Assembly (NCBI GenBank): GCA_964016885.1
Contig: OZ024742.1
Span: forward strand, 56,234,001 to 56,298,000
Origin: Eledone cirrhosa
Lineage: Eukaryota
Direction: 5' to 3'
Length of the DNA: 64,000 nucleotides
Part shown: positions 1-64,000 of the stretch, in pieces
Layout of the letters: the number at the start of each line of letters is the position of its first letter
Numbering within the stretch: the stretch's first letter is position 1
The notes under the pieces: generated by a model
Databases searched by the model: none
What the model saw: only the letters and a program-made list of their open reading frames with translations
Told to the model about the DNA's origin: nothing
Program-made: the position numbers and the translations under genes

Positions 1-414
1 TAGGTGACTAAATAAATCTGCATAGGTGTGAGATGTAAATCTCATTTCATAGCTGAGGAGGAGTGAAATAAAGATATAGTGTACATAGTTGTTGTTGAAG
101 TCGCTTTAATTTTATTATGTTGATCATTAAGAGAAATGTGGACCAAATAACTTCAATGTATATTGTCACTCAGCCGGTGTTTTTGTTTCAATATACAGTC
201 ACCCTTGACGCATCGTAGGCTGCTACGCAGAGTGCGTCCACGTGTAGTGGCCAGGGCAGTTACCTCTATATCCTTAGATATAGAGGTAACTGCAAAATAA
301 GTGAGTTTACTCAACATATAAGCTGTCATGAAACAACACATGGGAACTACCCTATGCTGTTTGGGGTTTAGTAGATGAAGCTGCTTCACTTTAACAAATG
401 CGACAATGCTCTAT

Positions 415-598
415 AATTGTTTCTACTTTAGTCACAAGGCCAGCAATAACCCAGTGCATTACTGGTACTTTATTTTATCGACCCCGTAAGGATGAAAGGA
501 AAAGTCAACCTCGGCGGGATTTGAACGCAGATCGTAAAGGGACGTAACTATGCTGGAAAGCATGGCGTCCGACCCTCTACCGATACTGCTAATCCACG
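415..598 (-). mobile_element. tRNA-derived SINE (family S1)
   Basis: Shares TACTTTATTTTATCGACCCCGTAAGGATGAAAGG..AACCTCGGCGGGATTTGAAC with several other copies in the window; B-box on the minus strand. Confidence 0.8.
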
Positions 599-959
599 CA
601 ATGCTCTATAATGGTTTCCTGATACAGCAGATCACCTTCTGAATATGTCGGTCACATGAAAAAATCCACTTTAAACTGATGGGTAGTAGTATTAACTGTT
701 GTTTCGTAAACACTTGACGTGGTAGCACTAGGTATTAAAATAGCTGCCATATATTACTCCAATTACACCTTGCTTTTCCCAGTAATGAAAGGCCACGACA
801 GATAATGTTGCGCTACTAATCATGATTTGTGTGCTCACTCTTGGTTGACCCAGGACTGAAAACCAAGAACTTGCCACGAAAATTGTTGTAGTCCCTCATA
901 ATATAACAGCTAAACACATTGTTATCAGAATAATATCCCATCCCTACCACCAGAAAACT

Positions 960-1690
960 TTGAAGACAGAATATCGAAAACTATTGTAGGGTGTGTAGCG
1001 AGAAATATTCTAAACAGGATAGCGAGAGACATTGTAGTCAGTATAGAAAAAGTATTGTAAAGAGAATATCGAGAAACATTGTTGTCAGGATAGGAAAACA
1101 AATATAGATAGGATTTCGAAAAACTATGTAGACAGAATAGGGAAAAACATTGCCTATAGAATATCGAAAAGCATTGTAGAGAGAATAAGAAAAAAAAACA
1201 TTGTATTGAGGATAGCGGAAAGCATTGAAGTCAGGATAGTGAAATACATTGTAGTCAGGATAGCGATAAACACTGTAGAGAGAATACCTAAACACATTGT
1301 AGTCAGGATAGCGAGAAACATTGTAGTCAGGATAGCGAAACATATTGTAGTCAGGATAACGAAAAACTTTCTAGTTAGAATAGTGAATAACATTGTAGAC
1401 TGGATAACGGAAAACTTTGTTGGCAGATTAAAAAAAACATATTGTAGAGAGGGTAGATAAAGAATATTGTAGACAAATATAACGAAAACCTTTATAGAGA
1501 GAACAACTAAAAACAATAGTAGACAAAATATCGGAATAGTTTACTTTAGTCACTTATAAAAGAATAGCAAAATAACATTATAGCATTAATAACCAAAATG
1601 TTGTAGCTGGAAATACGAACATTAATTTAGACAGAATTTATGAAAACCTTGATATCCAGAATAAGGAAAATCATTGTAAACTGTGTTACA
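960..1690. repeat. Degenerate ~24-bp minisatellite (AAACATTGTAGTCAGGATAGCGA)
   Basis: Visible tandem periodicity; explains the spurious repetitive ORFs at 1038-1516. Confidence 0.85.
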
Positions 1691-1789
1691 CTAACACTCT
1701 ATGAAAAACTACATTAATGGTAAATGTTCTGTACGGAATACACTTTAATTTATGGAGCATACAGTTCCATTGATGGAAAAGTTGGAGTA

Positions 1790-2625
1790 AGCAACGTTGT
1801 TTCCGAGGGAGGTCCAAAACCAACAACATGCAATGCGTTACAAATGTATCCCCAAGCCGGACAAGCTGAGCTCATGGATGTCACCCAACTTTCTTGCTCG
1901 GGGTATATCCCTAGCTCTCCCGTCGGTTAGTTTTGCACGTAAAATCTGTCAAGTGACTATTTCCTGAGACATTTTAACCACATGCCCATTGTATCGGTGC
2001 TGTGATCTCTCAATTCGAAGAAGTAGTTGCTCTACCTGTAGTGATTCTCTGATCTCCGAGAACGCGTTTCTCAGATTTCGCAGCACTGATTTCCATTCCA
2101 GCCATGCAACACTCGGCATCAAACATATCAAGTGCCAGTCGGAGATCACCTTCTGTCGAACTAAGTAACACCATGTCATCTGCAAATTCCAGCTGACTGA
2201 TTTTATACCTGCCAGTCGTGATACTACTTCCAATCCAGCTGCGCATGTCAATCCTGTTCATGAAAATGATGAATAAGTGAGATGACAGTGGAGTCCGACT
2301 CCCACATTGAATGGTTTCGATTTAGCACCATTTATCTGAATACAAATACTCGGGCATTCGTATAGAGATATCAGGACAGTAAGAAACTGACCATCAATCC
2401 AATACTCATGCAGAACCTTCCACAGAAAGTACCGAGGAACGCAGTAAAATGCCTTTTCGAGGTCTACAAAAAAGAATATACCTCTTGCAATACTGCCACG
2501 GTTTCTCGAAGACCTACCATCGTGCAAATATTTGGTCGGCTGTAATTGTGCCCGGGGCAAAAACTGCACCGTTCATAGAAAGTTTGATTTCGACAACTTC
2601 CCTGCATCTCTTTCCCAATGGTGCC
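1790..2625 (-). mobile_element. RTE-clade LINE, decayed RT fragment
   Basis: Frameshifted peptides FVDLEKAF, KPFNVGVGL, QLEFADDMVLL, GMEISAAKSE, LLLRIERSQ. Confidence 0.85.
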
Positions 2626-2927
2626 AAATAAATTAATTAGGATTCATTTTGAAATCTATCGACATTTAACAAGCTGCTATACTTCAAATAATATTTTGCA
2701 TTATATATTTTTTGTATTTTCTTCTTCTAAATATATTCATATGAAGTACTTTTAAGCATTTTGTTTCTGGCCAACTATTGAAATCCCCCTAACGCACCCA
2801 CACAAAAACAGTATATATAAAGTATAATTCTTCTGGATAAACCTAAATATTCTCATTACGCAGAAATGAAGAGACTTTAAGCAACTTCCAATTTTTCAAC
2901 TTTTGATCTTTGAATTTTCTTTAATAT

Positions 2928-2970
2928 AATATTTCATAAGAATAAAGTATTCATCGAAACCGGTAATATT
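2928..2970 (+). ncRNA. Decayed type I hammerhead (U3-A8 class)
   Basis: AATAT-TTCATAA-(GAATA/TATTC)-GAAA-CCGG-TA-ATATT. G5 is mutated. Followed by AATAAA and a tail running into TA. Confidence 0.45.
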
Positions 2971-3170
2971 TTATAGAAGAAAAACATTTAAAAAATAAAC
3001 TCTTACTATGTCGGATTTTAAAGAAATGGTTTAAATATACTTCCGTGGTGTTTCCAGTTTTACTTTATATATATATGTGTGTGTGTGTGGTGAACATTTA
3101 TATATCTTAGTTTCTATAAACATTATGCATTTAAACTACATGTATAACAGATATTATGTACATCTATCTA

Positions 3171-3304
<134 letters not shown>

Positions 3305-3433
3305 CATATGTGTATGTATGTACGTATGTATGTATTATGTATGTATTTATGCATGCATGCATCTATGTATGTATATATGTATATATAAGAGACTATGGTA
3401 TAATAAAAGGCAGTGATTAAGAAATTGACTTAC

Positions 3434-3485
3434 GTTGATTGCTCTTTGCCATAAAATGGTAACTGGAGGATTCCTGCTGGGAAAG
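3434..3485 (-). CDS. M13 peptidase internal exon, 52 nt (FPAGILQ motif)
   Basis: ttttgcag|CT TTC CCA GCA GGA ATC CTC CAG TTA CCA TTT TAT GGC AAA GAG CAA TCA AC|gtaagt = (S)FPAGILQLPFYGKEQS(T). The phase matches the previous exon. The HExxH exon was not found in 1-3433. Confidence 0.95.
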
Positions 3486-4199
3486 CTGCAAAAGAATGGA
3501 AAACATATCCTTAAATTGCATCTGAATATAATACATATATATACGGGTAACTCCATCCTTGTCCTATGTATATATATATATTCGTAAATAACTCTGTATC
3601 TGTGTGTCTCCGATTTTCTATCTCTATGCCTCTCCCTCAATATATATATATATATAATTCAATTAATGAAAGTTGGTTAATCCAAAAACTAAAACCACAC
3701 ATCTTAAACTGACTGAGGAGAACATCTGAAAGGGTTATTATGCAACCCCTCTGACATCTTCAAAATACATATAAACAGAATTATGTAATGTATAGATGCA
3801 CACGTAAAACAGCCAATCTTATTCATAATATATATATATATATATACTTTTATTAGGTTAAATCTCTACATATAAGATGAATATTGATTAAGTTACCCAA
3901 CAAGGAAAGCTCAGTGAAGATTAAGCTCAGAGCATAATTGTTATTACCCAGTTACATGTCTAAGTAAGTTTTATTCGATTGTCTTAATTAGGCAGGTAAC
4001 TAGTTAATGTACAGAGTGAGATATATATAGTAAAAGATTAATCATCTACAGGTGAACTTTCGACAATCTTGGCTAGATTATTTCTTCATGCGATTACATT
4101 TATTATTTGTCATTCTATATGTATGTACGTAATACTAGCCTTTTCTCTACTTGATATATGAAAATAACCTTTTTCTATATCGCTTTAATTTGTATAAAT

Positions 4200-4400
4200 A
4201 TGCGCGTGGCTGAGTGGTTAGAGAATTGAATTCGCAATCGAAACTTGTGAGTCCGAATACAAATCCAGGCGATGCGTTATGTCCTTGGGGAAGACACTTT
4301 ATTTTACGTTGCTCCTTCTACCCGGAGTTGCGATCGGTAGATAGTATTAGCAATTGTAAAGACCAATGGAAACATTGGTGCGATTGGACCAAAGTCGATC
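4200..4400 (+). mobile_element. tRNA-derived SINE (family S2)
   Basis: A-box TGGCTGAGTGG, then TGTCCTTGGGAAGACACTTTATTTTACGTTGCTCC; similar to 6255-6400. Confidence 0.65.
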
Positions 4401-4528
4401 GACTGTCATTGTATATTATATATATATATATACGTGTATACATTCATAAATACAGATATATATATATATGATTTTCTGTCTGTACGTATGAATGTATGCA
4501 CGAATGTATATATATATATATATATATC

Positions 4529-4571
<43 letters not shown>

Positions 4572-6254
4572 ACATATATATCTATGTATGTATGTATGTA
4601 TGTATGTATGTACGTATGCATGCATGTTTGCATATTACTCTTTAATCAATTTACACAAATTCAGCCAAAACCGACGTTATTAACCTAGTCAAATTTTCAT
4701 TCTAACTTTGTAATAAAATCTCATTGTTACACGGTAGAAAATATAAATTTACGTTGTTTTTTATAGCTTTGACACATAAACCACAGTCGCTGCTATATTC
4801 TTGTTAGAAATATTCCATAGTTTTAAAAGTGTTAAATCTCTTCCTCTTTCCATCACCCTCCCCGCCTTTCTTTAATTTCTATTTTCTCTCTGTGTGTCAA
4901 ATGTATAGTGTTTAATGGCATAGTAGGAGGATGCAAATGGATTTGCATAATTGTCATTAACCAACATTCTGGAACTATATGTGATTACAGTGCTCAATAT
5001 CCGATAAAATGGGGCAATACCCCTTTGATAGGTTGCCAATTATTGACATTCTTTCTGACGAGACTTTCTCTTTTATTGTCTTATTTTCTTATGTTGATTT
5101 TAATCCATCTGTATTAAATACATTTATAATGTTTCAATTACTGCTATTCTCCTCGCAACGTTAAAGTGGTTTGTGTTTCTTTGTTTATTTGAAATGGATA
5201 GCAAATTATTGTATGTGACCATTTTAAGCTATTTGTAATTATTGACGTTCATACTGATATCACATAAACTGCAGACATTTGACAACATTATATTTTTCTA
5301 GTGGACGTTTTTTAAAGCAATTTCCTGTCAGCAAATTACATTTAAAAACACATAAACCTCTCAGTCAGTGAAATTGTAATGGAATAGTTTTATTTCAACT
5401 TTATTTTTTGCATCCCTAGAGGAGAGATCATGCAGTAAATTCCTCATTAAGTATCTGTTGAACCAACCATTCATACATCATAAAGAGGTCTATCAACATT
5501 TTATAACATCTATAGAACGTATTTCTTCTCATCTTTCAGTATCCTTTGAAAAGGCTAAAAACGGCTTTAGAATATGAAAATTCGATTTTGAAATATTTAT
5601 TTTCTATAGTACTAACACATTCTTTGGTATGGGGTTATTCAAAGATTAGAACAATTTTTCGAATTTCAATTCATTGGATTATTCTTCAGATTTTTCACAT
5701 ATTTGACTAAAATTTTCAGATGAAAGCAATTCATGCTTTAAAAGCAATACTTATTTTCCATTCAGAATAAAAATACGAAACGGAAAATTATTCGATTTTT
5801 TTCTGTTTACATTTTTTTATGGTTGAATGAATGTTGGCAGTGTTAAAGGGAAAGAGGAAGTTAAGATGATTTATCGAATCTGAGTTTGATAACTTAATCA
5901 AAACTATGAAATATTAACACAGAATGCTAAAATATTACCAAATGAATGCTTATTTATTAATCTATTTATTTTTGTTTTAATTCTACTTTCATTCCTGCGT
6001 TCAATGCAAACTATATTCGATCAGTCACACTGCGCATGTACTAAATGCTCAAAAGAAGTGTATACCCCTTGCATAATTTACTTCACATAAGGAAAGCATT
6101 TTATAGCATATCGGAATCAGTAAAATAAATTGTTTTGTTTTGATATATTTGTTAATATATTTCATTTAGATGTTATAGTAAATCAAATCTAATATGTTAA
6201 TGTACACTACGTACATATAAGTATTCTATCACAGATTTATTGCTTTGCTTAACG

Positions 6255-6500
6255 TGAAGACGCATGGCTTAGAGGTTAGAGCATTGGGCTTGAAATCGAA
6301 AGGTTGTGAGTTCGATTTTCGGACCGGGTGATGTGTTGTGTCCTTGAGAAATTCATTTTATTTCACGTTACTCCAGTTTACTCAGCTGTAGAAATGAGTT
6401 GCGATCCTGCCAAATCAATGGGTGGCAGTAGTTCCAGCTGCACGCATCGAAAGACTGTTGTAGTGGTTCTGAGAACAATGCGGCTTTGCAGATGATCAAT
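6255..6500 (+). mobile_element. tRNA-derived SINE (family S2)
   Basis: A-box TGGCTTAGAGG, B-box GAGTTCGATT, body ACTCAGCTGTAGAAATGAGT. Confidence 0.7.
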
Positions 6501-6934
6501 GTATGTGTGTATATACATATATATATATATATAAATATTATATATATATATATATCAATAAGGCTGACGGCTGTATGTACTTAACAAACTTTTCTCCAAA
6601 CGGCACCAGATTTGCAACAGATTTGCACCATAGATGTAACTTTTTCCAAGTAAGAAAGTGAGAGTATTTTTGGCTACTAAATTTTGTTAAAAGATTAAGA
6701 TATTTTATTGTTTATTTAAATATTCACTTCTTTAAAATATTCAAATGTCAACACTTCCGGTTAACGATCACTTATGCGACATTCCTCTCTCTTTCTTAGT
6801 CTGTCTTTTTAGATAGATACATAGCTATAACGTCGCGCCCTTATAATATGTCTCTGTAATATCTGGCTTGTCTCATTATGAAAATCACTCTGTACATTGA
6901 CTTCGCTATCTGTGTGTGTATATATGTATAGATA

Positions 6935-6963
<29 letters not shown>

Positions 6964-6966
<3 letters not shown>

Positions 6967-7181
6967 GAACCAGTAAGACCCCGACAGCTGAGCTCAAGCC
7001 GTTTCGACGGCTAATTCTGGACTAAATGAAAATGTATCCTGGTATTTAAATAGCCGATCTTCTCAAGGGGTAATTCCATATATGGTCAAAGTGATTGTCA
7101 AAAATTACCCACTCTACTACCTCAAGTATTGAGTACTTTGGTGCGTTATGGTCCACCTGGTTCCTTACCACATTTCCTTCG

Positions 7182-7275
<94 letters not shown>

Positions 7276-7432
7276 CGATGGAAATGTGGTAAGGAACCAG
7301 GTGGACCATAACGCACAAAAGTACTCAATACTTGAGGTAGTAGAGTGGGTAATAGGAACCAGTAAGACCCCGACAGCTGAGCTCAAGAGCCGTCGAAACG
7401 GCTTGAGCTCAGCTGTCGGGGTCTTACTGGTT

Positions 7433-7436
<4 letters not shown>
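6964..7436. mobile_element. Two head-to-head palindromic insertions of HHR element family A, separated by (TA)n
   Basis: The segments GGAACCAGGTGGACCATAACGCAC and GACCCCGACAGCTGAGCTCAAG occur in both orientations. The family recurs at 21617-21836, 35420-35590, 41690-41868 and 50984-51110. Confidence 0.85.
6978..7071 (-). ncRNA. Type I hammerhead ribozyme, U3-A8 core variant
   Basis: Minus strand: ACCCC-TTGAGAA-GATCGGCTA...TAGCCGTC-GAAA-CGGC TTGAGCTCA GCTG-TC^GGGGT. Confidence 0.8.
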
Positions 7437-7474
<38 letters not shown>

Positions 7475-7507
7475 AAGAAATTAAAAGATGGTTTAAAAAG
7501 TTATATA

Positions 7508-7578
7508 TATTTTATTATGCGCATTTCAAAAGCAAATATCATCCTGGGACGATCGTTGCTTTCTCATCAGATAAAATA
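7508..7578 (-). ncRNA. Type I hammerhead ribozyme
   Basis: TATTTTAT-CTGATGA-GAAAGCAA...TTGCTTTT-GAAA-TGCGCA-TA^ATAAAATA; 8-bp helix I and palindromic helix III. Confidence 0.9.
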
Positions 7579-7635
7579 AGATAAAATGATATGATGCCTA
7601 AAAAGCACTTGTGAACAAGGAAGTGTCCAGTCGAT

Positions 7636-7691
<56 letters not shown>

Positions 7692-8011
7692 TTAGCATCA
7701 TAAATAAGAGACAGTTTAATTTGTACATTTTATTACACTATTCCTTTATACGTATTCCTATATGCATACATAAACATGTTATTTACAGTTGTATAAAAAA
7801 GAAGTATAATTCTTTAAAATTTGGCACAAGGCCAGCAATTATCCCAGTATATTACTGGTACTTTATTATATATAATATATATAATACGACATTCCTCTCG
7901 CTTTCGTACTCTGTCTTTTTAGATAGATACATAGCTATAACGTCGCGTCCTAATAATAACTCTCTGTCTGGCTGCTTGTCTGCATTGACTTCGCTTCTAA
8001 CCCACCTTTAA

Positions 8012-8072
<61 letters not shown>

Positions 8073-8077
8073 TATAT

Positions 8078-9480
8078 TCGTGTACATATTTTCAACAGTA
8101 ATACTATACTATATATGTTCAACAGTAATACTATACTATACATTTTCAACAGTGATACTATACTATGCTATATATTTTCAACAGTAATACTATACTATAT
8201 ATGTTTAACAGTAATACTATACTAGATGTTTTCAACATTAATATTAAACTCTATATTTTCAAAGATAATACTGTACTATATATTTTCAACAGTAATACTA
8301 TAATATATATTTTCATCAGTAATACTGTACTATATATTTTCAACAGTAATACTGTACTATACTATATATTTTCAACAGTAATACTGTACTATATATTTTC
8401 AACAGTAATACTATACCATATATTTCCAACAGTAATACTGTACTATATATTTTCAACAGTAATACTATACTATATGTTTTAACAGTAATACTATACTATA
8501 TATGTTCAACAGTAATACTATACTATACATTTTCAACAGTGATACTATACTATGCTATATATTTTCAACAGTAATACTATACTATATATGTTTAACAGTA
8601 ATACTATATGTTTTCAACATTAATATTAAACTCTATATTTTCAAAAATAATACTATACTATATATTTTCAACAGTAATACTATACTATATATTTTCAACA
8701 GTAATATTGTACTCTATATTTTCAACAGTAATACTATACTATATGTTTTCAACAGTAATATTATACTATATATTTTCAAAGGTAATACTATACTATACTA
8801 TATATTTTCAACAGTAATACTATACTATATATGTTTAACAGTAATACTGTACTATATAATTTCAACAGTAATACTGTACTATACTATATATTTTCAACAG
8901 TAATACTGTACTATATATTTTCAACAGTAATACTATACCATATATTTCCAACAGTAATACTGTACTATATATTTTCAGCAGTAATACTATACTATATGTT
9001 TTAACAGTAATACTATACTATATATGTTCAACAGTAATACTATACTATACATTTTCAACAGTGATACTATACTATGCTATATATTTTCAACAGTAATACT
9101 ATACTATATATGTTTAACAGTAAAACTATATGTTTTCAACATTAATATTAAACTCTATATTTTCAAAGATAATACTATATATTTTCAACAGTAATACTAT
9201 ACTATATATTTTCAACAGTAATATTGTACTCTATATTTTCAACAGTAATACTATACTATATATTTTCAACAGTAATATTATACTATATATTTTCAAAGGT
9301 AATACTATACTATATGTTTTCAACAGTAATACTATACTATATATGTTTAACCGTAATACTGTACTATATAATTTCAACAGTAATACTGTACTATACTATA
9401 TATTTTCAACAGTAATACTGTACTATATATTTTCAACAGTAATACTATATCATATATTTTCAACAATAATACTATACTAC
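8078..9480. repeat. ~24-bp minisatellite (ATATTTTCAACAGTAATACTATACT) with higher-order repeats
   Basis: Tandem units. The variant unit CAACATTAATATTAAACTC recurs near 8233, 8615 and 9137. Confidence 0.9.
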
Positions 9481-9499
9481 ACAGACTGCTTATCGTTTG

Positions 9500-9599
9500 T
9501 TTATCCTAGCGAAGCTAGGTACGTCAGCTATATATATATATCTGGATGTCGTAGAACACGCCAATGGTAGCCGGGCGCCAGCCGGACGGGCCAGCTAGT
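9500..9599 (+). mobile_element. Two Helitron-like 3' ends
   Basis: Hairpin CCTAGCGAAGCTAGG followed by ...CAGCTA, and GCCGGGCGCCAGCCGGACGGGCCAGCTAG|T, which resembles the element end at 54099-54130. Confidence 0.55.
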
Positions 9600-9617
9600 A
9601 TATATATACATATATAC

Positions 9618-9649
<32 letters not shown>

Positions 9650-9691
9650 TTATATATATATTTATATATATATTTATATATATATAGTAAT

Positions 9692-9886
9692 AATTGTTTC
9701 TACTTTTGGCACAATATTCCAGTGTTCTAATTATCCCAGTGTATTATTGCTACTTTTTTTTATCGACCGTGTAAGGATGAAAGGCAAAGTTAACCTCGGC
9801 GGTATTTGAACTCAGTCCGTTAAGGGACGTAACTGTGCTGCAAAGCATGGCGTCCGACCCTCTACCGATACTGCCAATCCACCACT
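9692..9886 (-). mobile_element. SINE family S1
   Basis: Homologous to 415-598 and 29038-29226. Confidence 0.8.
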
Positions 9887-10032
9887 CTTTAGTAATAATG
9901 ATAAATTTGAAGACTAAAATCCAAAGAGGGCTCGATAAACATAAATATATATCAAATATATAAGAACCGTAGAGCAAATATTTGTTATTTTAATCTGTTA
10001 TTTTAATAAATATATATATATACATATATAAA

Positions 10033-10950
10033 AGACACTCCACCAGACATGACAATCGCTGCAGGCTAGCCAACTGCCCCATCAACGACACAGACCTATG
10101 CCACCAGGCTTACGTCGTATACAGACTAGAGTGCGACAAATGCAGCAACTTCTACGTAGGTAGCACCACCAGACCACCCCACATAAGAATAAAAGAACAC
10201 CTCAATACTAACGCTTCCTCATTCAAGAAACACCTAGTTAAATGCAAAAACACCGACAAAACCATAACAGTTAGGATAGAAACTAAGGAAAGAAACCTCG
10301 GCAATTTTAGAATTAAGGAAGCACTAATTATAGACAAAACGCAACCACCAATCAATAATAGACTAGAACTCAACACCCAATTTATAACTTGATAGAGCAT
10401 CTAGCCCCACACACACAGACACACAGACAGGCTTCACCTCCACTTATTCTCTCTCACACACACACACCTACACACACAAAGACCAGTTCTAACACGAGAT
10501 AACATCTATCCCCCACATTTACGTATAGACATATCTTCTCACTCTCACACACACATACAACCACATACTTACACCTTCACGCATTCTCCCACACACTTAA
10601 ACAGGCATGTACAAAAAAAAGCCTTTTAAAGGGAGACTACTCTTTATCCACCTAACCTTAACTCTTTGACATTAGAGATACAACAGATACTCTATACCAT
10701 TTCCTGTCAGCATGACTTGGCAAGCTATTTAGAACACTGGTTTAACCGCTTTACTTCCCTCCGAAGAAGAGATATTATCTCGAAAATTAAGGACATTTAA
10801 TTACATCTAAGGTAAAAGACTAATTGTTAACAATATCTTTTGCATTTGCATTCTTTATTCTATGTCCATACCTACATTGTTTTGGCTTTATTATACATAT
10901 ACAAACGTTTATAACTCATTACACAATGCTTCAAGTGAGCTATAACTTCC
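10033..10950 (+). mobile_element. Penelope-like element 3' fragment (GIY-YIG ORF 10033-10392 plus 3' UTR)
   Basis: Open frame ...C-x4-C-x7-C..VVYRLECDKCSNFYVGSTTRPPHIRIKEH...IKEALIIDKTQPPINNRLE, ending at TGA 10390-10392. Degenerate HHR-like motif CCGAAGA..GAAA near 10757-10795. TA-flanked. Confidence 0.88.
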
Positions 10951-11094
10951 TCCATATATATATATTTATTAAAATAACATATTAAAATAACAGATTAAAA
11001 TAACAAATATTTGCTCTACGGTTCTTATATATTTGATATATATTTATCCTTATCGAGCCCTCCTTGGATTTTAATCAATTTATCATTATTATTA

Positions 11095-12295
<1,201 letters not shown>

Positions 12296-12709
12296 AAAAA
12301 CCCATTGTTTGCTTAGAATAAATGAACCTTGAAAATTAGGAGTGCCTGCATTTGTATCATTCTGTATCACTATGTATTTTTCTCTAAATATAATTTTTTC
12401 AAACAATCCACACTCTTTAAATCCATCACATAATGATCTCCACCCATCCCAATCACCATCTTCCCATACATACAGAAAATGTATAAATACCACCATATCA
12501 CATTGACACTCGGCTTTCCTGATGATTTCCTTCGAATGAAACAGTTCTACATTAAAAATGTATATTCTGCTATGTATCTGTGATTATCCATGATTAAACT
12601 CGGGATAGTTGTATAACGGCTTCTTGTTGATAAACGGGTGTAAGCAGCAAGCGCACCCCACGTCAGTTTTATGTATCCTGCTGCTTATCACAGGGTTATC
12701 AGATAAGAA

Positions 12710-15031
<2,322 letters not shown>

Positions 15032-15107
15032 GATATTTCCTCCGTCACTCCTATGTGGAATAAGTACTATGAGTGCTTGAATTGAATTGCATCAATATTT
15101 ACCCTAA

Positions 15108-15160
<53 letters not shown>

Positions 15161-15161
15161 A

Positions 15162-15297
<136 letters not shown>

Positions 15298-15302
15298 GAT
15301 AA

Positions 15303-15349
<47 letters not shown>

Positions 15350-15365
15350 CATAAATAAAAAAAAT

Positions 15366-15411
<46 letters not shown>

Positions 15412-15585
15412 AGAAAGACGTAAAATAAGAAAATTATAAAAATTAACTTACTAAAATTTCACTCCAACTTTCATATAATTGTTCTGCATCCCCTTGCATT
15501 GAACCACAAAGTTACTAAGACAAAACCTATATATTTGCTAGAATAGATATGCATCTGTATATATATGTTGGTAGATATACTAATT

Positions 15586-15642
<57 letters not shown>

Positions 15643-15656
15643 CATATATATATATA

Positions 15657-15803
15657 CACCCTCGGAACTCTCTTCCTACCCACTTTTCTCCTGATGAAGG
15701 GCTTATGCCCGAAACGTCGTTCCACACCCCTACACACTCTCAAAAGCGTCAGCCTAATAAACTCTTATTTGTACTGCCTTTTGTTCCCGTCTAAGTTTTA
15801 ACG
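15657..15803 (+). mobile_element. Penelope-type 3' end with minimal HHR (15690-15720)
   Basis: CTGATGA-A-GGGC TTAT GCCC-GAAAC-GTC, then AATAAA and TA. Helix I is weak. Confidence 0.7.
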
Positions 15804-15847
<44 letters not shown>

Positions 15848-15848
<1 letters not shown>

Positions 15849-16703
15849 CCATCCTAAACCTTGTTTTTAGTAACCACACAGCTCCTTTCGTTTCATATCA
15901 TTTTGTATTTACCGCTGTGACCGTACCTGCTTTGGTCGATCTATCTTCCCTCCACACTTTCGCATCGACCCTCCCCTCACTCTTCCCTTCTCCTCCTCAC
16001 TCTCGTTTTTTTCTCTCTCCCTCTCTCTCTCTATTTATCCGTTCTGTTTTGATTGTTGACATGTTTACACGTGCCGTGGTGGCCTCTCTGTCTGCAATCT
16101 TTGCGGCACGTTTTTACAACCGTCGTAAAAAAAACCCTTCTGGATTATCTCCCTTTCTCTTCTCCTCCTCACTTTTGGTTGCTCGTGTGCCTCTCTCACT
16201 TTCTCCCGTCTATGTGAGAGGCAGCACGATCATACCAGCTCTGAGCCGTAGCTGACCACCAGGCTAAAGTCTCCCAGGTTGGCCACAACTTACTTTCCCT
16301 ATTTTTCCACGGTTACTCTTTCGCATGTTTCTTTCACCTGTGTCTTACCACGATAGGACCTGTACACCTTCTTTTTCTCCTATTCCTTTCCTATTTTTCC
16401 CCCCTCTCCTCATCTTTTCCCCCCCTGTTCATCCTCCTTTCTCTCTCTTTCCTTTTCTCTCTCCTTTTTTTCTCCCCTTTTTTCTCTCTTTCTCTCTCCT
16501 TTTCCACCCGGCCTTTTGATTAATAAAAGGCCTAGGGCACACCCGAGCTGCACCGATGTCCTGTAATTCAGCGCCGAAACATCGGTTCGGGAAACAGCTG
16601 ACGATAGAAACTCCTTTCTTCCTTTCTCCTCCTATTCCGCCCTAACCACCATCCTAAACCTTGATTTTAGTAACCACACAGCTCCTTTCGTTTCATATCA
16701 TTT

Positions 16704-16708
<5 letters not shown>
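15848..16708. mobile_element. ~800-bp element with ~60-bp terminal direct repeats (pLTR/retrozyme-like)
   Basis: ACCATCCTAAACCTTG...TCATTTTGTA occurs at 15848-15908 and 16648-16708; microsatellite flanks. Confidence 0.7.
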
Positions 16709-16742
<34 letters not shown>

Positions 16743-16875
16743 GTGAGGTTTTTTTTTAAAAATGAAAAATAACCGAGGAGTTCTACACGAGTGAAAGTAT
16801 AAAGAAAAAGAGATGAAATCGAAAATGCAACTGGAGTCTTATTTTTTTTTTTTAAATATATATATTTATTTGGTT

Positions 16876-16913
16876 CCTTTACCGGTTTCGCAGTTCTTCT
16901 GCTTTTCAAAAGG
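16876..16913 (-). ncRNA. Minimal type I hammerhead, U3-A8 variant
   Basis: CCTT-TTGAAAA-GCAG AAGAA CTGC-GAAA-CCGG-TA^AAGG. Confidence 0.82.
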
Positions 16914-16996
16914 TGAGTTGAGATGGAGGGTCTGTGGTTTTTCTCACATCTGGTTGGTCTCTGACTGCAGTTGCAATTTTGATTTCATCTCTTTTT

Positions 16997-21543
<4,547 letters not shown>

Positions 21544-21566
21544 TATATATATATTTATTTATTTAT

Positions 21567-21618
<52 letters not shown>

Positions 21619-21833
21619 CGAAGGAAATGTGGTAAGGAACCAGGTGGACCATAACGCACCAAAGTACTCAATACTTAGGGTAGTAGAGTGGGTAATAGGA
21701 ACGAGTAGGACCCCGACGGCTGAGCTCAAGTAGTTACGACGGCAAATTTTGGACTAAAAAAAAAAAAAAAAAATTCATTTAAAAAATTTTTTTTTTTTTT
21801 TATCCAGAATCAGCCGTCGGGGTCCTACTCGTT

Positions 21834-21947
<114 letters not shown>

Positions 21948-22299
21948 TTCTTGTCTGATAATCCCGTGATAAGCAAGATGATACATAGAACTCACTTGGG
22001 GTGCTCTTGCTGCTTATACCCGTTAATCAACAAGAGGCGATTATATAACTCTTACTGATAAACAACACACGAATTAACACTATCTATCTATCTATCTTGA
22101 TAGAGTAAGACACGCTTCGCATCGGCTCCGCTATTCCATCGGGATTTACCCTTACTATTGTAAGTACCGGATAAATTTTTTAGTGCAACACATTTGGAAC
22201 ACTAACCCCTGTTATTTAGGGAAACATTTTTGCATTTACCCCCTTTTTAGGGGGTAAAATAAATATCTGTTTTTGCCGAAAAATTTCTTTCTTGGCAGC

Positions 22300-24132
22300 A
22301 TGGCGGAAAAGATGGCAGACATGTCTGCCATTAGCTCTGCCACGCCCCCCAAGTCTGAAGAACAAAAAATAATTACAACAAAATTAGACATTGAAACAAA
22401 CAAAGAAAATGAAAAAACAAATGTTAAGGAAAATGAGCAAACAGAAAACAAACAAACAGAAAATAATACAAATAACGACAGGGCAACTTTCGCCCAGAAA
22501 ACAAAACAATCCATTACATACACACCAATTGACCTAACTGCCGCCAGAGAAAAACTGGCCGAAGCAAAGAAACACATTGTTTTGGGGGAGAACGGAATGT
22601 TTTCCATTAACTCCCCCCCCCCAGAATTCAAGAAAGCCAGAGCAGAAAACACAGTTCTCTACAGAACTATACTGAACCAGACAAGAAAGCCAGCACAGCC
22701 CAGCCAAATGGAAATAGAGTTAGTCCTAAAAGACTATATGAAGAATATTCTCTTCATACGAAAGGACCGACTCTATGGCAGCATTTCGGTCCTAACAAGA
22801 GACAAAGAAACGGCGGAGAAGCTTTCCCTAAGCCCACTCTCATCGACAACATATAGCTTCTATCCCTCCTACATGGGTAGAAGAACACAGAGAGTAAAAG
22901 TAAAAACAATGCTGCCCACAATGGACTTCTGGTGGGCTATTGCTGGCTTCATTTATATGGGCGAAGACACAATGCTGTCAATGGGGAAGGCAACTGGAGA
23001 TGCGTTCCTGGGAATGGGCCTCGACATACTAGTCCAAATGAGGCCCGAAAGAATAGCACAAATCCCGGATCGCATCTGGCTGGATGACCTTACCCCAATA
23101 GACATAATTGTAGAGGGGAGAAGACCAGCATGCTATTTATGCATGGAAAGGGGACACGTTAAGGCTAACTGCCCGAAACGTATCCCCCAAAAAGGACTAT
23201 TGCCCACACCCACCACAAACAGTACACCAACACCACCCACCTCCAAAAATACACTAATACCACACACAGCAAACAAAATACAGACACCACCAACCACAAA
23301 CACAACACAAACATCACCACCACCAGCACCAAACACAAGCACGACACAAAAATCACCACCACCAACCACAACACAAACACCACCATCACCAACCACAAGC
23401 ACGACACAAACATTACCACCACCACCACAAAACCCATTCCAAACAAATAATAAAAAAAACAGTAACAAATCTACCTCTCCCGCAAAAAAAAAAACAACCA
23501 CACAACACGTCCCTCCCACCTAGCGCTGAAGAGTTTCCCCCAACTTCTGAAGAAGAAGGAGGAGAAGCCTTCAGACAAGTTAAAAGAAAAAAAAGAAAAC
23601 ACACACCCAGCACACCACAAATAACCCACACACAAACACCAACTCCAATCAAAAACACCCCACCCTCAACAAACAAAAATAAATCTGCACCTCCCCTCTC
23701 CGAAACATTGACAGCATCACAAAAAAAGACGTTGCAATACACATATATAAATAAAGAAAACAAAAAACTGGTTAAATTAATAAACAATAACCCTATGGTG
23801 CAGACCGAAGGGCCAAACTTTATCTCAACAGAGAACTTCACCCATTTAAAAATGATAAAGGTCCCTCTGGACCTTTATCGTTCCTTAAAAGAACAATTTA
23901 GACGGGACGTGAGCCCCCCCCCTGTTTAAAACCGTTGAATCGCGTCCTCTTGAAAGATTTCCCCATAACCGCCCCTCTCCCTGACACAACTCCAAATACC
24001 CCAACCCCACCACACACGTGTACCCCCACACCACCACAAAACATCCCTCCACCCAACACACCTGATGCCATGCAAATTACGCAACCCGGTGAGGTAAGTG
24101 CTTTTCTTTCTTCACTTTCAACACCAAAATAG
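22300..24132 (+). pseudogene. Tx1 ORF1 (gag-like; CCHC knuckle, Pro/Thr-rich tail), with two apparent frameshifts
   Basis: Knuckle CYLCMERGHVKANC. The frame breaks near the A-run at ~23484-23494 and the C-run at ~23914-23922. Confidence 0.8.
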
Positions 24133-27100
24133 ATCAATTGAGAGTTGGCTGTTTGAACGCGCGTGGCCTGGGCTCAGCTTGGAAGCAAGCAAAGCTTCTA
24201 AGTGACCTCAGGTCACAAAGTATAGATGTGATGGTTGTTTGCGAGAGTCGGATCAGCAGCGTGAGACAGCTGGCGCCCGCCTTCGATGACTTTGAGATGC
24301 ACGCATCTCTCTGTCAACCCGGAGGCGGGGGGGGGGAGTTGCCGTACTGCTGGATAAACGTCTGACTCTCGACGTACAGATTGTTCACTCGGACCCGGGG
24401 GGTCGATTACTGGTGCTGGACGTCGGAGGCGGTGAAGGCGGGGCTTTCAGACTGGTCGGTCTTTATGCTCCCTTCGGGGCGGAAAGAGCCGACTTCTTCC
24501 AGCGTCTGGAGACTTTTCTAGGAACGTCGCGTTCCCTGCTTTTAGTGGGGGACTGGAATGGAATCCTAGATGCGCGTTGGGACTATGCAGGGGCATGTCC
24601 CGATAGAGGGGGGTGTAGCAGCCTCAAGGGGTTACTCGATCGATTCGACCTGGTCGATAGATTTCGACTAGATTGTCCAACTGCGCCAACCTGGACCTGG
24701 GCAAACCGCAGTGGACAATCTAGATCGTACCTAGATAGGTTTTTGGTTAGGAGTAAGGATAGGGACGTATTTAGTTGTCCAGAACTGATCATGGTTGGCT
24801 ATTCAGATCACAAATTAGTGACCTGCGTGGTCAACCTTGATAGAACGCATAGACAGGGTCCCGGTTACTGGAAGATGAACTTGTCCTTACCGACAAAGAA
24901 AGATTACAGAAACCGGATTAGTGGCTTAGTTAAGATGCGGTTGACGGGAGCGATCGTCAACAGTAGGTGGTGGGTATCTCTAAAGAGAGAGATTAGAGTA
25001 AGTTCGATAGGTTACAGTAAGGAACTAGCGGCGAATAGAAATAGGAAGGAAAGGAAGTTAACAGATAAACTAGAAGAGGCGATTAGGAGCGGAGACGTAG
25101 CCAGAGTGTTAGCGACGAGAACGGCATTGAGCCAGTTCTTTGACGCGAAGCACGAAGGCTGCGTTGTCCGAAGTAAAATACGTGCTTTAGGAAACGAGGG
25201 GACCAAAGCTGTTAGCTGGGCCCGCGTGACAGAAGCCAAGAGTGGGATTAAATCCACCATTCGGTCTTTGCGAGACCAGGATGGACGGGTGATCCTTGAA
25301 CCTGAGCGAATGTGCGAGACCTTTCAAAGGCACTTTGCTCGACTGTTCGGAGGTGGCGGGGGGCCGGACGGGGATGTGGACTTCGGTCCATACCTCGACG
25401 GTCTACCGCGTCTTTCGAGCGGCGAAGCGGAGTGCTGCGAAAGGCCAATCACAGCCACTGAAATCGGGGAAGCGCTCAGCCAATGCAGCAGACGCAAATC
25501 CCCGGGTCTCGATGGTCTACCATACGAACTTTATTTAGCTATGCCGGTCTTGTTCTCCGAACTCCTCGAGGCTGTCTATTGCAACTGGCAACAGAACGGG
25601 AGAATTCCCTGTTCTGTGACCAAGGGCGTGGTCACGCTAGTGAGGAAGGATGAGAGCAAGGGGGACGACTTAAGTAACTTTAGGCCCATAACTCTGCTGA
25701 ATGCAGAGTTACAGATTTTGGCCAAGGTGTTGGCGAAGAGGTTGGCGCTTGTGGTGGGTGGTTTGGTGGGAGACGCGCAGACATGCGCTATCCCGTCCAG
25801 GTCCATTCACGACAACCTCCACCTCATGCGATACATCATAGAGAGGGTTGGCTACGAACCCGGCTTTGGTGGGGCCCTGATCAACTTGGATCAATCTAAG
25901 GCGTTCGATAGGGTCGACCATGGTTACCTGGATGCGGTGCTAGCGGCGGCGGGCTTCGGACCCGTTTTCAGGGGCTGGATTTCTGCCATGCACAGTGGCA
26001 ACATCTACTCTAGGATTAAAGTAAACGGCTACCTCTCGGAGCCGTTTCAAATCACCCGATCCATCAGACAGGGGTGCCCCCTCTCCTACCTTCTGTACGT
26101 ATTGACTCTCGAGCCACTGCTGCGGAAGTTGGAGTTGCTGCGGGGCATACCCCTGGAACCGGGATTGCACAAAGCGGTCTCGGCCTATGCCGACGACGTA
26201 ACAGTAATGGTGGCGGACGCCTCGGAAATCGGGGCGATCGCCACCCTACTGGAGGAATACGAAAGGCTGACGGGGGCTAAGCTGAAACAGGACAAGTCAG
26301 TCGGTTTGCAACTCGGAACGTGGAGGGGCAAACCGATGCCGTTAGACGGTGTCGTCGGGCGGTGGACGGAGGGCCCGGTGAAGCTGCTCGGGGTCTGGTT
26401 CGGACCGGACCTCCAGGTGGAGAAGAATTGGGGCGAGGTGACGAGCAGGGTGTTTGCGCTGACCCAGAAGTAGGCCAAGTGCAAACTATCACTGAAAGGT
26501 CGGGCGGAGGTGACGAACGCTTACATAGCGTCCGTCATCTACTACCGCCTGACCGTCGTGCCTTGCCCCAAGGAAAAGCTCACCATCATGGAACGCATGC
26601 TCTTCCAGTTCCTCTGGAAGAAGCGGCCTCCCATGGTGAGGAGATCCATCTGCTGCCAGCACCCTTCGAAAGGAGGGCTGGGTATGCCGTGGCTGTTGAT
26701 GCGTAGGCACGCATTGAGGCTACGGCATCTACAGGTATTCCTCAACGGTCAGCCGGTGTGGGCCCCGTTTGTGAGGCGAGCCTTCCCACAGCTCGTCTCG
26801 CTCACCGAACTGCAATCCTGGGTGAAGCAAAGACCGAGAAAACTGGGCAACTGGCACACCGAGTGTGCCCAGGCGCTCACGGCTATCTGGCAAGCGGACC
26901 CGACTGTCAGTGGAGAATCCACCTCGACATTCTATAGAGGGTTGGTGGCTAGCAGGGGCGACGACACCCTTGGAGAGTCGCTAGGCATGGAGGAGGACGA
27001 ACTGGCCAGCCTGTTCGGTAGAACTTTCGGCCCGGGACCCATGGACAACTTCCAGAGGTCCCTAGCCTGGCAGTGTTACCGGGGGGCTCTGCCCGTTCGA

Positions 27101-27568
27101 GAAAAGCTCTACAGACACGGGCGCCCGGGCAGGGATCCCGCGAAAAAGATCTGTCCCAGATGCGTGCGCGACGAGGAAACCGTTGCGCATGCACTGGTAC
27201 ACTGCCCGGGCGTTGCCGATCTGTGGGGCTACGTCGAACGACTGCTGTCGCGTGTGGCGCCGATTCGATTAACCGCCGAGTCTGTGGTGAACATCAAGCC
27301 GCCTCCTCCCTTCAGAAATGAAGCAGAGGCGGTCTTTCTGTGCGTAATAGCCATGATGAAAGAGGTTGTGTGGTGGACGCGCCTGAAAGGTCTGAGGTCG
27401 GGTGACTTTCTCTCCGGCCATCACCTGGTTTACTTCTTCCGATACCACTTCGGAAGAAGAATCAGGATGGAGAGAGAAGTGCTTGGTCCCAGACAGTTTT
27501 ATGAAAGGTGGGTGAAAGAAGCGAGAATGGCCCGTGTAAATGGGCCTTCTCTCTACATTGTTCTGTAG
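24129..27568 (+). pseudogene. Tx1 ORF2 (APE endonuclease-RT-zinc finger), with one frameshift and one nonsense codon
   Basis: Motifs LNARGL, GDWN, SYLDRF, SDH, PGLDG, FRPITLLN, LDQSKAFD, RQGCPLS, YADD and CPRC..ETVAHALVHC. Frameshift at the G-run ~24328-24337; TAG at 26471-26473 where Trp is expected. Confidence 0.92.
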
Positions 27569-27830
27569 GTGAAGAAGTGAAGAGGAAAGGGGGAGCGCCT
27601 CCTCTCTGGGCTTCCCCCGTGAAAAGAGTTGCACACTTTTCGGGGGTATGTGCAATCTCCAACACGCCCCCTCCCTTTTGAGGACTTTTTATTGTTATAT
27701 TATTATTGTTATTCCTTTTTTCTTTACTCGATTTATGTAAACTCCCCCACTGTGTAAATGTCCCCTTCTTTTGTGCCCTCGTGGCAAATAAATAGAAATT
27801 TATCTATATATAAATATATAAATATATATA

Positions 27831-27920
<90 letters not shown>

Positions 27921-29037
27921 CATACATATACATATATATATATATGGTTACCTGCTATCTGAGTATTTAACCATTTGACTTTCTTGGTAGGTATATATAT
28001 GTGTGTGTGTGTGTGTGCTTGTGTGTGTATCTATGTATGTATTGGAATGTATTTCTAAAGAAACACGGTATGTTCACAAATACACATTTCTAATGCAGTA
28101 GCTTTGCAAAAAAAACTTAGGCTGCTGTCGTCACCTGGAAGTGTCCGACAGAAGCACGGGAGCACAATCTACGATGCATTGCGAACTGAACTGATTATCG
28201 TCAGGACGATCCCTCCCGCTCTTCAACTGCTGAACTTTGAAAACAGCCGAGAATATATAGATTTTTCGTTTGTGTAAATGAGGAGATTAATCTCATTTGC
28301 ATATGAAGCTGTATAAGTTGGCTCAACTTATAATAGAATATACATATATAATAGAATATACATATATGTATTGGAACTAAAGAAATACGGTGTGTTTATA
28401 AATAAATATTTAGAAAGCCGTAGCTATGTAAAATCACCGGTGTTTTTCCATAGCTAGGGCTTTCTAATGTAAATAATGACCAGGTGTATAGGACATAATA
28501 CTAGCTGGCAATATCAAGCGTTCATAATTCCGATTCTCGCTGCAAATTTAAATCCGAGAGGCGGTATGGTTAAATCTAGCGGTGTTTCGCGTCATAAGGT
28601 AGCCAAGTTAGAGCGTGGCTATATATTATTTGGCTATTTAATGAATTAAAGTTCACCGTGTCATTAGTGACATTGGATTAAGGAGGTATTTAACGAACTA
28701 GTCTATTCTTAATATGGATTACATAAAGGGGTTCTCTGATGTGTACATATATATATTATATTATATTATATTATATTATATTATATTATATTATATTATA
28801 TATTATTTATATATTATATTATATTATACTATTTATATATGGCCGTGTAAATCCTGTGAATTAGAGATGTATAATGTAATATATCCGAGTCCCTAAGCGC
28901 AACTTTATAAGAATTCAGGGCCATCTATCCTTATTGCATAATAGTATAAATGTAAATAAATATGTGGAAGCTCGTGTCCTACTTAAATGACTAATAAATC
29001 TATACCATTTAGTTGGTATTATATTTATATCTATAGG

Positions 29038-29226
29038 GCGGTGGATTGGCAGTATCAGTAGAGGGTCGGACGCCATGCTTTGCAGCAAAGAGTTACGACC
29101 CTTTGTGGTCTGGGTTCAAATCCCGCCGAGGTTAACTTTGCCTTTCATCCTTACGAGGTCGATAAAATAAAGTACCAGTAATATACTGGAATGATTGCTG
29201 GCCTTGTGCCAAAAGTAGAAACAATT
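29038..29226 (+). mobile_element. SINE family S1, full length
   Basis: A-box-like TGGCAGTATCAG, B-box GGTTCAAATCC, tail AAGTAGAAACAATTA. Confidence 0.85.
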
Positions 29227-29325
29227 ATATTTATATCTATTTCGATGTATCGTGTTTTCTTGATTGTTGGTCACATTTGGACCTTGAAACTTTGGTAGCG
29301 CTTTTGTTTCGATCATAAATAAATT

Positions 29326-29401
29326 TTATAATATTTCTACTCTCTTCCCGATTGAGCATAGTTTTCTATTCCCATTTTCACATCTACGTACATTGCTACA
29401 T

Positions 29402-29489
<88 letters not shown>

Positions 29490-30013
29490 GTAGAACACTG
29501 GAAGGTAATATCCGTAGTAGTAGAGCACTCAGTCCATGGGACGAGTTAGGCAGAAGTGGTTAAACAACAGTTACTTCACTATACCGAGAACAATTGTTTC
29601 ACCTTGGCAGATCCTCAGCTCGTAATGGACATGGTTATACGGAATAGGAAGACAAGCTAAAACTAGAAATGAATTCTTCACACGTTATCCACACGTCTGG
29701 AAACACCTCTTACATAACTAAAAAACTCCGGATTGAATTACAACAACATCCTAATTTTCTTATCAACTAGAAACTTTCGGACTTTCGCAGTTATATCCCT
29801 TACACCTCTCGCACGCAATTTAGTATTGCCTGTGTGAAGTGATCGTTTCTGCGCATGCGCGTTCGTACGGTTGTCCTTCCTGTTCCGTATAACCATGTCC
29901 ATTACGAGCTGAGGATCCGCTAAGGTGAAACAATTGTTCTCGGTATGGTGAACTAACTGTTGTGTAACCACTTATATATATTTATATATACATATATACA
30001 TATATACACACAC

Positions 30014-30078
<65 letters not shown>

Positions 30079-30146
30079 AGCAATGTACGTAGATGTGAAA
30101 ATGGGAATGGAAAACTGCTCAATCGGGAAGATAGTAGAAATATTAT
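29326..30146. mobile_element. Head-to-head palindromic HHR element (family E)
   Basis: 29330-29655 is mirrored by 29870-30145, with (TA)n expansions inside each arm. Confidence 0.85.
29905..29942 (+). ncRNA. Minimal type I hammerhead (mirror copy 29585-29622, minus)
   Basis: CGAG-CTGAGGA-TCC GCTAA GGT-GAAA-CAATTG-TT^CTCG. Confidence 0.82.
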
Positions 30147-30157
30147 ATATATATATA

Positions 30158-31160
30158 TCATAAAACATGTCTATAGAGTCACCAGATAAAATATATACCA
30201 TTTCCTCTCCCAATTAGCATAATTAACTATATAACAAATCGAATAGACCAGGCTATAAGAATAAGGCTTCTATGAAGAAATCTTCAACAAATAACCGAAA
30301 CTAGCCCTTCGCGTTGGCCGCAACGGAATATTTATTGAATATTTCGACAGCGTAATCGCCCAGATACAGTCAATTAAACAGAATTAGGTGTAAAATAAAC
30401 TAGGAGAAAATAGAATACATTTAAATACCTCTACCATGGTTTCGTCCGCATTTTGAGATTTCCAATAATTATGTAACTCGAGCATCGGACTCTTCAGGAG
30501 ATTTGCTCTGATCCAGACACTAAATTTTCCAAAGTGATCGCGCCAAGAATTAAGTCAAAATGGCTAAGAATCGTGACGTAGCAGCGGTCAGGTTGGAAGG
30601 GGTGTGGTAGTTGCTTACGGCTGGTGGCTTTTTTGCTAGAAAGCACAGCACAATACAGCCAAATTTGTATCTCTACCTAATGGGAGATTATTACATATAA
30701 AAGTTTACACATATATATATATATACATACATACATACATATACGTGTTTTGCAACGGGTGACTTTGTGGGTCAATGAAAATTTTATAAATTAAATAATC
30801 AGAGCTATATATCATAAAACATGTCTATAGAATCACCAGAAAAAATATAAACCATTTCCTCTCCCAATTAGCATAATTAACTATATAACAAATCGAATAG
30901 ACCAGGCTATAAGAATAAGGCTTCTATGAAGAAATCTCCAACAAATAACCGAAACTAGCCCTTCGCGTCGGCCGCCTTATTCTTATAGCCTGGTCTATTC
31001 GATTTGTTATATGGTTAATTATGCTAATTGGGAGAGGAAATGGTATATATTTTATCTGGTGATTCTATAGACATGTTTTATGATATATAGCTCTGATTAT
31101 TTAATTTATAAAATTTTCATTGAGCCACAAAGTGACCCGTTGCAAAACACGTATATGTAT
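30158..31160. mobile_element. HHR element family F: ~654-bp unit in partial tandem plus an inverted arm
   Basis: 30158-30320 is repeated at 30812-30974; 30975-31160 is an inverted copy of 30725-30921. Confidence 0.88.
30428..30501 (-). ncRNA. Type I hammerhead ribozyme
   Basis: TCTC-CTGAAGA-GTCCG...CGGAC-GAAA-CCATGG-TA^GAGG. Confidence 0.9.
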
Positions 31161-31167
31161 GTATGTA

Positions 31168-31292
<125 letters not shown>

Positions 31293-31491
31293 AGCAAGAA
31301 TGTGGGCTGGAGAAAATATAGATTAAGCAAGAATAAGTACATATAGTGTAAGTCGCGTGCTTTTAGTAAATATTGTATTTAACATTATTTGAAACAGTCG
31401 TAATTGGATAAGAAAACATAAGCGTGTTATTAACAAATATAGAGATTCCTAAAAAGATATATTACAACTCAATAAACAGGAAAATACTTAC

Positions 31492-31550
31492 AGATAGAAT
31501 TGCGGTTTGAGCTGTAAAAGGCATTGACAACGGCTGGTTGTGTTATCCAC
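31492..31550 (-). CDS. M13 peptidase internal exon, 59 nt (VVNAFY motif)
   Basis: ataacag|G TGG ATA ACA CAA CCA GCC GTT GTC AAT GCC TTT TAC AGC TCA AAC CGC AAT TCT ATC T|gtaagt = WITQPAVVNAFYSSNRNSI. VNAFY is the M13 substrate-binding hallmark. Confidence 0.95.
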
Positions 31551-31833
31551 CTGTTATAAGAAAGAAGAGAAAGTAACAATTTAGAAATGATCAGTCATAG
31601 AAACCGAGATTTAATTAACTTTGCTGTTGCAAATGATAGCAAGGATTTCTGGTATTCTAGTTCATATTTCAAAAAACATCTAAAAGGATTACACGGCGAT
31701 GATGAAATCGCTACAAAGAATGAATTACAGCTTGATGGAAGTGTCTGTCACAGCTAGAGTCTATGTTATTTACTGAAGAAACTAACTGAAAATGTATAAA
31801 TACAGTTACGCGCACACACCTCCAAAAACATAC

Positions 31834-31862
<29 letters not shown>

Positions 31863-31866
<4 letters not shown>

Positions 31867-32265
31867 TGGTAAACGGAATAGAAAATGCTGACAAATTGTT
31901 CACAGTTGAAAAATGGTTTAATTAGGAATAAAAGAGTATTAGTGATTGTATGGGTTAGTATTCAGTTGTGGTTTTAAGTTTTTAAGTTTTTACCGGTTGC
32001 GCATTTCTAAATGCTTTTCAAAAATAATTTTGAGATAGAGTGTCCGTGCTGTTTGCTCTGATCAGATCAGAGCAAACAGCACGGACACTCTATCTCAAAA
32101 TTATTTTTGAAAAGCATTTAGAAATGCGCAACCGGTAAAAACTTAAAAACTTAAAACCACAACTGAATACTAACCCATACAATCACTAATACTCTTTTAT
32201 TCCTAATTAAACCATTTTTCAACTGTGAACAATTTGTCAGCATTTTCTATTCCGTTTACCAATAT
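31863..32265. repeat. Apparently perfect 403-bp palindrome (centre 32064) with a mutated U3-A8 HHR in each arm
   Basis: Arms look identical by eye around a 1-nt spacer; TTT-TTGAAAA-GCATT..AATGC-GCAA-CCGG-TA-AAA at 32104-32140. Confidence 0.9.
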
Positions 32266-32292
32266 TTAATAACTTGTGTGTTACACCTCTAT

Positions 32293-32410
<118 letters not shown>

Positions 32411-32537
32411 GTATATATATTATTGTTGTTGTGGTATATGTATGGCCACTGCCTCTATTGAGTGCTTTGTGATTGCATCAAATAACTCGATTAGTACCTT
32501 CTATATGGCAGCTACAACTTCGATTCTTACCTAATAT

Positions 32538-32625
<88 letters not shown>

Positions 32626-32649
32626 GTATATATATATATATATATATGA

Positions 32650-34235
32650 AAACAGGGAGAAAGAGACGATTATTAGGAAGAAAAATATATATTTTTCCTT
32701 TTTTGTTTCTCTCTCTCTTTTTTTCTGGGTTAGAAAATGATTAAAACGAAATGTTTTACTTTGTGTGAAGTGTTAAGGTATTAGTTGATTTATTTATTAT
32801 TTAACAATGGCATTTATTTATCTATTTATATATTTAATTATTGTCTATTACAGGTTTCAGCATTTTTATGCATTATCAAATGATAGTGAAATGTATTAGT
32901 GTGGTGTCGCACATGTTAAACAGAAGGTGCAGTAAGAATAATCTTATTTACAAACAACGTTGATGAAGTCAAAAGAAAAAAGTAAAAGGAAAAAAAAACG
33001 TGCATAATGTAAAGCATAAAAAGTCAATGTGGAAGAAAAAATAATGTTATTTACAAGCATAGTCATTGAAGTTAAGCAGATCAAAATGTGTGAATATAGC
33101 AAGAGTGCTTAGTTGATCCATGATTCCATGATGGAGGCAAATGGTGGACTGAGGTTTGATATGATTTCCCTTTTTAGAGAGTTAATATGCAGGGGGGAGC
33201 AATTCTTGCTGGATGATAATTAATTTATTTACGAAAAAGGATTAGGTAGAGTGTGAGGGAGGTAACTCTTGTAAATGTTTGATTGTTTGTTGCAGTTTTA
33301 GATTGGTCCGATTTTTAGAGCATTAAGTAGGCGTTAGAATTTATTAATGAAATATGTTTCCTTATTGGTAAGTTGGATGAAAGTAGCGTTGTCTATGAAT
33401 TTGTAAATGGGGAAAATTTTAAAGTTTGGATGTTGGTTGTGAGCACAATTGGCGATATGTTCACTAAATGCAATCTTTCCGTATTCCTGTATTTTAATTT
33501 GTTATTTATGGACGGTCATACGTTGACGGAGGCTGTTTTTTGTCTGTCCTATGTAGTGCTCTTGACAACCTGATCAGGTCAAAACAGCGATAACGTTTTC
33601 AGATGCACATGTAAAGTTGTGTATAACTGTGAAACGTTGTCCTTGTTTAAAATGGAATGTTGAACCTTCTATTAGATTTATGCATATGCCACATTTGGGC
33701 CTTCCGCATTTTGTTACTGTAGTGTTCATTGTGAGGGTTTGTTGGATTTTGGCTTGTGTGAGGATGTTTTTTATGGATTTAGGTTGTCTTTTGCTCTTTA
33801 TGATGTGTGTTTGGAGGATTTTGTTCATTCTTGTGTCTCTTTTTAGTAAAGGAATGCTCTGGACGATGCTGTCGAATGCCTCATTGTTGAGGGAGTTGTG
33901 TGTGGAGATGTATCGTAGAGTTTTATTGTTGCGGTTCATTCCTGGATTTGGGGTGCCTGAGTTCCTGGATGTCTAGTTTTAGGGCACGTTGGAATCCATT
34001 TGTGATTAGGGATGGTGGGTAGTTTCTGCTGATAAATGTGTTTTTTTAATTCTTCTAGTCATGTGTAGGATGTGTATTTATCTGAAACTATTGTGCAGAT
34101 CCTTCTGGCTAGGTTATAAGGAATTGCCATGTTGGTGTGTCTAGAGTGGCACGAGTTGATTGGAAGGTATTGTTTAAAGTCTGTGGGTTTGTAGTTTGTT
34201 TCTATTTTGTTGCTTGTTTTCTTGATGAGGATGTC

Positions 34236-34237
<2 letters not shown>
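32650..34237 (-). mobile_element. Penelope-like element (Neptune-type linker), 5'-truncated and decayed
   Basis: RT C-terminus [28 protein letters not shown]; linker KCGRPKCGIC; GIY-YIG FTCASENVI...CQEHYIGQTKNSLRQRMTVH. Both ends lie in (TA)n. Confidence 0.9.
32845..32886 (-). ncRNA. Hammerhead (U3-A8 variant) in the Penelope 3' UTR
   Basis: CTATCAT-TTGATAA-TGCAT AAAA ATGCT-GAAA-CCTG-TA^ATAG; helix I is imperfect. Confidence 0.68.
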
Positions 34238-34317
<80 letters not shown>

Positions 34318-34325
34318 TGTATATG

Positions 34326-34360
<35 letters not shown>

Positions 34361-34368
34361 TGTATATG

Positions 34369-34432
<64 letters not shown>

Positions 34433-34506
34433 CGTATACAGTCAGAGAGAGAGAGAGAAAGTAAGAAATTAATAAATGGATAGAAAGATTGGCACACAAA
34501 CACACA

Positions 34507-34575
<69 letters not shown>

Positions 34576-34669
34576 TGTATGTGTATATATAAAGTATGTA
34601 TATATATAGTATGTATGTGTATATATACAGTATAAATATATATATATATATATTCTCTTTTTTCTCGAC

Positions 34670-35340
34670 CATATATTCCTGAGAGAGTCGTGTAGAAGGT
34701 GCTGTTGAGGAGGATGCACCGCTCTGATGAGATTTCAGCTGAATCCCAAAGTCCGTCCATGTCTTAATTTTGGACGCCTTTACTGTCTCTGCTGAGATTC
34801 GTCGTGCCTGGTAGTACCGCAAAGCTTTGTAGGCTTCCTTCTTTGCTCAGATGGCATCTTTGACCTCTTGAATAAACCAAGGGGTTCTCATGCCACACTA
34901 AGTCTCTTTGGTCGGCAACATTGAACAGCTGAGGAGTAGATATCGCCGAGCTGAATAGCCACCACTCCGTTTCAACTTCCTCAATTTGCTCAGGGAGTTC
35001 TCTTAATTTGGATGCAATAGAATCTACATCCTAGGCCTGACTTCCTTATCCACTTATGCTTCCCACCTTATCCTCATTAGATTTCTGTTTTAGCAATGGG
35101 CGGTCTATCATATACACCTTCTTCCAGCAGAGAGACATACACATGGTGTAAGGGGAATCAGAGACAGAGATCAATAATTGATTTTCTTATTGTCTCTGAT
35201 ATCTTAAATCCTGTGCTGGATGTTCTTGTTAAAAGAGGGTCTGCGCTATCAACTGATCACCATCTAGTTATCTGCAGCGCGATACTACCAAAGTGCAAAG
35301 AAAACCACAAAATTGACAGATACAAATTGACCTACAGGAT
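34670..35340. mobile_element. RTE-clade LINE fragments in opposite orientations
   Basis: Minus strand: [25 protein letters not shown]. Plus strand, APE C-terminus: YTW..RSIIDFLIVS..KRGSALSTDHHLV. Confidence 0.75.
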
Positions 35341-35592
35341 ATATATATTTCCATATAAAGCGTGAAACTAATAAGACTTTTTGTACTTCTGTTTGTTGTT
35401 TCCTTGAATTATATATATATAGGAAAATAGTCAGGACCCCGACGGCTGAGCTTCGGCCGTTTCGACAGCTAAATCCGAACTGTGAGCTCAGCCGTTGGGG
35501 TGCTGACATTTTTCCTATTACCCACTCTACTACCCAAAGTATCGAGTACTCTGGTGCGTTATGGTCCACCTGGTTCCTTACCACACTTTCTT

Positions 35593-35646
<54 letters not shown>

Positions 35647-35818
35647 AGAGAGATTGAGAATGATTGATTAGTTAATTTTTTAACACCACATTCCATTTCG
35701 AAGCCTCAAAATTATTGGTTTATTCGCAAACCTTCTGCTTATTGGGCTCAAATCTCATCGAGTTAACATCTACCTTTCATCCATTCATTAATGAAGTACC
35801 ATTCCAGTACTCAGATCG

Positions 35819-35897
<79 letters not shown>

Positions 35898-36370
35898 TGA
35901 CGATATCAACCACGAACAGATCTAGAGAAAAATGAACTCTGCCATGTTTAAAACGCCGAAGAAGGCATCTTTACGATTCCATTAGGAGTTAGAATTGTAT
36001 GTCAGGGGCATGGCTACAGTAATTTTGTATTTTCTAATAGGAACGTGTGTTTATGTTCACATTTAGATTCGATCTTTTACCTTTCTCTAATACATAACTG
36101 TGTACTTAGTTCATTTCGTTTTTTTTTTTATATAAATAACAGATATTAATGTCATTTGTTTTGTTTTTCTGAGGGGGTCGGGATGCAAAGATTTTGACAG
36201 GTCATTTTTTTATATATATTCATACATTCTCTTGAAGTATATTGGAAATATCGCGCTATTGCTTATATTCTTCCTAAATCGATATATTTAACGCTTTTTT
36301 TATCTATATCTCAATATATATTCAACTTTTCACCGACATTATATAATATAATATATATATATATATATAT

Positions 36371-36459
<89 letters not shown>

Positions 36460-36568
36460 TATACATGATATATATATATATATATAAATATAATTGGTGT
36501 TGGATGCTTAAAGCGTCTGTATGTGGTAGGCCGTATGATCACTCGATGCTCTCATAGAGCAGAGTATG

Positions 36569-36859
36569 ATATCACAGAAAAAAAAGAGAATCAGTGTTGC
36601 GACGAATGGAATTTATTGGACATATTACAATCGTTTCTATGGCGACCAGGTCGAGGCACGATCGATGTGATGATCGAACCTGACTCTGAAAATCGCAAGG
36701 TCCTCAGATACGTCTTGATTCTACGAAGCAGATTTTCCTACGCAGAATCAGGTTTGATCATCACATCGATCGTGCCTCGAGCTGATCGCCAGAGAAACGA
36801 TTGTAATATGTCCAATAAATTCCATTCGTCGCAACATTGATTCTTTTTTTCTGTGATAT
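36569..36859. mobile_element. Head-to-head palindromic HHR element (family G)
   Basis: 36569-36689 is mirrored by 36743-36859. Confidence 0.85.
36619..36714 (-). ncRNA. Type I hammerhead with extended helix II
   Basis: GACGTAT-CTGAGGA-C...(CAGGTTCGA/TCGACCTG)...A-GAAA-CGATTG-TA^ATATGTC. Confidence 0.8.
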
Positions 36860-38364
36860 ATATAAGCGGGGAAAAGTATATGTTAAACGATGATGATGAT
36901 GATGAATATATATATATAGAGAGATGAAGTAAATTGATAGTGTTTTGTAAACTTGCCATATGCTAACTAAATCTCTTTCCTCTGATACCACTTCTGACAG
37001 CGGAATATATTTTATACGAACTTGTTCAGCATTTGCTAAATCTTATTTTTGAAGCTGTTTGTTTAGAATTTGCCACAAGTCCAGAGGAAAAAATGAGCTA
37101 ATTCGTGCACATTTACCTGTCAGTATCTGACAGTTACATGAATTGTGTTTTTCGCTGCCACCAGCTTGCCGTCTACTAATGCCAATCAGCCTGGTATATT
37201 AAGTTTGTTCCACGCTGCTTAAGGATATTGGCAAAAAAAAAACATGCAAATTTCCAAATTCATTTTGATGGAGAACGCCTTTAATATTTTACGCCTTAAG
37301 TATAAAAACGAGACAGTGTTTTTTTTATTTTTGCAGTGTCTCAGTTAAAAAATCTTTTCTGGCAGAAATTGGTTGCTCTCTCAGAGTAGTCATTTCTTTA
37401 AAATTCCTTTGCGTATTATTATTTTTTTTATATAGCATTTATTTTGCAAACCACCTTCTCGTGATGGAGATGACAACAAATACATTTTAACGGACATCGT
37501 ACATTGGCAAACTTTAACTCTGTTTTAATGTTTTAACTTGAATTCTTAAAATTTCCAAAATTGTAGTTTAACTAGCAACATATATTGTTCATTAGCAATA
37601 TATATATTGCTACCCAGAAATATATATTGCTTCTTAGCAATATATATTGGTTACTAATAACGGCATATCAATATTTGTTTGGACGCAACGTGACTGAATA
37701 GTTGATATGTGTCTTTGCAATTATTATGCCCCTGGTTTAATCCACTGTGGAACCTTTTGGGCAAGTGTGTAACCAAGACGTGTGAGTGAAATTCGATAGA
37801 CGCAGAGGGCTTAAAAACCCGTCGGATAGACAGTAAGTGGAATTGAAAGGGTCAGTGATATCACACACAATATTACACTGAATCTTCTTGAGAATTATGT
37901 TACTGCTAAGCGGCTTTTTGACATAATCAATCACTTGTACTTTCATTGCTCGATGTATTCAAACAATTGTAACCCTAATTGTCAGAAGCAACTCGGGTCC
38001 AGCACACACACTTTGCGTTGTTAATTCTTAACTTCATCGCTCATTGTCTCTTTCTGTATGTTAATATCAACTCAGTCTGTGTCCTGCTTCCTTTACATCT
38101 AACAGAAACATAAATTGGAATAATTTAAGTGAGAATGAATATTGTTCGAATCAGTGGTGTGGAGGGGGAAAAACAGTCGTCCACGAAAGGTCATTGCCCA
38201 GGCTTGTGCCTCGGAGGGGAACTTTCTAGGTGTAAATCCTATGGTCATTCATGACAGAAGGGGGTCATTATATATACATATGGCAAGTTTACAAACGACT
38301 ATCAATTTACTTTATCAATATATATATTCATCATCATCATCGTTTAATATATAATTTTCCATGC

Positions 38365-38408
<44 letters not shown>

Positions 38409-38542
38409 TGGGAAGCAGAACATTGCTTTTTGTGATCCAGTTCGTGGTTAAGAAAGCCAGTTTCATGGATGTTTTCAACGTACGGTTAGGGGTAACTCCA
38501 CAAGTTTGTAAGAATTCCGTTCAATCTTGGAGTATAAAGTAT

Positions 38543-39460
38543 AAAAGAGAAAACACAAGTAAGCATTAAGAGAAGGATGTTATCCAGGTATTTACGACCG
38601 TTTCATTGGTAAGTGCAACCTTATATTGCTATACTGCAAATAGCAGCCACTCAATTATAATTGTTGTTCACAGTCCAAATTTTCAAAATAGTGAGTAAGT
38701 TACTCTTGAAATAATTCTTAATATATAGAGAAAAACATTTATTTGGAATTGTATTTACTAGTATAGAGAGAGAGGATTCAGAAGGTGAGGGGACAAACGG
38801 AATAGTATAGATAGAGAGGAAGGGGGAAGAGGTAGGAAGTAGAGTGACAAACTGCGATGAGGGGAGGGGTAGAGGTGGAAGGATTCCTTGGTCAGTTTTG
38901 ATATGCAGACTTCATGTCGTGGAATGTAGTGAGTTAAAGAGAATTAAATTGATAGAGAGAGGGGGAGATATAAAGAGAGAAATATATATTTATCTCTTTA
39001 TATCTCCCCCCCCCCTCTCTCTCTCTCTCTATCCATCCGTCCCACTATCATCAATTTAATTCTCTTTAACTCACTACATTCCACGACATGAAGTCTGCAT
39101 ATCAAAACTGACCAAGGAATCCTTCCACCTCTACCCCTCCCTCCATCTCAGTTTGTCATTCTACTTCCTACCTCTTCCCCCTTCCTCTCTCTCTATACTA
39201 TTCCCTTTGTCGCTCCACCTTCTGATTCCTCTCTCTCTATACTAGTAAATACAATTCCAAACAAATGTTTTTCTCTATATATTAAGAATTATTTCAAGAG
39301 TAACTTACTCACTATTTTGAAAATTTGGACCGTGAACAACAATTATAATTGAGTGGCTGCTATTTGCAGTATAGAAATATAAGGTTGCACTTACCAATGA
39401 AACGGTCGTAAATACCTGGATAAAATCCTTCTCTTAATGCTTACCTGTGTTTTCTCTTTT
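38543..39460. repeat. ~920-bp near-perfect palindrome, TA-flanked
   Basis: Arms mirror around ~38990. Contains the HHR 3' half GAAA-CGGTCG-TA but no recognisable CUGANGA. Confidence 0.88.
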
Positions 39461-39474
39461 ATATATATATATAT

Positions 39475-39527
39475 ATAAATATAAGTGTGTATACGTACAT
39501 ACACATATGCATACAGACGTACAGTAG

Positions 39528-39574
<47 letters not shown>

Positions 39575-40285
39575 GCAAACATATATATATGTACGTATGG
39601 ATTCACCGAACATTTATTGTAATGCTCGGTGTGTTTGTAAACAAACATCCCGAATTAAGCCGTACAGTGTCTAACAACAATGGTTGCTCATTTGTTCAAC
39701 ACTGACAAAGGAACGCTGTACTAGTTTCAAGCTTATTAGCTATCGTCAGCAACGCATACCTTCCTGCCAGATGATTGAACGTCTGAAAGCATATACTTTC
39801 CCTATGCACATTATCGGCTGAGCAGCCTAATTTGCATATGGAGTGAGTTAATCCGCCGGGCGCACCGAAAACGACAAACGGAAAAAATGAAACGAAATTT
39901 CATTTCTCACGCTTAGTATGACCTGTTACTTAAATATAAGTATGTATACGTACATACACATATGTATACAGACGTACAGTAGTATGTATATATATACACA
40001 CATGCACACATATATATATATATGTACGTATGGATTCACCGAACATTTATTATAATGCTCGTTGTGTTTGTAAACAACGATCCCGAATTAAGCCGTACAG
40101 TGTCTAGCAACCAAAGTTGCTCATTTGTTCAACACTGACAAAGGAACGGTGTACTAGTTTCAAGCTTATAAGCTATCGTCAGCAACGTATACCCTCCTGC
40201 CAGATGATTGAACGTCTGAAAGCATATACTTTCCCTGTGCACATTAACGGCTGAGCAGCCTAATTTGCATATCGAGTTAGTTAAC
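39475..40285 (-). mobile_element. Tandem dimer of ~433-bp HHR units (family H)
   Basis: Two direct copies. HHRs at 39713-39755 and 40146-40188: GCGTTG-CTGACGA-TAGCT AATA AGCTT-GAAA-CTAG-TA^CAGCGT. Confidence 0.9.
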
Positions 40286-40322
40286 ATACACACACATATA
40301 TACATACATGTATGTATATATA

Positions 40323-40485
<163 letters not shown>

Positions 40486-41668
40486 GAGAGATATAAACAC
40501 CTATACACGTGTTACAATTGCAAAGGACCAAGTTGACTAGGTTGAAAAAAATACTAACTTAAAACAATATGGTTTGCCTGACCCGATTGGAAGTAATAAA
40601 TCAATAAAAAGAACAAACCTATATCGGGCAAAAGCCTTTGATACCTAGACAGACTTAAATCTGTTCCGCAAGAATTATTAAGTGAAAGACACTATTTCTG
40701 TGCTCTTCAGTAGGTATCCAAAAATTAGTAGACCTTTCACTTCTAAGAATCTAAGAAGACTGAACAATATGCTGATATAAAAGCACATGTTACAGCGCCT
40801 AGCGTGTCTCACTCATGCTGCTAAAAATAGCAGCCGGGTTTATGAGACTAAAGTTAGCTCTACGTACCGGAGCCGAGAATATCATACATTGAGTTAGAAA
40901 CTCAAAATAGTCTTGTACAATTAAATAGCTCAAAGAAAGAAATGTTTCCGAGCCGTGTAATATAATTGAATATATGAGAGAAATAAACACAGATATAAGT
41001 ATATATCTGTTCCAATTGCAAAGGACCAAGTTGACTAGGTTGAAAAAAATAATACTAACTTAAAACAAAATGGTTTGCCTGACCCGATTTAAAGTAATAA
41101 ATCAATAAAAAGAACAAACCTATATTGTAAAAGACTATTTTGAGTTTCTAACTCAATGTATGATATTATCAGCTCCGGTACGTAGAGCTAATTTTAGTCT
41201 CATAAACCCTGCTGCTATTTTTAGCGGCATGAGTATGTGAGACACGCTAGGCACTGTAACATGTGCTTTTTTATAAAAGTAATACTGTTCAGTCTTCTTA
41301 GATTCTTAGAAGTGAAAGGTCTACTAAGTTTTGGATACCTACCGAAGAACACAGAAATAGTGTATTTCACTTAATAATTCTTGCGAAACATATTTAAGTA
41401 TGTCTGGGTATCAAAGGCTTTTGCCCGATATAGGTTTGTTCTTTTTATTGATTTATTACTTTAAATGGGGTCAGGCAAACCATATTATTTTAAGTTAGTA
41501 TTTTTTCAACCTAGTCAACTTGGTCCTTTGCAATTGGAACAGATATATACTTATATCTGTGTTTATCTCTCTCATATATTCAATTATATTACACGGCTCG
41601 AACAAATTTCTTTCTTTCTTGGAGCTATTTAATTGTAAAAGACTATTTTAAGTTTCTAACTCAATGTA
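40486..41668. mobile_element. ~490-bp unit in tandem plus inverted array (family I); no HHR found
   Basis: 40486-40625 is repeated at 40976-41125, and 41126-41668 is inverted. A diverged relative lies at 49612-50140. Confidence 0.85.
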
Positions 41669-41866
41669 TATATATATATATAAAGGTTTAACCCCGCCCG
41701 ACGGCAGAGCTCAAGCCGTTTCGACGGCTATTTCTGAAAAAGCCGTCGAAACGGCTTGAGCTCTGCCGTCGGGGTTAAACATTTTCATATTACCCACTCT
41801 ACTACCGTAAGTATTGAGTACTCTGGTGCGTTATGGTCCATCTGGTTCCTTACCACGCTTCCTTCG

Positions 41867-41957
<91 letters not shown>

Positions 41958-42068
41958 CTTGCTTTGCAGGGTTATCGTGTATTGAAACAAATAAATCACT
42001 GTGTTTTATTATTATTTCTGGGCATATTATAACAATATGACCCTCCCCAAGTATAACAATATACATAC

Positions 42069-42168
<100 letters not shown>

Positions 42169-42724
42169 TGTTGGTTGTGATGGTATTGATGATGATGGTG
42201 ATGTTTGTTGGGATACTGATGGCATTTATGTTGCTGTCGTCCTTGTCGTTGGTTAAAGGTGTTGTTGTTGTGTTGGCGGTTATTAATGTTATGATGTTCA
42301 GTCATGGTACTTGTAACGATGGTTTCGCATGGCGAATTGAAATTAGTATTAACTGTCGCTATGATTTCGAGTAAAAGGTTTCTCTGAACTTTTATGTAGA
42401 CTACTACATGTTTTCATCATCTTCAAAAGTGAGAAACCTTTATCAATTCCTATAAAATCTTAAACCAAATATTACTTATTGATTTTTTACATAGGCAGGT
42501 AGGATCAAAGTTGAAGTGTCATAAGATTACTTGACATCACATCCCTGTCTTAAAAAGAATATTTGTGACTTAGCAAAAGAGACATCTGGGTCATAGTCTT
42601 CTTTTACTAAGAGCTTAACATTTGTCTGCAGCTCTCACTATACCATAGAATAATTTCTAACATTTAACCGACCTTTCTGTAAAATATGATGTTTTATTTC
42701 TTTATTGTTGTGTTGGTCGCTGTC

Positions 42725-42955
42725 AATGATGATGTTCATAACGATGATGATGACGATGACGACAATGGAAAATGATAGTATTGATGGTGGTGTTTATGTT
42801 GACGATGATAATGAAGATGACGATGACGATGCAGGGTTTGATGATGGTGTTGTTGTTGTTGTTGATGATGATGATGCTGGTGATGCTGATGGTGGTGGTG
42901 GTGTTGATGATTATAATGATGATGAGGACAGCAATGATGATGCTGATGGTCATGA
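42725..42955. repeat. (GAT/GTT/GGT)n trinucleotide-rich low-complexity tract
   Basis: Direct inspection. Confidence 0.8.
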
Positions 42956-45559
42956 CCATAATTTTAACAGTAAAACTCAATTCCAGTTTGATGATAGGAA
43001 AGGGAAAATATAATTATCTGAGATACACATATTAAACATATGAACCGCAAACACTAAGATAAAATATGTGATATATCTCTGAACAATTGACGAAATACCT
43101 AAATGATATAATCTAAAACGTGGTTGAAAATAATAGCATACTAGTGTGGATAATTTTCTCTCAGTTAATATAGTAAAATCCAAATGTTGAATTGTAGGTG
43201 ATAACACTTTCATTGGAATTCCATTCATAACCGTGCTGTATATAAATTAAACGCAAAAATAAAAATAAAAAAGAAATATCTAATCCAGTATGCTTCAAAC
43301 GGTGTACGACAAAATTAATGAAGTTATGTTTTAAAACACGAAAATAGAAATGCAGCTGCAATGTGGTTATGTTTATCTCAAATATGTCTAAACATGGAGA
43401 GAATCGCCAAAAAACATCAAGCTCGTATTTCTTATTCATAAATTTATTTCATTTATTGAATAAACATGTAAGTACTTAATTCTCTCTAGATTAGAATATG
43501 TATGTTAATACGCTAAAAGACATAAATAACAATCTTTAATATATTTTGTTTTACGTTTTCGCATAAAGTCTGGCAAAATGTCTATATTGGCTCTCACGCG
43601 CGTCAGGTGTAAAAAACAATAATGAGACAAAAATGAATAGCAAAGATATAAATGTTGGGTTTCAAGTTATTGAGATTGATATCCTGCAGAAGGAAATGGT
43701 TCTGGCAATCAAGCTGTGGTGTACTTCGTTATAGAAACAGATAAACATGTTTTATGCTACAAAACAAGTTTTTGTAAAAGCAATGTTGCTAAGTATTTTG
43801 TGATATTAAATCGAATTTTAAAAATGCACGCCTTCCATGTTTTCTTGTTAGTTACTTACCTGTTTTGTCCTCATGAATTACGGAAAAAAATAAGAAAGCA
43901 GCAGAAAATAGGAGATTGCATTTGTTTAATCACCCAAGACATATATTCTAAGATAGATTATGTTCAATACCTTGTATTTCCTGCGGGTGGAAATGTTGTT
44001 TTAATCTACTTCAGTATTATACTATTTTGTATGATATCATACCCCAGAGATGAAGGTAAAATAGAAGCTGACGGGACTTGAACTCAAAGGTCATTCGGAT
44101 GTACTCCAAAAAACAAGAAATGTTTTGTTTGCATCTCTACCGATGTTGTCTTTCCCAGCCACAATTTAACAAAAGGCAGAGCTACTGAGTAAATTTATCA
44201 AATGTCAGCTTTTTATATTTGTACCAGTTAAATAAAATCATAGCATGCTTTATAATGGGGTTGTATGCGAAAGCATAGAGAATATGTTTATGTAAAATAA
44301 ACATATCTTATATGCTTTCATATAAACCCGTATGAATTTTTTGTAAAATTATTGCAATGAATTCTCCCCGTACAAGAAGCTCATTTTTCTTTTCTTTCAT
44401 GTATCTTCTTTCTTATTTTTTGTACCAAACTGCATGAAACTTCACCTCATTCTACGTTACAAAACTTTATTTTAAAGTGTATATTTTTATCTAGAGAGCT
44501 TGCACCATATTTTCATGTGAAGAGCTCTTTTAACCTATATTTTAAAAATCAGCTTCATAATGAGAAACTTATATTACTAAACCCTTTAAAATTCCTTATC
44601 ATAAACAGTATCTATCGCTAGAAATATTGTAACGAAAGGATTAACAAATTATTGTTTTCTACACAGATATCTAATTATTATATGTCCTTATATTTACAGA
44701 AAATGTTTAAATGTCTTCTTTCTATAAAGTTCTTAATCCACGCCTCCAATTTTTATATAAATTTGTCTTATTACCATTTGTTTTTCTGTGACACCCTCTA
44801 TATCCTAGGGATGTGTATAATTATGAGACTGAGTAAAGAAACGGCTATTATTTATGATGTTGTTATTATTGCCTTGTGTTGTTATTTTTTTATTTTCTAT
44901 GTTTTGGTCGTAATTGTTGTTGCTACTAAACTTCTTATTGTAAGTTTTATTTGTACTGAGTCTTTTTTAATTTGCGTGTGCCGTGTGATTGTATCGTATT
45001 GAACAGCTGCCAGTGAAGGTATTTAATTTATTTCTATAATAAGCCGCGTATAAGCAGATGTCTAAAACTAACGTGTAAAAATAATAACTGAACATTTCTG
45101 TAAACAAGCATCAACACGGAATTTTGAGTATAGTGGACGGAAAATTCCTATCGATCATTCATGTGCTGCTGAATAATCGATAATTATTTTCAAGAAATTC
45201 AATGGCAGACGCTTTTCTATGGGACGAATTCCTGGCCGAATTTAGGCCCAGTGATGATATAGTAACAGCCCAACAATGATTTCTCTTTGATATTTCCTTT
45301 GTCTAACGTATGGGAAATTATAACGTAGGTGCATTTATTGTCATCTTTATAGAGAAATGTAAATGAATGCTAAGTCATTCAATTTAGTCTTACTGACTTA
45401 CATCTTATGAGGACTCTGCTGAAAAAATACTGTACATACGCAGAAAAATGTTTAAATATTTCTTGCTATATTAATTTTATTTATCTCCAGCAAATTACAA
45501 AAAAAAAACCGTATTGCAATACTACAAATCTCACGAAATCAACCAAGCATAGAATAAGG

Positions 45560-45762
45560 ATTTCTAATCTTGGCAAAAGGCCAGCAATGTACAGGAAGTG
45601 AATGCCGGCACAACAACTTGAGTGGTACTTTATTTTATCGACCCCGAAATGAGGAAAGGCGAAGTTAACCTCGGTGAGATTTGAACTTAGAATGTAAACA
45701 GCTGGAGCAAAGAATGCTAACCCTTTGTCTGACGCTCAAATGACTCTGCTAATCCACCACCC
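45560..45762 (-). mobile_element. SINE family S1, diverged
   Basis: GGTACTTTATTTTATCGACCCCGAAATGAGGAAAGGCGAAGTTAACCTCGG. Confidence 0.7.
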
Positions 45763-47026
45763 AAACAAATATCAAATAACAAACGGAACAGCTTCATGTC
45801 TTGAAAAAATGCACTGGCAGTTTGGTGTATTGAGATCTTAGCAATGTTTTAAACAATGTGTTTTTCCGTCATATTAGCATATTCGACCAACTGATGTGTG
45901 ATGATCTGTTACCAATGCTTACTTATGTTCTTGCTTTACAACTTTTATTTAGTGTGTACAGAAAACAGTTGAAATTTATATCAAGTTTTTTTTTTCTCAT
46001 TTGGATCTTTATCATAGTCAATACTCTACACAATTTAAATTTCTTGCGCGTTGTTTCAAGAGAAATCTAGAAAATTATCGCTTTTCCTTAAACCAATTTC
46101 ATTTGAAATCAAATGCATGTGAAACTCACATAGGTTACACATAAGCGTGCATAGCCTCAACAATATTTCTACCCATAACGAATCTGCCATGTTTTAATCT
46201 AATGCAGAAGATAAATGGATTCAGGTATCTAAAACATTGGATTGTTTAAAGACATGAGAAATAACGTATGTAGAATTTAACTTACAACTAAAGGAATCCA
46301 TCTTCATTCAAATTGCTTCACTGACCCATGAGAATGAATTAACATAATTATAATAGCTCTCCACTTCAGTAAACATGAAATACATGCGATTGGGTATGGA
46401 TTCCTGACCAAAATCCTTTTACAATAACAGTGGGCGTCGTTTATAGTAGATCGTTACAATCTGGTAATGGATAGGCTGTTTTATGTAGGAATTTATATTT
46501 TGTCCGGCACATTTATGCGGTTCCTCGGCTTATGAAAGGGTTTATATTGACCCAAATCAAGATCAAAGGTTACATCCAAACATTACTATTAGTATCAATG
46601 GTTATAGTTAAGTTATATTCTTTTAGAAAATCTGTGCAGGCGTTCCTTATTCGTTTCTAGATTTCTACTATTCCTACTAATAGTGGAGAGGGCAACATCG
46701 CGATTTAACCCCCTTAAAACAAAGAGAAGATACCTTATAGCTTGCTTAGTGTAAGTAAATACCAATTAAGTCAGTGACCTGAGTAGAATCACTTAATCCA
46801 ATAGTGATATTAAAATTATCAGGACGGTTTTGTAGGGTCCAAATGCTCCCATCGATTTCAATTATTGTCTTCTTTACGGTTGTTATTTCAGCCCTGGTTA
46901 AGTTACTTGTGTGTCTCGCCATATTTAGAGCTCTATGGGAGATTGAAAAGTAATAATTCTAGAAACAATTGGAGAAATAATTGTATACATTATGGATGGA
47001 ATTTTAACAACCTTGGTTTTCATTTC

Positions 47027-47061
<35 letters not shown>

Positions 47062-47169
47062 CAGCGAGATTCGTATTTCGGCAGGGTCGATAATATGCGA
47101 AACGCAATATCAGAGTTATGCTGGCAAGAGCTCCATGGACCAGAAAGAGACCAGAGCAATAAACATAGG

Positions 47170-47220
<51 letters not shown>

Positions 47221-47353
47221 GAGTATTGCGGTATTGCGTACATATGACAAGATACCATGCATATATCGAAGAGATACTTTACCGTTTTATATAACTATAT
47301 TTTAATATACAATACGTGATCTTATATCTGAGACTAACTTTTCAGATTTCATA

Positions 47354-47537
47354 TAATTGTTTCTACTTTTGGCACAAGGTCAGCAATTATCCCAAAGCGT
47401 TACTGGTTTATCAACCCCGTAAGGATGAAAGGCAAAGTTAATCTCGGGGGGATTTGACGTCAGAACGCAAAGCGCCATAACTCTATGCTGTAAAGCATGG
47501 TGTCTGACGCTCTACCGATACTGCCAATTCACCGCTC
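47354..47537 (-). mobile_element. SINE family S1
   Basis: Homologous to 29038-29226. Confidence 0.78.
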
Positions 47538-48260
47538 ATAGCTACGCCATATTCTTTTTTACACTCTGTCCCCGCTTCTCTCTCTACGTCACACAAACAC
47601 ACAGTATTTCTCGTCCTATTTGTCTTTACCTTTCTCTCTATATATTTCTTCATCTATTTATCTGCCTCTCTCACATTCTCACACAAATGGTCCACTGAAA
47701 CTACTAACTTGGTTCATTGTAACACAAATGTTTTAATACTTTTGAACACCCTGTCTTAGTATATTGAACGTTGGTAATCGAATACTAAAATAGATGTTCA
47801 AAGTATTTCAGTGAGCACACGCACAGCAGGTGAAAACGTTATAGTATCATTTTCCTTGTTTACTTAATAGGCATCCACTTTTTCAATTTCATTCTTTACA
47901 TATTTCATTATATTTTTATATTCTGCTTTCCGTTTTTTTTACAAACTTTGATGAGATTTTTTTAAATTCTGCTAAATTTTCAGCTTCACTAAAATCAGAC
48001 CTACAGAAAATAAAGAACATTTAAAGCACAGTTACAGATAACCAGCGAAAGTTAATGCTAAGCTCAGATCAGTTACATATAGTAACATAGTTATCCACAC
48101 ACAATAGAAGAAAGTATGCAATTCCAAATATCTAAACACATGTGTCAAATATTCATATATATATATATATATATATATATAATCTTATATTAGTACGTAT
48201 ATATAATACTTATTTATATTTATATATATAAATATATATATATATATTCATTTATAAATA

Positions 48261-48307
<47 letters not shown>

Positions 48308-48500
48308 CCATATATATATATACATACGTATTTATATATATATATATATATACATATATACATATATATATACATATATATATATACATATATATATATA
48401 CATATATATATACATATATATATATATTCCAAGACATGTATACTTGTATCAGTATTCATCCCTCTCATATATTTATTTGTATATATATACATATATATAT

Positions 48501-48588
<88 letters not shown>

Positions 48589-49129
48589 AGATTACCTGGT
48601 ATACTAGTTTTTACACTCTTAAGATGTACTCGTTTCTTTAAAAAGAAACTGACATAATGGATGCTGAGTTTTGTCTGAGTGAATCGCCGCTGGTAACAGA
48701 TCGCAAACTATATAACAATGAAGAAATTTACTTATACAGGAGAAAAATAAAGATATTTATACTGAGACACACCAACATATGTGCTTTGAAAGACTTGTTT
48801 AGATTTCATTAATGCAAATCTTCTTTGATGTCTTATCATTCACGATAGAACCTCTAGTTATGAAAGTGAACAGCGCGCACACAATTGTGTTCATATTTTC
48901 TTACAATTCCACGCAGATATACACAGATATTAGTGCAATATGTTGAAATGCTTATATATATATATATATATCTGTGTGTGTGTGTGAGGTTGTGTATGTG
49001 TGTGTGAGAGTGTGTGTGTGTTTGTATGTGTATGTGAGGGTGTGTGTGTGATATGTAGCATTATACTACTTACATACATACGTACACATAAAAAGTAACA
49101 AAGTTTAACTGACACCTGTTATATATATA

Positions 49130-49174
<45 letters not shown>

Positions 49175-49227
49175 TATGTATAATGTGTCACTCCTCTCCT
49201 CTCTCTCTTCTGCCCTCTCTCTCTCTT

Positions 49228-49263
<36 letters not shown>

Positions 49264-49276
49264 AATATATATATAA

Positions 49277-49338
<62 letters not shown>

Positions 49339-49439
49339 GAACATATACAAAGTGTCGCAAAAATATGTATAAACACAGCATTCTAATGATTATTGCCTGT
49401 ATAGGTATTCAGAGTGTGCGTAAATTGTTTTGGGACACC

Positions 49440-49608
<169 letters not shown>

Positions 49609-50327
49609 CAGTGTCTAGCTACCGCATACTCGTGCTGCTAGAAATAACAGCCGTTTATATGGGTTAAATTTAGCTCTACGTAAGGAGCAGTGATACTTAT
49701 ATATAATAATGAGTTCAAATCTCAGGTAGTCCTTTACAATGAAATAGCTCAAAGAAAGAAGTATTTCTGAGCCGTGTAATACAAGTTAATATAAATTAAC
49801 ATATTTGATAAACACAAACTTATTTGGATTTTAAGGTTTAAACCAGTCTACGGAACAGGTTTGATTTTGAAATTTAAATTTGTCCAAGCACCACGGCCAT
49901 TTGCCAATATACTTTGTTTTTATTGATTTATTATTTTAAATCGAGACAGGCAAACTGTATTATTATAATTAGTATTTTTCAATCTAGCTAACTTAGTCAT
50001 TTACAATACAAACATTGATATGTTGGTATTTGTGTTTATCAAATATATTAATTGATATTAACTTGTATTACACGGCTCAGAAATACTTCTTTTTTTGAGC
50101 TATTTCATTGTAAAGGACTACCTGAGATTTGAACTCATTATTAATAGTATATATATACATATATAATATATACACATATATATATATATGTACATATACA
50201 CACACCATCTCACTATAATTCTTTATTTTCATTTTTATATATTTTTGTTTATTACTTCTATTTATATTTTTTGTCTTTTAAACATTTAGCCTTTCTTGAG
50301 CTATTTTCAAATATCTCACTATGTTAT

Positions 50328-50402
50328 ATTGCTTCATCTGACGAACGAATGCGACGTCTCTTGTGTTCGTCCTGTTCAGGAAACCTCGGGTAATGAGGTA
50401 AT
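50328..50402 (+). ncRNA. Type I hammerhead with a 9-nt insertion before GAAA
   Basis: ATTGCTTCAT-CTGACGA-ACGAATGCGA/TTGTGTTCGT-CCTGTTCAG-GAAA-CCTCGGG-TA^ATGAGGTAAT. Confidence 0.75.
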
Positions 50403-50590
50403 TATTTCTGTGTTGTTTATTATACATTAAATATATATATATATATTCAGATAAATCTACACTCAATGGTAGGGTCTAAACCCGTATAAAGAACTCAATG
50501 TGATCCGTATGTAGAAGATGTCGTGAAGCAAAGTTTAAAATATAAAAATTGTTATCAACGATATAATTCAATTGGATACAGAGTTTAAAT

Positions 50591-50915
50591 AGAAATATTA
50601 AAACAATGAAATTAAACACAAAACTGTTAATTCAGAGTAAAACATATTATTTTACGATCGTTTCCGGGGGGGGGGGGGTAGGTTCCCTGTATGTTCATTC
50701 AATTATTGATCTATGTAAAACATATACAAAATATCATAGTCAGAAAAAGATACATACGTCTTCACTACCCTTCGTCTTCAGATATGATATTTTGTAATAT
50801 GTTTTACATAGATCAATAATTGAATGAACATACAGGGGACTACCCCAGAAACGGTCGTAAAATAATGTGTTTTACTATGAATTAACAGTTTTGTGTTTAA
50901 TTTCATTGTTTTAAT

Positions 50916-50921
<6 letters not shown>
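50591..50921. mobile_element. Palindromic element with a long-helix-II HHR-like motif (50648-50785, minus)
   Basis: CTGAAGA-CGAAGGGTAG...CTACCC..CG-GAAA-CGATCG-TA. The 5' strand of helix I appears lost at the inversion junction. Confidence 0.65.
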
Positions 50922-50985
<64 letters not shown>

Positions 50986-51165
50986 ACCATAATGCACCAG
51001 AGTACTCAATACTTAGGGTAGTAGAGTGGGAAATAGGAAAAAGTATGATCCCATTCTACTACCCTAAGAAAGAGTACTCTGGTGCGTTATGGTCCATCTG
51101 GTTCCTTACTATATTGTTGGCTTCTTGCTACAATGATTCTATACCTTTAATTTATATATATATAT

Positions 51166-51219
<54 letters not shown>

Positions 51220-51229
51220 TATATATATT

Positions 51230-51545
51230 AATTGCGAGGTTTTTGATATGAAATCGTGTGTCGAAACAAATATTGTTATACTTGGGGAGGGTCATATTTG
51301 TATAATATTGCCAGAATTAATAACAGAACACACTCACTGCTTGGTTGGTTTTCGCTTTTCGCTTCTGTGTCTTTTATATCGGTAATCTAATTTATTCGGT
51401 CCTCAATGTTGCCATTGACTGACCAACGGTCAAAAATACAGATACAATATAGACACAAACACATATATATAGTTTATCAAAGTTCTTTCGTTGCACATCT
51501 GCAACATCGTCAGTGGTGCTATTGTTTCCTCCCGTTGCATTGTAT
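51230..51545 (-). mobile_element. HHR element family J (HHR 51475-51518; opposite-strand copy 62200-62530 with HHR 62244-62287)
   Basis: CA-CTGACGA-T-GTTGCA GATG TGCAAC-GAAA-GAAC-TT^TG. Shares the tail TTGTTATACTTGGGGAGGGTCAT with family K and with 41975-42060. Confidence 0.75.
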
Positions 51546-51837
51546 TTTCTACGCCATCTTTATTTAGTCTGTTTATATAATTTATTTATTTGTTTATTTT
51601 ATTTTGTCTTCTTTGCGCATGCGTTTGCGTGTGTGTATAGTGTTTTGTTTGATGTGTGTTCCTGTTTGGCGGGCTGTGTATTGGTTAATGTATTCTATCT
51701 TTACTAGTGCGTGTTTATATGTATTTGTTGTTATTGTGCTTGTGTATGTATTTATTTATTTATTTATCTATTTATTTATTTATGTATAGTTCTCTTAGAT
51801 CAATGTTGTTTGTTTGGTGTTGTTGTTATTCCATTCG

Positions 51838-51874
<37 letters not shown>

Positions 51875-52315
51875 TATATAAACATTAGGTGTACTCCTAT
51901 GTTATGGTTGTGGCCAGTGAAGCTTCCATATATGTGTTAAACCTTCAAATACAAAATCCATATATGTCGAAGATACATGATACATTCTCAAGTTTATCCT
52001 CCAAAGATAATCCATATTTTATACGATGTAAATCTTGTGTATGTATATATCTCACATCTATGCAGCTGCCGTTTTCTTTTTACTACCGTGTGTCTTCTTT
52101 TACTTCTTCTGTCTCTCCAATATTGTCTCTGATCTTTCTCGATTTTTCATCCAACAAAGAATGAATGTCTGAAACACTAATGCATTTTCCAGGCTATATC
52201 ATGCATTAAACATTTACGACATAATTGCAACACTTTGGTCATCTTATTTGACTTCTCTCTCTCCATCTCTCTCCATCTGTCTCTCTCTCTTTCTCTCTCT
52301 CTCTCCCTCTCTCTC

Positions 52316-52415
<100 letters not shown>

Positions 52416-52449
52416 TTTGAGTGTATATATATATACATGTGTGTTTGCG

Positions 52450-52578
<129 letters not shown>

Positions 52579-52965
52579 TGCGTGGGTGTGTGTGTGTGTG
52601 TGCGTGTGTGTGTGCCTGCTGGCATCACAAACGAATGGTAATACATGACCAGCGTCATATCCCAATGATTGCATAACTACACCTATAATTGCATAAGAGT
52701 CTGATGAAGTCACACGCATAGCAATGTAACAGAAATATATATGATATAGTGAGGCAATTATGGGGATATAATCCCGTTTTAAACTCTATCTTATTTGATA
52801 AATGGACACTCCGTTTACTCCTAAACGCCAACCCTTAGCGAGGATAAACTACAGGAGTGAAGTGCTTTTGAATCGCTCGCACCTGCTTATCCTCAAGAGG
52901 TTACAACGTAACAGCTACGTATAAGCAACTTATATCTTGCAATATATATATATAATATATCAACT

Positions 52966-53047
52966 CCTAGACAGTATCGTTTCTGCGCAATATAACTTCA
53001 CAAATGCAGAAATTGCATCCGTAAGGCTAATCTACGTCATCAGCAGA
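52966..53047 (-). ncRNA. Type I hammerhead with long helix II
   Basis: TCTG-CTGATGA-C...A-GAAA-CGATACTG-TC^TAGG. Confidence 0.65.
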
Positions 53048-53273
53048 TAGCCCAAGTCATAAGATAGGTCTATAGATTGTGTGTTAGTCATTACTACTGG
53101 ATAAGTTATGTAGCAGTTCTTGCCAATGTCACACTCTACCTCTAATAGAAAAGAGGAAGAATCCTATCGTAGACTAAAAGAGTGGTTGGGTTGAATTCAA
53201 CAAAGAAATTAGCACCAAATAAAGATCTCAACTAGCTACCCGTATATACACACATATACATAACGAGGTTCAA

Positions 53274-53375
<102 letters not shown>

Positions 53376-53377
53376 TA

Positions 53378-53840
53378 TATTGTTATACTTTGGGAGGGTC
53401 ATGTTGCCAATAAGAAACACACGTACCAGTTGCTTTCACTTCAATTTATTATAATAAATTTAGAAATTTAGGAATTTATAAATTTCCGGTTGGTTGGTTG
53501 GTTCCACAACCAGATAGTTGTCTATATATTGTCAAAGTTCTTTCGTCACACATTCTGTGACCTCTTCAGTGACTGGGGATTCTTTTCTTTGTTTTGTGCC
53601 TTTCCTTTGTTCTGTCCTACGCCTTTGACAATATATAAACAACCATCTGGTTGTGGAACCAACCAACTAACCGGAAATTTATAAATTCCTAAATTTATAA
53701 ATTTATTATAATAAATTGAAGTGAAAGCAACTGGTGCGTGTGTTTCTTATTGGCAACATGACCCTCCCAATGTATAACAATATCGGTTTCAACACACGTT
53801 TTCAGATAAAGAATTTTGCTAAACAAATTCAGAAACGAAA
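53378..53840. mobile_element. Palindromic HHR element family K (HHR 53531-53573, minus)
   Basis: GTCA-CTGAAGA-G-GTCACA GAATG TGTGAC-GAAA-GAAC-TT^TGAC. A second palindromic copy lies at 62590-63110. Confidence 0.88.
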
Positions 53841-53845
53841 TAATA

Positions 53846-53887
<42 letters not shown>

Positions 53888-54098
53888 ATGATATTAATAA
53901 ATGGAAACAATATTTATGAAACCATATTTATTCTATGATATATATTTGAAGGTACCAAAATATCATTGGCATTATATTCCAGAAAATCAGTCGAGTGCTT
54001 CGAATCTGTTATAAATATATATATTTGTTGAATTACCTAACAAATTAAATATTCCTTTGCTTATATATATATATTATATATATACTATATATATATAA

Positions 54099-54314
54099 CT
54101 AGCTGGCCCGACCGGCTGGCGGCCGGCTTGGTATACATGCCCCCACCACTCTACTGCAAAGATGTTACACACACTCCCGTGCACATTGTCCTTCCGACTT
54201 CGTAACAAAGGGGAGGTGCTACCGTAGAAATGAGTTTAAAAAGAAAGAGTTAAGCTGTGTTGTTAATATACATAAATACATACACCTATACGACCGTCAG
54301 CTTTATAAGTTAGA
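54099..54314 (-). mobile_element. Non-autonomous Helitron-like element, 216 bp
   Basis: Minus strand: A|TCTAACTTATAAAGCTGACGG...GCCGGC CGCCA GCCGGT CGGGCCAG CTAG|T, i.e. 5'-TC, a 3' hairpin plus CTAG, and an A^T target. Confidence 0.75.
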
Positions 54315-54702
54315 TATGTGTATGTGTGTGTGTGTGTATGTGTATTTGTGTATGTTCATGTGTGTGTCTGTGTGTTTTGTTTTGATGTTATCCGGCAATT
54401 GGCGAAATCAGGTGTGAAAGTATATATATATGTGTGTGTGTGTGGGTGTGTGTGTGTGTGTGTGTTTCTTATGCGAGCGATGACAGATGAAAGAAATACC
54501 ACGGAAATGAACGTTATTTTTCAATCACCGCTACATTTGATCATACACATTGTTTATTTCATAATTATTTTAATGCCGACACTTGATTTAACGTCATTGA
54601 AAATTGGCTCATTTGCTGGTCCCGCGCTGTCTCTCTCCTCTCTCTCATCTCTCTCGTCTCTCTTCTATCTCTCTCTCTACTTCTCTCTCTCTCTCCTCTC
54701 TC

Positions 54703-54737
<35 letters not shown>

Positions 54738-55904
54738 TCTCGCTCTGAATAACTAACACTTTAATTGTACGTCTCTCATGTCTAACGGCCTATCGCTCTC
54801 TTTTTGCCCTCCCTCCGTTTTTTTTTCTCTCTCTCTCTCTCTCTCTCTAGATGAAATCTCTCTCCTTCTCTCTCTCTCTTTTCCACTCCCTCTGTTTTTC
54901 TGTCTCTCTCTGTAGATGTGTGTGTGATTATAGAGAGAGGGAAGAGCGACGGAGTGAAGAGTGACAGAGAGAGTAAAGCAATTAAATTATAGAGAGGGGG
55001 AATGATCTATTATAGAGAGAGTGAAGAGCGACGGAGAGAGTAAAGCTAAGAAACTATAGGGAAGTGTGTAGGATACATACATAATACATACATACGACGC
55101 TCAGCTTTATAATATTATATATATATATGTATATATATATATGTATATATATATAATATATGTGTGTGTGTATGTATGTATGTATGTATGTATTATATAT
55201 ACAGGGTGTCCCACATATTTATTAGAATGCTGTTGAAGTGTGCATTTAAGGTATCTTAAAATGGAGTGGGAATAAGAAAGCAAGAAACGGGGGGGTGGGG
55301 GTTTTCCTCATCAGTTATCTACTGGGGGTCTCGGATATTTCTACGCTTTAAGACAAGATATCTATTCATAGGGCGTCAATAACAAGATATCTATCCATAG
55401 GGCGTCAATAACAATAGGGCGTCAATATGTTATGGGAAAACGGAGGAGGGAGTGAAAAGAAAAAAAAAAGGGGAAGAAAAAAGAAAACAGTGAAAAAACA
55501 GCGAAATAAACAACAGACCGATCAATGTGCGAGCAACTTAAGGTAAGACAATCCAAGACCATTCGATAATAGAACTTAAGTTCAAGGCTGAGTGGTCGAG
55601 AGAAAAAAAGATACACGTCTTATCCCCGCAGTTGTAAGTGAGAAAAGAACTACTAAAGAGTCAGGCGATGGGTGAAAGTGAGGATCAGATGTGTGTCTTT
55701 TTTTCTCTCAACCACTCAGCATGAGAAGCTAGCTGCTGGCAAGCTGCTAGCTAAGAGAGTGAAAATGTGAATGTCTGAGTGTGTATGTGTGTGACAATCT
55801 AGCGGCTGGACGACGTAAGGGGATGTGTATAGGATTGTATATGAATTTCATCATATACGTACATAAACACACACCGCAACAGCCGAGAAGTTGGTGGAAA
55901 GGCG

Positions 55905-55950
<46 letters not shown>

Positions 55951-55996
55951 TATACATATACATATATATATATATATATCAACGGAATTTTCAATA

Positions 55997-56270
<274 letters not shown>

Positions 56271-56281
56271 TTGTATATATT

Positions 56282-56316
<35 letters not shown>

Positions 56317-56350
56317 ATGTGTATACATATATATATGTGTGTGTTTGTGT

Positions 56351-56405
<55 letters not shown>

Positions 56406-56465
56406 ATATATATATATGTGAGTGTGTGTGTGTATACATATATATATATATGTGTGTGTTTGTGT

Positions 56466-56496
<31 letters not shown>

Positions 56497-56503
<7 letters not shown>

Positions 56504-57428
56504 GCACATACATATATGTATACAGACGTACAGTAGTATGTATATATATATATATACATACATGCTGACATATATACATGTACGTATGGATTCCACGAAC
56601 ATTTATTATAATGCTCGGTGTGTTTGTAAGCAAACATCCCGTATTAAGCCGTAGTGTCCAGCAACCATCGTTGCTCATTTGCTCAACACTGACAAAGGAA
56701 CGCTGTACTAGTTTCAAGCTTATTAGCGATCGTCAGCAACGTATACCTTGCTTACGATAGCTAATAAGCTGGAAACTAGTACAGCGTTCCTTTGTCAGTG
56801 TTGAACAAACGAGCAACGATGGTTGCTGGACACTACGGCTTAATACGGGATGTTTGCTTACAATAAATGTTCGGTGAATCCATACGTACATGTATATATG
56901 TGGGCATGTATGTATAAATACATACTACTGTACGTCTGTATACATATATGTATGTACGTGTACATACTTATATTTAAGTAACAGCGGTACTAAAAGTGGG
57001 AAATGAAATTTCGTTTCATTTTTTCCGTTTATCGTTTTCGGTGCACCCGGCCGATTAACCCACTCGATATGCAAATTGGGCTACCCAGCCGTTAATATGC
57101 ATAAGGTAAGTATATACATTCAACAATCTGGCAGGAAGGTATACGTTGATGACGATAGCTAATAAGCTTGAAACTAGTACAGCGTTCCTTTGTCAGTGTT
57201 GAACAAACGAACAACGATGGTTGCTCTGACACTGCAGCTTAATACGGGATGTTTGTTTAAAAACACACCGAGCATTATAATAAATATTCGGTGAATCCAT
57301 ACGTACATATATATATGTGTGCATGTATACATACTACTGTACGTCTGTATACATATATGTATGTACTTATATTTAAGTAACACCCGTACTAAGAGTGGGA
57401 AATGAAATTTCGTTTCATTTTTTCCGTT

Positions 57429-57430
<2 letters not shown>
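56497..57430. mobile_element. Family H head-to-head plus tandem array
   Basis: HHR at 56700-56742 (minus); plus-strand copies at 56748-56787 (CTTACGA) and 57143-57185 (ATGACGA) have mutated cores. Confidence 0.88.
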
Positions 57431-57455
<25 letters not shown>

Positions 57456-57459
<4 letters not shown>

Positions 57460-58777
57460 GACGTAAAATAAGAACATTTTAAAAATTAAAAATTAACTTA
57501 CTTACTAAAATTTTCACTCCAACTAATTAGTTTCTGTAATGGGATAAAGATAGTTACGCAATGTAACCGTCGAGAATTCATTACGTCATCAGGGAGTCTA
57601 TTCTCAGCTAAGTCTCCAGGCAATGCGCGGACACTAGGGACTCATATAAAAATAATAATAATTCGGTGGATGGAACAGCTAGCGGGGACTGAATTCCAAA
57701 GCACTGAAAAAGTTCACTGTCTCTGGTCAAATGGCAGATTCTAAAGAATCAATCACGTGACACTGAGGCTAGTCGGAAGGAGTGGGTGGTAAAATGACAA
57801 AAGCCTACTACCACTACAATGAGTTAGTAGTGGATTTGGCAGGTTTGCTCAACAAATAAATAATTTGGAGATAAATATAGAGAATTAGTATATTTACCAA
57901 CATATGCGTACAGATGTACACTAATGCTAGCAAATACATAAGTTATGTCATAGTACCTAGGTGGTTCAATGCAGGAGGATGCGGAACAATTATATGAAAG
58001 ACGTAAAATAAGAAAATTTTAAAAATTAAAAATTAACTTACTTACTAAAATTTTCACTCCTAGAGTGAAAATTTTAGTAAGTAAGTTAATTTTTAATTTT
58101 TAAAATTTTCTTATTTTACGTCTTTCATATAATTGTTCCGCATCCTCCTGCATTGAACCACCTAGGTACTATGACATAACTTATGTATTTGCTAGCATTA
58201 GTGTACATCTGTACGCATATGTTGGTAAATATACTAATTCTCTATATTTATCTCCAAATTATTTATTTGTTGAGCAAACCTGCCAAATCCACTACTAACT
58301 CATTGTAGTGGTAGTAGGCTTTTGTCATTTTACCACCCCACTCCTTCTGACTAGCCTCAGTGTCACGTGATTGATTCTTTAGAATCTGCCATTTGACCAG
58401 AGACAGTGAACTTTTTCAGTGCTTTGGAATTCAGTCCCCGCTAGCTGTTCCATCCACCGAATTATTATTATTTTTATATGAGTCCCTAGTGTCCGCGCAT
58501 TGCCTGGAGACTTAGCTGAGAATAGACTCCCTGATGACGTAATGAATTCTCGACGGTTACATTGCGTAACTATCTTTATCCCATTACAGAAACTAATTAG
58601 TTGGAGTGAAAATTTTAGTAAGTAAGTTAATTTTTAATTTTTAAAATTTTCTTATTTTACGTCTTTCATATAATTGTTCTGCATCCTCCTGCATTGAACC
58701 ACCTAGGTACTATGACATAACTTATGTATCTGCTAACATTAGTGTACATCTGTACGCATATGTTGGTAAATATACTA

Positions 58778-58782
<5 letters not shown>
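57456..58782. mobile_element. Family D relative: 540-bp unit, head-to-head palindrome (HHRs 57516-57597 minus, 58526-58607 plus)
   Basis: Homologous to the 17158-21483 units; inversion junction at 58060-58063. Confidence 0.92.
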
Positions 58783-58853
<71 letters not shown>

Positions 58854-59064
58854 CGTATGTGTTTGACGGAGAAAAGCGTACTGAATACCGAAGTGGAGTT
58901 TAATTATTCATTTTATTAAGGCTAACTTGAGAGTGTTACTACTCTGGAGTTTCGATTGTTTTTCAGTCATCAGACTCTGTGATAAACAAGCAAAACTTCC
59001 TGAGAAACATGACTCACTATTTCGCCTTAATAAAATGAATATATATATATATAAAATTCTGCCT

Positions 59065-59328
59065 TAAGCCGGAAGACTCATTTGGCTGGTGCTTAACACG
59101 GTTTCATGGCGCGAAGCGACTGGGAGTACAACACTCCACCTGGACAGGACGACAGTCCATCGCAGGGTTAAACCCCCAGCTATTGTTGGTACTCATTTTC
59201 AGCTGAGTATACTGGAGCAGCCTGAAATAAAGTGTTTTGCTCAAGAACACAATACGCAACCCAGGAATCGAACCCCCGACATTATGATCGTAACTCCAAC
59301 ACCCTTACTACTAGGCCACGTGCCTCTC
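59065..59328 (-). mobile_element. tRNA-derived SINE (S2-related)
   Basis: Minus strand: A-box TGGCCTAGTAG, B-box GGTTCGATTCC, body CTCAGCTGAAAATGAGTACC. Confidence 0.75.
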
Positions 59329-59342
59329 TATATATATATGTA

Positions 59343-59403
<61 letters not shown>

Positions 59404-60360
59404 ATTTTATATATATATATCTATGTATATGAATATTTGACAAATGTGTCTAGATATTTGGAATTGCAATTCTCTATGAAATTGTGTTCATAATCATGCT
59501 TTCCTTTATGTATTGTCCTCATATTAGATTTTTACAAACCGCCTAAATACATAATGTACGTACTGAATAATTAAATAAATGTATTGATTATATTGATTAT
59601 AAAATGAACTTAAGGAAATAAAAGAATTTTTTTTAGGATTGACGGTTAATTATTACACAACTTTCATCAGAAAAGCCCCAAAACTTCCATTGTCATATTA
59701 GTTGATTGATACGTAAATATACCGGTTTCCAGACAAACAAAATGAGTTATCATACATTTATTATATGTATATTTATTCCAATATAAAGAACGAAGTAGGT
59801 TACGACTAAGCTGGCCAAATTAATTACAGATTGAATGTATTGTTGTAACTATTCGTATTAAAATGTTGATGAGAAAAGAATTTTCCCCATTAATGTCTAT
59901 ATTTACATCGTTGTCTCCACGAAAGCCAAACATAATTTTATTAAATACATTTCTCTGTAGAATTTTCTAAAACCAGAATTATTAATGATCCAAATGCTAT
60001 TTTATCCTATATTGTCTTTGAGGAATTCAATAGCTGCGAACATGTTGACGATTCACTAAAAACATTTAAAAAAATATATCCCATGATATATTCTACGAGA
60101 TTTAGTAATAAAAGAAAATATTGAAAATGTTAGCATTTATTCTAGATTGATATCTAGTGGCGACGTTTCCTGAAACAAACAGTACACTCAAACTGTTTCC
60201 TATATGAAACTTATCTTATTTATTTTGAAGTATCTTTTGTCAGTCCATTAATAATTAATATATTTTATCATTCCCTTAATTTAATGCTTATCGGACGAAT
60301 CTCTGTATATATGTAATATTTTTCATATAAACATATATGTATGTATATATATATATATGT

Positions 60361-60409
<49 letters not shown>

Positions 60410-60548
60410 ATTATTGTTATCTTTACCTGGAAAAAGAGAGAAGGGGGAGTGCTGGGGAGGAAATAGAGAAGCTATCGAATAAGAAAATGTAATATAATAT
60501 TCGATGGAATATATTAAAAAGAAGAGGAGGGAGACAGATATATGTAAA

Positions 60549-60936
60549 TAATTGTTTCTACTTTTGGCACAAGGCCAGCAAATACCCAGTGGATTACTGG
60601 TACTTTATTTTATCGGCCCCGTAAGGATGAAAGGCAAAGTTAACCTCGGCAGGATTTGAACTCACAATGGCAAGGGCCGTAATTCTGTGCGTCAAAGCAT
60701 GGCGTCCGACCCTCTACCGATACTACCAATCCACCGCTAGAAATATATGTAAATAATGGTTTCTTATATAGGCACAAGGCCAGCAATTTGGGGGGAGGGG
60801 AAAGTCGACTAAATCGACCCCAGTGCGTGACTAGTACTTTATTTTATCGACCCCGTAAGGATGAAAGGCAAAGTTAACCTCGGCGGGATTTGAACTAATA
60901 TCATAAAGACCCTCTACCGATACTGCCAATCCACCG
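60549..60936 (-). mobile_element. Two tandem SINE S1 copies
   Basis: Copies at 60549-60737 and 60755-60936; the flanking ATATATGTAAATAAT occurs three times. Confidence 0.82.
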
Positions 60937-61035
60937 GTACAAATATATGTAAATAATGAGACTTTGACAACATAGTTGCTCACGAACGGATGCTATTGCA
61001 GGAATTTTAATTTATAGAATATGTAAAATACAAAC

Positions 61036-61139
61036 CTGTCTTTGTCGACAGTATCCCTTAGATCCTTCAGGTTTTCCATGGCTTTTCCCTTCATCGTCGC
61101 TAAAACATTTTTCATGAAGTTGTCCGGGTCATAATCGAT
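61036..61139 (-). CDS. M13 peptidase (neprilysin/ECE-like) internal exon, 104 nt
   Basis: ttttag|ATC...GACAG|gtttgt. Encodes IDYDPDNFMKNVLATMKGKAMENLKDLRDTVDKD(R), similar to the neprilysin segment LNYKEDEYFENII...KLREKVDKDEW. Ends in phase 2 and joins the next exon in frame. Confidence 0.88.
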
Positions 61140-61556
61140 CTAAAATATATAAGCAGGTAATAATAACTTATGAATTCAGCATGAAATGCTGTAATAAAGA
61201 AACATATCTATCTATTCAACAATCTCGATTTCAACATATATTATGTTGATCATATGCAAATACATTTGTATCGTCTCCATGCAGTAGCAAACAATACCTC
61301 ATCATTTTCATCACATATCACGTAGCTCAGATATTTTATATGCTATATTGATGACCTTTTCTATCATGTAATATACGAAGGGAAAATTCTTTCCTAGCAG
61401 TAATCTCGTTTTGTTACTTATCGTAATTACCATAATATTTGTAAATATTCAATGGTAATTCATAATTTATCTGTGTATACATAATAAATGTACAAAGTCT
61501 TCATATTCTTTGGAAACAGTATCAACAAAAGTAATGGGAAAACACCAGACTTGCTC

Positions 61557-61626
<70 letters not shown>

Positions 61627-61668
61627 GATATTAAACAAATGGAAACTCTATATTTATAAAACCATATT

Positions 61669-61734
61669 TATTTCATTATACATATTTCAGGGATACCATA
61701 TTAAAAATATGGCATGCCTTCGTCAGATAAAATA
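61669..61734 (-). ncRNA. Type I hammerhead ribozyme (family L)
   Basis: TATTTTAT-CTGACGA-AGGCATGCCATATT..AATATGGTATCCCT-GAAA-TATGTA-TA^ATGAAATA. Confidence 0.9.
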
Positions 61735-62049
61735 CAATATATAAACAGTTTTATAAATAATTTTGACGTACCCTATTATAAGCGACCATTACATTTGGAA
61801 GCTGTCTGGATAGTGATTTGTTTATAATTATTTAGTTATAGTGTTAAGCACAGTTAGAAAAGAGACGGAGAGAAAGAAAAAACGGAGGCAAAGAAAAAAC
61901 AGAGAGAGAAAGGGGAGAGGAAAAGAAGAAGATATATATAAATAGATAGGAGGAAGTGAAAAAGAAACAAGAAAGAAATAAGAGAGGCAAACGAAAGCAA
62001 CAGAGGGATAATAATTCACCATACAGATAATAATTCACCATATATATAT

Positions 62050-62189
<140 letters not shown>

Positions 62190-62528
62190 CAGACTAATTA
62201 AAGATGGCGTAAGCATGCAATGCAACGGGAGGAAATATAATAGCACCACTGACGATGTTGCAGATGTGCACCGAAAGAACTTTGATAGACTATATATATA
62301 TGTGTTTGTGTCTATATTGTATCTGTATTTTTGACCGTTGGTCAGTCAATGGAAACATTGAGGACCGAATAAATTAAATTAACCGATATAAAAGACACAG
62401 AAGCGAAAACCAACCAAACAGTGAGTGTGTTCTGTTATTAATTCTGGCAATATTACACAAATATGACCCTCCCCAAGTATAACAATATTTGTTTCGACAC
62501 ACGATTTCATATCAAAAACCTCGCAAAA

Positions 62529-62589
<61 letters not shown>

Positions 62590-62591
<2 letters not shown>

Positions 62592-63110
62592 CGTTTCTGA
62601 ATTTGTTTAGCAAGATTCTTTATCTGAAAACGTGTGTTGAAACCGATATTGTTATACTTTGGGAGGGTCATGTTGCCAATAAGAAACACACTCACCAGTT
62701 GGTTTCACTTCAATTTATTATAATAAATTTATAAATTTAGGAATTTATAAATTTCCGGTTGGTTGGTTGGTTCCGCAACCAGATGGTTGTTTATATATTG
62801 TGAAACTTCTTTCGTCACACATTCTGTGACCTCTTCAGTGACTGGGGATTCTTTTCTTTGTTTTTTGTGCCACTTCTTTGTTCTGTCATACGCCAGATGG
62901 CGTAGGACAGAACAAAGGAGAGGCACAGAAGGTGTGACGAAAGAACTTTGACAATATATAAACAACCATCTGGTTGTGGAACCAACCAACCAACCAACCG
63001 GAAATTCATAAATTGCTAAATTTATAAATTTATTATAATAAATTGAAGTGAAAGCAACTGGTGCGTGTGTTTCTTATTGGCAACATGACCCTCCCAAAGT
63101 ATAACAATAT
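62590..63110. mobile_element. Family K palindrome, second copy (mutated HHR 62800-62842, minus)
   Basis: Near-identical to 53378-53840. Confidence 0.85.
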
Positions 63111-63230
63111 ATATATATATATATTATATATATTTATTAAAATAACAGATTAAGGTTTGAGCAAAGAATCGCTGCTTTCACCCTTAACGTGATCTTCTGA
63201 AACTAACAAAGTCAATCTATTTGTATGTAA

Positions 63231-63293
<63 letters not shown>

Positions 63294-63318
63294 CATATAT
63301 ATATACATATATACATAC

Positions 63319-63763
<445 letters not shown>

Positions 63764-64000
63764 TATTATACTCCAGAAAACTTGTCGAGCGCTTCAAATC
63801 TGTTATTAATATATTTGTTAAATTACCAACAAATTAAATATCCCTTTGCTTATATATATATATACATGTATATATATAAATTTTAGTACAGCTTTGACGA
63901 AGCTTTAGAATACGGCCAAACTACTAGCGTATATACATTATCGGTTTGTAGCTTGAGCACTCAGATAATGAAAGACCCCACAGTAATAACATTACGTTCA

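Follow-up and report, generated by a model that had tools for sequence, protein, structure and literature searches.

Penelope-like elements (PLEs) are described as carrying an inverted, 5'-truncated copy and a tail at one end only, with microsatellites as targets (PMC8557442), and in their insertion both target strands are reported to be cleaved and extended, with two reverse transcriptase (RT) start sites (PMC11167929). The role of their hammerhead ribozymes is less settled. PLE-type hammerheads are reported to be poor cleavers that work as dimers (PMC4209133), their activity in vivo is stated to be unproven (PMC4209133, PMC8557442, PMC11167929; review PMC6765202), and their function is called unclear in one of these (PMC8557442). 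Insertion of an anole PLE in vitro did not need hammerhead cleavage, and no RNA reads ending at the hammerhead cut are reported in the same work (PMC11167929). Animal retrozymes, by comparison, are reported to be processed in vivo to linear and circular monomers (PMC7229834), so hammerhead activity in vivo would not be new as such. In R2, the ribozyme cut site is reported to correlate with types of genomic 5' junction (PMC3774820), and insertions made from a ribozyme-headed R2 template are often slightly 5'-truncated and sometimes have extra bases (PMC11331408). A literature search, with most subscription papers and all supplements outside it, gave no paper in which inversion junctions were mapped to a hammerhead cut. 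The term non-LTR retrozyme is used below in the working sense of bioRxiv 10.64898/2026.07.22.740005.

The window analyzed here is a 64,000-nt stretch of the Eledone cirrhosa genome, whose assembly is 3.0 Gb and rich in TA microsatellites. At 57451-58792, two divergent arms of one repeat, here called family D, are separated by a 2-nt spacer (Table 1). The junction sequence, at 58051-58071, is ...TTTTCACTCC to the left of the TA spacer and GAGTGAAAA... to its right; the spacer bases are likely untemplated. The left arm consists of one 540-nt unit plus 70 nt and terminates at the fixed position-70 end of the family, while the right arm consists of one 541-nt unit plus about 190 nt and terminates at the fixed position-190 end, with its last 10 nt or so merging into the TA run. 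Each arm crosses an intact hammerhead. The initial annotation had put the first bases of the arms at +1 (58060, minus arm) and +2 (58063, plus arm) of a predicted GUU^G cleavage site, with a full unit running through an intact hammerhead on each side; this description is exact. None of the listed stop-to-stop frames of at least 110 aa falls in this interval.

Table 1. Positions in the window of the head-to-head family D copy and of further hammerhead-like motifs.
Feature	Position	Strand	Remarks
(TA)n target microsatellite, left flank	57429..57455	.	
Left arm	57451..58060	-	610 nt; starts at +1 of predicted cut
Type I hammerhead, left arm	57516..57597	-	Predicted cut between 57521 and 57520; intact read-through
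TA spacer at inversion junction	58061..58062	.	2 nt, without microhomology
Right arm	58063..58792	+	730 nt; starts at +2 of predicted cut
Type I hammerhead, right arm	58526..58607	+	Predicted cut between 58602 and 58603
Predicted distal helix I extension, right arm	58510..58623	+	Pairs +11..+21; +6..+10 unpaired
(TA)n target microsatellite, right flank	58782..58851	.	
Further hammerhead-like motifs (i)	7516-7570, 12119-12163, 14912-14975, 30432-30497, 36626-36707		
Further hammerhead-like motifs (ii)	50338-50392, 52970-53043, 53535-53569, 61677-61726, 63480-63716		

The two arms are identical at 607 of 610 positions. Between their first units, 2 of 540 sites differ, and a variant common to both is absent from all other loci compared; the second unit of the right arm differs from the first at 5 of 189 sites. 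The pattern indicates that both arms were copied from one linear, mixed multimer (or derive from one source locus). Rolling-circle copying of a single monomer circle was rejected for this copy because successive units differ (the 5 of 189 sites). An assembly artefact was also considered and rejected, since the arms differ at 3 sites, the ends are family-specific, and the same anatomy is found in 61 of 90 copies.

A loose hammerhead scan identified CUGAUGA...GAAAC-UAAUUA-GUU^GGAGU in each arm; a scan of the window against Rfam gave zero matches at gathering thresholds. The right-arm hammerhead has a helix I of ACUCC/GGAGU, the core CUGAUGA, a bulged C, a long helix II, GAAA, and a palindromic helix III, AACUAAUUAGUU. 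The core residues expected of a hammerhead (CUGANGA, GAAA, and an NUH triplet) are present in the window copies as CUGAUGA, GAAA, and GUU. They are invariant or nearly so in a set of 16 diverse copies (14 of less than 93% likeness from the 90 unselected loci described below, plus two window copies), all chosen with a search pattern in which the core was required. Helix I is 5 bp long and open-ended, and among the 16 copies its pairing is kept by way of C-to-U wobble changes. Helix II is closed, and at two of its pairs both partners are changed, in 8 and 5 sequences of the 16, respectively. Together, the invariant core and the both-side changes in helix II argue that the ribozyme has been kept by selection. 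Helix III can form a 12-bp self-duplex (-11.4 kcal/mol) and so is able to pair between copies, and pairing probabilities of at least 0.9 are predicted for +1..+5 and +11..+21. The fold of the 121-nt region is unexceptional against shuffled sequences (z -1.66). The "non-canonical" label originally given to this ribozyme was overstated: its core is that of a standard hammerhead, and its other traits (a bulged C, a long helix II, and a palindromic helix III) are those described for the Penelope type in PMC4209133. In several family D copies, the cut triplet is GAT or GCT rather than GTT; such copies, should they belong to one subfamily, would be a natural uncleavable control.

An exact 26-nt end pattern matches 1,795 places in the genome, so that family D has at least 1,795 copies. 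Ninety of the first 100 matches were taken as an unselected sample, each having a position-70 arm end by design. An opposed partner arm is present at the junction in 61 of the 90, and in 52 of these two-armed copies it terminates at unit position 182-209. Position-190 ends run into a TA run in 33 of 50 cases; at the position-70 end, adjoining TA was demanded by the search pattern. Tandem arms reach five units, each with a type I hammerhead (e.g., at 17154-21487 in the window). No fixed haplotype was found that distinguishes terminal from internal units. Family D is thus a non-coding non-LTR retrozyme with a 540-nt unit and a Penelope-like insertion anatomy, and works like a non-autonomous PLE.

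A young and abundant GIY-YIG PLE family with open frames of up to 949 aa is present in the same genome. Its GIY-YIG end occurs in the window at 9994-10392 (17,423 candidates), and in the locus with the 949-aa frame (L223) a loose scan found no hammerhead. As a possible autonomous partner, 21 loci of this one family were compared with family D and had no homology to it beyond one 21-nt match. The array at 17154-21487 has nine units head to head and belongs to a subfamily 82% identical to family D, with a 560-nt unit; its units differ at 0-3 sites, which fits a circular or homogeneous template, and both arms appear to terminate at position 70. Elsewhere in the window are a near-complete LINE-like element (22258-27568) with a 421-aa ORF1-like frame and with endonuclease and RT domains (Pfam PF03372, PF00078), interrupted by a stop at 26471-26473, and a 27-nt minisatellite of about 51 copies (8086-9479). 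The window is also very dense in hammerhead-like motifs with palindromic helix III, with at least six besides those of the named families (Table 1), none of which reaches the Rfam threshold in the window scan.

Most family D junctions in the unselected sample lie away from the cut, at positions scattered through the unit, and intact read-through was found at 4,146 cut sites. With one arm end near the cut being roughly a 1% event and at least 1,795 copies in the genome, copies like that at 57451-58792 are expected by chance, and any claim of cleavage in vivo must therefore rest on the statistics of the family. Of the 151 arm ends in the unselected sample, 26 are in +1..+20 (p = 7e-11), but just 3 come to within 3 nt of the cut itself (p = 0.24 vs. 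uniform). For position-190 arms, the end rate is 0.255 in +1..+20, vs. 0-0.06 per bin in 41-180.

Ends were mapped more finely by searching the genome for the post-cut sequence preceded by four discordant bases and tallying the residual match by hand. From +1 to -9, the tally was 15, 11, 9, 0, 8, 4, 2, 1, 1, and 3 (54 matches). After two duplicates were merged, 33 of 52 ends were in +1..-2 and 19 in -3..-9 (binomial p = 6e-7 vs. 0.3), making arm ends at +1..-2 about four times as frequent per position as at the seven positions upstream. Thirty of the 54 loci were inspected, giving 17 real junctions at +1..-2 vs. seven upstream (p = 4e-5), with four internal deletions and two ambiguous cases left out. 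Ends were evenly distributed in one control window, with 20 of 63 in its first three positions. In the other, after nine copies of one duplication were merged, the proportion was 18 of 34, not significantly below that at the cut (Fisher p = 0.23); a variant base in the gap is in part responsible for this skew. Normalized end rates are 0.67 at the cut and 0.17 upstream, with control averages of 0.25 and 0.16, placing the cut peak 2.7- to 4-fold over the two control windows. The corresponding ends per position per pass are estimated at 1.5% for +1..-2, 0.36% upstream, and 0.28% overall, rough figures that depend on a filter pass rate of 0.168. Two procedures were excluded from the counts: a lenient re-alignment of arm ends, which crossed palindromic junctions, and one 554-match search, in which substitution variants dominated. 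The initial annotation had proposed looking for a peak of 5' ends at GUU^G; such a peak is real and also modest, at about 4-fold over upstream positions.

Just 3' of the cut, there is a second and larger accumulation. A hand tally of 64 matches placed four at +2..+4 vs. 16 at +1..-2, and this trough separates the +1 peak from one at about +7, located in the loop just before helix I. By a common gap rule, 114 near-symmetric junctions were found just 3' of the cut, with 46 in an AT-rich control window, 12 just 5' of the cut, and six mid-unit; per anchor, these are 1.37, 0.32, 0.11, and 0.08, respectively. The AT-rich control lies 34 nt further on and contains the same AAAATTTT palindrome. The normalized excess at the cut over this control is about 4-fold (p = 4e-19), in a comparison where one arm of the control is only about 25 nt long. 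Among the first 50 of these 114, hand counting gives about 33 that join at AAAATTTT, i.e., at about +7, while 10 have an arm at -2..+2 and seven have both. At 20 loci, both arms start near the cut; by hand count, 15 of them include an arm at +1/-1, or 13 of 18 once two near-duplicate pairs are merged. Arm ends also accumulate in helix II, on its 3' strand at unit positions 501-520 (15 of 151, p = 5e-4), showing that folding by itself is enough to stop or trap the RT.

What the data establish directly is how the copies are built, that the hammerhead is conserved, that there are two fixed 3' ends, that (TA)n is the target, and that arm ends are in excess at the cut. As to their origin, it seems probable (about 0.65) that a minority of family D templates cleaved themselves in vivo before being copied into DNA, the genomic traces being an indirect indication of self-cleavage at the predicted GUU^G. 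A multimeric transcript would be cleaved inefficiently, with its palindromic helix III and dimer-type fold, and a Penelope-like RT/GIY-YIG protein acting in trans would nick both (TA)n strands and prime two cDNAs, one at unit position 70 and another at about 190. Usually both cDNAs would stop early and be joined by microhomology. On a cleaved template, both would run off the same 5' end at +1 and be end-joined with a few untemplated bases (two in the 57451-58792 copy), or else be shortened by trimming as far as the AAAATTTT palindrome at +7. For the 57451-58792 copy, the template would have been a linear RNA cut at one hammerhead and uncut at the next. The cleaved-template route is a minority one, estimated at about 4% of passes through the site. 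The initial reading of this junction as a record of self-cleavage in vivo therefore stands insofar as a cleaved template is its likeliest source; a single copy is not enough to read it from, and the route is not the usual one.

The RT might instead stall at a folded, uncut ribozyme, with helix I and the core gathering ends at +1..+10 without any self-cleavage. The strong pairing predicted for +1..+5 and +11..+21, the location of the largest pile-up at about +7, the further pile-up inside helix II, and the 4,146 sites read through uncut would all fit, but stalling does not readily account for a +1 peak set apart by the trough at +2..+4, for the steep drop in ends 5' of the cut, or for cut-class junctions that are mostly blunt or insert-bearing. 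Two other families in the window also fold as hammerheads, yet have no such peak. One, family E, has an approximately 399-nt unit with GAAAC-UA-GUA^ (56485-57431), and its head-to-head junction at 56743/56744 is 1.3 kb from the family D junction and about 40 nt upstream of its own cut; genome-wide, there is no peak at the predicted cut (19 of 68). The other, family F, is a third hammerhead family, head-to-head at 29490-29975, also with no peak at the predicted cut (30 among the first 100 of 132 matches); one of its junctions, with arms at -7 and +1/-2, recurs at about five loci. For a fourth hammerhead family, the same end search gave four matches. On balance, stalling as the whole explanation is unlikely.

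Families E and F bear differently on the idea that microhomology or fold-back within an AT-rich, palindromic stretch sets the junction, with +1/+2 arising by chance among thousands of copies. Their own peaks are near their helix III palindromes (in family E, 13 of 70 ends are at -5, within the palindrome). Most family D junctions are located elsewhere than at the cut, the second control window has the same kind of skew as the cut site, and the AT-rich palindrome by itself raises the number of symmetric junctions (46 vs. six mid-unit). Overall, the cut-site excess is family-specific and partly explained without cleavage. As an account of the whole excess, however, this one is improbable. The sequence at +1 (GGAGTG) is non-palindromic, and sites at +1/-1 are used at 15 of the 20 loci with both arms near the cut, while the longer, 12-bp palindrome of helix III just 5' of the cut attracts only two; the 4-fold normalized excess remains over a control with the same palindrome; and the 57451-58792 junction itself has no microhomology. 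Microhomology is also rarer at cut-class junctions than at others (4 of 27 vs. 25 of 65, p = 0.03), in selected sets with two duplicate pairs left unmerged. Finally, +1 could be a genuine RNA 5' end made by transcription initiation or by a protein nuclease. Genomic junctions would not reveal how a 5' end arose, but this one coincides to the base with the site set by the conserved hammerhead core, and a G precedes +1 in just six of 25 matches at +1/-1 (hand count), with no clear cap-derived G. Such an origin is very improbable.

Self-cleavage of a minority of templates is preferred for the +1 peak. Several results weigh against it as well: the skew of the second control window, the small number of unselected ends close to the cut (3 of 151), the lack of a cut-site peak in families E and F, the pile-up in helix II, the number of symmetric junctions at the AT-rich palindrome, the negative partner comparison in one PLE family, and the in vitro insertion of the anole PLE without need of hammerhead cleavage (PMC11167929). 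A broader proposal, put forward tentatively and with somewhat less than even odds, is that ribozyme-cut linear templates gave rise both to the peak at +1 and to the larger pile-up at +7, which account for about one fifth of arm ends between them, and that the inversion junctions of Penelope-mobilized repeats form a fossil map of RNA 5' ends. If so, they would provide a sequence-only assay for which hammerhead families have cleaved in the germ line, and animal retrozymes would insert from linear, two-primed templates, not from circles alone. An integrated 5'-end peak at the cut would be germ-line evidence for cleaved RNA as a template and would at the same time reveal most templates to be uncut; it can be looked for in any assembly.

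Among described elements, the metazoan non-LTR retrozymes (PMC7229834; bioRxiv 10.64898/2026.07.22.740005) are like family D in being non-coding tandems with a type I hammerhead per unit, high-copy and dispersed in a genome with young PLEs. The 540-nt unit compares with reported sizes of 170-400 nt (PMC7229834) and 51-972 nt (bioRxiv 10.64898/2026.07.22.740005). Unlike them, family D has a Penelope-type long helix II, head-to-head insertions, and two fixed 3' ends, and for at least some of its copies the template was a linear, mixed multimer and not a circular monomer. Through the two fixed 3' ends, a retrozyme is linked directly to the PLE mechanism.

The EN+ PLEs and their non-autonomous derivatives (PMC8557442, PMC11167929, PMC4209133) resemble family D in their partial tandems and (TA)n targets, in having at the 5' end a 5'-truncated copy in inverted orientation, in a tail on one end only (two RT start sites), and in the palindromic helix III of their hammerhead. 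Family D differs in having no ORF and a tail of about 120 nt, vs. 30-40 nt as reported for theirs, and in its junctions, those three papers reporting no trace in vivo of hammerhead cleavage. In R2, with a 5' HDV-like ribozyme (PMC3774820, PMC11331408), the cut is likewise described as setting the template 5' end and being visible in genomic junctions, with untemplated bases and slight 5' trimming. There, however, the ribozyme and RT are of other classes, the cut is the normal 5' end rather than a minority route, and the junction joins cDNA to target, while that of family D joins two cDNAs. Overall, family D is a known kind of element, and the ends at its cut site are a modest, testable, and new line of evidence.
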